A stretch of DNA of 64,000 nt from a virus. The notes under the pieces were generated by a model. The model was not told where the DNA came from. It ran no database searches and saw only the letters and a program-made list of their open reading frames with translations. This document shows, piece by piece, positions 1-64,000 of this stretch (within the stretch, counting starts at the first letter, position 1; each line of letters begins with the position of its first letter). Made by a program: the position numbers and the translations under genes. The stretch is from IMG/VR virus record IMGVR_UViG_3300044712_000340, positions 29,533 to 93,532 of that record. The stretch is one strand, 5' to 3'.

Positions 1-92
1 TTAAACTATATTGAAGAACATTCAGGAAATATAATATGCTATTTAGAAGAAGCAAGAAAAGCACTTAGAATAGCTGCTGGATTGGAGGAAGT

Positions 93-395
93 ATGACAAA
101 AGCACATAAGTATTTAAAAGATTTCCATTTACCTAATGATGAAAAACTCTTGCAATTAATTAAAAAAGTGCAAGAAGATACAATCAAAGAAACTGTTGAA
201 GAATGTTCTAAAAATTTATTTCTCATCGGGTCTTGGCAAGAACCTAATTATATGCAAACTATGGGATATAGAAATACTGTTAGTTTTGTTAAAACGTGGG
301 AATTAAAAGCTCTTAATCTTAAAGTAAGAATAAATATTGAAACAGATAAAAACCATGTTTTATCAGTAGCTGAGAAATTAATAAAAAAATTATGA
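93..395 (+). CDS. hypothetical protein
   Basis: 100-aa ORF in a run of overlapping genes. Confidence 0.6.
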   Translation: MTKAHKYLKDFHLPNDEKLLQLIKKVQEDTIKETVEECSKNLFLIGSWQEPNYMQTMGYRNTVSFVKTWELKALNLKVRINIETDKNHVLSVAEKLIKKL

Positions 396-619
396 CAAAA
401 GAAAGTACAATTAGATCTATTAAAGCTAGAATTATAGCTGAACATTCCAAGCATAGTAATTTAGATTGGATGGAAATAACTGCTAGAAAATTATATTCTG
501 GTATTATTCAAGATTTACAAAGAGATGCTTTTGAAGCTGGTAGAGAAGGACATATAGAAGTCATTGGAGCAACTTATTATAAAACATTTGAAGATTATTT
601 AAAAGAGATAAATGAATGA
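392..619 (+). CDS. hypothetical protein
   Basis: 75 aa, ATGA overlap; 'DAFEAGR...TFEDYLK' pattern typical of small phage early proteins. Confidence 0.65.
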   Translation: MTKESTIRSIKARIIAEHSKHSNLDWMEITARKLYSGIIQDLQRDAFEAGREGHIEVIGATYYKTFEDYLKEINE

Positions 620-767
620 TATAAAATATTTATATGGGTTTAATATAGGGATACTAGTAGAGTTTATAGTTAGAGTAGATTCTACTAATTTATTTGCTTG
701 GATTTGTCTTAGTTTATTGTTATTAATAGTTATTTTAGATACAATAGAAGAAAGAATAAAAAGATGA
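612..767 (+). CDS. small membrane protein (51 aa, not in ORF track)
   Basis: MNDIKYLYGFNIGILVEFIV...FAWICLSLLLLIVILD; fills the gap, ATGA overlap with helicase. Confidence 0.55.
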   Translation: MNDIKYLYGFNIGILVEFIVRVDSTNLFAWICLSLLLLIVILDTIEERIKR

Positions 768-2053
768 ATGATATAAAAAGTAGAAAACAAAGAGAATTTG
801 CTGATAAGTATATTGAATTATTTAATGATTATTATTCTATAGCAGAACCTTGTAATTTCTCTATTATAAGTGCCACTGGTACAGGAAAGTCTATGATTAC
901 TTTTCTTATTCTTGATGAAATACATAAGTATTTTGATAAAATAATTATATTAGTTAATGCTGATAGACTTAGAGATTTTACTTGGAAAGAAGAATTCAAG
1001 AAGTGGAATAGACAAGATATATTAGCAAAAACAGAATTAGTTAATTATCAAACTGCTTATAAATGGACTCAAGATAAAGTAGATTTATCTAAGACTTTTT
1101 TAGTATTGGATGAAATAGATTTCATTATTGGCACTGACAATTACGGGAGACTATTCCAAAACTACCCTGATGTTTCTATGTTAGGATTAACAGGTTATTG
1201 TGCTATAAGTAAAAGAGAAGAATTGAATAGAGTATGTAGACCTATTGTAGAATATACATTTGAACAAGCTGTAGCTGATGGAGTTATAAATGATGTAAAA
1301 TTTGTATTTGTTAAGTTTGATTTAGATAAAGAAAAATCTATAAAAGTAGAATATACTGATAAAATAACTAAACAAAGAAAATCATTTTATCAATCAGAAA
1401 ATGATGCTTATGATTATGCAGATGCTGCATTTAGAATAGCCTATGGTAAGTGGGATAAAGCTAATTCAGATTATACATTAGGTATGTGTACAGCTAAAGA
1501 GTTATCTAATCTTGAGTATGATATGAAGAGAAAAAGAGATGCTAGATTGAAAATACTTTATAATGGTATAGCATCTAAGAAGATAGCTTTAGGATTACAA
1601 GAATCTATTCTTAAGGAGTCTAATAATAAAGTTATAACTTTTAGTAGATATACAGCTCAATGTGATAATATTAACAGTTATACCTATCATTCTAAAAATA
1701 CAGACATTCAAAACGATTCTAATTTATCTAATTTTAATGAAGGTAAAATAAGAAGTTTAGGTGTTTGTAGTAAGATAGATAGAGGAGAAAACTTAAAAGG
1801 ACTGAATAATATAATCCTAGAAAGTTATACCTCTAGTGATACTATTATCACGCAAAGAAGAGGGCGCTCCTCACGGTTAGGTGTAAATGAAGTTGCTACA
1901 TTTTATGTTCTTCTTCCTTATTTTATGAGAAAGAACAAAGACAAGAGCTATACTTTAGCTGAAACTCAGGCTGTTACATGGGCTAAAAATATGTTAGCTC
2001 AAGAAGATACAAGTGATTGTAAAGTAATTGATTTACGAACAATAAAAGAATAA
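764..2053 (+). CDS. superfamily 2 (DEAD/ResIII-like) helicase
   Basis: Motif I SATGTGKS, motif II LDEID, motif III LTG, motif VI QRRGRSSR. Confidence 0.85.
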   Translation: MNDIKSRKQREFADKYIELFNDYYSIAEPCNFSIISATGTGKSMITFLILDEIHKYFDKIIILVNADRLRDFTWKEEFKKWNRQDILAKTELVNYQTAYKWTQDKVDLSKTFLVLDEIDFIIGTDNYGRLFQNYPDVSMLGLTGYCAISKREELNRVCRPIVEYTFEQAVADGVINDVKFVFVKFDLDKEKSIKVEYTDKITKQRKSFYQSENDAYDYADAAFRIAYGKWDKANSDYTLGMCTAKELSNLEYDMKRKRDARLKILYNGIASKKIALGLQESILKESNNKVITFSRYTAQCDNINSYTYHSKNTDIQNDSNLSNFNEGKIRSLGVCSKIDRGENLKGLNNIILESYTSSDTIITQRRGRSSRLGVNEVATFYVLLPYFMRKNKDKSYTLAETQAVTWAKNMLAQEDTSDCKVIDLRTIKE

Positions 2054-2054
2054 T

Positions 2055-2234
2055 ATGTCATCAGAGGAATTTTATAAAGAACAAAATGTTAAAGCTTTAT
2101 ATGATATGCCAGCAGGTATAGTAGCTTTGAAAGAAAAAGATTTATTTAAATTAATGGAAGATTACGCTTTACATTGTCAAGTAGAATCTGTAGTAGTTAC
2201 TATGATAGATAATAAAGTTTTAGAAAAAGATTAA
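2055..2234 (+). CDS. hypothetical protein (59 aa, not in ORF track)
   Basis: ATG just after helicase stop; MSSEEFYKEQ...LMEDYA. Confidence 0.55.
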   Translation: MSSEEFYKEQNVKALYDMPAGIVALKEKDLFKLMEDYALHCQVESVVVTMIDNKVLEKD

Positions 2235-2244
2235 AATTTAATTT

Positions 2245-2409
2245 ATGTGGTTATATAAAGCAATAATAGTAGCTATAGTTTTATTAATTCTAGTTGCTAC
2301 TATGTATATAGTATACAATATACTAGTAATACAAAGAAAAGATAAAAAAGAACTAGATGAGTTAATTAAAAGAATTAAGGAAAGTCATGACACAACAGGA
2401 GATACTTGA
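2245..2409 (+). CDS. small membrane protein (54 aa, not in ORF track)
   Basis: MWLYKAIIVAIVLLILVATMYIVYNILVI followed by a charged tail. Confidence 0.5.
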   Translation: MWLYKAIIVAIVLLILVATMYIVYNILVIQRKDKKELDELIKRIKESHDTTGDT

Positions 2410-2809
2410 TAATGAGTTAATTGCTGAATTTATGGGTATAGAAGTTACCAGATTTAAATTTAGAACTTGGGATGCTTTAATTATTGGGGATGAAGATGAT
2501 GCAATGGATTACGGTAATCTAGTTTATTATAATCCTAATCATAATTGGAACCAATTGATGCCTGTAGTAGAGAAAATAGAATCTTTAAAGATGGATACAA
2601 CTATCTCTATTTTTGAAGTTAAAATAGGTATTAACAGATGTTTTATTGAGAAGCATCCTCAATGGGATTGGAATTTTGAAATATACCCTCAACCTATAGA
2701 AATAATAGATGATTCTATTAATAAAATTGAAGTTGTATGGAAAGCAGTTATTGAATTTATAAAATGGTACAATGAACAAGGAAGAGATACTTCAAGTATT
2801 GATAGATAA
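2387..2809 (+). CDS. hypothetical phage protein
   Basis: NELIAEFMG...WNQLMPVVEKIE...VIEFIKWYN, a pattern recalled from Bacteroidota phages. Confidence 0.7.
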   Translation: MTQQEILDNELIAEFMGIEVTRFKFRTWDALIIGDEDDAMDYGNLVYYNPNHNWNQLMPVVEKIESLKMDTTISIFEVKIGINRCFIEKHPQWDWNFEIYPQPIEIIDDSINKIEVVWKAVIEFIKWYNEQGRDTSSIDR

Positions 2810-3221
2810 TAAAGTTATATTTAGATTGAATGATGAATACTTCTTGATTGATAAAAAAACTAATAAAGTTAAAGGTGGAAAATGTAAAAACTTACCAGAC
2901 AAATATTTAGGAGTTACTTCAAAACAAAGCTATAAATATTTTATGGAAGATTGTGAAATTCCTTTTTTTAGTTCTGGTAATTTAGTATATTCGCTTCGGG
3001 AGGAGAGCATAGGTGCATTAGCTGTATTGAAGACTATACTTGAAAATCCTACCATTGACTATTTAATTTTAGTTTCAAAAATCAAATCTTTTTATAAACT
3101 TCCAGGTAAAACAACTGTACATCCTAAATTTAGTAAATTCTTAGAAACAGGTGTTTGGGAAGGTGTCTATGAAAGTAAAATTAATAAAAACAACAATGAT
3201 GAATATGTTGATAGTATGTAA
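2772..3221 (+). CDS. hypothetical protein (possible helicase loader/initiator by position)
   Basis: 149 aa directly upstream of the DnaB-like gene; 'KFLETGVWE' C-terminal motif. Confidence 0.55.
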   Translation: MNKEEILQVLIDNKVIFRLNDEYFLIDKKTNKVKGGKCKNLPDKYLGVTSKQSYKYFMEDCEIPFFSSGNLVYSLREESIGALAVLKTILENPTIDYLILVSKIKSFYKLPGKTTVHPKFSKFLETGVWEGVYESKINKNNNDEYVDSM

Positions 3222-3224
3222 GGT

Positions 3225-4301
3225 ATGAGTTACTATGAAATAGCCAAAGAACAAAGAGATAGAGGTAAGTTAGGATTAAATAAAGGTATACCAATACTTC
3301 TTCCTAAGTTTAGAAGGTATATACCTAATATACAAAAAGGTAAGTTCTATTTGATAGCAATGGATTCTGGGACAGGTAAAACAAAGTTGACAAATTATCT
3401 ATTTATGTATACACCTTTCTTTCAATGGGTAAAAGCTAAAGGTAATTTTGATATTGATATTAGATACTACACAGCAGAGATGCCTATAGAAGAAATAATA
3501 GCAGAATTTCATGCTTATTGGGTGTTTCTTAATAGTCAAAAACTAACAGACATGGATCATATCTACTCTTTTGGTGAGAACAAGCTAGATAAAGAGATTG
3601 ATGATATGTTAGAATCTAATGAATGTAAAGATATTACTAAGGAATTTGAAAAGAAAGTAAAAATTATAAATGAATCCTTTGGTAGAAAGTATATTTACAA
3701 ACAACTAATAGCTAGTGCTGAAAGAAATGGTACAATATCCTGGGAAACCAATAATGACTCACATTTTATAAAATCCTACAAAGAACACAATCCTAATATG
3801 TATAATATCAATATAGTAGATAACTTTCAAAGACTGGTTAGTTTACCAGGTGAAAGTTCTAAACAAACTATTGATGAGTTATCAAGACAGATGGATTGGG
3901 GAAGACAGAAGTTTAACCAAATATGGGTTGGATTACAACAAATCAATAGAAACACTAAGAATCTTGATAGGTATAAATTAGGCCAGTATTTTCCTGGCCC
4001 AGAGTCTTTAAAAGATACAGAAAACCCTTTTCATGATTGTCAAGTGTGTATAGTTGGTATTAGTCCTAAAGCTTTAAACCTTAAAGAGTATGATGGGTAT
4101 AAAGTAGCTCATGACAAGGAAAGTAAAGGATTAATGGATAGACTTAGACCTATTAGAATATTGAAAAATAGAGGAGGTATATCTAATAAAACAGGATATT
4201 TAGGATTTCTAGGAGAATGTGCCCATTTCTTTGAACTACCAGAAGCAGATAAAATATCTGTTAAATTTTATGATGATTTTTATAATAATTATGGAGAGTA
4301 A
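3225..4301 (+). CDS. DnaB-like (SF4) replicative helicase
   Basis: Walker A AMDSGTGKT, YTAEM, Walker B IVDNFQ, LQQINR, LKDT, ILKNRGG. Confidence 0.8.
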   Translation: MSYYEIAKEQRDRGKLGLNKGIPILLPKFRRYIPNIQKGKFYLIAMDSGTGKTKLTNYLFMYTPFFQWVKAKGNFDIDIRYYTAEMPIEEIIAEFHAYWVFLNSQKLTDMDHIYSFGENKLDKEIDDMLESNECKDITKEFEKKVKIINESFGRKYIYKQLIASAERNGTISWETNNDSHFIKSYKEHNPNMYNINIVDNFQRLVSLPGESSKQTIDELSRQMDWGRQKFNQIWVGLQQINRNTKNLDRYKLGQYFPGPESLKDTENPFHDCQVCIVGISPKALNLKEYDGYKVAHDKESKGLMDRLRPIRILKNRGGISNKTGYLGFLGECAHFFELPEADKISVKFYDDFYNNYGE

Positions 4302-4456
4302 TGTTACACCAAGAGAAAATATTAAAAGAAATTTTAGTTGATTCATATCGTACATGTGATAAATGCAATAAAACTATACAAGAATGTAGTGAAGAACTAA
4401 TAAAGCTACTTGAAGAAAATGAGTACAATGTACAGCATAAAACATGGGATATTTAA
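4301..4456 (+). CDS. hypothetical protein (51 aa, not in ORF track)
   Basis: TAATG coupling with helicase stop; contains CDKC. Confidence 0.5.
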   Translation: MLHQEKILKEILVDSYRTCDKCNKTIQECSEELIKLLEENEYNVQHKTWDI

Positions 4457-4465
4457 CTAGTAATT

Positions 4466-4639
4466 ATGATAGTAGAAGTAACATATCAATCAAGTGATTT
4501 GTATAGAGGTAAATGCTCAAATTGTGGTGAATGGACTACTACTCTTGTTAAAGGAGAAGGTAGGTGTATTGACTGCATTGAAGATGAGAGATTCTTTGAT
4601 GAAACTATGAAAATAAAACAAAATGAAATTAGAGATTGA
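4466..4639 (+). CDS. small zinc-finger protein (57 aa, not in ORF track)
   Basis: CSNC...CIDC. Confidence 0.55.
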   Translation: MIVEVTYQSSDLYRGKCSNCGEWTTTLVKGEGRCIDCIEDERFFDETMKIKQNEIRD

Positions 4640-4641
4640 GT

Positions 4642-4827
4642 ATGGAAGAAGACAATGATGTTACAGAAAATACTGTTTTACCTAAATTAATACTAGAATC
4701 TAAAGGTATGAAATTGAATGGTAAACAGTATGAGAAGCTTATTACTTTTCTTGAAAAGTTCAGAGAAGATTTAAGCTATACTTCAGAATTTATAATAACA
4801 GGTTTTTATATTAATTATACAGAGTAA
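4642..4827 (+). CDS. hypothetical protein
   Basis: ORF track 4636..4827; ATG at 4642 preferred. Confidence 0.5.
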   Translation: MEEDNDVTENTVLPKLILESKGMKLNGKQYEKLITFLEKFREDLSYTSEFIITGFYINYTE

Positions 4828-5531
4828 TGGCAGATATTATATTAAATATTGGAAAATCAGGTAGTGGTAAAACTTCAGGTCTAAGAAATTTACCAGCAGA
4901 AAAAACATTTATGATTAGACCAAACAGTAAATCTTTACCTTTTCCTGGTGGAGATAAGAATTTTGTAGAAGGTAAAAATTTGTTGATTACAGATGCTATG
5001 TCTACTGTAAAATCTACTTTGATTCAAGCTAGTAAAGCAGCTAATAATCCTTATAAGTACTACATAATTGAAGATTTAAATCATTTCTTTAATGCAAGAA
5101 CTACAAGTGATGCTTTTATAGCTCAAAATTCAGGGGGTGCAGCTTTCAGTAAATGGAATCAATTTGCAGCAGATATTATACAATCATTTATTGTAGTAGC
5201 TAAAGCTTTACCAGCAGATAGTTATTTGATTATCTTAGCTCATACAGAGGAAAAAGATGATGGTACTATTGGAATGCAAACATCAGGTAAATTGTTAGAA
5301 AGTAATCTTTATATTCCTGGATATGTAACTTATGTATTACATAGCATGATTACAGGGGATGCTAAAGATCCTAATTATGTGTATTTAACTAATGCGGATG
5401 GATTACATTTAGCTAAATCACCGGCAGGTAGTTTAGATAAAACTATGCCTAATGATATGTACAAAGTTGTATTAGCTGTAGACGCTTATAAAAAAGGTGA
5501 AAGTAAAGTTCAAGTTAAATGGAAAGAATAA
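4827..5531 (+). CDS. AAA_24/Sak4-like P-loop ATPase (single-strand annealing/recombination)
   Basis: GKSGSGKT, IIEDLN, ILAH, AKSP motif; 234 aa. Confidence 0.75.
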   Translation: MADIILNIGKSGSGKTSGLRNLPAEKTFMIRPNSKSLPFPGGDKNFVEGKNLLITDAMSTVKSTLIQASKAANNPYKYYIIEDLNHFFNARTTSDAFIAQNSGGAAFSKWNQFAADIIQSFIVVAKALPADSYLIILAHTEEKDDGTIGMQTSGKLLESNLYIPGYVTYVLHSMITGDAKDPNYVYLTNADGLHLAKSPAGSLDKTMPNDMYKVVLAVDAYKKGESKVQVKWKE

Positions 5532-5556
5532 TTATTAATATATTAAAAATCAAATT

Positions 5557-6312
5557 ATGGTAGGAATAGGTATCAATGAAAATGTAACAATTAGTAGTGA
5601 AACAAAAATTAATGATAAAGGTACATTAGAATTAATTTTAAAACAAGGCAGTTTGTCAGAAGAAGAAAAAGTGTTAGCTTCTTTAGGGGGTAACGATGTA
5701 GATGATAAATCTACTAAATTATTATTGTTTAATCCAAAACTAACTAATGATAGTACTGGTGTAGTAAAAGCTCCTGGTCAAATTATGAAAGAAATTCAAG
5801 ATTTTAGAAAACAACTGGCTGAATTTCTATTGTGTTATATGACTACAGAGGAAGTAGAATCTTTATTTGGCTCAAATATTCCAAAGACTTTATCTAAAAT
5901 TGAAGATGATAAAGCTTTTGTTGTAGCATTAAAGAAAGACACTACTGTAGATGCTATTACAACAGGGATGGTTACATTATTTGTTAAGTTATGTAAAGAG
6001 AATAATATATTTGATAGTAAGAAAACATTTAGATTGAAACTTTGGAGACAAAAGAAAGAGAAGAACTTTCCTAAACTTCCAGCAGGGTTTTCTAAATGGG
6101 TTGAGCCTATGGACGTACCTACACCCAAAGTTAAAATTGAAAAATTTGATGAACAGCCTTATGATAGTACAACTAAATTATGTAGAGTAAGTAAAGAACC
6201 TATGGAAGCGGATACAATTTCTCCAGAAGTTGTAGAAACTACCAACAGTGTATTTAATAATTTAGAAGAAGAATCTAAAGGGTTTGTATTTCCAGATTCA
6301 TTAAATTCATAA
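5557..6312 (+). CDS. hypothetical protein, candidate ssDNA-binding protein
   Basis: Lies between Sak4-like ATPase and primase; acidic C-terminal tail. Function inferred from position only. Confidence 0.4.
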   Translation: MVGIGINENVTISSETKINDKGTLELILKQGSLSEEEKVLASLGGNDVDDKSTKLLLFNPKLTNDSTGVVKAPGQIMKEIQDFRKQLAEFLLCYMTTEEVESLFGSNIPKTLSKIEDDKAFVVALKKDTTVDAITTGMVTLFVKLCKENNIFDSKKTFRLKLWRQKKEKNFPKLPAGFSKWVEPMDVPTPKVKIEKFDEQPYDSTTKLCRVSKEPMEADTISPEVVETTNSVFNNLEEESKGFVFPDSLNS

Positions 6313-6319
6313 AAAAAAT

Positions 6320-7354
6320 ATGTGTTTAGTAGATGAGTTAGTAAATGAAAGCTTGTCTATTACAAACATATTAAGGTATATTGATGATTACTCAATATAT
6401 TCTAAATATATAGGAGAAGAGTTAGAGTTAAATACTTGTTACTCTTCTCCCATTAGAGAAGGGGATGATATACCTTCCTTTTGTTTGTATAAGACAAATA
6501 ATAAAATTAAATTCAAGGATTTTGCAAGAGCAGAACTGAAAGGAGATATTTTTGATTTTGTAAAAATACTTATAGGAAAGGAAAAATTCAAAGAAATCCC
6601 CTTGTATAGAGTATTACAACAAATAGATTCTGATTTTCAATTAGGTCTATATACAGATGTAGGAGAGTTACCTAAACTACAAATAAGAAAAATAAGTGAT
6701 ATTAAAGTTAAAGATAAATACACTATTAATGTTACTTCCCACAAAATACCAACACAAGAATTTACAGATTATTGGGAAAATAAATATGATATAACAGAGG
6801 ATATATTAAAAATGTACAATTGTACCAATCCTCAAATATTACACTTTACCTCTAAATCAAATAAATTTCATGTATACCCTAAAAGTTTATGCATATCTTA
6901 TCAGATAGGAGGAAAATATAAAATTTATTTTCCATTCGAACATAAATCAAAAAAATTCAGAAATGACTTTCCTTCCAATTGGGTAGAAGGTTATATGCAA
7001 CTAAAAAGGAAGAATAATTTCTTTATTATAACTAAAGCCATGAAAGAAGTTATGTTTTTTAGAAAGCATTTTGATTGGGACACAGTAGCAGGTAAATCAG
7101 AAACTACGATGATACCAAATCATCTTATGATAAAACTCTTTAATGATTATGAAAAAGGTTATATATGGTTAGATAGGGATGAAGCAGGTAGACAATCTCA
7201 AAAAGATTATATTGCTAAATACCCTAATTTAATACCAATAGTATATCCTGATTATATAACACAAAAAGACGTAACTGATAGGTATGATTTTATGAAACAG
7301 GCTGGATTACAGCAAATTGCATTAAATGAAATAAAACAATTAATAAATAAATAA
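6320..7354 (+). CDS. DNA primase (DnaG-like, crAss type)
   Basis: SPIRE..PSF, FKDF..GDIFDFV N-terminal domain; TOPRIM-like IITKAMKEV and WLDRDEAG; KDVTD. Confidence 0.8.
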   Translation: MCLVDELVNESLSITNILRYIDDYSIYSKYIGEELELNTCYSSPIREGDDIPSFCLYKTNNKIKFKDFARAELKGDIFDFVKILIGKEKFKEIPLYRVLQQIDSDFQLGLYTDVGELPKLQIRKISDIKVKDKYTINVTSHKIPTQEFTDYWENKYDITEDILKMYNCTNPQILHFTSKSNKFHVYPKSLCISYQIGGKYKIYFPFEHKSKKFRNDFPSNWVEGYMQLKRKNNFFIITKAMKEVMFFRKHFDWDTVAGKSETTMIPNHLMIKLFNDYEKGYIWLDRDEAGRQSQKDYIAKYPNLIPIVYPDYITQKDVTDRYDFMKQAGLQQIALNEIKQLINK

Positions 7355-7357
7355 AGT

Positions 7358-7966
7358 ATGAAAACAATTAAATTAAAGTTATTAACTCAAAATCAATTAC
7401 AACCAATTACAACAAATGCAAGTACTTTTGCAGAATTTAAAGCAGATGAACAAGTTAAAGCTTTAGGTATTGATTGGAGTAGTCATAAATTAATAGACAG
7501 GGCTACAAGGGCTACATTTGAATTGGACGAAGCTAAGATGCCAGAAGTAGACTCCATCATGTTTGTTACCCCTACTAAAACTAAATCAGGCATGTTATCT
7601 TATAAAGAAGCCAAAGAAGAAATTCAAAAACTTATATCTGAAGGTAAAATTGAGAAAATCAGTTGGGTAGGTAAATCCACTAAAGATTTGAATGATCTTT
7701 TACAAAAATCTTTTACAGAAAAAACTGGGAAATTAGTTACTGAAAAAGTAGCACAAGAATTAAACGAAAAGGATACTATTGTAGAAGAAATTCAAGAGTT
7801 ACTTACTAAAGTATCTAACAAAGTAAATGAATTATCTAAATTATCAGGTAATGATACTTCTGTTCTTGCTAAAGAACTTAAAGAGTTTAAAGAAAACTTA
7901 GCAGATTTTGTCACTAATGATGATCTAACTAAGGAGTTAAAAGATATTCAAAGCAGACTTAAATAA
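7358..7966 (+). CDS. candidate ubiquitin-like protein precursor (78-aa beta-grasp-like domain ending KTKSG, plus helical/coiled-coil extension)
   Basis: Strand-strand-helix-strand pattern (KTIKLKLL, QPITTN, TFAEFK, IMFVTP); Gly78; adjacent to E2/JAB/E1 genes. Confidence 0.6.
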   Translation: MKTIKLKLLTQNQLQPITTNASTFAEFKADEQVKALGIDWSSHKLIDRATRATFELDEAKMPEVDSIMFVTPTKTKSGMLSYKEAKEEIQKLISEGKIEKISWVGKSTKDLNDLLQKSFTEKTGKLVTEKVAQELNEKDTIVEEIQELLTKVSNKVNELSKLSGNDTSVLAKELKEFKENLADFVTNDDLTKELKDIQSRLK

Positions 7967-7970
7967 TAGT

Positions 7971-7992
7971 AAAGAGCCGAAAGGCTCTTTTT
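7971..7992 (+). terminator. intrinsic terminator, GAAA tetraloop
   Basis: AAAGAGCC-GAAA-GGCTCTTT-TT. Confidence 0.8.
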
Positions 7993-8011
7993 CATTTTAA
8001 ATAGTTATAAA

Positions 8012-9211
8012 ATGGTGATACCAGAAGAATTATTAAAAATGTCAGAAAAAGAGCTTAAAGAGGCTCTACCTGATAATATATTTAAAGCAACCTACATACA
8101 ACATCACTCAGAAATATATAAAATACTACATAAATTAAATAAAATTTTAACTGTTTATTCTTACACTGATAAAGTTATCACTACAATATCTAATCAATTA
8201 CACGAGGATTACTATGAGCCTTTTACAATAAGTAGCTTTAAAATTGCAGTAGAAAGTAAGAGAGAAAAATATTTAAAAACTTTAGATGTAGATAAGTTCA
8301 TTAATTGGATAGAAAGTGTAGTAAAATCTTATATAGACGAAGATAAATATGATATACAAAAAATAAATGAAAGTAGAGTAGAGTTAATACTATACTATCC
8401 TGAAATATCTATTACTAATAGTGTAGAATTTAAGCATACTTTAAGAGATGTATATTTAAAGTATATATTTATTAAATCAAAAAATCTATGGGGATTTAAT
8501 TCTATATCTATGTGTAGAAATACTTATACTGAAAAAGAATGGTTAGATTATTATATGCATTCTCATATCGCTGTGTCTTACTTAAATTCATATTCTTCTA
8601 GTTTTTGTATGGGCAGTAATACTCCTACAAGTAACTTGTTAACTCAGTTTCAAAAAAATTTATTAAAATTTAGAGAATTTATACTATTATTTGAAGCTTA
8701 TTTAAGTTGGGAAAGCATAGAAGGTAAACCTTATAGGTATATAGAAAATGTATTGAAACCTATAGAAGCTAATTATGATTTTATAGGTTTAGAAGTTATA
8801 CCTGATTACATTACTGTAGTATATACTTTAACTAAAAGAGTTTTAAGTATTTTACAAGATATACAATTTGACTATATTCCTCTTGTATTTAGTAGAAATT
8901 ACACTATTATATTAAAACAATCTACTGTAGATGAAATAGATGAACTACTTACTAAAGAATACCCTGAGTATTGTTATACTGTTTTAGATGACAATACAGT
9001 AAAATTAAAAGAAAGAGTTAGATTAACTGTAAATGGTAAACATACTGATATTTATTTTAAAGGTGAGAATAAATTAATAACTATAATCCCTGAAAAAGAT
9101 ACAGTTAAAGAAGATTTACCTATAAAAATACATAGAAGTTTATTAAATTCAGTAACAAAAGAGATTAAAGAGCAATTCGAACAATTTATAATTAATAAAA
9201 TATTAGGATGA
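8012..9211 (+). CDS. prokaryotic E2-like (UBC-fold) protein
   Basis: YMHSHI...SFCMG (H183, H185, C199) matches the HPN/HxH...hC(L/M)G E2 signature; followed by WESIEGKPY. Confidence 0.6.
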   Translation: MVIPEELLKMSEKELKEALPDNIFKATYIQHHSEIYKILHKLNKILTVYSYTDKVITTISNQLHEDYYEPFTISSFKIAVESKREKYLKTLDVDKFINWIESVVKSYIDEDKYDIQKINESRVELILYYPEISITNSVEFKHTLRDVYLKYIFIKSKNLWGFNSISMCRNTYTEKEWLDYYMHSHIAVSYLNSYSSSFCMGSNTPTSNLLTQFQKNLLKFREFILLFEAYLSWESIEGKPYRYIENVLKPIEANYDFIGLEVIPDYITVVYTLTKRVLSILQDIQFDYIPLVFSRNYTIILKQSTVDEIDELLTKEYPEYCYTVLDDNTVKLKERVRLTVNGKHTDIYFKGENKLITIIPEKDTVKEDLPIKIHRSLLNSVTKEIKEQFEQFIINKILG

Positions 9212-10227
9212 AAGAAGAAAATATAGGAGTGATTGGTACACTTAAAATAAGTAAAAGATTACAAAAGATAATAGATTATCTTCATTATAAAATAGGATCT
9301 GTAGAGTGGTCAGGAGTTTTATACTATAAATTAACTAAAGGTAATTTAGAGGATTTAGAAGATTTAGAATTTGAGGCTACTTTTATGTATCCTATGAATA
9401 TAGGATCTTCAACATATACTGAGTTTGATTACAATGGAGAACTAGTATCTGCTTATGATATATTTGAGGAAGGACTTGAGCAATCTACATCTCTCATACA
9501 TACACATCATTCTATGGGAGCATTTCATTCTGGTACAGATTTAAAAGAACTTACAGATAATGCAGATAAATATAATTATTATCTATCATTAGTAGTAAAT
9601 TTCTCACATACTTATTGTGCTAAATTAGCTATTCCTTCTACTGAAATTGTAAATTATACCTCATATATTAAAAATCAAGAAGGTAAATTGGTTAATTTTC
9701 ATGGAGAAAGAGAAGAGAAGATACTCCTTATAGGTGATTTAAATATTGTATTTGAAGAAGAAGTAACTAATGAATCTTGGCTAGATGAGAGAATAAAAAC
9801 ACTACAAGAAAAGTCTAAAGAACAAAAAATTAGATTTAAAGATGCTAATGTTTTTGATATAGGTCTACCTAACTTTGGTTTTGATAGATTTAAAGAAAAT
9901 CTAAAAAGTTCTATAAGTGCTACTACAGAAGTAACTACAGATAAATTTCTAGCTTCTTTACTTTCTTTAAATGAAAAGATTACAGATAGTTTTGAAGCTA
10001 TTCTTAAATTGCATTTAGATGCTACAGAAGAAGAATTAGATATACTTGAAGAGGCATTAGAGTCTAATTACGAAATTATACATGAGAATTTGTATGGTAT
10101 GGATGCTGATATAAGAAGTGACTCTATAAATGCTTTACATGAGTTGAATAAATATCTCTCTAAGTATGGAAAGTATAAAATATTTGATGTTTTAGATTTA
10201 ATACTATCTAGCTATGTCGCAATTTAA
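9208..10227 (+). CDS. JAB/MPN+ (JAMM) metalloprotease
   Basis: VEWSG glutamate plus IHTHHSMGAFHSGTD (HxH-x7-S-x2-D). Confidence 0.85.
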   Translation: MKEENIGVIGTLKISKRLQKIIDYLHYKIGSVEWSGVLYYKLTKGNLEDLEDLEFEATFMYPMNIGSSTYTEFDYNGELVSAYDIFEEGLEQSTSLIHTHHSMGAFHSGTDLKELTDNADKYNYYLSLVVNFSHTYCAKLAIPSTEIVNYTSYIKNQEGKLVNFHGEREEKILLIGDLNIVFEEEVTNESWLDERIKTLQEKSKEQKIRFKDANVFDIGLPNFGFDRFKENLKSSISATTEVTTDKFLASLLSLNEKITDSFEAILKLHLDATEEELDILEEALESNYEIIHENLYGMDADIRSDSINALHELNKYLSKYGKYKIFDVLDLILSSYVAI

Positions 10228-10873
10228 TGATAGATTTAAAGACGCTCCTTGGTACAATCAAAGTTGTAATGAAGAAATATTAGTTGTAGGAGCAGGAGGT
10301 ATAGGCTCTAATTTTGTTTATTGCTTGGGTAAATCTACTTTAATGAGAATATTTTTAATGGATTCAGATAAAGTAGAATATCACAATGTAGGTACACAGT
10401 TTTTCACAAAAGAAGATGTAGGGAGTAATAAAGTACGGGCAATGTATGAATACATGAGTAAATGTAATAGGTACATTGGTACGATACAAAGAAGGTATGA
10501 TAGCTCATTTTCTCCAATTATGGTAGCTGCTGTAGATAACATGAAAACTAGAAAAGAGATATTCGATGCATGGAGGCAAAAAGAAAATAGAGAGCTATTA
10601 CTTGATGGTAGATTGCGTGCAAATTATTATGAAATTTATGCTGTTATTTCAGGTAAGGAAGATGAATATGAAAAAACATTATTCTTAGATTCAGAAGTAG
10701 ACTCAGGGCCTTGTACATTTAAGCAAACAGCTTATTTTGGTATGTTGATAGGAGCTAGAATGACACAAATAATAGTTAATTACTTAACTAATAAGTATTC
10801 AGAAGAACCTATTTGTAATGTACCATTTAAAGTCAGTGAATTTGGTGAACCTTTTAGTATAGAAATATTATGA
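10214..10873 (+). CDS. ThiF/MoeB/E1-family adenylyltransferase
   Basis: VVGAGGIGS, DSDKVEYHNVGTQ, AVDNMKTR, LDGR; candidate catalytic Cys167 in GPCT. Confidence 0.88.
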   Translation: MSQFNDRFKDAPWYNQSCNEEILVVGAGGIGSNFVYCLGKSTLMRIFLMDSDKVEYHNVGTQFFTKEDVGSNKVRAMYEYMSKCNRYIGTIQRRYDSSFSPIMVAAVDNMKTRKEIFDAWRQKENRELLLDGRLRANYYEIYAVISGKEDEYEKTLFLDSEVDSGPCTFKQTAYFGMLIGARMTQIIVNYLTNKYSEEPICNVPFKVSEFGEPFSIEIL

Positions 10874-11370
10874 TTTTAAAAAGAAATGATAAGATTTTAC
10901 CATTGATTTTTACTTTGCCTGAGTATGAGAATTCTAAGTATATAGACCTAGTGTTTCCAACTTATTGTTCTACTGTGTATAAAGAATCAGCATATAATTT
11001 TGTTACTGATAATAATCATGGGTATGTACATAGAACAAGGTATAATGAGTACTATAAGACTTTCTATTTAGGAATAATAGATAAAAAAGAAGAAAGTATA
11101 ATTTCAATGTTAGTAAAGTACAATAATGAAAATTATTTATTATTATGTAAAGATTTTGCAGAAAAAAACACAAGTGCTACAAGAAAAATAAAGAAAAGCG
11201 CAGTAGAAACATATAACATAGATGTAAAAAAGAAATTAATACTAGCTGAAGAAAGCGAATTATATGAATATTATTTAAAACTTATAAGTCCTACATTTGA
11301 AGATTATAAACAAGAGAATAAAGTAAAATTAGCTAAAGAATTTATAGAATGGAAGAAAAACAACGATTAG
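10870..11370 (+). CDS. hypothetical protein coupled to E1 gene
   Basis: 166 aa, ATGA overlap. Confidence 0.6.
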   Translation: MILKRNDKILPLIFTLPEYENSKYIDLVFPTYCSTVYKESAYNFVTDNNHGYVHRTRYNEYYKTFYLGIIDKKEESIISMLVKYNNENYLLLCKDFAEKNTSATRKIKKSAVETYNIDVKKKLILAEESELYEYYLKLISPTFEDYKQENKVKLAKEFIEWKKNND

Positions 11371-12152
11371 CTTTAATAGATTTAGATACTTTAATTTATA
11401 TTGTGGCTTATAATCAACACAAGAATGGTAATAGAGACAATTCTGCACTAGTAAAACTACATGTAAAGGAATTTATATCTACCATTCTTGTAAGGTGTAG
11501 AGCTAACTTAGTTTCTATGGTTTATCAAGACAAAGGACACAGTAACTTTAGAAAGTATTTTTATCCTGATTATAAAGCTAATAGACCAGAAGCTCCTGAA
11601 TTTATAGTATTATGGAAAGATACTATAATAGAGATTTTCTCAGAAATAGGGGCTGTAGGTGTCAAAGTAATAGAATCAGATGATGTATTAAATATAGGGT
11701 ACAATAGATTTAAAAATGAATATGATTTAATAATAGTTTCAGGGGATAAAGATTTAAATCAAATACCAGGTGAACATTACAATCCTAGAGAAAACAAAAG
11801 TTATGTTGTTAGTAACAAGGAGGCATTGTATAATCTTAGTTTACAGTTACTTATGGGGGATTCTACAGATAATGTGAAAGCTATCCCTAAAATGGGAACT
11901 AAAATATCCTCTAAACTTTTAAATGAAGTATTAGGAAATACTGATTTAACTTTTTCTTTTATAGGTATTTGTTATGATCAGTATAGAAAAGCTTTTGGAG
12001 ATATTTGGTATTCTGAGTATTTAAAAACTAAGTTTTTAGTGACAATGTTACCTGAAATAGATTATAATTCTTATCCATTTAATCAAGAAGTATCTGAATT
12101 ATTTAATATAATACCTTGTTCTAATTTAATAGTAACTAGTGTATTTATGTAA
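11349..12152 (+). CDS. 5'-3' exonuclease / flap endonuclease (PIN-like, T5/T7 type)
   Basis: IDLD, YPDYKANR, ESDD, SGDKDLNQIPG, GDSTDN. Confidence 0.88.
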   Translation: MEEKQRLALIDLDTLIYIVAYNQHKNGNRDNSALVKLHVKEFISTILVRCRANLVSMVYQDKGHSNFRKYFYPDYKANRPEAPEFIVLWKDTIIEIFSEIGAVGVKVIESDDVLNIGYNRFKNEYDLIIVSGDKDLNQIPGEHYNPRENKSYVVSNKEALYNLSLQLLMGDSTDNVKAIPKMGTKISSKLLNEVLGNTDLTFSFIGICYDQYRKAFGDIWYSEYLKTKFLVTMLPEIDYNSYPFNQEVSELFNIIPCSNLIVTSVFM

Positions 12153-12155
12153 TTT

Positions 12156-12641
12156 ATGACGAGAAATGATAAAATATTAAAAGTTTATGTGTTGCCTTTA
12201 TATGGAATAGAAACTTCTGATAAAGATGTGGAAAAGATCTACCTTAATAAAGATGGAAGTTATCTATTCTTACAATTAAAAGAGTTAAGCCCTAAGTTAG
12301 AATCTAACCTACTCTATTCGGGAGTATTTGAATATTGTAATAAAGAATTTTATATGTTTAAAACTTCTATAGCTTATGCCAAAGATATAATAAAGATAAT
12401 TAAAGGAGAGTATAGTAAGTTAAGTAAAAATGCTAAAAATACTATAATTCAATTGAGTGGTTTACCTTATATGAAGAAACAAGGTAAAGAAACAATAACT
12501 CACTCTTTTTTATTAGCTTTGTTAAAACACAAAAAGTATAAGAAAATACTAGAAGATAGACTAGGTGTAGAATTACAAGAAGAGAATGAACTTATGGATA
12601 AACTAACAAAAGAAACGTTTATTGATAATTTAATAACTTAA
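12156..12641 (+). CDS. hypothetical protein
   Basis: 161 aa; 'GEYSKLS' motif. Confidence 0.65.
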   Translation: MTRNDKILKVYVLPLYGIETSDKDVEKIYLNKDGSYLFLQLKELSPKLESNLLYSGVFEYCNKEFYMFKTSIAYAKDIIKIIKGEYSKLSKNAKNTIIQLSGLPYMKKQGKETITHSFLLALLKHKKYKKILEDRLGVELQEENELMDKLTKETFIDNLIT

Positions 12642-12644
12642 AAT

Positions 12645-12887
12645 ATGGGAAAATATAATATAAGAGATGAAGTATACTTCATGGAATGTGATGTAGCTAG
12701 AAAAGGTAAGATAACTGGAATAATTACATACGAGGGGCATATTAAAACCATGAGTTTTGATGATAAAGTACCTGAAGGACAGATTGTAATTAATTATGTA
12801 ATAGATTGTTATACTACAAGAAGAGAAGAAGCTTTGTATAATTCTGTTTTAGAGTTACAATCTAGTGTTTTTAAGAATTTAAAATAA
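12645..12887 (+). CDS. hypothetical protein (small beta-barrel-like)
   Basis: KYNIRDEVYF start pattern. Confidence 0.6.
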   Translation: MGKYNIRDEVYFMECDVARKGKITGIITYEGHIKTMSFDDKVPEGQIVINYVIDCYTTRREEALYNSVLELQSSVFKNLK

Positions 12888-12890
12888 CAT

Positions 12891-12914
12891 AGAAGTCCTG
12901 AAAAGGACTTCTTT
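12891..12914 (+). terminator. intrinsic terminator, GAAA tetraloop
   Basis: AGAAGTCCT-GAAA-AGGACTTCT-TT. Confidence 0.7.
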
Positions 12915-12925
12915 AATGTAAATAT

Positions 12926-13429
12926 ATGAGTAATAGAAATAAACAAGTAGGCTCAAATTTAGAACGCAAGTTGTTCCAGCTTATTAATAGAAGAACAATA
13001 GCATCACAACAAGGGGTAGAATTAACAGAAAAGGAATTATCTAATAAAGATTTAGAGGCTATACCAGAAAGTAATTTTGTATTATTTCCTAAATTAGGGT
13101 CTACAAGAAAGTTGAGTAGAAGTATGGATGCTAAAAAGAAAGATATTACTCCTGAGAACATGGATAGATTACATGACTTTCCTTATATATTACAAGCTAA
13201 AAGTTTAGCTGTAAGTGCTGCTCCTTATGCCAAATTATTAGCAGAAGTTAAAGAAAATAATAAATGGGGAATACCTGTAGTTATTCATGAGCAAACTAAA
13301 AAACAAGGAAGTAGATTTGTAAAGCAAGATGATTTTGCTATAATGTATCGTAAAGATTTTATTGATATGATATTTAAAATAGCTGAGTTAGAATTTGAGT
13401 TAAAACAAAAAGAACATTTTGAAAAATGA
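12926..13429 (+). CDS. Holliday-junction-resolvase-like PD-(D/E)xK nuclease
   Basis: NKQVGSNLER, SRSMDAKKKDI, ILQAK, PVVIH. Confidence 0.6.
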   Translation: MSNRNKQVGSNLERKLFQLINRRTIASQQGVELTEKELSNKDLEAIPESNFVLFPKLGSTRKLSRSMDAKKKDITPENMDRLHDFPYILQAKSLAVSAAPYAKLLAEVKENNKWGIPVVIHEQTKKQGSRFVKQDDFAIMYRKDFIDMIFKIAELEFELKQKEHFEK

Positions 13430-13947
13430 GTAGTACAGGTAGAGGGGGAGTTAAATTAGACCAAGATAAATATTATACACCTATTTGGTGTGTAGAAAAA
13501 CTTATATCTAAGATACATATTACTGAAATAAAATCTTTCTTAGAACCTTGTAAAGGAGATGGTAGAATACTTACTTATATACCCACAGATATTACTAGAG
13601 ATTGGTGTGAATTAAGTGATGATAAAGACTATTTAACTTTTATTCCTTCAATGGAGTATGATTTGATTATTACCAATCCTCCTTTTAGTTTATCCATAGA
13701 GTTTTTAACTAAATCTTTAAAGGAGGCTAAAACAGTTTGTTATTTACAAAGATTGAATTGGTTAGGTAGTAAAACTAGAAAAGATTTTTGGAATACTAAT
13801 ACTCCAGACAAGTTATTTATATTGTCACAAAGACCTCAGTTTATGAAAGAAATGGGATTAAAGTCTGGAAGTGATAGTACAGAATATGCTTGGTTTATAT
13901 GGGATAAATTAGGAATTGTAAATGGTAAACATATAGAAATATTATAA
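13426..13947 (+). CDS. orphan amino (N6-adenine-type) DNA methyltransferase
   Basis: DKYYTP, LEPCKGDG (SAM binding), ITNPPF (motif IV), EYAWFIW. Confidence 0.85.
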   Translation: MSSTGRGGVKLDQDKYYTPIWCVEKLISKIHITEIKSFLEPCKGDGRILTYIPTDITRDWCELSDDKDYLTFIPSMEYDLIITNPPFSLSIEFLTKSLKEAKTVCYLQRLNWLGSKTRKDFWNTNTPDKLFILSQRPQFMKEMGLKSGSDSTEYAWFIWDKLGIVNGKHIEIL

Positions 13948-13949
13948 CA

Positions 13950-14621
13950 ATGAATAAATTAAGAATAACAACAGGTAATGGATGGTATAAAAAATCAATA
14001 GGGCAGGTATTTCCTGTTTTAGATTTTAACAGAACAGACGGTTATTTAGTAGATATTGATGGAGAAGAGGGTTTAATGTTTTATGTTAAACCTTCTGATT
14101 GTGAAGTAGTAGAAGAATCTAATTTACCTATAAGTGGTAAAAAAGTTAAATTTGATGATACACAAGAACTTCTTATTAAGTTAATACCAAATAGTGAAGG
14201 TAAATGCGTGGATTTTCCTGTTAAACTAGAGCAAGGAGATTGGATTGATTTAAGGGCTTGCGTTAATGCTGAAAAGTATATAAAATATCAAACAAGTGTT
14301 CCGTTTACTGTGTCTCTAGGTATATCTTGTAAATTACCTGAAGGTTATGAGGCCATTATAGCACCTAGAAGCTCCCTATTTAAAAAACAAGGGTTAACTT
14401 TAGTTAATTCCATTGGAATAATTGATTCTAGTTACTGTGGAAATGATGATATATGGATGGCAGTATTTATGCCACATAGAGATGGTTTATTATCTTTTAA
14501 TGAAAGAATTTGCCAGTTTAGGATACAGAAGAATCAACCTACTTTAAAACTTACTCAAGTAGATAACTTAGAAGGAATTAATAGAGGAGGATTTGGTGAA
14601 GGAACTAAAAATGAGAAATGA
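13950..14621 (+). CDS. dut: trimeric dUTPase with N-terminal extension
   Basis: WIDL, PRSS, GIIDSSYCG, ERICQ, RGGFG. Confidence 0.9.
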   Translation: MNKLRITTGNGWYKKSIGQVFPVLDFNRTDGYLVDIDGEEGLMFYVKPSDCEVVEESNLPISGKKVKFDDTQELLIKLIPNSEGKCVDFPVKLEQGDWIDLRACVNAEKYIKYQTSVPFTVSLGISCKLPEGYEAIIAPRSSLFKKQGLTLVNSIGIIDSSYCGNDDIWMAVFMPHRDGLLSFNERICQFRIQKNQPTLKLTQVDNLEGINRGGFGEGTKNEK

Positions 14622-16519
14622 TGGAAAAATTTAAAGTAGGAGATTGGGTTATAGATGATAGCGCAAACAAACCAGAAGCTAGAAAAATAATACAAATAGA
14701 AGGAAAAGCTTTATTTATAACTAGTGCTAGCTGTTTTTATTCTTCTAATGATTTTTTGAGATTAGCAACACCAGAAGAAATAGCTAAAGTTGCTGAAGAA
14801 TTTGTTTTGCCTGCGAAATGGTGTATTAAAGTAACGGAAGAGAATAAAAATATTATTTGGAAATGGGCAGAATTTACTTTCTCTTGTAATACAGCGAGTC
14901 ATAGATATGTTTCCAGTGATAAAACACATTTTGGTGGACAATACGGTACTTACGATTATACAGAAATCACATTTGACCAATTTAAGAAGTATGTTTTAAA
15001 AGAAAAAGTAATTGATAAAGAAGAGTTATTAAGAGAAGCACGTAAAAGATACCCAGTTGGAACTAAATTTGATAATCATAACTTAGGGTACACTTGTACA
15101 CAAACAATAATTAAACAAGATTTTTATGTGTTAGATGATTTATCTGAAGTATCAGCTAACAAAGACTCAACAGATGGTACAGGATCTTATACTATTTATA
15201 AAAATGATAAATGGGCTAAAATAGTACAAGATACTTTAGGAGTAGAAGATTTGGTTGAAAATGAGATTTATGTAACTTCTTATCCAAATCAAGGTAATTA
15301 TATATTTAAGTATCAATCTAGGGGTTATGAACCCTGGATTAATGATAAATCAAAATTGTATCATTTAAATTATTCTAATATAAGACCTATAAATGGTTTT
15401 ACTGAATTTAAAGTAGCTCAATTCTCTGACAGACAGTGGCTTGAAAAATGTATTGAAGCAGATAAATTTATACCTAAAGAAGAAGCATTAAAAAGTAAAG
15501 AAATGAAATTTGAAGTTGGAAAGTGGTATAAATGCTCTTGCAATAACAATTTTTATAGATATAAGTCTCATACAAAAGATAAATTCATTAACGATGCTGT
15601 AATAAATTTTTATGACTCTCAAGAAAATGGTGTAGGGTATATTGAAAGATTAAAAACAGATACCTGTTTAGAGTATTTTAATCCTGATGCAATATGTTCT
15701 GATTCTGAAATAAAGTCATATTTACCTACAAATTATAACAATACTGTATCTAACGAATGGTGGAAAACACTTAAAAAAGGAGATGTTGTTAGATGTATTG
15801 CTAATCCTGGTAAAGTAGTATCAAGAAAGGTAGGTCAAGAGTATATAGTACAAGAAGATTTCAAGGGTTCTATAGAGTACACTTATTATCATGCTAGTAC
15901 TGATTTTGAAGATTGGAAACTTGTAAAAAGAGCTAATGAAGTAGAAAAATGGAGTGTTGGGACTTACGTTGTATTTAAAATTAAAAAACTAAATCATAGT
16001 AAAGGTGAAATTGGTAGAATAGTAAGTAAAGATACAACTACATTTGATTTAGAGGATGAAAAAAGAATAGGTTATACTAGTGCTTATGCAGAAGATTTAG
16101 AATGGTTTCCAAATCTACAAGAAGCACAAGCATTTGCAAAGTCCTTAGTTAAAGAAGAAAAGTATAAAATAGATGATGCTACTTGCCATGAATGCAATGG
16201 AGAAGGTAAAGTAATGGTTGCCAAATTGTATCCTTCAGGACATACAGAAGTATGGGAAACTTGTGAAACTTGCAGTGGAGAAGGTTATATAGAAGAAGAG
16301 AAAGAACATGAAAAGCACGATTTTAAACAAGCTAGTGATGTAAGTGCCTGGTTACATGGAGAAGAGTATGTAAAGAAATTTAATTGGAACGGATTAACAA
16401 TTAAGAGTCATTTATCTTCTATATTTACTAAAGAAATTGATGATGATAAAGTACAATTACCTAAATTTGTACTTAATAAAGATTACACAAATTATTTTGA
16501 AAAAGAATTAGAAAATTAA
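14618..16519 (+). CDS. modular repeat protein with C-terminal DnaJ-type zinc finger
   Basis: Repeated FKVGDWV/YPVGTKF/FEVGKWY/LKKGDVV/WSVGTYV; CHECNGEG and CETCSGEG. Confidence 0.6.
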   Translation: MMEKFKVGDWVIDDSANKPEARKIIQIEGKALFITSASCFYSSNDFLRLATPEEIAKVAEEFVLPAKWCIKVTEENKNIIWKWAEFTFSCNTASHRYVSSDKTHFGGQYGTYDYTEITFDQFKKYVLKEKVIDKEELLREARKRYPVGTKFDNHNLGYTCTQTIIKQDFYVLDDLSEVSANKDSTDGTGSYTIYKNDKWAKIVQDTLGVEDLVENEIYVTSYPNQGNYIFKYQSRGYEPWINDKSKLYHLNYSNIRPINGFTEFKVAQFSDRQWLEKCIEADKFIPKEEALKSKEMKFEVGKWYKCSCNNNFYRYKSHTKDKFINDAVINFYDSQENGVGYIERLKTDTCLEYFNPDAICSDSEIKSYLPTNYNNTVSNEWWKTLKKGDVVRCIANPGKVVSRKVGQEYIVQEDFKGSIEYTYYHASTDFEDWKLVKRANEVEKWSVGTYVVFKIKKLNHSKGEIGRIVSKDTTTFDLEDEKRIGYTSAYAEDLEWFPNLQEAQAFAKSLVKEEKYKIDDATCHECNGEGKVMVAKLYPSGHTEVWETCETCSGEGYIEEEKEHEKHDFKQASDVSAWLHGEEYVKKFNWNGLTIKSHLSSIFTKEIDDDKVQLPKFVLNKDYTNYFEKELEN

Positions 16520-16544
16520 TTATTAACTATTTAAATTTAAAAGT

Positions 16545-17009
16545 ATGGCAAGATATGCTAAAGTAACAAAGAACAATGTAAGTGATGTTAAATTAACATT
16601 TGGTAAAAGAGTAGCAGAGTTTAAAAATGTAACTACAGAAGAAAATGTAGATATGTTTGGAGCAAAAGTAATAGCAGAATGGAGTAAACAAATCAGAATT
16701 AGAGAGACTAAACTTAATTCTATGGAAGAGGATTACAACAATGCTATGATTGATCATAATCAAAAACTTGATGAGTATAAACAAGCTTATGAAAATTCAT
16801 TCTTGGATATTGATGAAAAAAGGGTTGATTCTGTTGATAAAAGAAGTTCTTATCTATCCACTTATGAAGCTCAAATCAACCAAGCTTTACAGAATTATGA
16901 AACTTACAAGAAAGCTGTTAGTAATTTTGGTTTGGATTATGTTGCTGAAGTAGCTAAAATAGGAGCTAAAATCAATTTTTATAAAGATTGTTTAGCTAAA
17001 ATTAAATAG
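16545..17009 (+). CDS. coiled-coil hypothetical protein
   Basis: 154 aa, helical; A-rich leader; followed by terminator. Confidence 0.65.
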   Translation: MARYAKVTKNNVSDVKLTFGKRVAEFKNVTTEENVDMFGAKVIAEWSKQIRIRETKLNSMEEDYNNAMIDHNQKLDEYKQAYENSFLDIDEKRVDSVDKRSSYLSTYEAQINQALQNYETYKKAVSNFGLDYVAEVAKIGAKINFYKDCLAKIK

Positions 17010-17013
17010 TAAT

Positions 17014-17035
17014 AAGGAGTAGCAATACTCCTTTT
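17014..17035 (+). terminator. intrinsic terminator, GCAA tetraloop
   Basis: AAGGAGTA-GCAA-TACTCCTT-TT. Confidence 0.75.
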
Positions 17036-17207
17036 AAATTTTACTTATGAAAAAAGATTCAATATATTTTGTTATTACTTATATTCTCTTGTATTTTTCT
17101 ACCTTTTATATTTATAGGAACTATCCTAATTCTTATTCAAATGTGGGGACAATGGGTTTATAAGGAGCTAAATGAAAGGATAGAATATTTTATAGATTCA
17201 GTAACAA

Positions 17208-17471
17208 ATGATAGAAATTAAACTAGTAGCACCTATAACAGAGGAAATTCCTTATATAACTGTGCCTAATCAAGAGCTTATTAAAGGTATACTAGCTATG
17301 CCTGAGAACGAATATAGAGAAGTAATTACAGGTGTATTATCTGTGGATAAATTAAATGTAAAAAGATTTATGATATTGTTTGCTTATGCTGGAAATTGTA
17401 TCAGAACTATGGAATTAGATCCAGCACAGAAGTCTGTAGTAGAAGAGTATATAAAGAATTTTAAGTTATGA
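17208..17471 (+). CDS. hypothetical protein
   Basis: 87-aa ORF. Confidence 0.6.
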   Translation: MIEIKLVAPITEEIPYITVPNQELIKGILAMPENEYREVITGVLSVDKLNVKRFMILFAYAGNCIRTMELDPAQKSVVEEYIKNFKL

Positions 17472-17701
17472 GAATACCAGAATATAAAGTAAATAAAATA
17501 CTTAAATTATATGAAGAAGGATTTAAAACTTGTACTAAGTGCAAAAGAGTTAAACCAATAGATGAATTTTATACTATTACAAAAGGAACGAGATTATTAC
17601 CTTTATCACCTAATTGTAAGCATTGTGCTAAAGTGGTTTCAAGAAAAAGGTATAAGGCATTAAAATGGATTAGAGATGTAAAGAAAAGTAAAAAGGAGTA
17701 G
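17468..17701 (+). CDS. small basic zinc-finger protein
   Basis: KTCTKCKRVKPIDEF...CKHC, as at the N-terminus of phage HNH/endoVII proteins; no nuclease domain. Confidence 0.6.
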   Translation: MRIPEYKVNKILKLYEEGFKTCTKCKRVKPIDEFYTITKGTRLLPLSPNCKHCAKVVSRKRYKALKWIRDVKKSKKE

Positions 17702-17723
17702 GTTTTGCCCTATTCCCTTTTTT
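17691..17723 (+). terminator. intrinsic terminator ending the replication block
   Basis: GGAGTAGG-TTTTGC-CCTATTCC followed by C and a T tract. Confidence 0.65.
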
Positions 17724-17740
17724 ATTTAAGGCATAAGTTG

Positions 17741-17748
17741 TATATTTG
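17741..17748 (+). promoter_or_regulatory. Bacteroidota-type -7 promoter box
   Basis: TATATTTG = TAnnTTTG, right after the terminator and 21 nt before ATG 17770. Confidence 0.55.
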
Positions 17749-17769
17749 TACAGACTAGTATATTGTGTT

Positions 17770-18303
17770 ATGGGAAGTTATGTTCAACAACTTAAAATAC
17801 TTAGAGATAAAGATAGAAACTCACTTACAAAACAAGTAGAGGAGTTTATTATTAACAGGTGTGTTAAGAAAGTTGACTTTTATCAAAATACCTCCCAATT
17901 AGATTATGTACCTAGACATGAAGCTTATATATATTATACAGAACCTAATCCACCCACAGCTACTTTAGATTTAATTTTAGGTTTAAATTTAATATTTAAT
18001 ATAAACGTAGAATCTAATATAGTTGTACCTTTAAAAGAAGTAGGTATATGTTATAATACTACAGGACATCCTACTACAAGAAATACCAGAATAAAACTAC
18101 AACCTAAGTATGGTACGCAAATATTAACTTTGGATAGTTCTTATTTTGATCTATTTCATAATTGGTATTTTAGGGTGTATGTTAAATCTTGTGTAGGTAT
18201 TATATATAGTAATCAAGAACTTATAAATAATGAAGTAGAATATATATTGGATTCTTTTGAGAATCCTATACTAGATTCATATGAAGACGCTTTAATTGAA
18301 TAA
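17770..18303 (+). CDS. hypothetical protein, first gene of tail-fibre module
   Basis: ATG 17770 preferred over TTG 17746, which lies inside the promoter box; ends LDSFENPILDSYEDALIE. Confidence 0.55.
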   Translation: MGSYVQQLKILRDKDRNSLTKQVEEFIINRCVKKVDFYQNTSQLDYVPRHEAYIYYTEPNPPTATLDLILGLNLIFNINVESNIVVPLKEVGICYNTTGHPTTRNTRIKLQPKYGTQILTLDSSYFDLFHNWYFRVYVKSCVGIIYSNQELINNEVEYILDSFENPILDSYEDALIE

Positions 18304-18320
18304 TTATAAAAATATATACA

Positions 18321-18707
18321 ATGAAAAATATTGATAAAAATAATAAAGGTACAAGAGGAGGATTTAGTTTTCCTATATCTGATGAAGCTACTCCTGTAAC
18401 TACAGGTATAAAATATACAGATACTTTAATATATGGATTAGAATTAGAAGAAGTTTATGCTGTATGCAATGTAGCTCCTACAACTACAGATATAATTATA
18501 GATATGTTAAAGAATGGTATATCTATGTTAACAAATAAAATCATTATCCCTATAGGAACAACTACAAGTAGAAATACTACTACTCCTGCTGCTATAAATG
18601 ATAGTACTATACTAGATACAGATATAATAGCTTTTGAGATAATTCAAGGAGATGTAGCTGGTGCAGGTGTAAAAGTTCACGGTAAAGGATGGGAATTAAA
18701 TAACTAA
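18321..18707 (+). CDS. tail-fibre-associated beta-sandwich protein
   Basis: SDEATPVTTG...APTTTDIIIDMLKNG...GAGVKV pattern resembles phage fibre tip domains. Confidence 0.5.
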   Translation: MKNIDKNNKGTRGGFSFPISDEATPVTTGIKYTDTLIYGLELEEVYAVCNVAPTTTDIIIDMLKNGISMLTNKIIIPIGTTTSRNTTTPAAINDSTILDTDIIAFEIIQGDVAGAGVKVHGKGWELNN

Positions 18708-18709
18708 TT

Positions 18710-19441
18710 ATGATACAAATAGGAAATTCATATAATTTTGTAGTACCTGAACCAGTTATAACTTCAAATATAAAGTACGGAAGGTTGTATAATTGGTACG
18801 CAGTGAGTAATGCATTATTTGCTCCTGAAGGATGGCATGTTCCCACAGATGCAGAATACACTACATTAGGAAATTACCTTATTTCAAATGAATATAACTA
18901 CGATGGAACAACATCAGGGAATAAAATTGCCAAATCTATGTGTGATACTAAATATTGGTACACTACTACAAATGTAGGAACCCCAGGGAATACGGATTTT
19001 CCTTTGTTTAGAAATAAAAGTGGTCTAAATTACGTACCATCAGGGCAAAGAACTTCTTCCTTTAGTATGATTGAATGGTTTACATTTTTATGGAGCAGTA
19101 GTTCCATGAATGCAGATTTTTCTTACAGTAGAGATATAAGAACTGATACTGTTAATTTTCATTCTGGCTCTAATTATAAATATTATGGGTTTGCAGTAAG
19201 ACTAATCAAAGATGATTCCACATTAATTGATAATCTAACAGATTTAGAAGGTAATATTTATAGAACAGTAAAAATTGGAAACCAAGTATGGTTAGCAGAT
19301 AATTGGGCTTGTACTAAATTAAATGATGGTACACCGATTCCAAATGTAACAGATAACACAGAATGGGCGGGATTAGTAACTGGAGCTTATTGTAATTATG
19401 ATAATGATATAACTAATGTATTTATAGAAGTCCCTAACTAA
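18710..19441 (+). CDS. Fib_succ_major (FISUMP) domain protein, circularly permuted
   Basis: YGRLYNWYAV, PEGWHVPT..E, WSSS, GFAVRLIKD, then DLEGNIYRTVKIGNQVWLADN. Confidence 0.8.
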   Translation: MIQIGNSYNFVVPEPVITSNIKYGRLYNWYAVSNALFAPEGWHVPTDAEYTTLGNYLISNEYNYDGTTSGNKIAKSMCDTKYWYTTTNVGTPGNTDFPLFRNKSGLNYVPSGQRTSSFSMIEWFTFLWSSSSMNADFSYSRDIRTDTVNFHSGSNYKYYGFAVRLIKDDSTLIDNLTDLEGNIYRTVKIGNQVWLADNWACTKLNDGTPIPNVTDNTEWAGLVTGAYCNYDNDITNVFIEVPN

Positions 19442-22400
19442 TGAGAATAGATAAATATCCTAAAAGACCTGGAGGAGTTCAGGGAGATGAAGAAATAGTA
19501 ATAGTATGGGGTAGTGTAGGAGATCCAGGAGACCCTGACTATGTTCAAGGATTTACTTGGAAAGCTACTTTAGATGAAGTTCTTGCTTTATTTCAAGAAA
19601 CAGACCCTGTATTTAGTTCTAGTGCTTCTTTTGGAATAGATTCAACAGATATAAATAATTGGAATAATGCTTATGGATGGGGTAATCATGCAGATGCAGG
19701 TTATTTAACTTCAGAAAGTGATCCAGTATTTACTACTTGGATAAGTACAACACCCCCTGCCTACCCTGGCGATATTCCAACTAATACAAGTGATTTAGAT
19801 AATGATTCAGGATTTATTACTATCAATGATATACCTAGTGAAACAGATCCAGACTTTAATGCTTGGTTATCTGCTACGCCTCCTGCATATCCAGGAGATA
19901 TACCTACAGCTTTATCAGACCTAAGTGAAGACACTACTCATAGAACTGTAACAGATACTGAAAAATTTACTTGGAATGCTAAATTAAGTAGTGAAACAGA
20001 CCCACTGAGTTTACACTTAGATCAAACTGTACCTCAAACACTAATAAATGGTTCTCCTACAGTACAAGGGATTATATTTAATCAAACTACTGCTGAAACT
20101 AATGCACCAGGTAAATTATGGTGGAATGCAGCAGCTAAAACATTATCAATAGGATTAATTGATGGAGGGTCTTTTGAATTAGGACAAGAATTAGCAGATA
20201 ATTATACATTTTCTACAGGTACTCCTCATGAAGGAGACATAGTATCTATAGTTACTGGCGCAGGGAATCAAGATTATGTTGCTTTAACAGATGCTACAAA
20301 TAAAATATCTGCTTATACCTGTATAGGTATGATAACATCTGTATTTAATACAAATAAAGTAAGGGTAACTAAGATAGGTAAAATACATGATGTAAATACT
20401 AATTCATTTACTGAAGGTGATATATTATATGTAGACCCTGCAAATCCTGGAAAAATTATAAATACAATACCTACTTCACCTAATTATAGTATATCAGTAG
20501 GTGTAGTATCAGTTAAATCATCGACAGTAGGTGTTGTAGACTGTCACATATCTATAATACCAAGATTACAAGATTTATCTGATATAAATGGAACAGCATT
20601 AACTCAAGATGGTCAATTTGCTGTATGGAATAATACAACTAAATTATTTGACTTTACTTCTAAAGTATCTGACTTTGCTACATCATCTCACAATCACATA
20701 CACAACAACTTAGATAGTATAGAAGGTGGAGACACCTCTCATAGATATCATTCAGACCAACAAATAAACAAAACAAATGATGTAGAATTTAATACAATTA
20801 AATCTACAGTTCTTGCTACTACAGAAGTAGATAGAGGTACAGACTCTAAAATGGGTACTGGTATACCTGATATAGAAAAAAAGAAATTTAAGATAATAAC
20901 TTCATATAATTCAGGCACTAATCAAATAACAGTTAGTGTTGCTTTTGTAGGAGCTTATACTTCCTTTACTTATTACATTAATAATAAAAGATTTACTGTA
21001 ACAGCATCTAATATAGCTGCATATACTCAAACTGCTACAGCAGCAGAAAGAGGTTGGTTCTTTTATATTAATCAAAACACCGCAAGTGCTGACACACCTG
21101 TAATGGTACTAACACAAACACCTTGGGGGATATCTGATCCAGATGTTTTACTATGGAGTCAATCATGGGACGACACTAACAAAGAATTTCTATGGATAGG
21201 CCATGAAAAACATACATATGGTAGAGATATATTCAATCATGCAAGAAACCACGCTCAAGGAGCAGTATATCATTCAGGATTTTTATTTAGTCAGTATAAC
21301 GGATTAACTAACTTCTCTGGTAATACAGATGATAACTTTGGTAGAGCTTTTACACAAATTGCTGGTGGTTACTTCTTTGATGAAGATTTAAAGAATGGTA
21401 TTGCACATTCAGATACAGCTATTAGTGCTTCATTAGCTAATCCAGAAACAGATTGGGATAAGTTTGTATATCAATTTTTGGGATTTAATGCTTTAGCAAC
21501 TACAGGAACAACAACTACATCTATTGTATTTGGTTCTTCCCATACCTTAGTTACTGGGCAAGCTGTAACTGTAATGGCTGGTAATACTACAACAATTAGG
21601 GGTACAACCACTATAACTACAGGTGGTACAGGAACTACATTTGCAGTAACTTCTGTAACAGGACTTGTTTCAGGTGATATGATTGTATTAGGTGGTAGAA
21701 TACCAATATATTATATATCAGCAGTATCAGGTTCAAGCTACACATGGAGAAAATTATCTGCTACTTCATTCTTAGGTGTTACTACATCAGCAGCAACATG
21801 GACTAGAAGCACAACTACTGCAACAATTACTGCTACCAATCATGGTATGCAAACTGGGGATAAAATATCAGTTACAATATCTTCTGATGTTACTTCTATA
21901 CCACTTAAAGATTATGTAATTACAAGAACTGGTGTAAGTACTTTTACTATAACATGCTTAAATGCTGGTGGTGCAAGTGGTAGTATGACGTATTATAATG
22001 CTTATAATCCAACCACAATAGCTTCTGGTGTTGCTCAATATAATAATGCAGTAGCAGGATTATTTACAACCTGCAATGGTAATAGATATTATCCAATGTA
22101 TATTGCAGCAACAAATTTTATTAATGAGCCAATTATTGCAATACTTGGTCAAGGACAAAGCACTAACGCTACATTAGCTACAGCTTTAACAGAAGCCCCA
22201 TTTCAATTTACTAATTTAGTAGGTTTAAGTGGATTAGGAATACAAGAAATTGTCCCTATTTATAGACTTGTATTTCATTACAATACAACAGGCAGTTTTT
22301 CTAATACAAAGATAAAAGTAGTTAGTGTAACTTGGTTAGATATTAGAGTAGCAACAGTATCAGGAACAATAGTTTCTGGTGGTGGGACTTCAGATCATGC

Positions 22401-23325
22401 TTTGTTAACACATTTAGACTGGCCTAATAGTAATCATACAGGTACAGCAAGTACAATAGCTGGGTTTGATGCGGGTGGATTACCTACAACGTATGCGGCT
22501 TCATCATTAGGTGTACCTTATTTTGATGCAACTGTTGGTACTGGTGGTGATTATGCTACAATTACATTAGCTAATGCAGCAAGTAAAAGGGTACTAAAAC
22601 AAGTTGGAAATATAGTAGAAACTACTGGTGACTTAGGAACAAATACTTTTGTTTTTGGCGATAAAAACTATACTATAACTATACCAGCAGCTTCAACAGG
22701 AACAGTTAAATTTTTAAATTGTTTTTTAATCATAACTGGAGGTACTGATTTAATTGCTAAAATAGAATTATCTACAGTTACATTTTCTGGTGGAGCTTTT
22801 AATAGCACATCTACAGTAATTTCTAATAGTACTATTATTCATAACAGTGGGCTTGGGCCATACAGAGCTAGTATTAGTAATTGTGTAATCACTTTAAGCA
22901 TATCAATATATTTACAATTTACTGTTAATACCTTAATAACTGGAAATTATAATATTACAAATGGTGGTTATATGAGTAATTGTACTTACACCGGCACTGC
23001 TAATATATCACAAGTGACAATGAGTAATTGTTCTGTTTTAAATGGAACTGTTTATTGTAACGCTGGAGTATCTGTTATAGGTTCAAAAATAAAAGACTTG
23101 ACTATTGGTACAGTAAATGCAGGAATAGTAAATTCTAATGTTATTACAGGGAATGTTGTTATAAGTGGAACTGATTATAATATATTTACATCAAATCAAG
23201 TAACTGGAACTTTAACATTGAATTCTGGCTCAGAATATAATATAATAACTGGAAACAAAATAACAGGAGGAGTGATTAATAATTCTGGCAATTCAACAAA
23301 TGAAATTAATAATAACATTGGGTAA
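19441..23325 (+). CDS. long tail fibre / receptor-binding protein
   Basis: 1294 aa; ETDP repeats and WNNAYGWGNHADAGY at N-terminus; Thr/Gly-rich; C-terminal beta-helix-like Asn/Ile/Gly repeats. Confidence 0.75.
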   Translation: MRIDKYPKRPGGVQGDEEIVIVWGSVGDPGDPDYVQGFTWKATLDEVLALFQETDPVFSSSASFGIDSTDINNWNNAYGWGNHADAGYLTSESDPVFTTWISTTPPAYPGDIPTNTSDLDNDSGFITINDIPSETDPDFNAWLSATPPAYPGDIPTALSDLSEDTTHRTVTDTEKFTWNAKLSSETDPLSLHLDQTVPQTLINGSPTVQGIIFNQTTAETNAPGKLWWNAAAKTLSIGLIDGGSFELGQELADNYTFSTGTPHEGDIVSIVTGAGNQDYVALTDATNKISAYTCIGMITSVFNTNKVRVTKIGKIHDVNTNSFTEGDILYVDPANPGKIINTIPTSPNYSISVGVVSVKSSTVGVVDCHISIIPRLQDLSDINGTALTQDGQFAVWNNTTKLFDFTSKVSDFATSSHNHIHNNLDSIEGGDTSHRYHSDQQINKTNDVEFNTIKSTVLATTEVDRGTDSKMGTGIPDIEKKKFKIITSYNSGTNQITVSVAFVGAYTSFTYYINNKRFTVTASNIAAYTQTATAAERGWFFYINQNTASADTPVMVLTQTPWGISDPDVLLWSQSWDDTNKEFLWIGHEKHTYGRDIFNHARNHAQGAVYHSGFLFSQYNGLTNFSGNTDDNFGRAFTQIAGGYFFDEDLKNGIAHSDTAISASLANPETDWDKFVYQFLGFNALATTGTTTTSIVFGSSHTLVTGQAVTVMAGNTTTIRGTTTITTGGTGTTFAVTSVTGLVSGDMIVLGGRIPIYYISAVSGSSYTWRKLSATSFLGVTTSAATWTRSTTTATITATNHGMQTGDKISVTISSDVTSIPLKDYVITRTGVSTFTITCLNAGGASGSMTYYNAYNPTTIASGVAQYNNAVAGLFTTCNGNRYYPMYIAATNFINEPIIAILGQGQSTNATLATALTEAPFQFTNLVGLSGLGIQEIVPIYRLVFHYNTTGSFSNTKIKVVSVTWLDIRVATVSGTIVSGGGTSDHALLTHLDWPNSNHTGTASTIAGFDAGGLPTTYAASSLGVPYFDATVGTGGDYATITLANAASKRVLKQVGNIVETTGDLGTNTFVFGDKNYTITIPAASTGTVKFLNCFLIITGGTDLIAKIELSTVTFSGGAFNSTSTVISNSTIIHNSGLGPYRASISNCVITLSISIYLQFTVNTLITGNYNITNGGYMSNCTYTGTANISQVTMSNCSVLNGTVYCNAGVSVIGSKIKDLTIGTVNAGIVNSNVITGNVVISGTDYNIFTSNQVTGTLTLNSGSEYNIITGNKITGGVINNSGNSTNEINNNIG
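19590..20010 (+). repeat. intragenic ETDP / PPAYPGDIPT repeats of fibre shaft
   Basis: Four E(T/S)DP units; two copies of W.S.TPPAYPGDIPT..SDL. Confidence 0.7.
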
Positions 23326-23329
23326 ATAA

Positions 23330-23929
23330 TTGATTATGAAACAATTAAATAACATACAAACAGGAGAAATTATCAGATACCAAAAATCTAAAGATTCAGG
23401 CATCTACTATAAAATATATGAAAACTCATTCATCATAGATGATAAAAAGTGTATTGACAAAAGATGTGACTACTTTGATGAAAATGTAGAACTAGACAAA
23501 ACACTGTTCGAAGGAGATACAGTTTCATTAAATGATGTAAAACATTATCAAACTTTATTAAAAATACAAGAATCAGAACCTAGTTGTATTCTTTCAGATG
23601 ATGAAAGAAACTGGTTTATACAAACAGGTTCAACAGGATTAGAAACTCTATTTAGACTATTTATACCTAACAAAGCATATGATAATGCATTAAGGGATAA
23701 AGACAAAGATGGTAGTGTAGATGAAATGGGTGAATACTATCCGCTTTGGCAAGTGATAAGTTACGGAACTGCTAATATTGACAGTAAGTTCAGTCAGATA
23801 ACTGATAACTCTATTGTGTTATATCTTGAGGAATTGAATGAACAGCATAGAGCTATTATTGAAATGTACTCTAAAGATAATGTGATAGTTGAAGATAAGT
23901 ATCCTGTAAATCCAATGTTGGGTGTGTAA
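23330..23929 (+). CDS. hypothetical protein (possible fibre chaperone)
   Basis: Acidic ~199-aa ORF directly after the fibre gene. Confidence 0.5.
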   Translation: MIMKQLNNIQTGEIIRYQKSKDSGIYYKIYENSFIIDDKKCIDKRCDYFDENVELDKTLFEGDTVSLNDVKHYQTLLKIQESEPSCILSDDERNWFIQTGSTGLETLFRLFIPNKAYDNALRDKDKDGSVDEMGEYYPLWQVISYGTANIDSKFSQITDNSIVLYLEELNEQHRAIIEMYSKDNVIVEDKYPVNPMLGV

Positions 23930-23941
23930 TAAATATGTTTT

Positions 23942-24742
23942 ATGGCGATAATTAGTAGGAATAATAGGATATTAATACCATTAAGTGATCCAGATGCTAG
24001 AACATTTATCTCTATCGCTGGTATTACGGATGGGACTCAGAAGGATGCTATTAATTATCTGGTGATAAATCTTAAACAATATAATTTATGGTCAAAAATG
24101 AAAGCTGTTTATCCATTTGTTGGTGGAACAGCTAGTACTCATAAATGGAATCTAAAAAATCCTGTTGATGCTAATTATGCTTATAGATTAACATTTTTTA
24201 ATTCATTTACACATTCTTCAACTGGTTGTAAAGGAGATGGGTCTTCTGCATACATTAATACATATATACAACCAAGTGTTAATCTTTTATCTAATAACGT
24301 ACATTTATCATTTTATGCAAGATATGACAATTTATCTGGGTATTTATTTAGTGCATCGGATAATAATCCAGATAAAACATTTAATTTATACGGTATAGTT
24401 CCTATTAGTTCTAGTATATATAGCTTTAATACTGATGGTATATTGACTAGTCCTGGACCAGGTAAGGGATTGATAATAGGTACTAGAACATCCTCATCTT
24501 ATCACGCATTATTTTTAAATGAAAATAAATTAACAAGTCAAATAACAAGTAGAGGGACAGCTCCAACGGTTTCAAATTTATTTATGTTTGTTTTTAGCAC
24601 TTTTAACAGTCCATCTAGCAATTATAGTGCAAATGAATGTGCATTTGCTTCAGTTGGTGATGGATTAAGTGATAGTGATTCGATAAATTTAAGTTTAATT
24701 GTTAAACAATATCAAGTAATTTTAAATAGAGCCGTAGTATGA
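23942..24742 (+). CDS. tail-associated lectin-like protein, paralog 1
   Basis: SKMKAVYPFVGGTASTHKWNLKNPVD...FASVGDGLSD...ILNRAV. Confidence 0.55.
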   Translation: MAIISRNNRILIPLSDPDARTFISIAGITDGTQKDAINYLVINLKQYNLWSKMKAVYPFVGGTASTHKWNLKNPVDANYAYRLTFFNSFTHSSTGCKGDGSSAYINTYIQPSVNLLSNNVHLSFYARYDNLSGYLFSASDNNPDKTFNLYGIVPISSSIYSFNTDGILTSPGPGKGLIIGTRTSSSYHALFLNENKLTSQITSRGTAPTVSNLFMFVFSTFNSPSSNYSANECAFASVGDGLSDSDSINLSLIVKQYQVILNRAVV

Positions 24743-25512
24743 TATACACCCTAAATCCAACAGCATACAACTTTGCTCTTGCAGCAAACATAACTGATAA
24801 GACACAGCTATGGGCATTACATCGTCTTGGTGAAGGACTTACTAAATACGGATTATTATCTAAGATGAAAGCTGTATATCCTTTTGTAGGAGGAACAGCA
24901 GATAAGCATAAATGGAATTTTGTTAATCCTGTTGATAGTGATGCTGCTTTTAGAATTACATGGACTGGTAATTGGGTCCATAATTCAGTTGGAATTGACC
25001 CAGATGGCTCTACTGCAATAGGAGATACATATTTTGATGTTTGGACAAATAGTATGCAAAATAATATACATTTATCATATTATACTGATGATAATACATT
25101 AGAACCAAATACAGGAGGTAGGTTTACATTCGGAAGTAGTATAGATACAAATAGAAATTGTTCTATTATAATAAATAGAGATGTTTATATTGTTGCATCA
25201 GACATAGGGACAGATGGGTCTATTGTAGCAATGGGAGGGAGTACAGCTATTAAAGGATTTGTTGTTGGTAATAGAACACCATTACCAACACATAGAGTTT
25301 ATTTAAACGGTATATTAAAGGGTTCAAAAAACGAGGCAACTACTGGAACACTATATAATCAAAATATAAGATTTGGAAAAGTAAATAATTCAGTTTATAC
25401 TACAATACGATGCTCTTTTGCTTCGATAGGTTTGGGGCTTACTGATACCGATGCTTTAAACCTCTATAATATAGTTCAAGAAATGAACCAAATTTTAAAT
25501 CGGGCTGTTTAA
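24739..25512 (+). CDS. tail-associated lectin-like protein, paralog 2
   Basis: SKMKAVYPFVGGTADKHKWNFVNPVD...FASIGLGLTD...ILNRAV. Confidence 0.55.
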   Translation: MIYTLNPTAYNFALAANITDKTQLWALHRLGEGLTKYGLLSKMKAVYPFVGGTADKHKWNFVNPVDSDAAFRITWTGNWVHNSVGIDPDGSTAIGDTYFDVWTNSMQNNIHLSYYTDDNTLEPNTGGRFTFGSSIDTNRNCSIIINRDVYIVASDIGTDGSIVAMGGSTAIKGFVVGNRTPLPTHRVYLNGILKGSKNEATTGTLYNQNIRFGKVNNSVYTTIRCSFASIGLGLTDTDALNLYNIVQEMNQILNRAV

Positions 25513-25549
25513 AAATCTTAATTAAAACTATTTATAACAAAACAATATA

Positions 25550-26458
25550 ATGGCAATTACAAATCAAACAAATCAACCTCAACAATTCAATCAACTTGCT
25601 GGAACCACTAACAGGATGGCTCAGGTTGATAGTGCTGGATTGTTAAGTGCAAGTCAGGATATAGTCAATGGTAAGATAACTGATGGAACGGTTATTACAC
25701 TGTTGACTACTGATACTAACTGGACAAGACTAGGTGCATATGTAGGGACTGCAATAACAGGAACTTATGAGGGTCAGTATTATGCAGACGGTAGTTATGA
25801 TTTTCTTGCTTATGCTGATAATACCTGGAGAAGAATTAAGAAGAATCAGGAAAGAAGTTACACAACCACAGCAACAGCAGCAGGAACAACTACTCTGACA
25901 GTATCATCTAGTTATATGCAATATTTTACAGGTACTACAACTCAAACTATTGTGATGCCTGATGTAACTACTTTAGTATTAGGGTTTCAGTTTAAGATTG
26001 TTAATCTTTCAACTGGAGTATTGACTGTTAATTCAAGCGGTAGTGATTTAATTACTACTATATCAATAGGTCAATCAGCTACAATAACTTGTATTGCAAT
26101 TCCAGGCACTACAGCAGCTAGTTGGGATAAAGAGATAGCAGGTAGAAAAGTACCAAGAATACAGAGTGTTACATCTTCTGCAACTGTTACACCTAATGTA
26201 GACACGGACGATGTAGTAGATATCACAGCTCAAGCAGTAGGTTTAACTATTGCTAATCCTACAGGTACTCCTGTAAATAAACAAGTGTTAATGATTGACA
26301 TTAAAGACAATGGAGGTGCGCAAACAATAGCTTTTGGAAATGCTTATGCTGCTGGTGGTACAGCATTACCTACAACAACTGTTGCAGGGTTACAAATGAG
26401 TATGGTATTTGTCTATACTAACTCATTATATAAATTAAGAAGTTTAGCACAAGAATAA
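25550..26458 (+). CDS. tail fibre subunit
   Basis: Thr-rich; TATAAGTTTLT..FTGTTTQTIVMP and IANPTGTPVNKQVL fibre-domain patterns. Confidence 0.6.
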   Translation: MAITNQTNQPQQFNQLAGTTNRMAQVDSAGLLSASQDIVNGKITDGTVITLLTTDTNWTRLGAYVGTAITGTYEGQYYADGSYDFLAYADNTWRRIKKNQERSYTTTATAAGTTTLTVSSSYMQYFTGTTTQTIVMPDVTTLVLGFQFKIVNLSTGVLTVNSSGSDLITTISIGQSATITCIAIPGTTAASWDKEIAGRKVPRIQSVTSSATVTPNVDTDDVVDITAQAVGLTIANPTGTPVNKQVLMIDIKDNGGAQTIAFGNAYAAGGTALPTTTVAGLQMSMVFVYTNSLYKLRSLAQE

Positions 26459-28050
26459 TGGCTACATACTATATAGATCCTTCAGGTACAGATTCAGCAG
26501 GTAGAAATGGAAGTGTAGGTCAGGAATGGGTATCACTATCATATGCATGTAGTAGAGTTACTGCATCTGGAAATACTATTTTTGTAAATGCAGGTACTTA
26601 TAATGAATCTTCTCAAAGCAATTTGTCAGTCGGGGTAAATATTGATGGAACTGGGAATACATCAATTATAAATTCAACATATGCTGGTGGATATACAATA
26701 AGACTTAATTCAACAGCAGGAACTTCTGGTAATCAGACTATTTCCAATATAAAAATGGATGGTAATAGTTACACTTCATATGGAGCTATTCAAGTATATG
26801 GTAGAAGTGATGTGATTATTCATGATTGTACTTTTGATAATTTCAGTGATTATGGATGTTCTTTTGATTCGGCAACTTTAAACAATGATAATTTCTTTAG
26901 TCCTCCTGCAAGTTTTGCTACTGGTAATCTGTTCTATAATAATACAATGAATAATTGTGGTGGTCAAGGTGGCACATCTGGAACTAATAGAGATGCCTTA
27001 CAGGTAAATGGTCAAGACGGAATGTTAATACATAATAACACAATTACAAATAACAAAGCAACATATTTAAATGGTAATTGCATTGGTGGGAGGAAAGGTT
27101 ATATTAAAAATGTAAAAATTTACAATAATACTTTAAATAAGACATTTGTTGAAGGAACTACGCCTTGGGATTTTGCAATTGAATTTTGGAATTATTTAGG
27201 TGGTGTTGAAATTTATGATAACAATATAAATGGATGTATTGATATTGGTGGATGGTCTAATGTAAAAGGAAGTTCAACTTATAGTTGTTGGATACACCAT
27301 AATAATATAGGTCAGAGTTCTTTGTTGGCTAGTCAAAATACTGTTGGTGTTATTATTGAAGGAGCTAATGATAGCGTGATTGTAGAAAAAAATCATATAT
27401 TTAATGTTGCTGGAGGGGTTAAATTTCCTATTGCTACAACAGGTAAGAATCAAACCAATATTAGAATAAGTTATAATCTAATGACTAATATAGGTTCAGC
27501 AACAAGTGGAACTTATTATGGATGGGGGATTAGGTGGTCAAATAGTGTATCAGGATGCAATGTAGATAACATTATGATATGGAATAATGTTATTATTGGT
27601 GCTGTTAATTCAAATAATACAATGTGGGGAATTAATTTACCTGCAATTGGTACAGCTTCAAATATTAGTATCAGAAACAATATAATAGAAAATTTTGAAT
27701 ACTATCCAATTTTTGGAAATGACCCTCAAAGTATTGGAGCGACTATTGATGTTTTAAATATTGATAATAATATTTTGTATGGTAATATTAGTAACACTAT
27801 AAATATAACAGGTATTGTACCAACAAATTATTCACATGTAAATAATCTAACAAGTAATCCATTATTCATATCGAGTTCAAATTTTCATTTACAATCTGGT
27901 AGTCCTGCAAAAGATGCTGGAATAGATGTAGGTTTAACTTCAGATTATGATGATCACACTGTACCTTATAATTTAGTACCAGATATAGGAGCCTTTGAGT
28001 ATTTTGTTGCTGCTATTGGATCAAAACATTTTTATGTATTATGTATGTAG
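26458..28050 (+). CDS. right-handed beta-helix (pectin-lyase-like) protein, candidate depolymerase
   Basis: TYYIDPSGTD, TIFVNAGTY, many I.NN.I repeats, FHLQSGSPAKDAG...PDIGAFEY. Confidence 0.75.
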   Translation: MATYYIDPSGTDSAGRNGSVGQEWVSLSYACSRVTASGNTIFVNAGTYNESSQSNLSVGVNIDGTGNTSIINSTYAGGYTIRLNSTAGTSGNQTISNIKMDGNSYTSYGAIQVYGRSDVIIHDCTFDNFSDYGCSFDSATLNNDNFFSPPASFATGNLFYNNTMNNCGGQGGTSGTNRDALQVNGQDGMLIHNNTITNNKATYLNGNCIGGRKGYIKNVKIYNNTLNKTFVEGTTPWDFAIEFWNYLGGVEIYDNNINGCIDIGGWSNVKGSSTYSCWIHHNNIGQSSLLASQNTVGVIIEGANDSVIVEKNHIFNVAGGVKFPIATTGKNQTNIRISYNLMTNIGSATSGTYYGWGIRWSNSVSGCNVDNIMIWNNVIIGAVNSNNTMWGINLPAIGTASNISIRNNIIENFEYYPIFGNDPQSIGATIDVLNIDNNILYGNISNTINITGIVPTNYSHVNNLTSNPLFISSSNFHLQSGSPAKDAGIDVGLTSDYDDHTVPYNLVPDIGAFEYFVAAIGSKHFYVLCM

Positions 28051-28116
28051 ATTAGAATTAATTATATAGTATTGTATACAGAAGGAAATATTATAAGTAA
28101 ATCTCATTGAGTTAAG

Positions 28117-28311
28117 ATGAAACTAGAAAGCACTAATTTCAATTATATTAGAGTTACAGAAAATAAAAATGTATATTATATTTTAGATCCTAAAAATATA
28201 GAGGAATTTATATATGGATATAATAATGACTTGTTATACCCTAATATAAAAACTTTAGTTTATAGAAATCTTACTATAGATATAAAAGATTCATTAATTT
28301 GTTTGAATTAA
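28117..28311 (+). CDS. hypothetical protein
   Basis: 64 aa; 3' end overlaps the convergent gene. Confidence 0.4.
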   Translation: MKLESTNFNYIRVTENKNVYYILDPKNIEEFIYGYNNDLLYPNIKTLVYRNLTIDIKDSLICLN

Positions 28312-31300
28312 TTCATCTCCAAATCTTTTCATTCTTTCAACAGAATTTAGTAAAGGTAATTGTGATTCTATAAAAGGAGACCATTTACTTTCATCTTTAT
28401 GGTAACCTGATTGGTATATCATGTCTTCATCTTCACCAAACATTTCTGTAATACTTAAACTATATAATTTCCACATATCATCTAATAGTGATGTCATTGA
28501 TGTAGGGTTTTTAATTAAGTCTGACCAAGCTTTAGGATTGTAGTAGAATTGAATATCTTTATTTATTTTTTGCATGATGTTCATGATACTTAGTTGTGCT
28601 ATATTAGCATTTTTACATTTCTTATCATCGCCACACATTCCTTTTTTCATTAAAGCATATAATCCAAAACTAAGAACCAAAGTACTTAATTCAGCTAAAT
28701 TTACTTTCATATTTGCTTTATCTACTTCTGATAGTTCTCCTGTTTTCCATGCTTTATATATAGCACTAGGATTTAACTTGTATTTCTTTGTTAATTCTAC
28801 CCAAGTTCTATATCTACCTTTAGTAGTAATGTTTCTATTATAATCCATCTTCTCTACTCCAAATCTAGAATGAAAAGCCTCAAAGAACCATAATCTAAAC
28901 ATAGATCCCATTCTACCTGCAAGTGTGTCTTTTACCATTAAAGGATTTGTATAATCTCCATGTATTTCCTGGATTTGAGATTTTACTCTAGTTACCATAG
29001 CTGTAATAGCATCTGCCCCTCTTTTATTTTCAAATACCCATTCATCAGATAAAGTACCATTTTCATTAATGGCTTCCCACATTGATTTAGTTTCTCCTTT
29101 ATCATTAGTAACTTTTGCATGTAACATCATAGCTATCATTACAGTACCCTGATTAGATTTCTCTGTAGCTGTTTGAATAGCATAAGGTTTAATAGACTTT
29201 GTTAGTTTGAAAAACCAGTTCTTACCTTCATCAAATTTATTTGATTGTTTAAATTCATATAGAATATCTCCTAAAATATTATAGTTTTCTGTTACTTTAT
29301 TGAATTTTTTACTTTGAGTATATAACATAGATTCTGCTTGTAACCATTCTTTCATATTATATAATCTGCCTTCAGCAGCTTTATACATATTGGTTATCTT
29401 GCCTATAGCTAAGTTAGCTATACCAGCAGGTATATTCCATCCCATACCTTTAAGTCTCATGAAAGACATTAAACCTTTAACTAAACTATTTGTTGTAACT
29501 CTAGTACCTAAAGAATCTAATTCCCTATTTAAAATATCTTGTTCTTCTTTAGTTATATTAGGATTCTCTAGTAGTTGTTTTATCTCTTTTTGTCTTTGTT
29601 TATCTTGTTTTGTAGTTACTGTAAATAAATTTTTAGAAGTATCCCCTTTAGGTTGTTTATAGTATGCTTCCTTTAAAAAGTAATCTACCATTTCTTTTAA
29701 GTTATCTATATATCCTTGACCTACTGTATTACCTTTTGAGTCTATTATTTCATCCCCAGTATTTACTGTAGAATTAGGTAAATAAGTCATAGCTACATTA
29801 ACCATATCTTCTATCATTACAGAATGTTTATATGTAGTAGCGGCTAAGTTTAATAAATTTAGAGATTTAAATAAAGTACCTGAATCTTTATCTGTATTCA
29901 TTTTATTAAATATCTCATTAGATGCATCAATATATAATTGTTTTCTCTCAGTATCATCTAACTCTCTATCTAGTTTTAATTGTGTCTCTAATTTCTTTTT
30001 ATTGTATAGTTCTTTTATCATTCCATCTATTGTAGATGTTCCTAGTCTGATAGTTCTTATTGGTTTTCCTGTTATAGGATCTATTTTTTCTTTTAAAGGT
30101 TTTCCACCCTCTAATTCTCCTAATATTTCATTAACTAATTCTTTAGTAAGAAATTCAGGTACACCGACTTTATTTAATTTAGCTAGCATATCTGCTTCTA
30201 TAAAAGTTAAAGAAGTAGACTTTAAATCGCTATGTCCATATAATTTTTGAGCGGTATTTGTTATTTCTTTAGCCTTTTTATAGAACTCATAAGCTACAGG
30301 AATTGCTTCTATTTGTTCAAAATTAGTATCATAATATCCTAAATCTACTCCAGATTTAGTAAATCTTTTTGGAACTATAACTAGGAAAGTGTCTTTACCT
30401 ACAACATCATATATAGATCCACCTTTAGCATTATTAATAGCTTTTATTCTATAAATAGGGGAATTATTTCTTTCCCATACTTCTAAATCTGCTTTTTGTT
30501 CATTAGTTAGTTCTTCTTCTCCATACTCTACAGATATATGATCTTCTCTAACCTTTAGATAATTCTCATAGGCTGTTTTAGCTTTTTCTATATATTCTTT
30601 AGTCCCTATTACACCTAAATTAGTTTCTATTTCTTTTATATATTTAGGATCATTAAGTTTAGTAGGGTCTATAGTGAATTGATTATTTTTTCTAAAAGAA
30701 ACATTTTGATTATCATGTTTGTCACTAAAATACTTTTGAGAGAATTTATGTACTAATCTACCTGTAGGTGTCTTATGTTTAATATCATCTATTTCTACAT
30801 CAGTAGTCTGGAAGAATAGACTCTCATTAAATCCAGAAGATTTCATAGATTTATATAATTCTGCTAAATCTCTTGATTTAATCTTTACTTCTCTATATGC
30901 AGAATCATTAGCTTCATTAACTATTTTAGCTACATACTGTGCTAAGGCTTGTCCTACTCTATTTAAAGATAGTGTATTTTTAAACCATGCACCTAACTTA
31001 TGAGGTAAGGATATAATTTGTTCAAATGTAAGTCCTGTATTGAATGTAGAGTTAACTCCATTAGATAGTATTACTTTACCTTTGTTTAATAGTTTAGGCA
31101 TCAATAATGCAGCTCTTCTACTTATATCTGAAAATTTATCCTGTATAATTTCAGAATCTCTCATTTCTTCATCAAGAAACATATGAGTTTCCTCACTAAA
31201 ATCACCAGACTTAATCCACATCTTTAATTTAGTTACAGAATCATTAAACTCTGCTGGGCTTAACTTAGGTTTATTTAGTATTTTTTCTATTTCAATTAAG

Positions 31301-32556
31301 TTTCTTTCAGCTTCATTGTATATATCTGTTAATTCACCATTCTTGTGTATTTTATCAATTCTATCATTTAAGGATTCTATTCTATTATCAAGATTATTTA
31401 TATCAGATTGTTTTCCACCTGAAGACTCTAAAGTAGATTTCTCTTTTACAACTTGATTCTTTTCTTCATATAGTTTCTGTTCTAATACAGACATATCTAA
31501 ATCTTCTGATGCTTCAGATTCATTTCTCATTTCCATGTATTGTTGCATAGAATTAAGATACTGAGTATACTTAGCATCATTGTATTCCTTCATAGCATCT
31601 TCATCAAAACTTACAATACCTATAGTGTGATTCAGTCCTTTCTTAGTTACTTCTCTTAATTGAATAACATTTCTACCAATAGTATTATAATACTCTTGAT
31701 TTTGATTGTATAATCTACGTCTGTTCCTCTTGTATATGTTTTCTTTTCTTTTAGGCTCAGTTAAATCTGTCCATGTAATTCCATAATCTTCATCAGTAAC
31801 TACTACCCAATTAGCCTTATCATGCTTGTGTAATACACCATGTTCTGCTATTTTATTAGTTTTATTTTCTTCTCTTGATTTTGTATTTAGATTATTTATA
31901 AGTTTCTTCTCATCTACAATACTTTCAAATAAATTGGCATTTAGATTCATAATATATGAATCACCTCTATGATTAAATAATCCATTTTCTATAAAACTTT
32001 CATTTGTACTTAACATGGATTTTAATCTATTTATATCTTTAACCCAATTAGGATTTTCTGTAGTAACTACATCTTCTTTAAATACTTTAGTTATATCTCT
32101 ATCAGTAGTTGTACTAAGGAAGTTTAAAGCCCTGGCTTGTAAGTTATTATACTTTATAATTCTTGGACTTTCTCCAGGACTATTGAATTTTGATAATACA
32201 GAAGTATTACTGAATATATTAGTCCTAGGAAATACAATAGGTCTTGTTTCTCCTTTTTTATTAACAAACATATTATTTTCTATAGTTGGTTCTTCTATAC
32301 TATTTAACCAACTTTTAAAAGATTTTGAGTATATTACAGCCTTAGTTTTTAAGGCTTTACTTCTATTATTTCCTATTTCAGGTAATTTCATTAAATCTTG
32401 GAATAACTTAGATTCTAAACCTTCTGTAGTATAATCTAAATTATATCCATTATTATTGGCAAGTAAAGCATAAGCTATATCTTTATTGTCAAATACATTA
32501 ACAAGTTCATCGTAATCTGAAGCAACTTGTGGAATATTAAAGTTTAAACAAATCAT
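28294..32556 (-). CDS. large virion cargo/ejection protein
   Basis: 1420 aa, helical; MIC start; C-terminal hydrophobic helix LSTLVLSFGLYALM; downstream of vRNAP. Confidence 0.65.
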   Translation of the reverse strand: MICLNFNIPQVASDYDELVNVFDNKDIAYALLANNNGYNLDYTTEGLESKLFQDLMKLPEIGNNRSKALKTKAVIYSKSFKSWLNSIEEPTIENNMFVNKKGETRPIVFPRTNIFSNTSVLSKFNSPGESPRIIKYNNLQARALNFLSTTTDRDITKVFKEDVVTTENPNWVKDINRLKSMLSTNESFIENGLFNHRGDSYIMNLNANLFESIVDEKKLINNLNTKSREENKTNKIAEHGVLHKHDKANWVVVTDEDYGITWTDLTEPKRKENIYKRNRRRLYNQNQEYYNTIGRNVIQLREVTKKGLNHTIGIVSFDEDAMKEYNDAKYTQYLNSMQQYMEMRNESEASEDLDMSVLEQKLYEEKNQVVKEKSTLESSGGKQSDINNLDNRIESLNDRIDKIHKNGELTDIYNEAERNLIEIEKILNKPKLSPAEFNDSVTKLKMWIKSGDFSEETHMFLDEEMRDSEIIQDKFSDISRRAALLMPKLLNKGKVILSNGVNSTFNTGLTFEQIISLPHKLGAWFKNTLSLNRVGQALAQYVAKIVNEANDSAYREVKIKSRDLAELYKSMKSSGFNESLFFQTTDVEIDDIKHKTPTGRLVHKFSQKYFSDKHDNQNVSFRKNNQFTIDPTKLNDPKYIKEIETNLGVIGTKEYIEKAKTAYENYLKVREDHISVEYGEEELTNEQKADLEVWERNNSPIYRIKAINNAKGGSIYDVVGKDTFLVIVPKRFTKSGVDLGYYDTNFEQIEAIPVAYEFYKKAKEITNTAQKLYGHSDLKSTSLTFIEADMLAKLNKVGVPEFLTKELVNEILGELEGGKPLKEKIDPITGKPIRTIRLGTSTIDGMIKELYNKKKLETQLKLDRELDDTERKQLYIDASNEIFNKMNTDKDSGTLFKSLNLLNLAATTYKHSVMIEDMVNVAMTYLPNSTVNTGDEIIDSKGNTVGQGYIDNLKEMVDYFLKEAYYKQPKGDTSKNLFTVTTKQDKQRQKEIKQLLENPNITKEEQDILNRELDSLGTRVTTNSLVKGLMSFMRLKGMGWNIPAGIANLAIGKITNMYKAAEGRLYNMKEWLQAESMLYTQSKKFNKVTENYNILGDILYEFKQSNKFDEGKNWFFKLTKSIKPYAIQTATEKSNQGTVMIAMMLHAKVTNDKGETKSMWEAINENGTLSDEWVFENKRGADAITAMVTRVKSQIQEIHGDYTNPLMVKDTLAGRMGSMFRLWFFEAFHSRFGVEKMDYNRNITTKGRYRTWVELTKKYKLNPSAIYKAWKTGELSEVDKANMKVNLAELSTLVLSFGLYALMKKGMCGDDKKCKNANIAQLSIMNIMQKINKDIQFYYNPKAWSDLIKNPTSMTSLLDDMWKLYSLSITEMFGEDEDMIYQSGYHKDESKWSPFIESQLPLLNSVERMKRFGDELIQTN

Positions 32557-32575
32557 ATATTTAATTTTATATTAG

Positions 32576-32583
32576 CAAAGATA
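32576..32583 (-). promoter_or_regulatory. Bacteroidota-type -7 promoter box
   Basis: TATCTTTG(C) on minus strand, 19 nt before ATG 32556. Confidence 0.6.
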
Positions 32584-32615
32584 ATGAATTTAGTAATTAA
32601 TTAATTAACAACAAA

Positions 32616-33191
32616 ATGAAAAAAATGATTTTAATTTTATTAACTATTTTAGCAATAGGATGTAAAGTATCTACAACAGATATAGAAGTAAGTCCTTACA
32701 TTGAACCGTCTTTAAATCTTAGAAATAACTTACCAACTAATCATAGATTTGGTATGCCTTTAAATTATCCTAGCGGTAAAGGGTATTATGATGCTAACCC
32801 ATTTGGAAACATAACTAAATATGGAAAGCATTTAGGAAGTGATTTAAATAAATTAGGAGGGGGAGATAACGATTATAGAGATACAATATACTCTATAGGA
32901 TACGGTGTTGTAGTACTCAGTACAGGAGCCTTAGTAGCAATTCTACATAAAACTATAAGTCAGGACACTTCTTTTATAGTATCTAGTTACTTTCACTGTG
33001 ATACTATATTTGTTCATGATGGAAAATATGTTACTGCGGGAGAACCTATAGCATTGGTAGGTAAAAAATATACCAATAAAGCACATTTACATTTTGAGAT
33101 TCTTACAGATACCACTAAAACTAACGGGTTTTATGGGGATTTACCTTGTTGTATAGATCCTGTAAAATATATAAATAATTATAACAAATAA
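32616..33191 (+). CDS. M23-family peptidase, predicted lipoprotein
   Basis: Signal MKKMILILLTILAIG-C; HLGSD (HxxxD), YFH, HLHFEI (HxH), IDP. Confidence 0.85.
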   Translation: MKKMILILLTILAIGCKVSTTDIEVSPYIEPSLNLRNNLPTNHRFGMPLNYPSGKGYYDANPFGNITKYGKHLGSDLNKLGGGDNDYRDTIYSIGYGVVVLSTGALVAILHKTISQDTSFIVSSYFHCDTIFVHDGKYVTAGEPIALVGKKYTNKAHLHFEILTDTTKTNGFYGDLPCCIDPVKYINNYNK

Positions 33192-33194
33192 ATA

Positions 33195-33226
33195 AACCCA
33201 AGCTTTATTGCTTGGGTTCTTTTTTT
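33195..33226. terminator. terminator between convergent genes (probably bidirectional)
   Basis: AACCCAAGC-TTTATT-GCTTGGGTT then a T tract; A-rich on the other side. Confidence 0.7.
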
Positions 33227-34398
33227 CTTACTACTTTGTTTCCTTGCCCTATTCCTATAGATGTTGCAAATTGTTTTAACATATCTGGTGGTACTTTTAT
33301 TCCTTCTTTTAAAGCTTTTTGGTAACTGCCTTTAGGCTTCCATCCTGCTTCTTCATCCAATCTTATAGATTCTAGCATGTCTTTTTTGTATTGATCTATA
33401 TCCTTCAATACTTGCTCTTGTTTAGGTCTTTCATATACTACTTCAGACTTAGGTTTTTCTTGTCCTGTAGCTTTCCAGTAATCTATGTCAGAACTATATC
33501 TTTTTACAATACCTCTCATTCCAGCGCTCTCTCCAGAACCTCCCCTAGAACTAACATAACCTTTCCATGTAGACCAAGCATTTTTGCCAGGCCCTATAGT
33601 CTTAAGACCTAATTCATCAACTACTAAGTTATATACTTTATTGCCCTCTTCATCTACGTCTTCTACATAACCTAATGTAGTTCCTCCATGTTGAGTGAGT
33701 GCTGTATTTTCTTCTCCTCTCCAGTTTTTAGCTTTAGGATTAACATATTTACCTCTAGCCTCTCCAAATGTAAGCATAGAACCTATAGGTATGTCTCTGA
33801 CATCTAAATCCATTAATTTTTGTAGATATTCTGGATCATTTGCATCTACTATATGTTCACCTAATTTATTATATACAATGAAATCAGCAGCCTCCCAAGC
33901 ATCTACACCTTTACTGCTACCTTGAGGTTTTTCTGCACCTGTATTATCTGTTACTACTTGTCCTTTATATTCTGGATGTTCTTTATAAGCTTTTTCATAA
34001 TCCTCATAAAATCCTGTAAGAGAAGGGTGTAAAGTTTTAAAATTCTTACAACTAGAGCCAACACAACCAGCACCCTTAGTTTCTGCACTATACTTTATGT
34101 ATTTTGGATTAGATAAATACTCATTTTCTAATTGCTTGTACTGATCAGGAGTAAATATTGCTTTAGTATAATTAGGGGATTTTGTTTCTTTTTTAGGTAC
34201 AGGATCTGTAGTTACTAGTGTACCATCTTCAGCATAATCTTCTCTCACAGGTAGTTTCTCTATAAGTCTATCTAAACCTGTATGATCTCCTTTCTCAAGT
34301 AATTCTAATACTCTTTTTCTATGAATTACAGGTATTATAGCTATATCGCCTTTCTTATTCTTTACCACTAATTCTTTATTCTCAGCATTAATTTTCAT
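33205..34398 (-). CDS. hypothetical virion/cargo-associated protein
   Basis: 397 aa; N-terminal INAENKELVVKNKKGDIAIIP and YAEDGTL motif. Confidence 0.55.
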   Translation of the reverse strand: MKINAENKELVVKNKKGDIAIIPVIHRKRVLELLEKGDHTGLDRLIEKLPVREDYAEDGTLVTTDPVPKKETKSPNYTKAIFTPDQYKQLENEYLSNPKYIKYSAETKGAGCVGSSCKNFKTLHPSLTGFYEDYEKAYKEHPEYKGQVVTDNTGAEKPQGSSKGVDAWEAADFIVYNKLGEHIVDANDPEYLQKLMDLDVRDIPIGSMLTFGEARGKYVNPKAKNWRGEENTALTQHGGTTLGYVEDVDEEGNKVYNLVVDELGLKTIGPGKNAWSTWKGYVSSRGGSGESAGMRGIVKRYSSDIDYWKATGQEKPKSEVVYERPKQEQVLKDIDQYKKDMLESIRLDEEAGWKPKGSYQKALKEGIKVPPDMLKQFATSIGIGQGNKVVRKKEPKQ

Positions 34399-34892
34399 TA
34401 TACTAAGGTTTTAAGGTGATTGTCAAACAAAAATAAAGATTCTTTAGAAGTACCAAAAGCATCTAAGATATCAAGTAAAGTTGTAACTTTTTCTATTTCC
34501 TCTACTTGCTCATTAAGATACTTCTGAGCTAATCCAAAAGTCATGTAATCTCCCTCATCCATACATAATTTAGCTAGTTCTTTACATTGCCTAGTTATTT
34601 CTAGTTCATGCTTAAAAGCCAATTCAATTACTTCTGGTAATCCTTCAAATTCCATAGGTAGTGCTTTAATAGCAGGAGTAATAGGTTTTATATCTAAAGA
34701 TAGTTGATATTCATATGACCAACTAGCATGAGTTTTTTCATCTTTAGCATAATCTGCAAATAGTTTTTCTGCTCCAAGATACCCTTTATATCCCATACAT
34801 CTACCTATAGCATCATATAATTGAGAACTATACTCTTCTTGTTCTATTCTATAATTTAAAGCTTTGATTATTTTATCACTTAAAAGTACCAT
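34398..34892 (-). CDS. non-haem ferritin (FtnA-like)
   Basis: 164 aa; ferroxidase-type residues in EQEEYSSQLY, DEKTHA, HELEIT, EQVEE. Confidence 0.85.
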   Translation of the reverse strand: MVLLSDKIIKALNYRIEQEEYSSQLYDAIGRCMGYKGYLGAEKLFADYAKDEKTHASWSYEYQLSLDIKPITPAIKALPMEFEGLPEVIELAFKHELEITRQCKELAKLCMDEGDYMTFGLAQKYLNEQVEEIEKVTTLLDILDAFGTSKESLFLFDNHLKTLV

Positions 34893-34899
34893 AGTATTA

Positions 34900-37800
34900 T
34901 TATTTATTTTTCTTAATTCTTGTTTTAACTGCTACTTCTGTTTCTACTTTAGGTGTATGTCTAATTAAACAGCCACATTTAGCGTGTATTTTAGACTCAC
35001 CTTTAGCAAAATGCACATTACCATTTATTACTTCAAGGTTAATACCTCCTTCAGCATGTGTAGCTCCTTTTAAATCTTTGACTATTTCCCATCCACCACT
35101 GTATAAAGGTACTGTAAAATTACTCTTATTTTCTTGTACTATCAAATCTTCTTCATTTAGATTAGATTTCACATACATACCATACTTAGCATATTTAATA
35201 TTGCTACCTTCTATGAATACATCTATACCACCTTGTTCATGAGTGTTACCTTTCAAATCACTTACAAGATTCCACTCACTTCCACCAGTAAAATTAGATC
35301 TCATCCCTTTTTCAGCTTTAAATGTAGAACCTTTACATTTCTCTTGTAACTGTCTACCTTCTTCTTCTAACGCAGTAAGATGTAAATCTTCTAAAGAATC
35401 TTCTTTATTTACTTGTTGTACTGGTTCTACTTGTTTTTCAACTTTAGGTTTCTCTATAATTTCTTCTTTAATATTAGACACAGTAAATATATCATTTAAG
35501 AATTTGGCTGATTCATCTTTAGCTATTCCTAAAAATTCTAATATCTTTTCAAATAAATTCTTAATTCCTTCTGCATACTTGTTACCTGTAATAGTAATTA
35601 AATGCTCTCTAATATTAGGTTGAGAACCAGCAACAGCAACAAATTCATTTAAGTTTAGCAAAGAATAATAAAAATAACCTTGATTATTTGTTAATACTTT
35701 ATCAGATTTAGAAAGACTATCATACCTTTCATTAGTTATATTTTGCTTTTTAGCTATTTGGTCTTGTCTTAATAAAGCTTCATTAGCTAATTCTCTAATT
35801 CTAGCATGAATAGTCTTATTACTAAGTATATTTTTTACTTTGTCTATTTTATTCTCACTAATATATTTATTAAATAATCTAACAAAGAATAAATCAAAAC
35901 TGTCTTTATCTTTTATTGAGTCTATTACTTGATTTTTATATCCATTAAGCCTTGTTAAAGCCTGGTGTATTTCTACTGGTATCTGTTTATTGTTTATAAA
36001 ATCAAATATAAATTTATTTGATAAAGAATGTAATGTTTCATGTAATATAGTAGTAATTAAATCCTTACCTGATTTTAAGTCTGTGTTTATATTAATAGTA
36101 TTATTATCTACCATGTGCATACTATTGATGGTATTGTCATTAGTAAGTTTAGTATTAGGATCTATATTTTCTAGTAATACTTTAGCAAGTTTTACTTGAT
36201 CTGAATATCCATCTAAACTTATATTAGTTATACTTGCTAATAAATCATGTAAAGAATTGAAATTTAATTCATCTGTAGTAACTACAGAGTTAACTTTACT
36301 TCCTGTTATATTTTCATCAACAATAGAAGATTGTATATTTTCTCTACCTGATAAAGGATTAATATTAACTTTTGGGTTATTTATTTTAACTACATTATTT
36401 GTTTGTATTATAGAATTAGTTTTGTCATAAGGAGTATACTCTGTAGTATTTGATTTACCTAAAGTATTTACTCTTTCATAATTATTACTATCTGGTACCA
36501 TTCTATATAAACCATATTCCTTTTCAGAAATTTGTATTCTTATATATTTAGATGCAGGAATAGTAAGCTTTATTTGATTACTTCCTTTAACAGTTACAAC
36601 TTTAGATTTATCTATTAGTACTGCTTCTTTAGGATTGTGTCTTATCCATTGGTCTACAAATATATCAGTATTTCCTTGTTGAGGTATATCTAATATTTTA
36701 TTCAATGCAGATATAGGTATAAATTTTAAGAATTGTTGTGCTTTATTACCCCCTCTTAGTAAACTATATACTATTAATTCTTCTGCTAAATCTGAAGGTA
36801 CAATACCATTTCTATCATTAGAGTCATTGAATAAATCTATAAAAGATTTATAGGTAGCTGTCTCATCAAAACTATCTCCACCAGAATTATTGTAGTCTAT
36901 TTCTACTACTTTATCAAAAACTACAGTAAGTTTATTTAAAAATCTATTTTCTTTACCATAAATAGTATTTTTAAACTTTGTTAATCTATCATAAAAAGAA
37001 CCTTTAGATTTATTTAAGAATAAGTCTTTCCTAACATCGTCTATATTATTTACTCTAATATTAGAGGTTAAATAGTTTTTATACTCATTTTTTAATTTAA
37101 CTAAAGCAGCCTCAGACAATTGTTTTTCATCCCCTTTAATAGCTTCTACAGTAGTAACTATATTATTAAATTCCATAGCAGGGTTAGATTCTAAGAATTG
37201 TTCTCCAAAACTGTTTACTAAAGTTTTGTTACCATATATATTATCATAACCTACTGTAGTTGTAGGTATTATTGTATCTCCTTCTTGTACCCCAAACAGA
37301 TTAACTACATTAAGTACTTTGCTATTTTCTGAATTATAAAGAACATTAAGTCTACGTTTGTTTATATACATATTCTTACTAAATCCTTTAGAATCTAAAT
37401 TCAATAATTGTTTGATAGGCCCTATAGGTCTTTCAATATTCTTTAGATACATAAACTTATCTAGTATAGAGGCTTGGTATAATCCAAAGTTTTTATATTT
37501 CTCTCTATCTTTTAACATACTTAGCATAGCTTTAGAAGCATCTTCTCCTCTAAAGTCTGCTAATTTTGAATGCTCTTCTGCTATATATTTGTCATTACTA
37601 TATTTCTTTTTTAATTCCTCTACTATCTCTTTTTCTTTGTTAGGGCTGTACTCTGTAAGAATAGAGTTACTGTTTTTCATTAACCTAACGTAGTCTCTTA
37701 TAATAGGTTGAGACATAAAAGGAGCAGAAATATCTTCTTCAAAGCCTAAGAAATTAAGTATAGAGTATACACCAAAAGTATATTTATTCATATTTACAAC

Positions 37801-40800
37801 ATGCATACCCTGTTTATTAGCATTATCTACTGATAGGTTTTGAGCAGCAGCTATAACTTCTGTTTTATATCTAGGATTTTCTTTCTTTTGACTCTTTACT
37901 TTAGATAGGTTATCTATTGTATTTCCTTCTCTATCTGTACTGTATACAGGATTATAAGTATTTCCAAATTCTACTTTTATACCTATAATATTTCCATCTG
38001 AGTCTAAACCTTGAGTTAAAGTTAAGTTCTTATTTTGAGCTAAAGCATTAAATATAGAATCAGAACTAAATAGGCCCACGCCACCCTTACCTGAGACTCC
38101 GTCATAAAACTTATTTTCTTGATACTGGTCAGATAGTATACTAATTATAGGTTTAGATACATATTGTTCCATTTCTTTAATCATAGAATCATATAATCCA
38201 AATCCTAGGGGTAAATGTACATTAGCTTGAAGTGCTTTATCTTTCATTACTTCAAGGTGTATATCTAATAACTTATTATGTAACCCTGCTTTATACCTTT
38301 TCTTTAATAGCTTTAGTTCTTTAGGATCTACTAAAGTTTTTAAATAATCATAATCTTCTATAAGTTCTGCTTTAGTTAGAGTTTTAGTTTCTTTGTCATA
38401 GGCTGTTTGATACATATAAGTATATAACTTATCTACGTCAAAATCAGAACCCATCTGTGTTGTAAACTCTGCTGGAGCTATAATTAAGTCACCATTAACT
38501 TTAGGTAAAAATCCTACTATTTCTATGTAGGACATAGAAGCATGTAATTGTGTAGGTATTCTAAACCCAAACGCCTCTAGTATATCTTTAGGTAATTTTT
38601 GATAGTCTAATTTATTAGTTCCTGGTACTAAGAACTCTTTTAGTTTTAATAACTTACCCTCATTATCTCTAAACTTAAAAGGAATAAGAACTTGTGCACC
38701 TTTTATAGTTCCATTCTCATCTCTTTGAATTTGAAGTCCTTTAGTTGGATCATAAGAATCTGTAAATACTATACCAGTCTTATTTTTTTCTATCCAATCT
38801 ACAGCTTCTTCACCTTCAATAATATCAGGTTTAAATCCTGCTTTAGAACCTAATACAAAACTTTTACCTTTTAATTTATGAGATATTATCTTCTTTACTA
38901 CAGAATTTAGTAAAGACATATAAGTATCTGCATAAGGGCTTAACCATAATGGAATACTGAATTTGTTATCTAATACTTTTAATCCATCATATAAAGGTTT
39001 AGAAGTTTCTCCTCTACCTTTTAATTCTTCTACAAGAATTTCAGCTATTTTAGAATTATCTATTTCACCATATTTATTTAAAAGTCTTTCTCTGAATTCA
39101 GAAAGATTTAATTCATATAATTTTCTATATGTGTCATTATACTCTGCTTCTAGTCTTGGATTGGAATAATTTGTAAATAATAGTTTCTTTTGTTGTGTAC
39201 CATCATTTACTTCGCTTACATTTTCATCATAAGGAATATCTTGTTGTATTCTAAATCCTTTTCTTTTAAGTCTAATGTAAGTTCCTTCTAAATCTATATT
39301 ATCTACAAAGTTACCCTGTTTGTCTTTTGTAAGTTTTAAACTTTTAATAGGCATACCTACTTTAACAGCAGAAGCTACAGCAGCTCTTACTCCTAATCCT
39401 TCAGGATTTTTAGTAGTACTATTTTCTAAGGCTTCCATAGCTACTCTAAATCTATCAATTTGTAGACCTTTAGTAAGAGTAGGTATTAAAGGGAATGATG
39501 AAGACTTAATATACATCTTTCTATCATAATATGTAGGTGTACTGCCAGGTACATTAATTATTTCATTCCAAACATATACAGGTTTTAAAGGTTGAAGTAC
39601 TTTATAAAACACTTCTTTACTAGGTTCTTTACCATCTTTAAAAGCTTTAAATGCTTCATTATATTCTTCATTGGTTATTTTACCTAATGATTTTAATATA
39701 TCTAAATGCTCTTTCCAAGTAGTATACTCTTGTGCATCTGCTTCTTTCATATTTAAATATTGAGAAGCTGCTTCTTCACCTATTAATTCTTTTAAATAAT
39801 CATATGAAGTAGAATCAGACTGCAATTCATCTATAAATACTTGTAGATAGTCAGGCCCTTCCATTTCTATTCCAGGAGCTATCTCTGCTGCTAACCTTTT
39901 AGTAAGATTATCATAAGTATTTTTAATCTCATCTGCTATAGTCTTTCCACCTTTATTATATTGTGCAGGATCTCCTATAACTAATTGAAACATATTAGCA
40001 TTTGCTAAAGCATAATTAAACACTTCATTCATTGCTAATTCTCTAGTAGAATAATATTTTCTATTTTCTTTTGTGCTTTTAGAGGTTTGTACTTGAGGTA
40101 GATGTAATAAAACATCCTTCTCTATGATACCTACTTCTTTCCATTTGTCTATTTTTTCATCAGTTAAAGAATTTAAAGCTTCTTTTATTTTAGTATAAAC
40201 TTCTAACTTTTGATTTTCTGTCAGTGTATCTGTGTTTCTTGCTACATTTAATATGGATTCTCCGTTTTCAAATACTAAATCATTTAAAGATGGTAATAAA
40301 TAAAATATACCTCCATTAAAGGTTTTAAGATTTGCTTTTTCTTTAAATTCTTTTGAATTAGTTTGATATATTCTCTTTATCTCAGGCAATACAATAAAAT
40401 TATAAAACAATTCTAAAGACTGTTGTGTAAATTTATTACTATCAGTTGCCTCAAAAGCTAAACCTTTCATAGTCATAACTCTTGATTTATCAGAGTTAGT
40501 TGGAAAGAAATATGTAGCTTTTCTTACTTTGTAGTCTGTACCATTAACTTCAATATCATCAAAACTTGTACGAGACATATAATGACCATATTTAGTTACT
40601 TCATAATCTAAAGGAGACATTTCAGTAACAGAGTCACTTCTTCTACCTTGCTGTACTTTTAAAGGCTGTAATGATAAATAATCTATTTCAAACCAATCTT
40701 TAAAATCTTCCTCTGGATTATTTAATTGTGCTAGATATAAAGAGTCTTGAGTAAATATAGTTTTAGTTAATTCCTCTCTTAAAAAAGGATCATCAGATCT

Positions 40801-42255
40801 TAAATCTCTTGTCCTATTTTTAAGATATTGATTCATGCTATAAGTGTAAATACTTTTATCTCCTACTCTAAAAGAGTTACTAAAATCTCTATCGTCAAAT
40901 TTAGCATTACCGTGTGCTAAAGCTTTTATTAAAGAATCATCAGTAAATTCAAAATTTTCTACATCTCCTGCATAATTACTAGCATCTGTTAATAGTCTGT
41001 CTAATATTCCCCCTTTAGAAATTAAATCAAACCATGCTTTTCCTTTTTTATCATTATGTAGTCTTACAGTTTTTCCACCAAAGAATAGACTATTTATATA
41101 CTTTGGATGTAAATTAATACCTAAAGAAGACATTAAATTACCAAACATAGTAGCTTGGTAGGCTCTTTTATTTTCTATATCTACTGGAGGTTTTCTAATA
41201 CTTTCTAATCTTGCTTTTAAATTTGAAAGTTCTATGTTAGAATATTTACCTTCTTGTACAACATTAGAATTATAGTGTTCTTTCTTCCAGTTTTGTAGTA
41301 TCCTATTAGATGTACTTCCAGAATCATCTTCATTTATAAATAATTGAAACTCTTTGTATGAATTTCCATTTTTATCTTTTTTATTTACAGTATTATAGCT
41401 TACATAAGTCATGTTTATTTTATGTTTGTTCATCTCTGAAACAAACTGACTTTGTACATCTTCTGGAGCTTCTTTAAAATACTTTATAAAATCTTCTAAC
41501 CAAACTAAATTTTTATTAGAAGATTCTTTTGCTTCATCTGATTCTTTTTGCAGTCTATTTATTACATCATCTTTAGATGCTTTTACACCTGCTAGAACTC
41601 TATGTAATTCATTAAATACATATTCAAAATCATTAAATTCTTTAAGACCTATTACATTAGTAACAGGTACTATTTTCCCATCTTCATAATTTCTTTTTTC
41701 TACAAAAGCTAAAAACTTCTTTACTTTAGCTGATAGTGTATCTCTTGTATTTAATTCTAAATAGAAATTATTAGAATGATTATTTCTTTCTAATTGTCCT
41801 TCAGCTTCAGGACTGGTATCTACTGTATCATCAGAATCATCTTCTTCCTTATTTGTATCTGACTTTACAACTACACTATTTAATGTATTCAATATAGTAT
41901 TAGCTTGGTCTACTAATTTATCTATATTTGATTTTACATTATTTAATCTTTCTATTTGTTCTCTTACAGATAGTATACCATCTTCATCTTCTAGTAATTC
42001 TAAAGTAGTAATACTTTCATTATAGTTTTGTATTTCTTTATCTATATGACTAATTATATTACTGGTTATATCATTAGAACTTAATTTATTATCAGATAAA
42101 CTATTTCTATATAATTCATTAGCTATACTTTCTGCTATAGCTCTTTGTTGTGTAAAATCCAATCCTTTAATGAACATTCCTTGATGTTCATCTAATATCT
42201 CTTGTCTATCTGTATTAGATAAAAATTTACTTTTTGGTGTAGCACAATTAGCCAT
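34900..42255 (-). CDS. virion RNA polymerase (crAss-type single-chain two-barrel RNAP) with zincin-like domain
   Basis: GFRIPTQ...QMGSDFDVDKLY (38431-38445), DAQEY, QPLKP, SAVKVG, RIQQD; LHETLH...LNEFVA. Confidence 0.9.
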   Translation of the reverse strand: MANCATPKSKFLSNTDRQEILDEHQGMFIKGLDFTQQRAIAESIANELYRNSLSDNKLSSNDITSNIISHIDKEIQNYNESITTLELLEDEDGILSVREQIERLNNVKSNIDKLVDQANTILNTLNSVVVKSDTNKEEDDSDDTVDTSPEAEGQLERNNHSNNFYLELNTRDTLSAKVKKFLAFVEKRNYEDGKIVPVTNVIGLKEFNDFEYVFNELHRVLAGVKASKDDVINRLQKESDEAKESSNKNLVWLEDFIKYFKEAPEDVQSQFVSEMNKHKINMTYVSYNTVNKKDKNGNSYKEFQLFINEDDSGSTSNRILQNWKKEHYNSNVVQEGKYSNIELSNLKARLESIRKPPVDIENKRAYQATMFGNLMSSLGINLHPKYINSLFFGGKTVRLHNDKKGKAWFDLISKGGILDRLLTDASNYAGDVENFEFTDDSLIKALAHGNAKFDDRDFSNSFRVGDKSIYTYSMNQYLKNRTRDLRSDDPFLREELTKTIFTQDSLYLAQLNNPEEDFKDWFEIDYLSLQPLKVQQGRRSDSVTEMSPLDYEVTKYGHYMSRTSFDDIEVNGTDYKVRKATYFFPTNSDKSRVMTMKGLAFEATDSNKFTQQSLELFYNFIVLPEIKRIYQTNSKEFKEKANLKTFNGGIFYLLPSLNDLVFENGESILNVARNTDTLTENQKLEVYTKIKEALNSLTDEKIDKWKEVGIIEKDVLLHLPQVQTSKSTKENRKYYSTRELAMNEVFNYALANANMFQLVIGDPAQYNKGGKTIADEIKNTYDNLTKRLAAEIAPGIEMEGPDYLQVFIDELQSDSTSYDYLKELIGEEAASQYLNMKEADAQEYTTWKEHLDILKSLGKITNEEYNEAFKAFKDGKEPSKEVFYKVLQPLKPVYVWNEIINVPGSTPTYYDRKMYIKSSSFPLIPTLTKGLQIDRFRVAMEALENSTTKNPEGLGVRAAVASAVKVGMPIKSLKLTKDKQGNFVDNIDLEGTYIRLKRKGFRIQQDIPYDENVSEVNDGTQQKKLLFTNYSNPRLEAEYNDTYRKLYELNLSEFRERLLNKYGEIDNSKIAEILVEELKGRGETSKPLYDGLKVLDNKFSIPLWLSPYADTYMSLLNSVVKKIISHKLKGKSFVLGSKAGFKPDIIEGEEAVDWIEKNKTGIVFTDSYDPTKGLQIQRDENGTIKGAQVLIPFKFRDNEGKLLKLKEFLVPGTNKLDYQKLPKDILEAFGFRIPTQLHASMSYIEIVGFLPKVNGDLIIAPAEFTTQMGSDFDVDKLYTYMYQTAYDKETKTLTKAELIEDYDYLKTLVDPKELKLLKKRYKAGLHNKLLDIHLEVMKDKALQANVHLPLGFGLYDSMIKEMEQYVSKPIISILSDQYQENKFYDGVSGKGGVGLFSSDSIFNALAQNKNLTLTQGLDSDGNIIGIKVEFGNTYNPVYSTDREGNTIDNLSKVKSQKKENPRYKTEVIAAAQNLSVDNANKQGMHVVNMNKYTFGVYSILNFLGFEEDISAPFMSQPIIRDYVRLMKNSNSILTEYSPNKEKEIVEELKKKYSNDKYIAEEHSKLADFRGEDASKAMLSMLKDREKYKNFGLYQASILDKFMYLKNIERPIGPIKQLLNLDSKGFSKNMYINKRRLNVLYNSENSKVLNVVNLFGVQEGDTIIPTTTVGYDNIYGNKTLVNSFGEQFLESNPAMEFNNIVTTVEAIKGDEKQLSEAALVKLKNEYKNYLTSNIRVNNIDDVRKDLFLNKSKGSFYDRLTKFKNTIYGKENRFLNKLTVVFDKVVEIDYNNSGGDSFDETATYKSFIDLFNDSNDRNGIVPSDLAEELIVYSLLRGGNKAQQFLKFIPISALNKILDIPQQGNTDIFVDQWIRHNPKEAVLIDKSKVVTVKGSNQIKLTIPASKYIRIQISEKEYGLYRMVPDSNNYERVNTLGKSNTTEYTPYDKTNSIIQTNNVVKINNPKVNINPLSGRENIQSSIVDENITGSKVNSVVTTDELNFNSLHDLLASITNISLDGYSDQVKLAKVLLENIDPNTKLTNDNTINSMHMVDNNTININTDLKSGKDLITTILHETLHSLSNKFIFDFINNKQIPVEIHQALTRLNGYKNQVIDSIKDKDSFDLFFVRLFNKYISENKIDKVKNILSNKTIHARIRELANEALLRQDQIAKKQNITNERYDSLSKSDKVLTNNQGYFYYSLLNLNEFVAVAGSQPNIREHLITITGNKYAEGIKNLFEKILEFLGIAKDESAKFLNDIFTVSNIKEEIIEKPKVEKQVEPVQQVNKEDSLEDLHLTALEEEGRQLQEKCKGSTFKAEKGMRSNFTGGSEWNLVSDLKGNTHEQGGIDVFIEGSNIKYAKYGMYVKSNLNEEDLIVQENKSNFTVPLYSGGWEIVKDLKGATHAEGGINLEVINGNVHFAKGESKIHAKCGCLIRHTPKVETEVAVKTRIKKNK

Positions 42256-42264
42256 AACTATAAT

Positions 42265-45200
42265 TTATTGTATACAATACTTATCTTTATCATTAAATTT
42301 ATCTGCCTTTGAAGCGTTAGTCATTGCCTTGATTAACTCTTCTAAAGATAATTCCCCTCTGTCAACTTTTATCAAAAACTTATTATAGAATTCATCATAA
42401 GTCATTTTCTTAGTTTCTAACAACTGTTTTATTTCTGATATAGTTTCATAATTCTTTTTTACTATAGTAGTTTCTATATCTAAAGGTTGTTGTATAGATT
42501 CTTGTTTTTTCTCTACAATAGGTTCTTCTAATTCTTTTATCATCATATCAAATCTTGTAATATGCTGAATTACATAACCATATCCACCATCTTTTAGTTC
42601 TGTACTGTTTCCTAAAGTAGTAGTATTAGGTTTCATGAATTCATTATAAGTTCCTTCAAAAGTAGTTAAATTTCCTTCAATATCTAAACCTGTATAGTAA
42701 AAAGGTTGTTTTGTATTTAGATTCTTTTTATTTATATTAAATAACATCTCTTTTAGAATAAGATTTTCTATTTTATCCCAAGTTTTAGCATCTACTTGTG
42801 ACTTTTTAGATAAACTAATTACTTTAGTTTTACCTATTTTTACAACACCCTTTTCTACTGTTAATACAGGAACTGGTTTACTAAGTGCTTTATTTTCTAC
42901 ATATTTTTCTACTGGTAGAGTTTCATCATAATACATATGTATTAACTTATTTAAAAAAGTTGTTAATCCTTCCATAGTTTTTAAATCTATAGATTCTGAA
43001 GGGTTATTTAAATAAGCATCATATAAAGCAGAATTAACAGCAGTATCTTGTTTTATATAAATTTCTAAAGCTGTTCTAATAGTTTTTGCTTGCTCTGGTG
43101 TTAGTCTACTATTATATATAGGCTCTGCCCAATATTGCATAATACCATTTTTCTTGCCTAAAGGCATTGCAGCAAATACTATGTTGTTATTATAATTAAT
43201 AAGTTGTTCAGCATTGATTATATTATTACTTGCTGATTTATTATTCTTTACAATTAAAGTACCTGTAGTCTTATCTGCAAACTGTAATTCAGTAGAAGGA
43301 AAAGCTTTTGCTGTATTTTGAGGTTTAGTTTTTCTATTTATAACTCCCCCCTTAAATCCTCCAGTAGGAGCCATCTCTATAACTTTACCTGTACATTGTG
43401 TTTGTATAGGAGTGTTGTTTGTTGAAGATAGTCTAGAAACTAAAGATTTTCTAAAGTCTTTTAATAACTGCCTACTGTTCTCTATTACATTATCTGCAAC
43501 ATTTAATTTATTGATCCAAGCAGTATTATGCACATAAGCTATAGTTCCATCTTCATCAGAAGTTATTTTTATAGGCCAGTAATCATAAATAGTTTCATAG
43601 AACTTATAACTCATTTTATGTTTAGAAGAGAATTCTTTCCAAGATTTTTCAGTTTTACTAGCTTCTAACATATCTTTCCAATTAACTACAACCCCACTAC
43701 TTAAAGTAATAGGCCCATCATAATCAGTATCTAATGATAGATTTACTATATCACCTTCATTATATTTGTTTGGATTTAATACACTATCTCCTTTAATTTC
43801 ATCATTAATAGATGAGAATCTACTTACCTTACTTTCATCTTTTCTAAGTATGTATTCCTGTGATAGATAGGCCATACTAGTAGTAGGCATTTCATTCTTT
43901 TTATCATCATTTGTAATATCATCATTTAGATATACATCCATTATAGCTTCTGAATTAGAGCCAGGTTGTATATACTTAGTTGCTGTTTCTATTGTATGAT
44001 TTATAATAGATTCAGTAATCATGTTATTAGGATCAGTATAATCAGGTACTACTATATTATAGTGTTCTTCATAAGTTTTTGCTAAATTAGGAAATGTCCT
44101 AGAACCTCTAACAAATTCACCTACTAGACTTACATAATGCTGTTTAGTTAAGACAGGATTTACTTTATTGAACAAATCTATAAAGTCATTGAAACTTTTA
44201 AATATGTCTTTATTAGTCTCTTTTAAATAATCTAATCTTAATTTGTTTACTAGTCCTGCTATTTTCTCACTTAAACTTCTAGTATCTTCTGTATTGGATA
44301 AATTAGGTAAATCCTCACTAGCATTATTTTGTAATGTAGTCAAAGATATAGCTTCAAATATAGTATTAACACTACTTTCTATATTTGCACTAATACCTGA
44401 CGTATCTATTGATGTTGTTATATTAGCTTTCTCTTTATAATTGTTATAAAGTTTAATAGCTGTTTGTATTAAATCAGTATCTCTATCTATTATAGATTTA
44501 TGATTTGTTTTATTATTGTTATATTGTTTTTGAAAATACTCTATATCTGATTCACTAGGTATTATAGGTTCCTGTAATCCATCTTCTTCACTGGCTTGAT
44601 TAAAGAATTGTTTTAAATTAGTTTCAAGATCTTTATTGTTATATACAGGTACATCATTCATAGTATTAACTGTACCTTCTAATAATTCATCTATATGGTC
44701 TAACTTATTTAAAGTTAATTCATCTTTAGTTTCTTTATTAAGTTTGTCTTTTATTACTTGTAATTCTTCTGGTGTTTTAGTACTTACTTCTTTTTTAAAA
44801 TTATCAAAACTACTTTCTTCATTTGTTTTAGTTTTTACACTAGGTTTTTTATTTTCAGAAGTAGTTTTCTTTACATTATTTTCATTCTGTAAAATTTTAA
44901 TCCTAGTAGCTATTGCTTCATCATTAGGAAATTCCTTTTGAAGTTGTTGCAATTGGTATACACTATTTATTGAAGGTAACTCAGAATAAATACCTAAAAG
45001 TTTTCCATTCTTTTTAGCTTCTTCTATTAAGTCTAATTGAGTAGATTTAGAAGTAATGTCTTCTAAATGATTATTAAATTCATTTAAAGTAGATTTACCT
45101 TTTTCTATAGTTTTAAGTAAGTCTTTTTTATCTTTCTCACTTGTCTTTGGATCATTTACTTGATTCTCAAAAGCTTTCAACTGTTTCTCCCATATATCAA

Positions 45201-46971
45201 TATTTCTTTTTGTTAGAAATACGTCTTCTGAGTTAATATATTTTTTAGACTTTACCCAATCTTCTTCCATAGAATCTAAGTCTTTTAAAAACTTCGTAGA
45301 CTCTGTTCCAGGATTAGCTTTTAATACTTCTCTTAATTGATCTGTAGTTCCATTAATAAAATTCTTAGCTGCTATATTAAAGAATGTTAAGTCTTTAGCT
45401 TGTCGCATCATTTCATCATTACCAAATTCAGCAGCTACTTTCTTCATAGCTTCAGAAGCTTCAGTAACTTTTACACTTTCTACAAATTGATTTGAAGCAT
45501 TAAATAATGCTTTATTATTATTATATACTTCTTGTTGTCTATTGTAATCTTCTAATTGTTTTTTATTTCTTTCTTTTCTAGTAAAAGAACCTACAAGGGT
45601 AGACTGAAATGGACCTGCTAATGCTCCTAACCATCCAGCTACTTGGGCTTGTGTAGAAGACATCATTTGCAGACTTCTTACAAAGAAATCATCAGACATA
45701 GAGTCTGGATTAAACCCTGCTTGTTTAGCATAAGATTTTCTTTGGTCATCATTTAATCTTGATTTTATATCTTTATAAATATCATAAAGACCTTCCATCT
45801 GGGCTTTTTGTTGCCACATTTCTTCAAGACCTTCTTTAGGTGCTCCTAAAACTAAGTCTTTACCTGCTTCCAATAAGGTAGACCTTAATCCAGGTTTCAT
45901 TATTTTCTCAGCGATATATTCTGTTTTTGAAGGGAATAATTTTCTTAACATTAAAGCATCTCCAGCTACAGTCATCATAGTCATATCAAAAGCATGATTA
46001 CCTGCTTTATTAGCTTCTTTAATTGCTTCTTGTTTAGTTAATGTTCCATCCTCTATTAAAGGATTTAATTGTGATAAAGCAGTATTGTAAGAATCTAATC
46101 CTTCCATTCTAGCCTCTGCTCCTTTAGTAAGAATAGCACTTGCTCCTGGGCCTAATTCATTCATTATACCAGGATTTTTTGTTTGAAGTAATTTTACATA
46201 AGCATCTGTTCTTTCTAGTTTACTTCCTACATTTGCTAAACTTTCTACCACAGAAGGAATCTTTTTAACTTTATTTAATTCTAATAAAGCTTTACTATAT
46301 TTACCTAAATCTACTAATCCTTCTATAGCAAGTTTGGACATTCCTTTAACTGCTGCTCCTGCCCCCCAACCTGTTAGTGCAAACCCCATTATAGAATCTA
46401 CTGTTCCTTTTAAAGCATTCCAGTTAAATACTTGTGAAGCAACACTTGTTCCTTGATTTTCATATATAGGCATATTTTCTTCTGTAGCACCTTTTATACT
46501 TTCACCAAGTTTTTGTAATCCAGAAGATACTAATTGATTGGGTAAGTAGTCTACTAAGCCTAAAGACTTATTAGCATTAAAATCTATATCACTAAACATA
46601 GCTTTGTAAGTATCTATATCAGTAATATAACCTATATCTTCTACAAAAGTACCTATGCCAGATAACATACCACCTACTATAGAATTAAACCCTTTATTTA
46701 AAGTAGATTGTGTATCTATTCTATGTTTTTCTAACTCAGCATAACTTTCTCCAGCAAACCCTTTATCATATCTATTTACTTCATCTCCAGATCTAACAAA
46801 TGTTCCTACACCTGGAAGTATTACAGTACCTTTCTTAGGATTAGTTATAACACTACTAAATCTATAGGGGTTTCTAGGAGGTATATCTGTACCTTCTATA
46901 TTATTTTGTACTGCATTATTTTCAGAAAGATAGTCTATACCTTCTTCTCCAGTTGTATTATATAAAGCCAT
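42265..46971 (-). CDS. large virion cargo/ejection protein
   Basis: Start MALYNTT at 46971 preferred; Gly/Ala-rich hydrophobic segments, EGLEEMWQ; directly upstream of vRNAP. Confidence 0.65.
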   Translation of the reverse strand: MALYNTTGEEGIDYLSENNAVQNNIEGTDIPPRNPYRFSSVITNPKKGTVILPGVGTFVRSGDEVNRYDKGFAGESYAELEKHRIDTQSTLNKGFNSIVGGMLSGIGTFVEDIGYITDIDTYKAMFSDIDFNANKSLGLVDYLPNQLVSSGLQKLGESIKGATEENMPIYENQGTSVASQVFNWNALKGTVDSIMGFALTGWGAGAAVKGMSKLAIEGLVDLGKYSKALLELNKVKKIPSVVESLANVGSKLERTDAYVKLLQTKNPGIMNELGPGASAILTKGAEARMEGLDSYNTALSQLNPLIEDGTLTKQEAIKEANKAGNHAFDMTMMTVAGDALMLRKLFPSKTEYIAEKIMKPGLRSTLLEAGKDLVLGAPKEGLEEMWQQKAQMEGLYDIYKDIKSRLNDDQRKSYAKQAGFNPDSMSDDFFVRSLQMMSSTQAQVAGWLGALAGPFQSTLVGSFTRKERNKKQLEDYNRQQEVYNNNKALFNASNQFVESVKVTEASEAMKKVAAEFGNDEMMRQAKDLTFFNIAAKNFINGTTDQLREVLKANPGTESTKFLKDLDSMEEDWVKSKKYINSEDVFLTKRNIDIWEKQLKAFENQVNDPKTSEKDKKDLLKTIEKGKSTLNEFNNHLEDITSKSTQLDLIEEAKKNGKLLGIYSELPSINSVYQLQQLQKEFPNDEAIATRIKILQNENNVKKTTSENKKPSVKTKTNEESSFDNFKKEVSTKTPEELQVIKDKLNKETKDELTLNKLDHIDELLEGTVNTMNDVPVYNNKDLETNLKQFFNQASEEDGLQEPIIPSESDIEYFQKQYNNNKTNHKSIIDRDTDLIQTAIKLYNNYKEKANITTSIDTSGISANIESSVNTIFEAISLTTLQNNASEDLPNLSNTEDTRSLSEKIAGLVNKLRLDYLKETNKDIFKSFNDFIDLFNKVNPVLTKQHYVSLVGEFVRGSRTFPNLAKTYEEHYNIVVPDYTDPNNMITESIINHTIETATKYIQPGSNSEAIMDVYLNDDITNDDKKNEMPTTSMAYLSQEYILRKDESKVSRFSSINDEIKGDSVLNPNKYNEGDIVNLSLDTDYDGPITLSSGVVVNWKDMLEASKTEKSWKEFSSKHKMSYKFYETIYDYWPIKITSDEDGTIAYVHNTAWINKLNVADNVIENSRQLLKDFRKSLVSRLSSTNNTPIQTQCTGKVIEMAPTGGFKGGVINRKTKPQNTAKAFPSTELQFADKTTGTLIVKNNKSASNNIINAEQLINYNNNIVFAAMPLGKKNGIMQYWAEPIYNSRLTPEQAKTIRTALEIYIKQDTAVNSALYDAYLNNPSESIDLKTMEGLTTFLNKLIHMYYDETLPVEKYVENKALSKPVPVLTVEKGVVKIGKTKVISLSKKSQVDAKTWDKIENLILKEMLFNINKKNLNTKQPFYYTGLDIEGNLTTFEGTYNEFMKPNTTTLGNSTELKDGGYGYVIQHITRFDMMIKELEEPIVEKKQESIQQPLDIETTIVKKNYETISEIKQLLETKKMTYDEFYNKFLIKVDRGELSLEELIKAMTNASKADKFNDKDKYCIQ

Positions 46972-46972
46972 A

Positions 46973-49000
46973 TTATTTTTTAGTGTTAGAAACCATCTCA
47001 TTAAAACTTTCTAAATCTACAGTCTTACTTAGACTGTTTTCATCAGCTTCCCAATAATTATTTCCATCTGTAGATAGTAAGAATTGCGATTTATGCCCTT
47101 CTTTATCTGATTTAATTTCAGATCTTCTTAACCAAGCTTGCTTAGGATTTCCTTCTTCATCAAACCATACTACAGGAGCTTCTTCACCTAAAGATAAACT
47201 AAACATAGTTTTATTAAGTCTGTCTATTCTTCTATACTCAGGTTTATCTTTTATATCAGGTCTTACTGTAGTCATATATTGATTTCCTTTAGAGTCCATA
47301 ACTATATAACCGCCTGTCAATCCTTCTATAAATTTACCTGTTTCTTTATCTATCAAAGATACTGAACCTAGTGGAATTATACCTGTTTTAGATGATCCAT
47401 TATTTTTGGTTCTTAAATCATCTACAACTGCTTTTTTCTCATCTGGATTTAATTGTTTTCCATCTAAAGTATAATAAGCTCTTTCACCTAAAGTTAAATC
47501 TACACCTGCATTCTCAGGTTTATTTTTAGTATCTAATCCCCATTCTGTCATTATAGCTTCGCCTACATAAGCTTTAGGTGTGTATTGTTCTTCTTGTTGA
47601 GCTAATAAATAAGGTTTTAATTCTTTCCATACAGATTTTATAGCTTCCTTATCATTACTTTTTAGAGCCCTCATTACTCTAAACTTATTCACTTTACCAG
47701 TATTAATTAAATCTTTTATACCTTCATGGTAGAATTTAATTAACTCTAATTGTTTATTAGTGTCTTCTACATGGTTTATTGCTTCATATACAACTTTACC
47801 AGCATTGACTAATTGTCTCACTCCTTCTACTGGGCCAAAACCTGCTAATCTATCTAAAGCATTTCCTGATGTAAGTTTACCTGTTCCCCAATTAATTAAA
47901 CTAAATAAAGGGTTAGTCTGTGCCACTCCTTCAAATCCTGTAATAGATTTATTTTCTTTATTTTTAACTCCTTTACCAAAATATTTATTTGCTGCTACAT
48001 TCCAAGCATCTATTGATCCAGATGCAGTTGTTTTTACGTCTTCGCTTAAAGGATTAGTAATCATTTTCTTAGGTAAATTCTCTGTAGGTATTTCATTATT
48101 TGTTACAGCATTGTTTTTACCATCCATTAATTGCCTAGTCTTATTAGATACTTGAGTTACATCTTTAGTATCTAAATACATTTTCTTGTATTTATCTATA
48201 GTAGCATCTATATCTTCTTGGGTAAGTCCTACATATTTAGCATACTTACCTCTTTCAGTAGTAGGATCATTGTATTCAGACTTTAACATTTTAATAGTTT
48301 CTTCTAAATTCTGAAGATTACTAGCTTGTGTTCTTTCCCCTTGCCCTGGAGTAGTATACACAGAAGAAACCCCACCAGTAGTAGGGTCTTGTATTTGTTC
48401 AAATTTACCTTCTCCACCACCTATAGGCGTAGACTTTACCCAACCTTTAGAAGACGCTCTGTATAATTCTTCTGTAATATCTTTAGGCATATCAATATAC
48501 TTTTCACCTAAATCACCTACAAAAGTAGAAACAGTACCATCTTCATTAAATGAACCTTGCCAAGGAGTATATACTTTACTTTTTATAAGTTCCCCATACC
48601 AAGCAGGATGTGTACCTCTCATAGTCATTTCGTCTACTTGGTTTCTCCAAGTATCTACTCTCTTCTTATTTTCTTCTGCTTGATTTATAGTTGTCTTATA
48701 TATATTATCTCTTGTTTTCTTTAGAGATATTACATCATTTATTGTTTGAGTATTGACTCCATTAGATGCTATATCCTCAACAACTTTATTTTTATTTTCA
48801 TCGATACCTTGAATCATTGTAGATACTTTACCTAAGTCTTTATCATCTACATTGTACTCTGTATTAATTCTATTAATAGCAGAAACACCTTCAGCAGAAG
48901 CTTGTGCCTTAGCTAAAGGTACTCTGGATAATTCCTCAAAACTTAAAGGATTTAAAATCAGAGGTTGAGGATTTTGTGTATATCTATTTACTACTGGCAT
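46973..49000 (-). CDS. virion cargo protein
   Basis: 675 aa; NRY...PLSFEEL start; position in cargo block. Confidence 0.6.
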   Translation of the reverse strand: MPVVNRYTQNPQPLILNPLSFEELSRVPLAKAQASAEGVSAINRINTEYNVDDKDLGKVSTMIQGIDENKNKVVEDIASNGVNTQTINDVISLKKTRDNIYKTTINQAEENKKRVDTWRNQVDEMTMRGTHPAWYGELIKSKVYTPWQGSFNEDGTVSTFVGDLGEKYIDMPKDITEELYRASSKGWVKSTPIGGGEGKFEQIQDPTTGGVSSVYTTPGQGERTQASNLQNLEETIKMLKSEYNDPTTERGKYAKYVGLTQEDIDATIDKYKKMYLDTKDVTQVSNKTRQLMDGKNNAVTNNEIPTENLPKKMITNPLSEDVKTTASGSIDAWNVAANKYFGKGVKNKENKSITGFEGVAQTNPLFSLINWGTGKLTSGNALDRLAGFGPVEGVRQLVNAGKVVYEAINHVEDTNKQLELIKFYHEGIKDLINTGKVNKFRVMRALKSNDKEAIKSVWKELKPYLLAQQEEQYTPKAYVGEAIMTEWGLDTKNKPENAGVDLTLGERAYYTLDGKQLNPDEKKAVVDDLRTKNNGSSKTGIIPLGSVSLIDKETGKFIEGLTGGYIVMDSKGNQYMTTVRPDIKDKPEYRRIDRLNKTMFSLSLGEEAPVVWFDEEGNPKQAWLRRSEIKSDKEGHKSQFLLSTDGNNYWEADENSLSKTVDLESFNEMVSNTKK

Positions 49001-49010
49001 ATGTACTTGT

Positions 49011-49946
49011 TTATTGTCCTTTTAATATTCCAATCCTACCCATTTCTTTACCATATTTTTTAGCTTGCATAAGATTGAATAAACTTTGTCCTACAGCACC
49101 TATATTGGCCCCTTGAGCTTGTTTATATGCTGCTAATTGATTATAATATGCTGCTGAATTTTGTTGATTAATATCGTAGGCTCTATCTTTTTGTCCTATA
49201 TTAAATTGTTGTATATTACTTCTTAATCCTTGTATTCTTGCTCTTTCTTGTGCATCTGCTAAATCAGATTGTAACATTAAATTACCAGCAGTACCTAATA
49301 AAGTAGAATTTAAGTTAGCCATACCTTGAGCATATTGAGAATAATTTCCTCCTGTTTGAGATAAGTTATATTTTTGAGTAGATGCTTGTTCTGATAAGTT
49401 TCTTAACAATTGTTGTCTATTTACTAAATTAGGTTGATATTGTTGTTCATTCAATAATTCAGGAACATAAGTATCAGACTTTTGTAAAGACTTCATTGCT
49501 CTTCTATTAGAAATCATAGGGCCTAATATACTAGCAGCAACTCCAGCTATACCTAAAGTAGTATCTAAATTATTTCTATCATTTCTCATTAACCAAGAAT
49601 CTGGAGACATTTGTTTTTTAAACCAATTAGGTTTTATATTACCTGCATAAGGATTTACTATTTCATGATTTTGGGATGCGTCCTCTTCATATAAAGGAGT
49701 ATTACTTTCAGGCCAATCAGGATCACCATTAGCCATTTGATTAATACTCCTGTATTGAGTAATGTTTTCTTGCTTTTGTCTTTCATTTTCTTGTACATCT
49801 TTAAGTCTAGACATTAAAGTTTGCTTAGTTCTAATGTCTATAGAAGACAATCTATTTTTGAATATTTTTTCAATATCTTTGGATGCATCAGCAAAAGACT
49901 TACCTGTTAGTCTGTTAGGTAACCCATATTCATATTTTAAATTCAT
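49011..49946 (-). CDS. virion cargo protein (Gln-rich, one hydrophobic helix)
   Basis: KSFADASKDI...LKDVQE; LGIAGVAASILG; resembles the distal part of crAss cargo protein 1. Confidence 0.55.
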   Translation of the reverse strand: MNLKYEYGLPNRLTGKSFADASKDIEKIFKNRLSSIDIRTKQTLMSRLKDVQENERQKQENITQYRSINQMANGDPDWPESNTPLYEEDASQNHEIVNPYAGNIKPNWFKKQMSPDSWLMRNDRNNLDTTLGIAGVAASILGPMISNRRAMKSLQKSDTYVPELLNEQQYQPNLVNRQQLLRNLSEQASTQKYNLSQTGGNYSQYAQGMANLNSTLLGTAGNLMLQSDLADAQERARIQGLRSNIQQFNIGQKDRAYDINQQNSAAYYNQLAAYKQAQGANIGAVGQSLFNLMQAKKYGKEMGRIGILKGQ

Positions 49947-51292
49947 TTTTTCAGTTTTAATCTATCACTAAAAATATATTTTCCTTCTTTAAATTTAAAA
50001 GAAGTTTCGCCTTGTTCTACAGTATTTTGTTTACCTGATTTAGATTTACCTAAAGGTATTCCTCCTAATGGATTTTGATTGTGTGTTCCACCAGAATTAT
50101 AATTAACTAATCCATTATATTGTGTATTTAAAGGATTTGCGAAACCTCCTTTAGCTAATTGTACTTGTTTCATGTAAGGATTAGAAGGTTTAGCTATATT
50201 TCTAGTTGTTAAATATCCTCCATTAGCTTTTTTATTTATACCAACATTCTCTATTATAGCTTGATAATCTTTAGGTAACTTGTTTCTAAATTTAGGATGA
50301 GTAGGTAAGTTAGCTAAATCACTGTATCTTATAGAAGTTACTTCGCCTAGTTTTTCAGCTTCTGCCATTGCAGAACTATAACTACCTCCATATTTACTAC
50401 CACCATAATGTCCAAATACAATTTGATTAGCTTCATCTACTCTACCTGAATCTACTAGTTGTTTATATCTACTAACAGAGGCAGGATTAGGATACCATTG
50501 CATTTCATTATCTTCCTTGTTTTCTTCTCCTTTAGGTAATCCTTTGGCATTACCTGTAACATTAGGTTTTGTTTTTTGAGAATCATAAATAGCTCTCAAT
50601 TTATTTTGAAACTTTACATCATTTATATCTCCTTTTTGAGATATTACAAAATCCATAAAATCTTTATCTTCTTTTGATTGTTGACTCAAACCATATTTAG
50701 GTTGCTTAGGATTCTTAGGTTTAGGCTCTGGTTCAATTCTTAAACCATTTTTAGCTACTACAGAAAATGAGTTATTCTCATTATCTGTATAACCTCCATC
50801 CTCGTGTTTCCACTTACGTGCATTCAAAGCAAACTGTTTTTTCTTTCTTAACGCCTCACTATCATTTTCATGTACCTGTAATTTTGATACTGGTATTTTA
50901 TCTCCTTGTTTAACACCAAGTGCTGTATGTAATGAACCTATCTTAGAAGGTTTAATATGTATACCAGATTTAGCTAATAATTGAGAAGTAAGATACCCTC
51001 CCGTAGCAAAAGGAGATACAGCTAGCCCTGCTCCTGATTTAGGTAAAGAATTCATTTTCATTTGCATATCATTTAATCTTTGTTGATTATCTTGTTCTTC
51101 CTGTAACTTCTTTTGTTTAGCGTTTCCTGCCATACCTCCAATAATATTCAATCCAGTACCTATTAATTGTGCTCCGGGTATTGGTAATACACTAGCTACA
51201 GATCCTAGACCTTGAAGTATTCCTCCAAAATTATAGTTTATATTTTGTTGACTTTGTTCAAGTCTTCCCCATTTTTTAATAGTATGTTTCAT
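49943..51292 (-). CDS. virion cargo protein (cargo protein 1-like, proximal part)
   Basis: Follows muzzle gene; IHIKPS, FALNARKWKHEDGG, GGTHNQNPLGG...VEQGE...YIFSDRL. Confidence 0.6.
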   Translation of the reverse strand: MKHTIKKWGRLEQSQQNINYNFGGILQGLGSVASVLPIPGAQLIGTGLNIIGGMAGNAKQKKLQEEQDNQQRLNDMQMKMNSLPKSGAGLAVSPFATGGYLTSQLLAKSGIHIKPSKIGSLHTALGVKQGDKIPVSKLQVHENDSEALRKKKQFALNARKWKHEDGGYTDNENNSFSVVAKNGLRIEPEPKPKNPKQPKYGLSQQSKEDKDFMDFVISQKGDINDVKFQNKLRAIYDSQKTKPNVTGNAKGLPKGEENKEDNEMQWYPNPASVSRYKQLVDSGRVDEANQIVFGHYGGSKYGGSYSSAMAEAEKLGEVTSIRYSDLANLPTHPKFRNKLPKDYQAIIENVGINKKANGGYLTTRNIAKPSNPYMKQVQLAKGGFANPLNTQYNGLVNYNSGGTHNQNPLGGIPLGKSKSGKQNTVEQGETSFKFKEGKYIFSDRLKLKK

Positions 51293-54200
51293 CCTTTTAT
51301 ATTATACATTATAACCATATCATCTAAGGCGAAATCTCCTGTATTTTGTAATTCAACTATAATATATATACCTCTCCATCTTTCTCTAGTATTATATACT
51401 CTAGGTAAATGTATTCTATGTATATCAAATTTAGTTTTTATATCAGGAGTAGTTCCAACATTATCTGTATTTCTATCACTAGTTACCTGAATATTTGTAA
51501 AATTAGTACCTTTGAGTCTATATTCCAAATTATGAAATACTTTTTCATAAGTAGAATCAGGGCATAGTAAATAAGTTATCTTAGAACTCTTTACTGTTCC
51601 TGTAAGTAAACTATATAATGATGTATCTTCTGTGTCTTCATATAATTGATATAACTTACCAGCATTAGATATTACCCAAGAGTTATCTCCTATAAAATTA
51701 TGCTTAGATGTAAATTTCTGTAATAATATATCATACACTAAAGTAAATCCATTATAATGGAAATATATCTGGTCTAGCTTATTATGGTAAGTTGCTACTA
51801 AAGGGCCAGAAGTATAAGAATCTAATAATGCTTTAATAGTTCTTATTGTGCTTATTTTGCCTTCTTGTAGTGTATTGATTGTATTATTTAAATCATCATA
51901 ATAATATAGAATCTTTCCATCATCTACTACTGTAAATTTTCTATTTGTTCCTGTAGTAGTTGTTAAATATCTATGGTCATATAACAATGCCCCAATACCT
52001 AAACTAACTTGGTAACCATCAGAACCTGTTGTTTGTATCCTAGGTTCTACGGCAATTACAGATATTCCAGTAGATTGAATAGATACTAAATCCCCATTTA
52101 AGTTATGAAGTTTAGTTATATTTCCATATTGTCCTTCTAATAGTTTAGTATTATTAGGTTCATATATTAACCAACTATCTATTACTTCATTAGGATTTTT
52201 AGCATTACTACCTATTATAGATACTGGAAATTTAGTATTATTAGTTATATTAAAAGGCATTGAATATCCTTTAAATACATTAGGTACTTGATTGTACGCT
52301 CCCAACAATTTATGATTGTCTGCTATCCTATAGTAATTGTAATTTGTACTAGAAGGTAGATATCCTTTCCAATCATTCATTAAATCTTTTCTAGCAAATA
52401 CATTATGATTGTTTTCTATATAAGGTAAATTAATATACTCATATATATTTAATACTCCTTGGTTTTTACTATCATTTCCTTCTGCTCTGTTAATACTTAA
52501 AGGTGCTACCCATATATCACCTATATATTGTTCACTCCAGGAATTACTGACAGAAGTCATGCTACCTAATAATAAATATTCATTTCTTTGTTTGTCTTCA
52601 TACGAGGCGCCTCCGTATTGATTAGTTACAGTTCTTAATAATTCTACTAAAGGTATAGCTCTCTTATAAGATGTAGATGCTCTTACATTGAATGTATCAA
52701 ATAAATCATAAGGATTTGTAGTCTTGTGCCAATTTGTATCTATTATATTTAATACAATAGAATTAGAAAATACAGAATTGTAAGCTAAAGGTAGAGCAGA
52801 TCCACTAGCATCTACTATGTTATTTATAGAGCATGCATTTGAAGCTGTAGCTCCTGCATCTATAACTTTAGTTTCTCCTGTACGTAAAAATTCTGCTGAC
52901 TCTAAGTCTCTAGTTAATACATCATTCCTTTTAGCAGTAGCAGTATAATTTTTAGTAGCAACATATTCAAATACCTCTAGTTTTCCTGGATTGGTAACTA
53001 TTGTAGGTTGTTGCATTACACAATTATAAGGATATCCTGAACCTAATACATTTATAGGCCAATTAGTTTGATATCCTACTAATTCTGTTTGAGATTTTAT
53101 TAAATTATCTTCATAGTGTTTTAATACTCTATTACCAGAAGCAGCAAGTTCTGTTGTGACTGCACTACCTAATATTCGTATTTTATCAGGCAAAGGCATA
53201 TTAGTTTCAAAAGCAGTATCACTGGAATAAAAGAATACTATCCCATCTTCTCTTACAGGTTTTTGATCTGTAGAAGGATTAGCAACTCTAAAGTCTACTG
53301 GATATGTTAAGTAGGTTGATGCATAATCATTCTCTATATTTCCACCAGCCCCGTCTGTTAAAGTAACATCTGAAGGTAATATATCTTTGGCTACATAGTA
53401 AGGATGATAGTAAGGTGTTAGCCTTGTACTACCTTTCATATACTTTACAGAAGGGACTATAAATCCCTGAGAAAGTACGGTTCTATCCTCTGGTTTTCTT
53501 TCTACTACGCACATTTGATAGGACACTATACCAGCGGCTTGAAACCTGGTTATACCTGCTGTAGTAATTCTAATAGCTATACCTAAAGATACATTTAGTA
53601 TAGAAGCTTCAGGTATTTTAATATCTGCCACCCATTTAATAGGACTTCCTTGCCCATATTTATTAAATAGCTTTACCCCTATCCTGTAGATTTCTCCTTG
53701 TTTAAATGATTTATTAGGTATAATGCCGTCTGCTAAAGGGCTAGAACTTATTATATAAGTATCAATATTATAACCACTTGTACCATAATATGTATTTTGA
53801 TTATACATATATTTATTAGTATCGTAGTCAGGGTTTATACAATCGTGTGTTCTTGTTAAACTATTTAGTTGAGCTTGTGTATAAGTAACAGGGCTGCCTC
53901 CAACTTCTTTTAGAGTTGTTGTTAAACTAATAGCAGGATAAGCAAATGATCTACAATCTACATCAGGATTGAATTCTGTAGCTTCATAATTAGCTAGAAA
54001 TAACCTATCTCTTTTAATAGATAGAGTATTAGGTATTATAGGTGTATAATTTATATTTAATAGCTCTGATAAAGATAATTCAGCAATAAAACTATTTCCA
54101 TCATCATATAAAGTTATACTAGTTTGACTTTGAATATATTCATCATATATTAGAGATATTTTAGGACTTTGATTTAATTCTTGGTAATGTATAGAATACA

Positions 54201-54927
54201 CTTTTATAGCATCAAAAGTTGTATCTACAGAATCTAATACAATTTTAGTTTTTAACCCTGTAACTTCTTGACTATCATACCCTTTAAAATAATTAGATAT
54301 AGATACTAGTTTGGATGCAGGACTTAAATTAGATTGTGATCCATTTAAATGATACATACAATAAACATACTGTATTGTACCTGCTATAAGACTACCCCCA
54401 GGCTCTATTGTTACTGTAGGAGTGTATAAATTAGCACTATCTAAATTATTTAAAGAATCAACATCTACTGCTGTAGATATTACATTTGCTACATTTAAAG
54501 ATCTTAATGGGTGTATTCCATCTACCCAATATAGTTTAATTATGTTATCTGATTCATAGTTTGCTACTGCATCTATTCTATGTGTATGTTCTATGTCCCA
54601 GAAACCAAAAGCTATCTTAACTATATTATTATTTTCATCTATTCTATATATAGCAGAATCAGATGTTGCTGTAACTTCTGTAGCAACAAACACATAGATA
54701 TACTTTCTAAATACACAGAATCCTACTATATGTACTCTATCTTGATTAGTACCTAATTTAGCAAAATCTAATATTTTAGTTTCACCCTTTATAGGAGTAA
54801 TAGATAGACTTCTACCATTATTTACAATTTGTATATTTTCAGCGTCCCAATAAACATCTGTTTTACGTTTATCAGGTGCTGTATCTGTATCTAACCCTAG
54901 ACCTATATATTTTTCTTTTCTTACCAT
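51289..54927 (-). CDS. tail stabilisation / muzzle protein
   Basis: 1212 aa, beta-rich; YESDNIIKLYWVDG, FKQGEIYRIG, NQYGG, IDSW, GQYGNITKL; position matches crAss block. Confidence 0.8.
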   Translation of the reverse strand: MVRKEKYIGLGLDTDTAPDKRKTDVYWDAENIQIVNNGRSLSITPIKGETKILDFAKLGTNQDRVHIVGFCVFRKYIYVFVATEVTATSDSAIYRIDENNNIVKIAFGFWDIEHTHRIDAVANYESDNIIKLYWVDGIHPLRSLNVANVISTAVDVDSLNNLDSANLYTPTVTIEPGGSLIAGTIQYVYCMYHLNGSQSNLSPASKLVSISNYFKGYDSQEVTGLKTKIVLDSVDTTFDAIKVYSIHYQELNQSPKISLIYDEYIQSQTSITLYDDGNSFIAELSLSELLNINYTPIIPNTLSIKRDRLFLANYEATEFNPDVDCRSFAYPAISLTTTLKEVGGSPVTYTQAQLNSLTRTHDCINPDYDTNKYMYNQNTYYGTSGYNIDTYIISSSPLADGIIPNKSFKQGEIYRIGVKLFNKYGQGSPIKWVADIKIPEASILNVSLGIAIRITTAGITRFQAAGIVSYQMCVVERKPEDRTVLSQGFIVPSVKYMKGSTRLTPYYHPYYVAKDILPSDVTLTDGAGGNIENDYASTYLTYPVDFRVANPSTDQKPVREDGIVFFYSSDTAFETNMPLPDKIRILGSAVTTELAASGNRVLKHYEDNLIKSQTELVGYQTNWPINVLGSGYPYNCVMQQPTIVTNPGKLEVFEYVATKNYTATAKRNDVLTRDLESAEFLRTGETKVIDAGATASNACSINNIVDASGSALPLAYNSVFSNSIVLNIIDTNWHKTTNPYDLFDTFNVRASTSYKRAIPLVELLRTVTNQYGGASYEDKQRNEYLLLGSMTSVSNSWSEQYIGDIWVAPLSINRAEGNDSKNQGVLNIYEYINLPYIENNHNVFARKDLMNDWKGYLPSSTNYNYYRIADNHKLLGAYNQVPNVFKGYSMPFNITNNTKFPVSIIGSNAKNPNEVIDSWLIYEPNNTKLLEGQYGNITKLHNLNGDLVSIQSTGISVIAVEPRIQTTGSDGYQVSLGIGALLYDHRYLTTTTGTNRKFTVVDDGKILYYYDDLNNTINTLQEGKISTIRTIKALLDSYTSGPLVATYHNKLDQIYFHYNGFTLVYDILLQKFTSKHNFIGDNSWVISNAGKLYQLYEDTEDTSLYSLLTGTVKSSKITYLLCPDSTYEKVFHNLEYRLKGTNFTNIQVTSDRNTDNVGTTPDIKTKFDIHRIHLPRVYNTRERWRGIYIIVELQNTGDFALDDMVIMYNIKG

Positions 54928-55625
54928 ATTTTTCTATTCATTCTTTCAGGTTGTCCTGAATATTTATCATCTGTATAGAAATTTTCTTTTATAGGAACTA
55001 ATCTAACTAACATATCCCCAAGAGCTTTTGCTTCTACTGGATCTAGCGTTAATAAACTAGTAGTAGCTTGGGCTAAATACCAACAATACTGTTGTTCTGC
55101 TCTTTGATACGCTCTTTCAAAATTAGCATTTTGATCTGCCAAACTTCCATAATGTCTTGACTTTATATAGTTTTCTATAGCTAGATATAGAGATTCATTT
55201 CTAGGTATTAAAGGCCAACCTTTTTCATCTGTTAGATATGCCCAATATACTAATTCAATAGTACCTTCTCTAAAATCAGTGTATATAAATTGATTGACTA
55301 TCTTATGAGAAAATGTTGTATCTATAAATGTATTAGCATCATATTCTTTGTTAAACTCTCCATAAGAATCTGTCATATGTGTAAGAGCGATTCTAGTGTC
55401 TCCTGAGACTACTCTAACAGTTAATCTTGATTTAAAATCATCGGGTAATTCTGCTCTATAATCATTTATTTGTAATTGTATAGTTTTCTTTTCTTGAAGT
55501 CCTGGAACCCCTATAAGTTCTAAAACAGTCTTTACATGAGTGATTATATCGCTCTGTCTAACATGTCTCAAAAGAGGAAGTTCTAGTAACCTGTACATTA
55601 TTTCACCTACTGACATTGTACTCAT
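54921..55625 (-). CDS. tail ring (tubular) protein
   Basis: YRAELPDDF, TDEKGWPLIP, QQYCWY; directly upstream of muzzle. Confidence 0.7.
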   Translation of the reverse strand: MSTMSVGEIMYRLLELPLLRHVRQSDIITHVKTVLELIGVPGLQEKKTIQLQINDYRAELPDDFKSRLTVRVVSGDTRIALTHMTDSYGEFNKEYDANTFIDTTFSHKIVNQFIYTDFREGTIELVYWAYLTDEKGWPLIPRNESLYLAIENYIKSRHYGSLADQNANFERAYQRAEQQYCWYLAQATTSLLTLDPVEAKALGDMLVRLVPIKENFYTDDKYSGQPERMNRKIW

Positions 55626-56137
55626 GTTACATACGCATTTAAAGGTTTTATATTACTTTTTATCACAGAAGCTATAGTTCTTTTTAATTCTCTTGAGGTA
55701 ATAAAAGAATAATAACTTCTGTTTACAAATCTAAATTTTCTTTTATCCCATTTTATCTTATAAGTATATCCATATGTATGTTCGTTTAGATATACTACTT
55801 TTTTTGTTTTATCTCCTGTTATGCTTCTTACTTTTTTAGTTTCATACCAATTAGTAGGATTCTTACTTATTAATTTACCATTAGAATCTGTCTCTAGTTT
55901 GTATTTATACTTAATAATATAAAACATTCCAAGACCAGGAAATTCAAACCTAAACATTTCATTTATTACTTTTCTAACTATTATAGCAAAGAAAGTTTTT
56001 AATATTTTAGTATGCAGTGCTTGATTTACTTCTGTATTAGGGAACCTTCTTATATAATTCCTATAATACATACTGTTATTATAATCTATTCTATTTTTGT
56101 GTTTTCGTTGTATTTCCTGTTGACTGCAATTGCTCAT
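55622..56137 (-). CDS. IHF/HU-like basic DNA-binding protein of the crAss tail block
   Basis: FEFPGLGMFYI, NWYET, NEHTYGY; start uncertain (track gives 56161). Confidence 0.65.
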   Translation of the reverse strand: MSNCSQQEIQRKHKNRIDYNNSMYYRNYIRRFPNTEVNQALHTKILKTFFAIIVRKVINEMFRFEFPGLGMFYIIKYKYKLETDSNGKLISKNPTNWYETKKVRSITGDKTKKVVYLNEHTYGYTYKIKWDKRKFRFVNRSYYSFITSRELKRTIASVIKSNIKPLNAYVT

Positions 56138-56780
56138 CTCTCTTATCATTAAGTAAATCAACTGGTACTGACATCTCTCTAATTACATATTGTATAACCA
56201 TATCTTTTACATTGCCCCATAAATTAGTAGTAATAGGGTATCTTTCTAGTTCTACTATATCTTTATGAACCTTTAATTCATCTTCTGGTTCTTCTAGTAT
56301 AGCTGTAACAGTTAATCTAGTTAGGTTTTTATATTGTGTATTTTTACTTACAACATAAATATATTCATTATCATCTCTAAACCCGTATATAAAACTCACA
56401 GGGGCATATAGGAAATTTGCTGCCCTACTTTTATGTACCATTTCAATCTCAGAGCCTAATAAAGAATCTAATCTAACTTCATACTCTTTATACATTTGCT
56501 GTCCTACTATATTAGGTAATTTATCAGTAGTTCTTAATACAGTAAATCCTGAAGTACTGTATTCAGGGAATCTATTATCAGGTACTAATTCTAAAGGCAT
56601 GTACAGAGTCTGGGTCAACATATCTCTATGTTCTCCAGGATTATTAATTATATGTTGTCTTATGACAATAGATCTATATATTCTCATTAAGAACTGAATT
56701 TGTCTATCAGTCATGTCAGAGTCTATATTTAGGATTTTTAGTCCTTCTCTTATATCGTATATAGCTTCTTTGAGTGTCAT
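56091..56780 (-). CDS. tail ring protein
   Basis: MTLKEAIYDI..DSDMTDRQI...AILEEP...YPI...DLLND. Confidence 0.65.
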   Translation of the reverse strand: MTLKEAIYDIREGLKILNIDSDMTDRQIQFLMRIYRSIVIRQHIINNPGEHRDMLTQTLYMPLELVPDNRFPEYSTSGFTVLRTTDKLPNIVGQQMYKEYEVRLDSLLGSEIEMVHKSRAANFLYAPVSFIYGFRDDNEYIYVVSKNTQYKNLTRLTVTAILEEPEDELKVHKDIVELERYPITTNLWGNVKDMVIQYVIREMSVPVDLLNDKRDEQLQSTGNTTKTQK

Positions 56781-57229
56781 AATTTAACTGTATTTAGACT
56801 TGGTAAGTATACTAACAATGCCTCTGAATCTGGAAAATACTTTATAGTATGCTTATGAGCTTTATTTACAAAGTAAGATTCTTTTGGATAAAATAGTATG
56901 TTTGTTTCTAAATCAAGTACTTTACCTTTTAATACACACACTGTTTGAGATTGCCCCTCATGCTCGTGTAACTCAAAATTTACCTCTTTTGTAGTTATTA
57001 CATGAAGTATTGTTACACCTAATACATGTTGTTCTGGACTTGTAACATTTCTAATAAGCATACCTTCTATATATTCCACAAATCCATCTTTATCTGATCC
57101 ATTAAAATCAAGTATCTTATGATTTCTAGACACTACAAGATGTTTCATATCTTGTATAATCTTGTTTTTATCTAATAAATGTTGTCTTACTTCATCTAAA
57201 ACATTAGAAGCAAATTTTGTTTGTGTCAT
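56777..57229 (-). CDS. cupin-fold protein
   Basis: HEHEGQSQTVCVLKG...HKHTI metal-binding motifs. Confidence 0.55.
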   Translation of the reverse strand: MTQTKFASNVLDEVRQHLLDKNKIIQDMKHLVVSRNHKILDFNGSDKDGFVEYIEGMLIRNVTSPEQHVLGVTILHVITTKEVNFELHEHEGQSQTVCVLKGKVLDLETNILFYPKESYFVNKAHKHTIKYFPDSEALLVYLPSLNTVKL

Positions 57230-57594
57230 TTTCCTGATATTTTTAATATTATATCCACTTTAACTAATAACTGTTGTAGTAATTCATTATTTATATTTAG
57301 TCTTGAGGAGTATTCCTTGTCACTATCTATAAACTTTTCCAGAGTGTTCTTAAATTCAGCTATAAGTTTTGCATCCGAAGTTCTAACATCAACAAGTAGA
57401 TTGTGCTGCTCTTGTATTCTTTTGTCTTTTTCTTCTACACTCCTCTTATATTCTGCAATAACTTTACTAAAATAGGAATATATGAAATATATTCCAGATA
57501 ATAAAACTACTAAAAGTATAACAAGTATAGGATTGGCTATTTTTTCAAAAGCACTATAGCTGTTTCTAAGTAATTGATCTTGCAATAATATCAT
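57226..57594 (-). CDS. membrane protein with coiled coil (holin-like)
   Basis: One TM segment PILVILLVVLLSGIYFIYSYF, then coiled coil. Confidence 0.45.
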   Translation of the reverse strand: MILLQDQLLRNSYSAFEKIANPILVILLVVLLSGIYFIYSYFSKVIAEYKRSVEEKDKRIQEQHNLLVDVRTSDAKLIAEFKNTLEKFIDSDKEYSSRLNINNELLQQLLVKVDIILKISGK

Positions 57595-57626
57595 TGTTAA
57601 TTTTATATTTAGTTAAACTTTTGATT

Positions 57627-60044
57627 TTAATTAGTACCTGTTATCTCTATATCCATTGGATATACTTGTGTCACTCCGTCTAAGACTGCCCTATAAGCTA
57701 AAGGGATATCTGTATTATTGCTTAATCCTATAGCACTTATTGAATAACCTCCTGAAACATAAGCTTTTAAGTACAATACTTCTCCTACTGTCAATGCTAT
57801 TGGTGTATCCATTACTACACCCCAATTCATACCATTTCCGTCTGTAATTGTAAAGGACTTGGATCCTAATAATACATTGCTTTGATTGTATATTTCATAA
57901 ACACAAGTTCTTCCAACATTACCAGAACCAAATGAGAAAAAAGCATTAACTGTTCTTAGATCTAAAGCATTCACATCATTTTGGAAATATTGCACACAAT
58001 TAGTACCACTCGGATAAGCTACTTTAGTATCTCCTGGTCTAGCTATTGTAACTATACCCCCAGAAGCTATACCACTACCACTTAAATCACAAGTATCTGA
58101 AGCTGTACCGTTAATTACATCTACTGTATCTGTGTAAGATTGTATTGAAGTAGGACTAAATTTTACATATAAATTTACAGGGTTTGATAATTCTAAAGAA
58201 CTGTATACAAGTGAAGTAACATAAGTTCCAGACAAAGTTTTGCAGATAGTATAAGCCCCACTAGTACTTACTGTAGTATTACCAACAACATTAGTTCCAG
58301 TTAAAGTAAGTGATTGTGCACTAGATGTTGTATTGACTATAACATTTCCAAAATCTAAAGTATTTGGTGATAATGATACTATTGTATTTATACCTGTTAC
58401 AGTCAGTGGTATATATGTATTTGCAGGTATATTTCCTGGTACATTAGTTTCTGAAGCACTTAGGTAATTTGTGTACAATGTAGTTCCATTAGGTTCTGCC
58501 TGTACATATAAAGTTATATCTATATCTCCTGTAATACTAGGATTCAACTGCATAAAAGTTAAGAAAGTAGTACCTGGATCAGACATAGAAGTAGTAGAGA
58601 ATGTATTAATTCCTGCCAAACATTGTATTACACATAAAGTACCTTGATATAAGCCATGTCCTACAAGTCTTACAGTTCGTTCTACCTTACTCCCAATTAA
58701 AACAGAACCAAAGTCTATAGATGTTGGTATGAACTCTAGAGTAGATGTTATTAAATTTGCTTTTAAAAGTACTGTTTGAGTTGCTACGTTATTTGAAGAT
58801 ACGGTTATAGGTAATGATATATTTCCTATAGGTAATGTACAATTAAATAATATATCAGTATCTATATCTATTAATCCATTTGTAACAAGCATATTATATG
58901 ATGTAGCAGATGAATGTACTACATTATTTATATCTGTATAATTATATAGTATTGAATAACTATTACTTATATTAGGTACTGTTACTACCACATCTGAAAT
59001 TAGCTCCATTCCAAAAACATTAAAAGAAGGATAAGGATATGAGGTACTTTGACCCACATAAATATCCCCTAAGTCTATTTCTAAAGGAGTTACATCTAAT
59101 CTAATTTGTGTACCTGTTCCTGTTAAATTAACAGATATTGCTGTAATCTCATCATTTGCTATTGTTATATTACCTGAATAAAGAATGCTACCTACAGGAG
59201 TAAATACTACATAGACTGTAGTAGGTTGTATTTCATTATTTAAATCTGGAGATATAGTTATAGATGAAGTGTAATTACTTTGTGTCAATGATATAGTATA
59301 TCCTGTAGGTGCAGTTAAAGTCACATCTGTACTTAAATAAGTACCTGTTACAGCAAAACTTAGTGGTGCAGATTGTATATTAACTCTAGTTACTGGGAAA
59401 CTTAATATGTTAGGTGTAGCTGCCAATGTGCTCTCTATACCTGTACCAGTTAAATCTACGGCTATACTTAAATATCCTACAATGGATATTGTAATTTCAT
59501 CTATATCTGTTCCTATGTTTTGAGGAACATATTTCACATAAACAGTACTTATAGATAAGCTTCCATCTGAAGGTTTTGGTAAGTACAGTAGTTGTGTAGA
59601 AAAGTTTAATACTGGATCACTACTCAATAAGTACTCATTATTAGAACTTACTAGTACTTTATTGAAAGCTGCTGATGCTTCAAAAGTAAATGAAAGTATT
59701 TTCTCATTACCTACCCTTACTGTACCAAAGTCTAAACCTAATTGGTCTACTGATGTTGTAATAGTAGGTACTACAGGAGGTATGTCTATATTAGTTTGAG
59801 ATTCTGTAACAACTATAGGAACATTTATATCTTGAAAATGTTTTAGATACTTATATAAATCTCTATTTATGTTTTTATGAACAAAGTTTAAGTTTAGTAA
59901 ATAATATAGTATGTCAATCATTACCATATTCTTAGTATCTACTATACCTTTTAAATTTAAATCATTTATAAGTATATCACTAGAAATAGATATATAATTA
60001 TCTTCTCCAGCTAATAATTCATCTATTTTAGTTTGTAATAGCAT
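57627..60044 (-). CDS. structural protein with five Ig-like (ASH / choice-of-anchor-D-like) repeats
   Basis: LDFGTVRVG, LSFPVTRVN, IDLGDIYVG, IDFGSVLIG, LDFGNVIVN, each unit ending L.GTG-like. Confidence 0.65.
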   Translation of the reverse strand: MLLQTKIDELLAGEDNYISISSDILINDLNLKGIVDTKNMVMIDILYYLLNLNFVHKNINRDLYKYLKHFQDINVPIVVTESQTNIDIPPVVPTITTSVDQLGLDFGTVRVGNEKILSFTFEASAAFNKVLVSSNNEYLLSSDPVLNFSTQLLYLPKPSDGSLSISTVYVKYVPQNIGTDIDEITISIVGYLSIAVDLTGTGIESTLAATPNILSFPVTRVNIQSAPLSFAVTGTYLSTDVTLTAPTGYTISLTQSNYTSSITISPDLNNEIQPTTVYVVFTPVGSILYSGNITIANDEITAISVNLTGTGTQIRLDVTPLEIDLGDIYVGQSTSYPYPSFNVFGMELISDVVVTVPNISNSYSILYNYTDINNVVHSSATSYNMLVTNGLIDIDTDILFNCTLPIGNISLPITVSSNNVATQTVLLKANLITSTLEFIPTSIDFGSVLIGSKVERTVRLVGHGLYQGTLCVIQCLAGINTFSTTSMSDPGTTFLTFMQLNPSITGDIDITLYVQAEPNGTTLYTNYLSASETNVPGNIPANTYIPLTVTGINTIVSLSPNTLDFGNVIVNTTSSAQSLTLTGTNVVGNTTVSTSGAYTICKTLSGTYVTSLVYSSLELSNPVNLYVKFSPTSIQSYTDTVDVINGTASDTCDLSGSGIASGGIVTIARPGDTKVAYPSGTNCVQYFQNDVNALDLRTVNAFFSFGSGNVGRTCVYEIYNQSNVLLGSKSFTITDGNGMNWGVVMDTPIALTVGEVLYLKAYVSGGYSISAIGLSNNTDIPLAYRAVLDGVTQVYPMDIEITGTN

Positions 60045-60045
60045 A

Positions 60046-60621
60046 TTATTTTACTATATAATTTCCATTTATAATCCAAGCACCTGAACCTGCTGATATA
60101 TCAGTATCTATATCCATTAAATAAGTAGGATTTTGTTCTACCATAGCTAATACTCTTTCATAAGCATTTAAAGCTTGTTCTATCTTTTGAGGATTAGCAG
60201 ATAGATAAGTATCTATAGCTTTTAATAGAAAATATACTGTAGATATTTCATTAAACCCTTGTTGTACTTCTTTATTAACTATCATATTAGCTAATACTAA
60301 TTGTACATAATACATATTACTAAGTGCTTTATTAATATAACTATTATTACTAGCTACAGCATACATAGTTATAATTCCTTTTATTGTGTCTGTTCCTTCT
60401 GTAAATATATCAGAAACATCTATTGTAAGGTCTTCTACTTGTACATTAGTTAACATACCTGATAAATCTACATAAGATACTGGGTCTGTGTCTGCTTGTT
60501 GAAGGTATCCTCCATCTACAAATATATGAAGAGTTGTGAATGTGTTTCCTGTTCCAGCATCCATGTTTAGATGTATAGAAGTAAAATCACTACTAAGTTG
60601 ATAAGTATTAATTGTTATCAT
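60046..60621 (-). CDS. tail hub-like structural protein
   Basis: MITINTYQLSSD start; FLLKAID; position after the auxiliary capsid gene. Confidence 0.5.
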   Translation of the reverse strand: MITINTYQLSSDFTSIHLNMDAGTGNTFTTLHIFVDGGYLQQADTDPVSYVDLSGMLTNVQVEDLTIDVSDIFTEGTDTIKGIITMYAVASNNSYINKALSNMYYVQLVLANMIVNKEVQQGFNEISTVYFLLKAIDTYLSANPQKIEQALNAYERVLAMVEQNPTYLMDIDTDISAGSGAWIINGNYIVK

Positions 60622-60643
60622 AAATGCTTAAAATTTAACGATG

Positions 60644-60651
60644 TAAATATA
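60644..60651 (-). promoter_or_regulatory. possible -7 promoter box (one mismatch)
   Basis: TATATTTA on minus strand between the terminator and ATG 60621. Confidence 0.35.
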
Positions 60652-60653
60652 AT

Positions 60654-60688
60654 AAAAAAAGGAATAAGATGATGTATCTTATTCCTTT
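60654..60688 (-). terminator. intrinsic terminator
   Basis: 13-bp stem AAAGGAATAAGAT/ATCTTATTCCTTT, T7 tract on minus strand. Confidence 0.85.
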
Positions 60689-60711
60689 AAATATAGAACC
60701 TAAATTAAATA

Positions 60712-61812
60712 TTAGGAAGCAGTTACAGTAACAGCAGTTGAAAGTTGACTAACAGTACCATTTGCTAATAAAGCATCAGCAGTTAGAACTTCTCCTGTAG
60801 CTACAGTCTGAGTAGCTGACCAAACACCTGTAGTTGCATTAGCAGTAACTGTATCAGTTACAGAACCATTAACATAAAGTCTTACAGTAGCCCCTGGAGT
60901 TGATTTACCAGTAACACTAGTAGCTCCATTAACAGCCGCATCAACTGTAGGAATTGCAGTTTCTCCAATGTCATTGAATGCTATAATATATTGCTCTGGA
61001 GCATATACATCATTGTTAGCAGTATGTACTGATTTAGCATTAGTTACATATACAAGATTGTATTTACCTGTAGGTAAAGCAACTAAAGCTCTATCATCAA
61101 ATGAGTTTGGATAACCAGCAAAACGCAAAGCATCTTGATCTCCTTGTGCAAGAAATTCTTGTTCCATTAAATATGGGCCATAACCAACACCATTAGCAGG
61201 AGCTACAGTTTGCACTCCAGCAACAGCGTAAGCTTCTGGAAGAGTTAAACCTGATTTAAACCAAGCAGGTCTTCCGTACTTTTTACCCCTTACATAAGGC
61301 AACAATTTAGTTACAATTGTAATTACATTGGTGGCAGATGTAATAGTAAAATATGATTTGTTTTCACGTGCCATAGCTGCATTGATAGAAGCAGTTAAAG
61401 CAGTAGCAATGGTAGTTGTAGTGTCCGAAGATGTAGCTACATAGTTACCATGTTTGAAATATTCCCCCTGCATTCCAGGAAGTTTCATTTCAATACGCAA
61501 CTGGTATGTTTCTCCAGCAGTAGCTGTAGAAATAGTAACAGTTTGAGTTTCAAGTGTAGGTGCTGCGTAAGCTTTTAGAGAAGCTGACCAACCTGCAAAA
61601 GTAAAAGTAGAGCTTTTCTCTACTTGTCCATCTGCTTTTCTCCAAGCAAAAAAGCCAGTACCAATACCACTAGCGTTACTTCCTACTAATGCACCAGTCT
61701 CATCAAAGAAACCAATCTCACCAATAGGTAAATTTTTCAATGTAGTTCCAGGAGCAACAGGTTCACTCTTGTTACTAACAAATACTTTTAAAGAATTCTG
61801 ATTTGAATACAT
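60712..61812 (-). CDS. auxiliary capsid protein with C-terminal Ig-like domain
   Basis: MYSNQ..VFV, EQEFLAQGDQDALRFAGYP; C-terminal PTVDAA..ATSVTGKSTPGATV; strong terminator downstream. Confidence 0.65.
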   Translation of the reverse strand: MYSNQNSLKVFVSNKSEPVAPGTTLKNLPIGEIGFFDETGALVGSNASGIGTGFFAWRKADGQVEKSSTFTFAGWSASLKAYAAPTLETQTVTISTATAGETYQLRIEMKLPGMQGEYFKHGNYVATSSDTTTTIATALTASINAAMARENKSYFTITSATNVITIVTKLLPYVRGKKYGRPAWFKSGLTLPEAYAVAGVQTVAPANGVGYGPYLMEQEFLAQGDQDALRFAGYPNSFDDRALVALPTGKYNLVYVTNAKSVHTANNDVYAPEQYIIAFNDIGETAIPTVDAAVNGATSVTGKSTPGATVRLYVNGSVTDTVTANATTGVWSATQTVATGEVLTADALLANGTVSQLSTAVTVTAS

Positions 61813-61829
61813 TTTAAAATAAAATTAAA

Positions 61830-62510
61830 TTAAACATTTTTTTCCATTACAACAGTCTTATCTCTTCTTATAGAGAGTACTGCCATATCTATTATTCTAT
61901 CTAATACTTCGTCTGTAAACTCAGTATTTAAAGGCCCTGATTCATTTTCTACTGTCAATCCTTCTGGTAATGCTTCAAGAACTATAGGTTTAATATCCTT
62001 TAAATACTTACAACTATATTGTAATAATTCTGTATTTTCAGGTATAATAAGTTCAAATAACTCACTATTTGTATTACCTGTAATAATTCTAAGAATCTCT
62101 TTGTTATTTGGCATCCTAAAAGGATTATCTAATTTATAAGGTATTGTAGCTATAGGTGTTTTAATTACCTTAACTTCTTTTAAATGATACTTTATATCAC
62201 TAGAACCTAAAACAGCTTTTTCCCAAACAATTCTATAAATATCATTAGGTACTATTATATTAATTGCTCCTGGAACCATTTTAGGTTTATTAACAGTAGC
62301 AACTGTTGGAGCAGTAATAAATTCTAAAATAAACGGTTGTAAGTATGTAGATACTACTCCATCTACCTCAAACTCATCACATAACTCTTTATATATAAGT
62401 TTCTGTGCTTCAGTTAAATATATAGATTTTTCATATTCATCTACTTCAATAGGAACTTCAAAAGCATTTAATTTTGTATCTATCCTATCACTTATTTCCG
62501 TCAGTTTCAT
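61830..62510 (-). CDS. tail ring protein
   Basis: DEYEKSIYLTEAQ, NPFRMP, KPIVLE; paralog of next gene. Confidence 0.7.
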   Translation of the reverse strand: MKLTEISDRIDTKLNAFEVPIEVDEYEKSIYLTEAQKLIYKELCDEFEVDGVVSTYLQPFILEFITAPTVATVNKPKMVPGAINIIVPNDIYRIVWEKAVLGSSDIKYHLKEVKVIKTPIATIPYKLDNPFRMPNNKEILRIITGNTNSELFELIIPENTELLQYSCKYLKDIKPIVLEALPEGLTVENESGPLNTEFTDEVLDRIIDMAVLSIRRDKTVVMEKNV

Positions 62511-63159
62511 ATTTATCGTAATAATATTGTTCAGCTAAAGTAGCTGCTAATTTTAATATATCTCTATGACATGCAATATCTAATTCAGATGTCCTAGCTG
62601 CTGTTTGTCCATCAATAGATGCTGCTGGAGTTAAAGATGCTAGATTAGTAAGTATTATAGGATTAGGTTTTCTCACATACCTTAATTTATATACTATACT
62701 ACTAGTAGTTACTTCTGGTCTACAAAATACTTCTATATTAGACTCTGTAGAAGGTGTGACTAATAGTCTCCAAGCTCTTCTTCTAGGAGGATATTTATAA
62801 GGACTTATTTGTTTTTGTTGAAATTCTATATTAGATAATGTGATTACAGTGTAATCTATATTAGTAGAAGTATCTGTTATAACTTCATTTAATACTTTAA
62901 TTATTCCATTAGTAGGTAATTTAAACAATATTCCCCAACTATACCCTGCATTTGATACTGGCACATTATCTGTATATGTATCATATAACTGTGCCAATAA
63001 AGGCACAGTATCTGTTTGACTTGCAATATTTTGTACATACAGTTCTTGTGCATGAGTTAGAATCATAGATTTCTCATACAAGTCTAAACCTGGAGCACCA
63101 TTCTTATTTATATTTTCATAAATAACATCTAATTCTGCACTAAATTCTGCTGTTGTCAT
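62488..63159 (-). CDS. tail ring protein
   Basis: MTTAEFS..D..Y, APGLDLYEKSMILTHAQ, YVRKPNPIIL, HRDIL. Confidence 0.7.
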   Translation of the reverse strand: MTTAEFSAELDVIYENINKNGAPGLDLYEKSMILTHAQELYVQNIASQTDTVPLLAQLYDTYTDNVPVSNAGYSWGILFKLPTNGIIKVLNEVITDTSTNIDYTVITLSNIEFQQKQISPYKYPPRRRAWRLLVTPSTESNIEVFCRPEVTTSSIVYKLRYVRKPNPIILTNLASLTPAASIDGQTAARTSELDIACHRDILKLAATLAEQYYYDKYETDGNK

Positions 63160-63992
63160 ATTTTACTCATTAAAAGTACTCTGTACTCTTGATTTATATT
63201 AGATTCTAAATAAGTTATAACATTTTCTAAAGATGCTACTTGATTAGGTTCTGCTAAAGCAACCATATCTTTACTATAGTATTGAGAACCTTTTTTAACT
63301 ATTTCACCTTTTGCTAAAGCTTTAAAGATTAATACCTTAGTATTGTAACTTGGATCTTTAAGTAATTGTACAAATTTCTTAGGATCTTCATTTAGTATTT
63401 TACCTACTTCAGCATTTAACCATTCTGTAGATGTGTCATCTCCTACTTTAATGTTTTTTATTCTCAAGAAATCCATTGAAGCTTCTCTATTATCTTCTAA
63501 TTTTCCAAGAAGTTTATAAGCTTCTTTCATAACATCTACTTTCTTCAATGTTTGCTTTGCCTCATCATCTTTGCGAATAATAACAAATCTATAAGTTTGT
63601 TTATCATCTATCATGTTAATATTTGGTGCTACTAAATCATCATATGATTCTAACACCCTTGATTTTATAAAGTCTTCTGGTTCATTTAAATCTAAGTAGG
63701 CTCCTTCTTTACCTATTCTTACTTTTAAACTATCCCAGTAGTTATTTTCTTTTTTATAAATACTTAAACCTCCTGTATCAAGAGATAAAAGTTTCTCTAA
63801 CCCTTCTTTTTCCTCATTTGAAAGAACGTTAGCATATTGTCCATTTCTAAGTCTTTTAGCTGGAAGTGTTATATAAGCTCCTTCCAATAAACCCCCATAA
63901 GCAATATGTCTTGTGTCTGTTACTATACCCTTCTGTTTCTTTATGTACCTAACTTCTATTTTCTCATTAGGTAATTGAAATACTCCTGCCAT
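63156..63992 (-). CDS. conserved crAss structural-block protein (normally follows major capsid gene)
   Basis: NVLSNEEK..LE, NNYW, LDLNEPEDFI, YRFVI; position at head of ring genes. Confidence 0.6.
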   Translation of the reverse strand: MAGVFQLPNEKIEVRYIKKQKGIVTDTRHIAYGGLLEGAYITLPAKRLRNGQYANVLSNEEKEGLEKLLSLDTGGLSIYKKENNYWDSLKVRIGKEGAYLDLNEPEDFIKSRVLESYDDLVAPNINMIDDKQTYRFVIIRKDDEAKQTLKKVDVMKEAYKLLGKLEDNREASMDFLRIKNIKVGDDTSTEWLNAEVGKILNEDPKKFVQLLKDPSYNTKVLIFKALAKGEIVKKGSQYYSKDMVALAEPNQVASLENVITYLESNINQEYRVLLMSKI

Positions 63993-64000
63993 TTTTTTTT

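Follow-up and report, generated by a model that had tools for sequence, protein, structure and literature searches.

A candidate ubiquitin-like conjugation cassette within the DNA-replication genes of crAss001- and FpV4-related phages

Introduction

The described system that the phage locus reported here most resembles is BilABCD, whose genes are arranged in the order Ubl-E2-DUB-E1 (10.1101/2023.09.26.559546) and whose types I and II are the 6d and CEHH/6C operons of Iyer et al. 2006. The Ubl is matured by BilC, which cleaves after a single conserved Gly that up to nine residues follow (10.1101/2023.09.26.559546). A similar principle operates in Bub operons, where the JAB domain cuts after a conserved Gly and frees the Ubl from a C-terminal partner (PMC11601596). 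In phages, the only other association of a Ubl with a JAB protein that we found in the literature is that of TAPI (Ubl) and TAPK (JAB plus NlpC/P60) in Lambda/T1, for which JAB cleavage at the Ubl C-terminal Gly has been predicted (PMC1779556). Here, we describe four linked genes of a crAss-like/FpV4-like phage that probably encode a phage-borne ubiquitin-like conjugation cascade, akin to a stripped-down BilABCD operon.

A four-gene cassette in the replication block

The window, that is, the whole stretch of 64,000 nucleotides that was analysed, belongs to a complete phage genome of 93.5 kb. The cassette occupies positions 7358-10873 of it (Table 1) and is embedded in DNA-replication genes, flanked on one side by a primase (phrog_12622, E 1.4e-26) and on the other by a 5'-3' exonuclease (PF02739, E 1.7e-15). 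The first-pass annotation, which had noticed four consecutive + strand genes between such flanks and interpreted them as a conjugation system, was thus correct on the ORFs, whose coordinates were checked, and on both neighbours. The overlaps that it had reported among genes 2-4 are also there, 4 nt between the E2-like and JAB genes (9208 vs 9211) and 14 nt between the JAB and E1 genes (10214 vs 10227), and every motif that it had named was found and is strongly constrained in relatives, in a pattern of motifs and conservation that goes far beyond chance. Its four-gene observation is therefore confirmed, while the conjugation-system interpretation is supported and largely holds. The cassette adjoins nucleotide-metabolism genes, for example a dUTPase gene.

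Table 1. Features of the cassette and of the gene that follows it (window coordinates)
Feature	Position	Strand	Size or extent	Description and basis
Ubl precursor gene	7358-7966	+	202 aa	
Ubl beta-grasp domain (predicted mature tag)	7358..7591	+	aa 1-78	AF2 model; terminus ...P-T-K-T-K-S-G78
Passenger tail (predicted to be removed)	7592..7966	+	aa 79-202	Conservation loss after G78; missing in short homologues
Terminator-like hairpin	7971..7990	+		8-bp stem, GAAA loop, T-rich tail; between Ubl and enzyme genes
E2-like gene	8012-9211	+	399 aa	N-terminal small beta domain, UBC-fold core, C-terminal alpha/beta domain
UBC-fold core (putative)	about 8267-8761	+	aa about 86-250	AF2 model and structure searches
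JAB gene	9208-10227	+	339 aa	JAB/JAMM metallopeptidase (aa about 1-190) and helical C-terminal extension; motif, homologues
E1 gene	10214-10873	+	219 aa	ThiF/E1 adenylating enzyme, minimal, single-domain; PF00899
Gene of unassigned function	10870..11370	+	166 aa	Start overlaps E1 stop by 4 nt

The cassette is found at the same genome position in ~200 related phage contigs, including cultured crAss001 and FpV4. The order E2-like, JAB, E1 is constant in all 80 of the 80 IMG/VR loci, the Ubl gene lies upstream of the enzyme genes in 69 of these, and all four genes were detected in 66. This constant order, together with the overlapping enzyme genes, is the evidence for linkage. Synteny across Crassvirales, which had been put forward as a check, is therefore strongly positive with respect to gene order but does not extend to the whole order, crAss002 being devoid of the cassette. 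The carriers are the crAss001/Steigviridae branch, the FpV4 group and many uncultured relatives. In this large clade of Bacteroidota podophages, the cassette is a constant feature of the replication block. In crAss001, it corresponds to gp79-gp76, where gp77, annotated as a metalloprotease, is the JAB orthologue. As the first-pass annotation had stated for some crAss-like phages, existing annotation of crAss001 and FpV4 names the ThiF and metalloprotease genes only singly. No description of the cassette as a system was found in the literature searched, and in these two phages it seems to have gone unrecognised as such.

The 166-aa gene that follows E1 is kept in the closest loci only. The genes in the same slot elsewhere form several BLAST clusters, and hhalign connects only some of these with one another. 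The 166-aa protein is possibly a fast-evolving accessory component, or else an unrelated neighbour.

Comparison with described systems

Like BilABCD, the phage cassette has all four components in the order Ubl-E2-JAB-E1, a Ubl precursor whose single conserved Gly is followed by an extension, be it short or long, that JAB removes in Bil and is predicted to remove here, and no E3 gene, the E2 being thought to pick targets itself (10.1101/2023.09.26.559546; PMC11601596). However, there are clear differences: (i) the cassette belongs to the replication module of a lytic phage, whereas Bil operons reside in bacterial defence islands, (ii) the phage E1 is a 219-aa single adenylation domain without the separate CYS domain of eukaryotic E1 and of BilD (which is organised as IAD-AAD-CYS plus a zinc site), and the PADLOC BilD model matches it at residues 20-116 only (E 1.3e-6), (iii) the phage E2-like protein has no Prok-E2_D match, has 399 aa with two additional domains and carries an invariant His185 14 residues before Cys199, whereas the His of BilB comes after the Cys and (iv) the phage Ubl often bears a passenger of ~120 aa. 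Of the BilABCD criteria, order and components are thus fulfilled, but the single-domain E1 and the non-Prok-E2_D E2-like protein do not conform.

The copied Bil gene order also bears on what the cassette might be for. Phage tail proteins are targets of Bil tagging (10.1101/2023.09.04.556158) and a Bacteroides species is among the listed carriers of the 6d/Bil-type operon (PMC1779556), so that a role mainly in neutralising host Ubl-based immunity (Bil, CBASS Cap2/Cap3) can be envisaged, with the JAB protein removing tags that the host has placed on phage proteins, and with the Ubl and enzymes of the phage serving as decoys or competitors. This proposal concerns biological role and is compatible with a conjugation cascade, but we regard it as quite unlikely: a fixed position in the replication module of ~200 contigs looks like a core function rather than a variable anti-defence island, deconjugation alone would require only the JAB protein, and the JAB, Ubl and E2-like proteins match no PADLOC model.

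With Bub (6E/DUF6527) operons, the cassette shares the fusion of the Ubl to a C-terminal partner, its release by JAB after a conserved Gly (predicted in the case of the phage), a minimal E1 (that of Bub is a homodimeric ThiF/UBA5-like domain) and, in the E2-like protein, a Ser184-His185 pair that recalls the closely spaced catalytic S333 and H335 of the Bub E2 (PMC11601596). In contrast to the oxyester-based Bub system, whose E1 lacks the crossover-loop Cys, both the phage E1 and the E2-like protein retain a conserved Cys. Furthermore, the phage genes are separate, whereas Bub has Ubl-E2 or JAB-E1 fusions, and the cassette has no DUF6527/BubE protease. Type II CBASS, with Cap2 (an E2-E1 fusion) and Cap3 (JAB), likewise features E1, E2 and JAB chemistry in the interplay of phage and bacterium, and PADLOC E1-E2 models do match the phage E1, if only over its N-terminal Rossmann half. 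Nevertheless, the phage E2-like and E1 genes are separate with the JAB gene between them, no CD-NTase was seen among the neighbouring genes, and the conjugated moiety would be a dedicated beta-grasp Ubl rather than an enzyme C-terminus. Cap2/Cap3 membership was set aside on the first two of these grounds.

The two remaining comparisons are with mobile elements and tail modules. PRTRC (ParB-related, ThiF-related cassette) loci likewise have a ThiF-family enzyme on a mobile element, and TIGR03736 (PRTRC_ThiF) partially matches the phage E1 (E 1.5e-11), but at 44.1 bits vs a cut-off of 144.75 bits, and models of other PRTRC components gave no match at E <= 1 to the other four neighbouring proteins; PRTRC membership was thus rejected. 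TAPI/TAPK lack E1 and E2, belong to the tail module and come without evidence of conjugation, whereas the present cassette combines its Ubl and JAB genes with activating and carrier enzymes in the replication module.

A predicted beta-grasp tag with a conserved C-terminal Gly

The beta-grasp nature of the first 78 residues of the Ubl precursor, which had rested on motifs only, is now backed by structure prediction. The top Foldseek matches of an AlphaFold2 (AF2) model are ISG15, ubiquitin, NEDD8 and bacterial BilA (8tyx_A), with probabilities of 0.5-0.97 and target TM scores of about 0.5-0.55; E-values are weak (0.05-0.3), which is usual when a domain has only 78 residues. VIA comparison gives Z 4.5-4.7 and rmsd 2.6-3.0, with ~60 of 72-76 residues aligned, and in a structure search of the ESM Atlas a PF00240 cluster is matched at TM 0.72. 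The model is less confident at residues 61-80 (pLDDT 56-73), and DSSP makes no call for the last Ubl strand in it.

The KTKSG end that had been noted at residue 78 is indeed present, and Gly78 is invariant in 56-59 non-identical Ubl sequences, K76 being 94% conserved. Judging from sequence comparison, Gly78 is a genuine module boundary because (i) conservation drops sharply right after it, (ii) some relatives have a free Ubl of 75-79 aa, ending ...KSG plus one residue and (iii) the Ubl gene of phage cr106_1 is interrupted by an HNH endonuclease gene two codons past the Gly (the Ubl ORF ends ...KSGKF), leaving the tail as a separate ORF behind the HNH gene. Homologues of 75-99 aa have no passenger tail. 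Where present, this tail is variable among relatives. It comprises a short helix-loop segment and a long helical region, and its C-terminus carries a conserved acidic motif; helices are modelled at 82-94, 108-163 and 168-201. The terminator-like hairpin downstream is a shared feature: a similar hairpin with a T-tract occurs at the same position in 49 of 58 related loci vs 3.3% of random windows of the same length, and its stem sequences vary from locus to locus.

The JAB and E1 enzymes

The claim of an intact JAMM protease is borne out at the level of the motif. The motif E ... HxH-x7-S-x2-D is complete (E33, H98-T-H100, S108 and D111), and each of the five residues E33, H98, H100, S108 and D111 is 100% conserved across 71 JAB sequences. 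The window protein itself scores below the 25-bit cut-off of PF14464 Prok-JAB (13.5 bits, E 0.066), and 19 of 28 homologues match this family at E <= 0.01 (best E 7.9e-06). It is thus, by motif and homologues, a divergent JAB/JAMM member.

The E1 call, too, stands: PF00899 matches residues 20-193 above cut-off (E 1.2e-15, 57.7 bits vs 28.1). The expected motifs are GAGGIG (26-31), D50xD52, DNxxxR (108-113), DGR (131-133) and GPC167, of which the first-pass annotation had named GAGGIG, DGR and GPC167. In 67 sequences, G26, G28, D52, N58, Q62, K73, D108 and R113 are 100% conserved, D131-G-R133 is 95-97% conserved, and C167 is kept in 63, the other four having gaps. Cys167 lies ~35 residues past DGR, where the crossover loop would be expected (compare C184 of ThiF and C250 of UBA5), a placement inferred from its position alone, as alignments to PDB sequences spanned residues 16-117 only. 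The PADLOC E1-E2, PADLOC BilD and NCBIfam PRTRC_ThiF models also match this protein, all of them under family cut-offs.

Known sulfur-carrier operons, too, combine a ThiF-type enzyme with a beta-grasp protein and a JAB peptidase (PMC1779556). The phage Ubl might accordingly be a ThiS/MoaD/CysO-like carrier, trimmed by JAB (as in Mec+/CysO and QbsD/QbsE), adenylated by ThiF and thiocarboxylated, and so provide sulfur for some modified nucleotide or cofactor that is synthesised in the course of replication. The best NCBIfam matches of E1 are ThiF models, although all far under their cut-offs, and the neighbouring nucleotide-metabolism genes, such as the dUTPase, would be in keeping with such a function. 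Nonetheless, as the first-pass annotation had said of the immediate neighbourhood, sulfur-relay genes are missing: neither rhodanese, cysteine desulfurase nor a ThiS-family protein was matched at E <= 1 in the complete 93.5-kb genome. Moreover, E1 lacks a rhodanese domain, the C-terminus of the tag is K-S-G rather than G-G, and the sulfur relays that are known have no role for a conserved UBC-fold protein. A sulfur-carrier pathway therefore appears very unlikely, but it is not excluded because host enzymes could provide the sulfur.

An E2-like protein outside known E2 families

The assignment of the 399-aa protein is indirect. The earlier E2 call finds support in a UBC-like fold and an invariant C199, but no E2 sequence model matches and structural scores are modest. 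In the AF2 model (mean pLDDT 87.8), the core has a helix at 93-105, strands at 113-119, 122-135, 141-156 and 159-173, and then helices at 205-231, which agrees with the succession of elements in a UBC fold (alpha1, four antiparallel strands, crossover helix). A search of 48,161 chains that was independent of Foldseek retrieved, for residues about 86-250, mainly UBC/E2, UEV, RWD and Cap2 domains at Z 5-6, and among the top 1000 Foldseek chains 37 reach Z >= 5, nearly all of them E2, UEV, RWD or Cap2. The core aligns with UbcH8 over 123 of 150 residues (Z 5.9, rmsd 3.6) and with the Cap2 E2 domain at Z 5.3 (7to3_A) and 5.5 (7tqd_B), values that, per the guidance of the tool, can mean a shared arrangement only.

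No member of the 58-sequence E2-like alignment (15-32% identity to the window protein) matches the E2 Pfam families PF00179 and PF14457-PF14462 at E <= 0.1, and the PF14460 (Prok-E2_D) profile has no match in the phage genome at E <= 10. The sole E2-family lead is an ESM Atlas feature match (0.88) to a PF14460 Prok-E2_D cluster. Conservation within the alignment is pronounced, with H185, C199, G201, E234, S235, G238 and P240 invariant. Both motifs noticed at first, H183-S184-H185 and F-C199-M-G, are present, and the former takes the family form (H/F)183-S184-H185, with Ser184-His185 invariant, in place of the classical HPN. Cys199 (codon 8606-8608) sits, together with the Ser184-His185 pair, in segment 174-204 of the model, between strand beta4 and helix 205, and is the putative counterpart of the E2 catalytic Cys, an assignment based solely on the order of secondary structures and on aligned ranges. 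Since the invariant Ser adjoins the invariant His, an oxyester mechanism, as in Bub, stays open.

The same fold searches leave room for tagging without an E2, in which E1 alone would activate and transfer the Ubl in the manner of archaeal SAMP/UbaA or of Urm1/Uba4. Instead of carrying a thioester, the 399-aa protein would then act as a non-catalytic adaptor of the UEV/RWD type or be the main substrate. Indeed, UEV (Tsg101, VPS37A) and RWD domains score as well as catalytic E2s, and both an E2 sequence family match and the HPN motif are missing. Yet the invariance of Cys199-x-Gly201 and of Ser184-His185 at 15-32% identity is difficult to reconcile with a non-catalytic adaptor, and translational coupling ties the gene to those of JAB and E1 in 80/80 loci. 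We therefore find this alternative unlikely, and an E2-like role for the 399-aa protein supported, if only by modelled fold, context and conservation.

Working model and significance

In the conjugation cascade that we favour, all steps are inferred from homology, there being no experimental data on chemistry or target. The 202-aa protein would be made as a precursor and, given the terminator-like hairpin downstream of its gene, probably at higher levels than the enzymes. The JAB peptidase is predicted to cut past Gly78, yielding a 78-residue beta-grasp tag and the helical passenger. The 219-aa E1, which probably forms a homodimer as ThiF, MoeB and UBA5 do, would adenylate Gly78 and may then load the tag onto Cys167 in the crossover loop, before the 399-aa protein receives it on its UBC-fold core. 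There, the most likely acceptor would be invariant Cys199, forming a thioester with the assistance of the invariant Ser184-His185 dyad. The E2-like protein would finally move the tag onto lysines of phage or host proteins, possibly selected by its extra N- and C-terminal domains, and the JAB peptidase could also undo the mark. No E3, target or substrate was identified for the cassette, and the roles that the first-pass annotation had put forward, modification of replisome or host proteins or the countering of host Ubl-based defence, are conjecture.

Owing to its fixed place in the replication block of a large phage clade, the cassette would serve the phage infection cycle rather than host defence. 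By extension, an abundant clade of Bacteroidota phages that includes crAss001 might run a complete Ubl cascade as a core early/middle function, tagging host or phage proteins, an idea that we advance only tentatively and with a little less than even credence. If true, the tagged proteins might be, for example, replication or transcription factors, modified so as to take over the cell. It would also mean that (i) this is the first full Ubl-E1-E2-DUB system encoded by prokaryotic viruses, (ii) its E2 represents a family unrecognised until now, with thousands of sequence clusters (the profile of the E2-like core retrieves 3378 cluster representatives) and (iii) the cassette might have an evolutionary connection to the Bil defence operons of bacteria, with which it has gene order in common.

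A four-gene cassette in the replication block

The first-pass annotation proposed that a ubiquitin-like (Ubl) conjugation system is encoded by four consecutive genes on the + strand, the last three of which (E2-like, JAB and E1) overlap each other, and ORFs matching this description are indeed present (see table). The claimed flanks hold as well, since the cassette has a Sak4-like annealing protein and a primase upstream, and a 5'-3' exonuclease and a dUTPase downstream. The source record, of which the window forms part, is a complete virus of 93,532 bp with direct terminal repeats and a GC content of ~28%, which also encodes a 2450-aa crAss-type virion protein (phrog_16227). A 173-aa ORF of the same block (window 13426-13947) displays in its translation, the only basis for this reading, an N-P-P-F motif typical of N6-adenine or N4-cytosine DNA methyltransferases. 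When the cassette was compared by blastn with GenBank phages, no match was found.

Coordinates (window) of the cassette genes and of the gene that follows them
Feature	Position	Strand	Product and remarks
Ubl gene	7358-7966	+	202 aa ORF
E2-like gene	8012-9211	+	399 aa ORF
JAB gene	9208-10227	+	339 aa ORF
E1 gene	10214-10873	+	219 aa ORF
Gene after E1	10870-11370		166 aa ORF; 4-nt overlap with E1 stop

A role for the cassette as a sulfur carrier is argued against by gene content, because the complete genome, and not merely the neighbourhood for which the absence of sulfur-relay genes had been claimed, encodes no rhodanese, no cysteine desulfurase and no ThiS-family protein. The reading that we favour is a protein-tagging one, in which each of the four products would have its part.

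A predicted ubiquitin-like domain ending at Gly78

Sequence comparison alone was of little help, since neither Pfam, PHROGs, NCBIfam and PADLOC run on the window Ubl, E2-like and JAB proteins, nor phmmer and profile hmmsearch (alignments A1-A4) against PDB sequences for the same three, nor a Pfam scan of 56 Ubl members for Ubl identity, returned anything useful. The assignment of residues 1-78 of the Ubl protein to the beta-grasp fold, previously based on motifs only, is now supported by structure prediction. The AlphaFold2 model (pLDDT 80-92 at residues 1-60, lower at 61-80) yields Foldseek matches that are nearly all ubiquitin, ISG15, NEDD8 or other Ubls (probability up to 0.97, target TM ~0.55), including the bacterial BilA chain 8tyx_A. 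VIA gives Z 4.5-4.7 and rmsd 2.6-3.0 across ~60 residues, and an ESM Atlas structure search gives a TM of 0.72 to a ubiquitin-domain cluster.

In 29 homologues, these 78 residues are strongly conserved and end in P-T-K-T-K-S-G, with conservation dropping sharply right after Gly78. K74 and K76 occupy positions -4 and -2 relative to the terminal Gly, which is the spacing of R72 and R74 in ubiquitin. That Gly78 is the true functional end is inferred from the following: (i) no other column is invariant when the Ubl family is considered as a whole, (ii) several phages encode a free Ubl of 75-79 aa, in which the stop comes one residue past the Gly (...KVKSGK, ...EIKSGK, ...KVKSGF, ...QTKSGE) and (iii) whereas gp79 of crAss001 is a fusion of Ubl and tail, the related uncultured phage cr106_1 has a Ubl ORF ending in ...KSGKF, then an HNH endonuclease gene, then the tail as an ORF of its own. 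This HNH homing-endonuclease gene (3682-4197 within the cr106_1 locus, MT774378, 3402-4605) is inserted between the Ubl and tail parts at the predicted processing site, leaving two ORFs where crAss001 has one gene.

By eye, the start of the passenger tail (window 7592-7720, aa 79-120) and its homologues have a helix-extension-helix (SAP/Rho_N-like) look. A clear HeH/SAP domain was not retained because just one of the 56 family members matches Pfam SAP (E 3e-4), and it remains a lead; a histone-H1-like model is also matched by one member of 56. The extreme C-terminus of the tail carries a conserved acidic motif, L-A-D-F-V-T-x-D-D-L.

Directly 3' of the Ubl gene lies a terminator-like hairpin (7971-7990), and 49/58 loci have a similar hairpin and T-tract, versus 3.3% of length-matched random windows, with stem sequences that vary from locus to locus. 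This suggests that the tag is transcribed more highly than its enzymes, or independently.

A putative E2 that matches no E2 sequence model

Because a Pfam scan of 58 E2-like members produced no match to E2 family sequence models, and PF14460 none in the genome, the E2 assignment, which had also relied on motifs, rests on fold, conservation and context, which all support it. The AlphaFold2 model (mean pLDDT 87.8, from 12 homologues) has no significant Foldseek match in the PDB, where UFC1 appears only at rank 43-45 (E ~0.2), and the E2 fold emerged in VIA searches only. Among 48,161 chains, searched independently of Foldseek, the top VIA matches are UBE2J2, Ubc9, UbcH5b, UEV domains, RWD domains and CBASS Cap2, spanning residues ~86-250 (Z 5-6, rmsd 3.4-4.5, 100-140 residues aligned), and re-scoring of Foldseek's top 1000 chains left 37 at Z ≥ 5, almost all from the UBC/E2 superfamily. 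A further lead from the ESM Atlas is a Prok-E2_D cluster (0.88 by features), which is also in the structure list. Secondary structure elements follow the E2 order, with helix 93-105 leading into four long strands, which a 30-residue segment separates from helices 205-231.

This 30-residue segment harbours both S184-H185 and C199, and the residues invariant in the alignment (58 sequences just 15-32% identical to the window protein) are H185, C199, G201, E234, S235, G238 and P240. Oxyester chemistry via S184-H185 is left open since, in the bacterial Bub system, a Ser-His pair is able to stand in for Cys (PMC11601596); the cascade that we favour would use Cys199.

A profile of the E2-like core, searched against 1.84 billion representatives, retrieved 3378 cluster representatives (50% identity) at E ≤ 1e-3, 3177 of them at E ≤ 1e-10. 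The best 150 of the 3378, which were examined, are all clear family members, so that there is no bridge to known E2 families among the matches listed. Relatives in BFVD all come from crAss-like and other podophages and are without exception labelled 'uncharacterized'. Two other matches were discarded as single, weak and not shared by homologues, i.e. a TED_2 thioester domain at residues 171-219 (E 0.014) and SAMP1/MoaD at residues 300-348 of the C-terminal alpha/beta domain (E 0.03). The protein carries two extra domains (window 8012-8290, aa 1-95, and 8798-9208, aa 263-399), the first a small beta domain with a weak alignment to a barrel of the SH3/PWWP type (6kco_D, Z 5.0).

JAB and E1 enzymes

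The JAMM motif of the JAB protein had been described as intact, and every one of 71 non-identical relatives retains E33 ... H98-x-H100-x7-S108-x2-D111. The window protein itself reaches just E 0.066 against Prok-JAB, a model matched by 19/28 JAB homologues at E ≤ 0.01. The JAB family profile also weakly matches part of a 2343-aa ORF of crAss001 (MH675552 47724-48170, + strand, E 8.4e-5), over profile positions 194-339 in the helical C-terminal part, which may be coiled-coil similarity only.

The E1 belongs to the ThiF/E1 family, as proposed (PF00899, 57.7 bits against a cut-off of 28.1 bits), and its weaker, partial matches to models of PRTRC_ThiF, Cap2-type E1-E2 and BilD are confined to the Rossmann half. 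At 219 aa, it is among the smallest Ubl-activating enzyme candidates. In crAss001 (7179-8327 of its locus) and cr106_1 (7162-8373), the enzyme is 383-403 aa long, with the ThiF domain starting at ~150-165 after an N-terminal extension that has no Pfam match; this extension is absent from the enzymes of the window and of Flavobacterium phage FpV4 (219-228 aa).

Conservation and distribution

A pattern scan of IMG/VR identified 197 viral contigs encoding a JAB relative, from which 80 loci were taken for synteny counts. The order E2-like, JAB, E1 is kept in 80/80, a Ubl gene immediately precedes these three in 69 and the full set of four was found in 66, the others being truncated at contig ends or having sub-threshold members. 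The usual flanks are Sak4 and primase upstream and exonuclease downstream. The cassette is found in crAss001 (gp79, gp78, gp77 'metalloprotease' and gp76 'thiamine biosynthesis protein ThiF'), in other Steigviridae, and in FpV4 and relatives. Synteny stands up in the loci but does not extend to Crassvirales as a whole, since at E ≤ 1 neither a JAB-family member nor a ThiF domain is found in crAss002 (MN917146, Intestiviridae). The cassette is therefore specific to a clade rather than universal, and separates Crassvirales lineages. We regard the identities of the parts, and their membership in one conserved system, as supported.

Close behind E1 there is always one gene, in the window as in the related loci (L001-L083). 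Genes at this position are fast-evolving and fall into BLAST clusters of 23, 11, 9 and smaller, two of which are joined by hhalign at 97.8% and the remaining ones only weakly. A universally conserved fifth component was rejected on these grounds, and the product may act as a variable component with an accessory role or one in specifying targets.

A Bil-like cascade?

The cassette is best read as encoding a Bil-like cascade, in which the chemistry is inferred and the target unidentified. JAB would trim the Ubl precursor, the minimal E1, probably homodimeric, would adenylate the Ubl, and the tag would be transferred onto Cys199 of the E2-like protein and conjugated to lysines, a modification that JAB could reverse. 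There are precedents for processing, since BilC cuts after a single Gly with ≤9 residues beyond it (10.1101/2023.09.26.559546), and the Ubl of Bub is made as a fusion and freed by a JAB domain (PMC11601596). Gene order is that of BilABCD (10.1101/2023.09.26.559546), but the BilD domain architecture is missing and the E2-like protein does not qualify for the BilB/Prok-E2_D family; the cassette also fails membership tests for PRTRC and for Cap2/Cap3. Our literature search, whose incomplete coverage does not exclude a prior description, found nothing linking crAss-like phages, crAss001 or Crassvirales with ThiF, JAB/JAMM, E1-like or ubiquitin-like proteins. Neither the main comparative papers on crAss-like phages nor a 2023 review refers to the cassette genes, and systems encoded by phages go unmentioned in the Bil and Bub papers.

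The biological role, like the chemistry, is inferred, and the hypothesis can be tested directly in the cultured phages crAss001 and FpV4, where the conserved K-S-G end predicts a specific Ser-Gly remnant on lysine after trypsin digestion. No Pfam or PHROG model accounts for the family that the E2-like core defines, which numbers at least 3378 clusters (50% identity), and the cassette genes of crAss001 and FpV4 currently bear the labels hypothetical, 'metalloprotease' or the misleading 'thiamine biosynthesis'. Until now, bacterial ubiquitin-like conjugation has been associated with defence against phages (CBASS Cap2/3, Bil and probably Bub). If the cassette works as proposed, (i) the four neighbouring genes gp79-gp76 of crAss001, a model gut phage, and the same genes of the fish-pathogen phage FpV4, would gain a function, (ii) the phage side of the conflict would also own a ubiquitin-like conjugation system and (iii) this system, rather than being acquired sporadically, would belong permanently to the replication module of a phage group that is very large and ecologically dominant.
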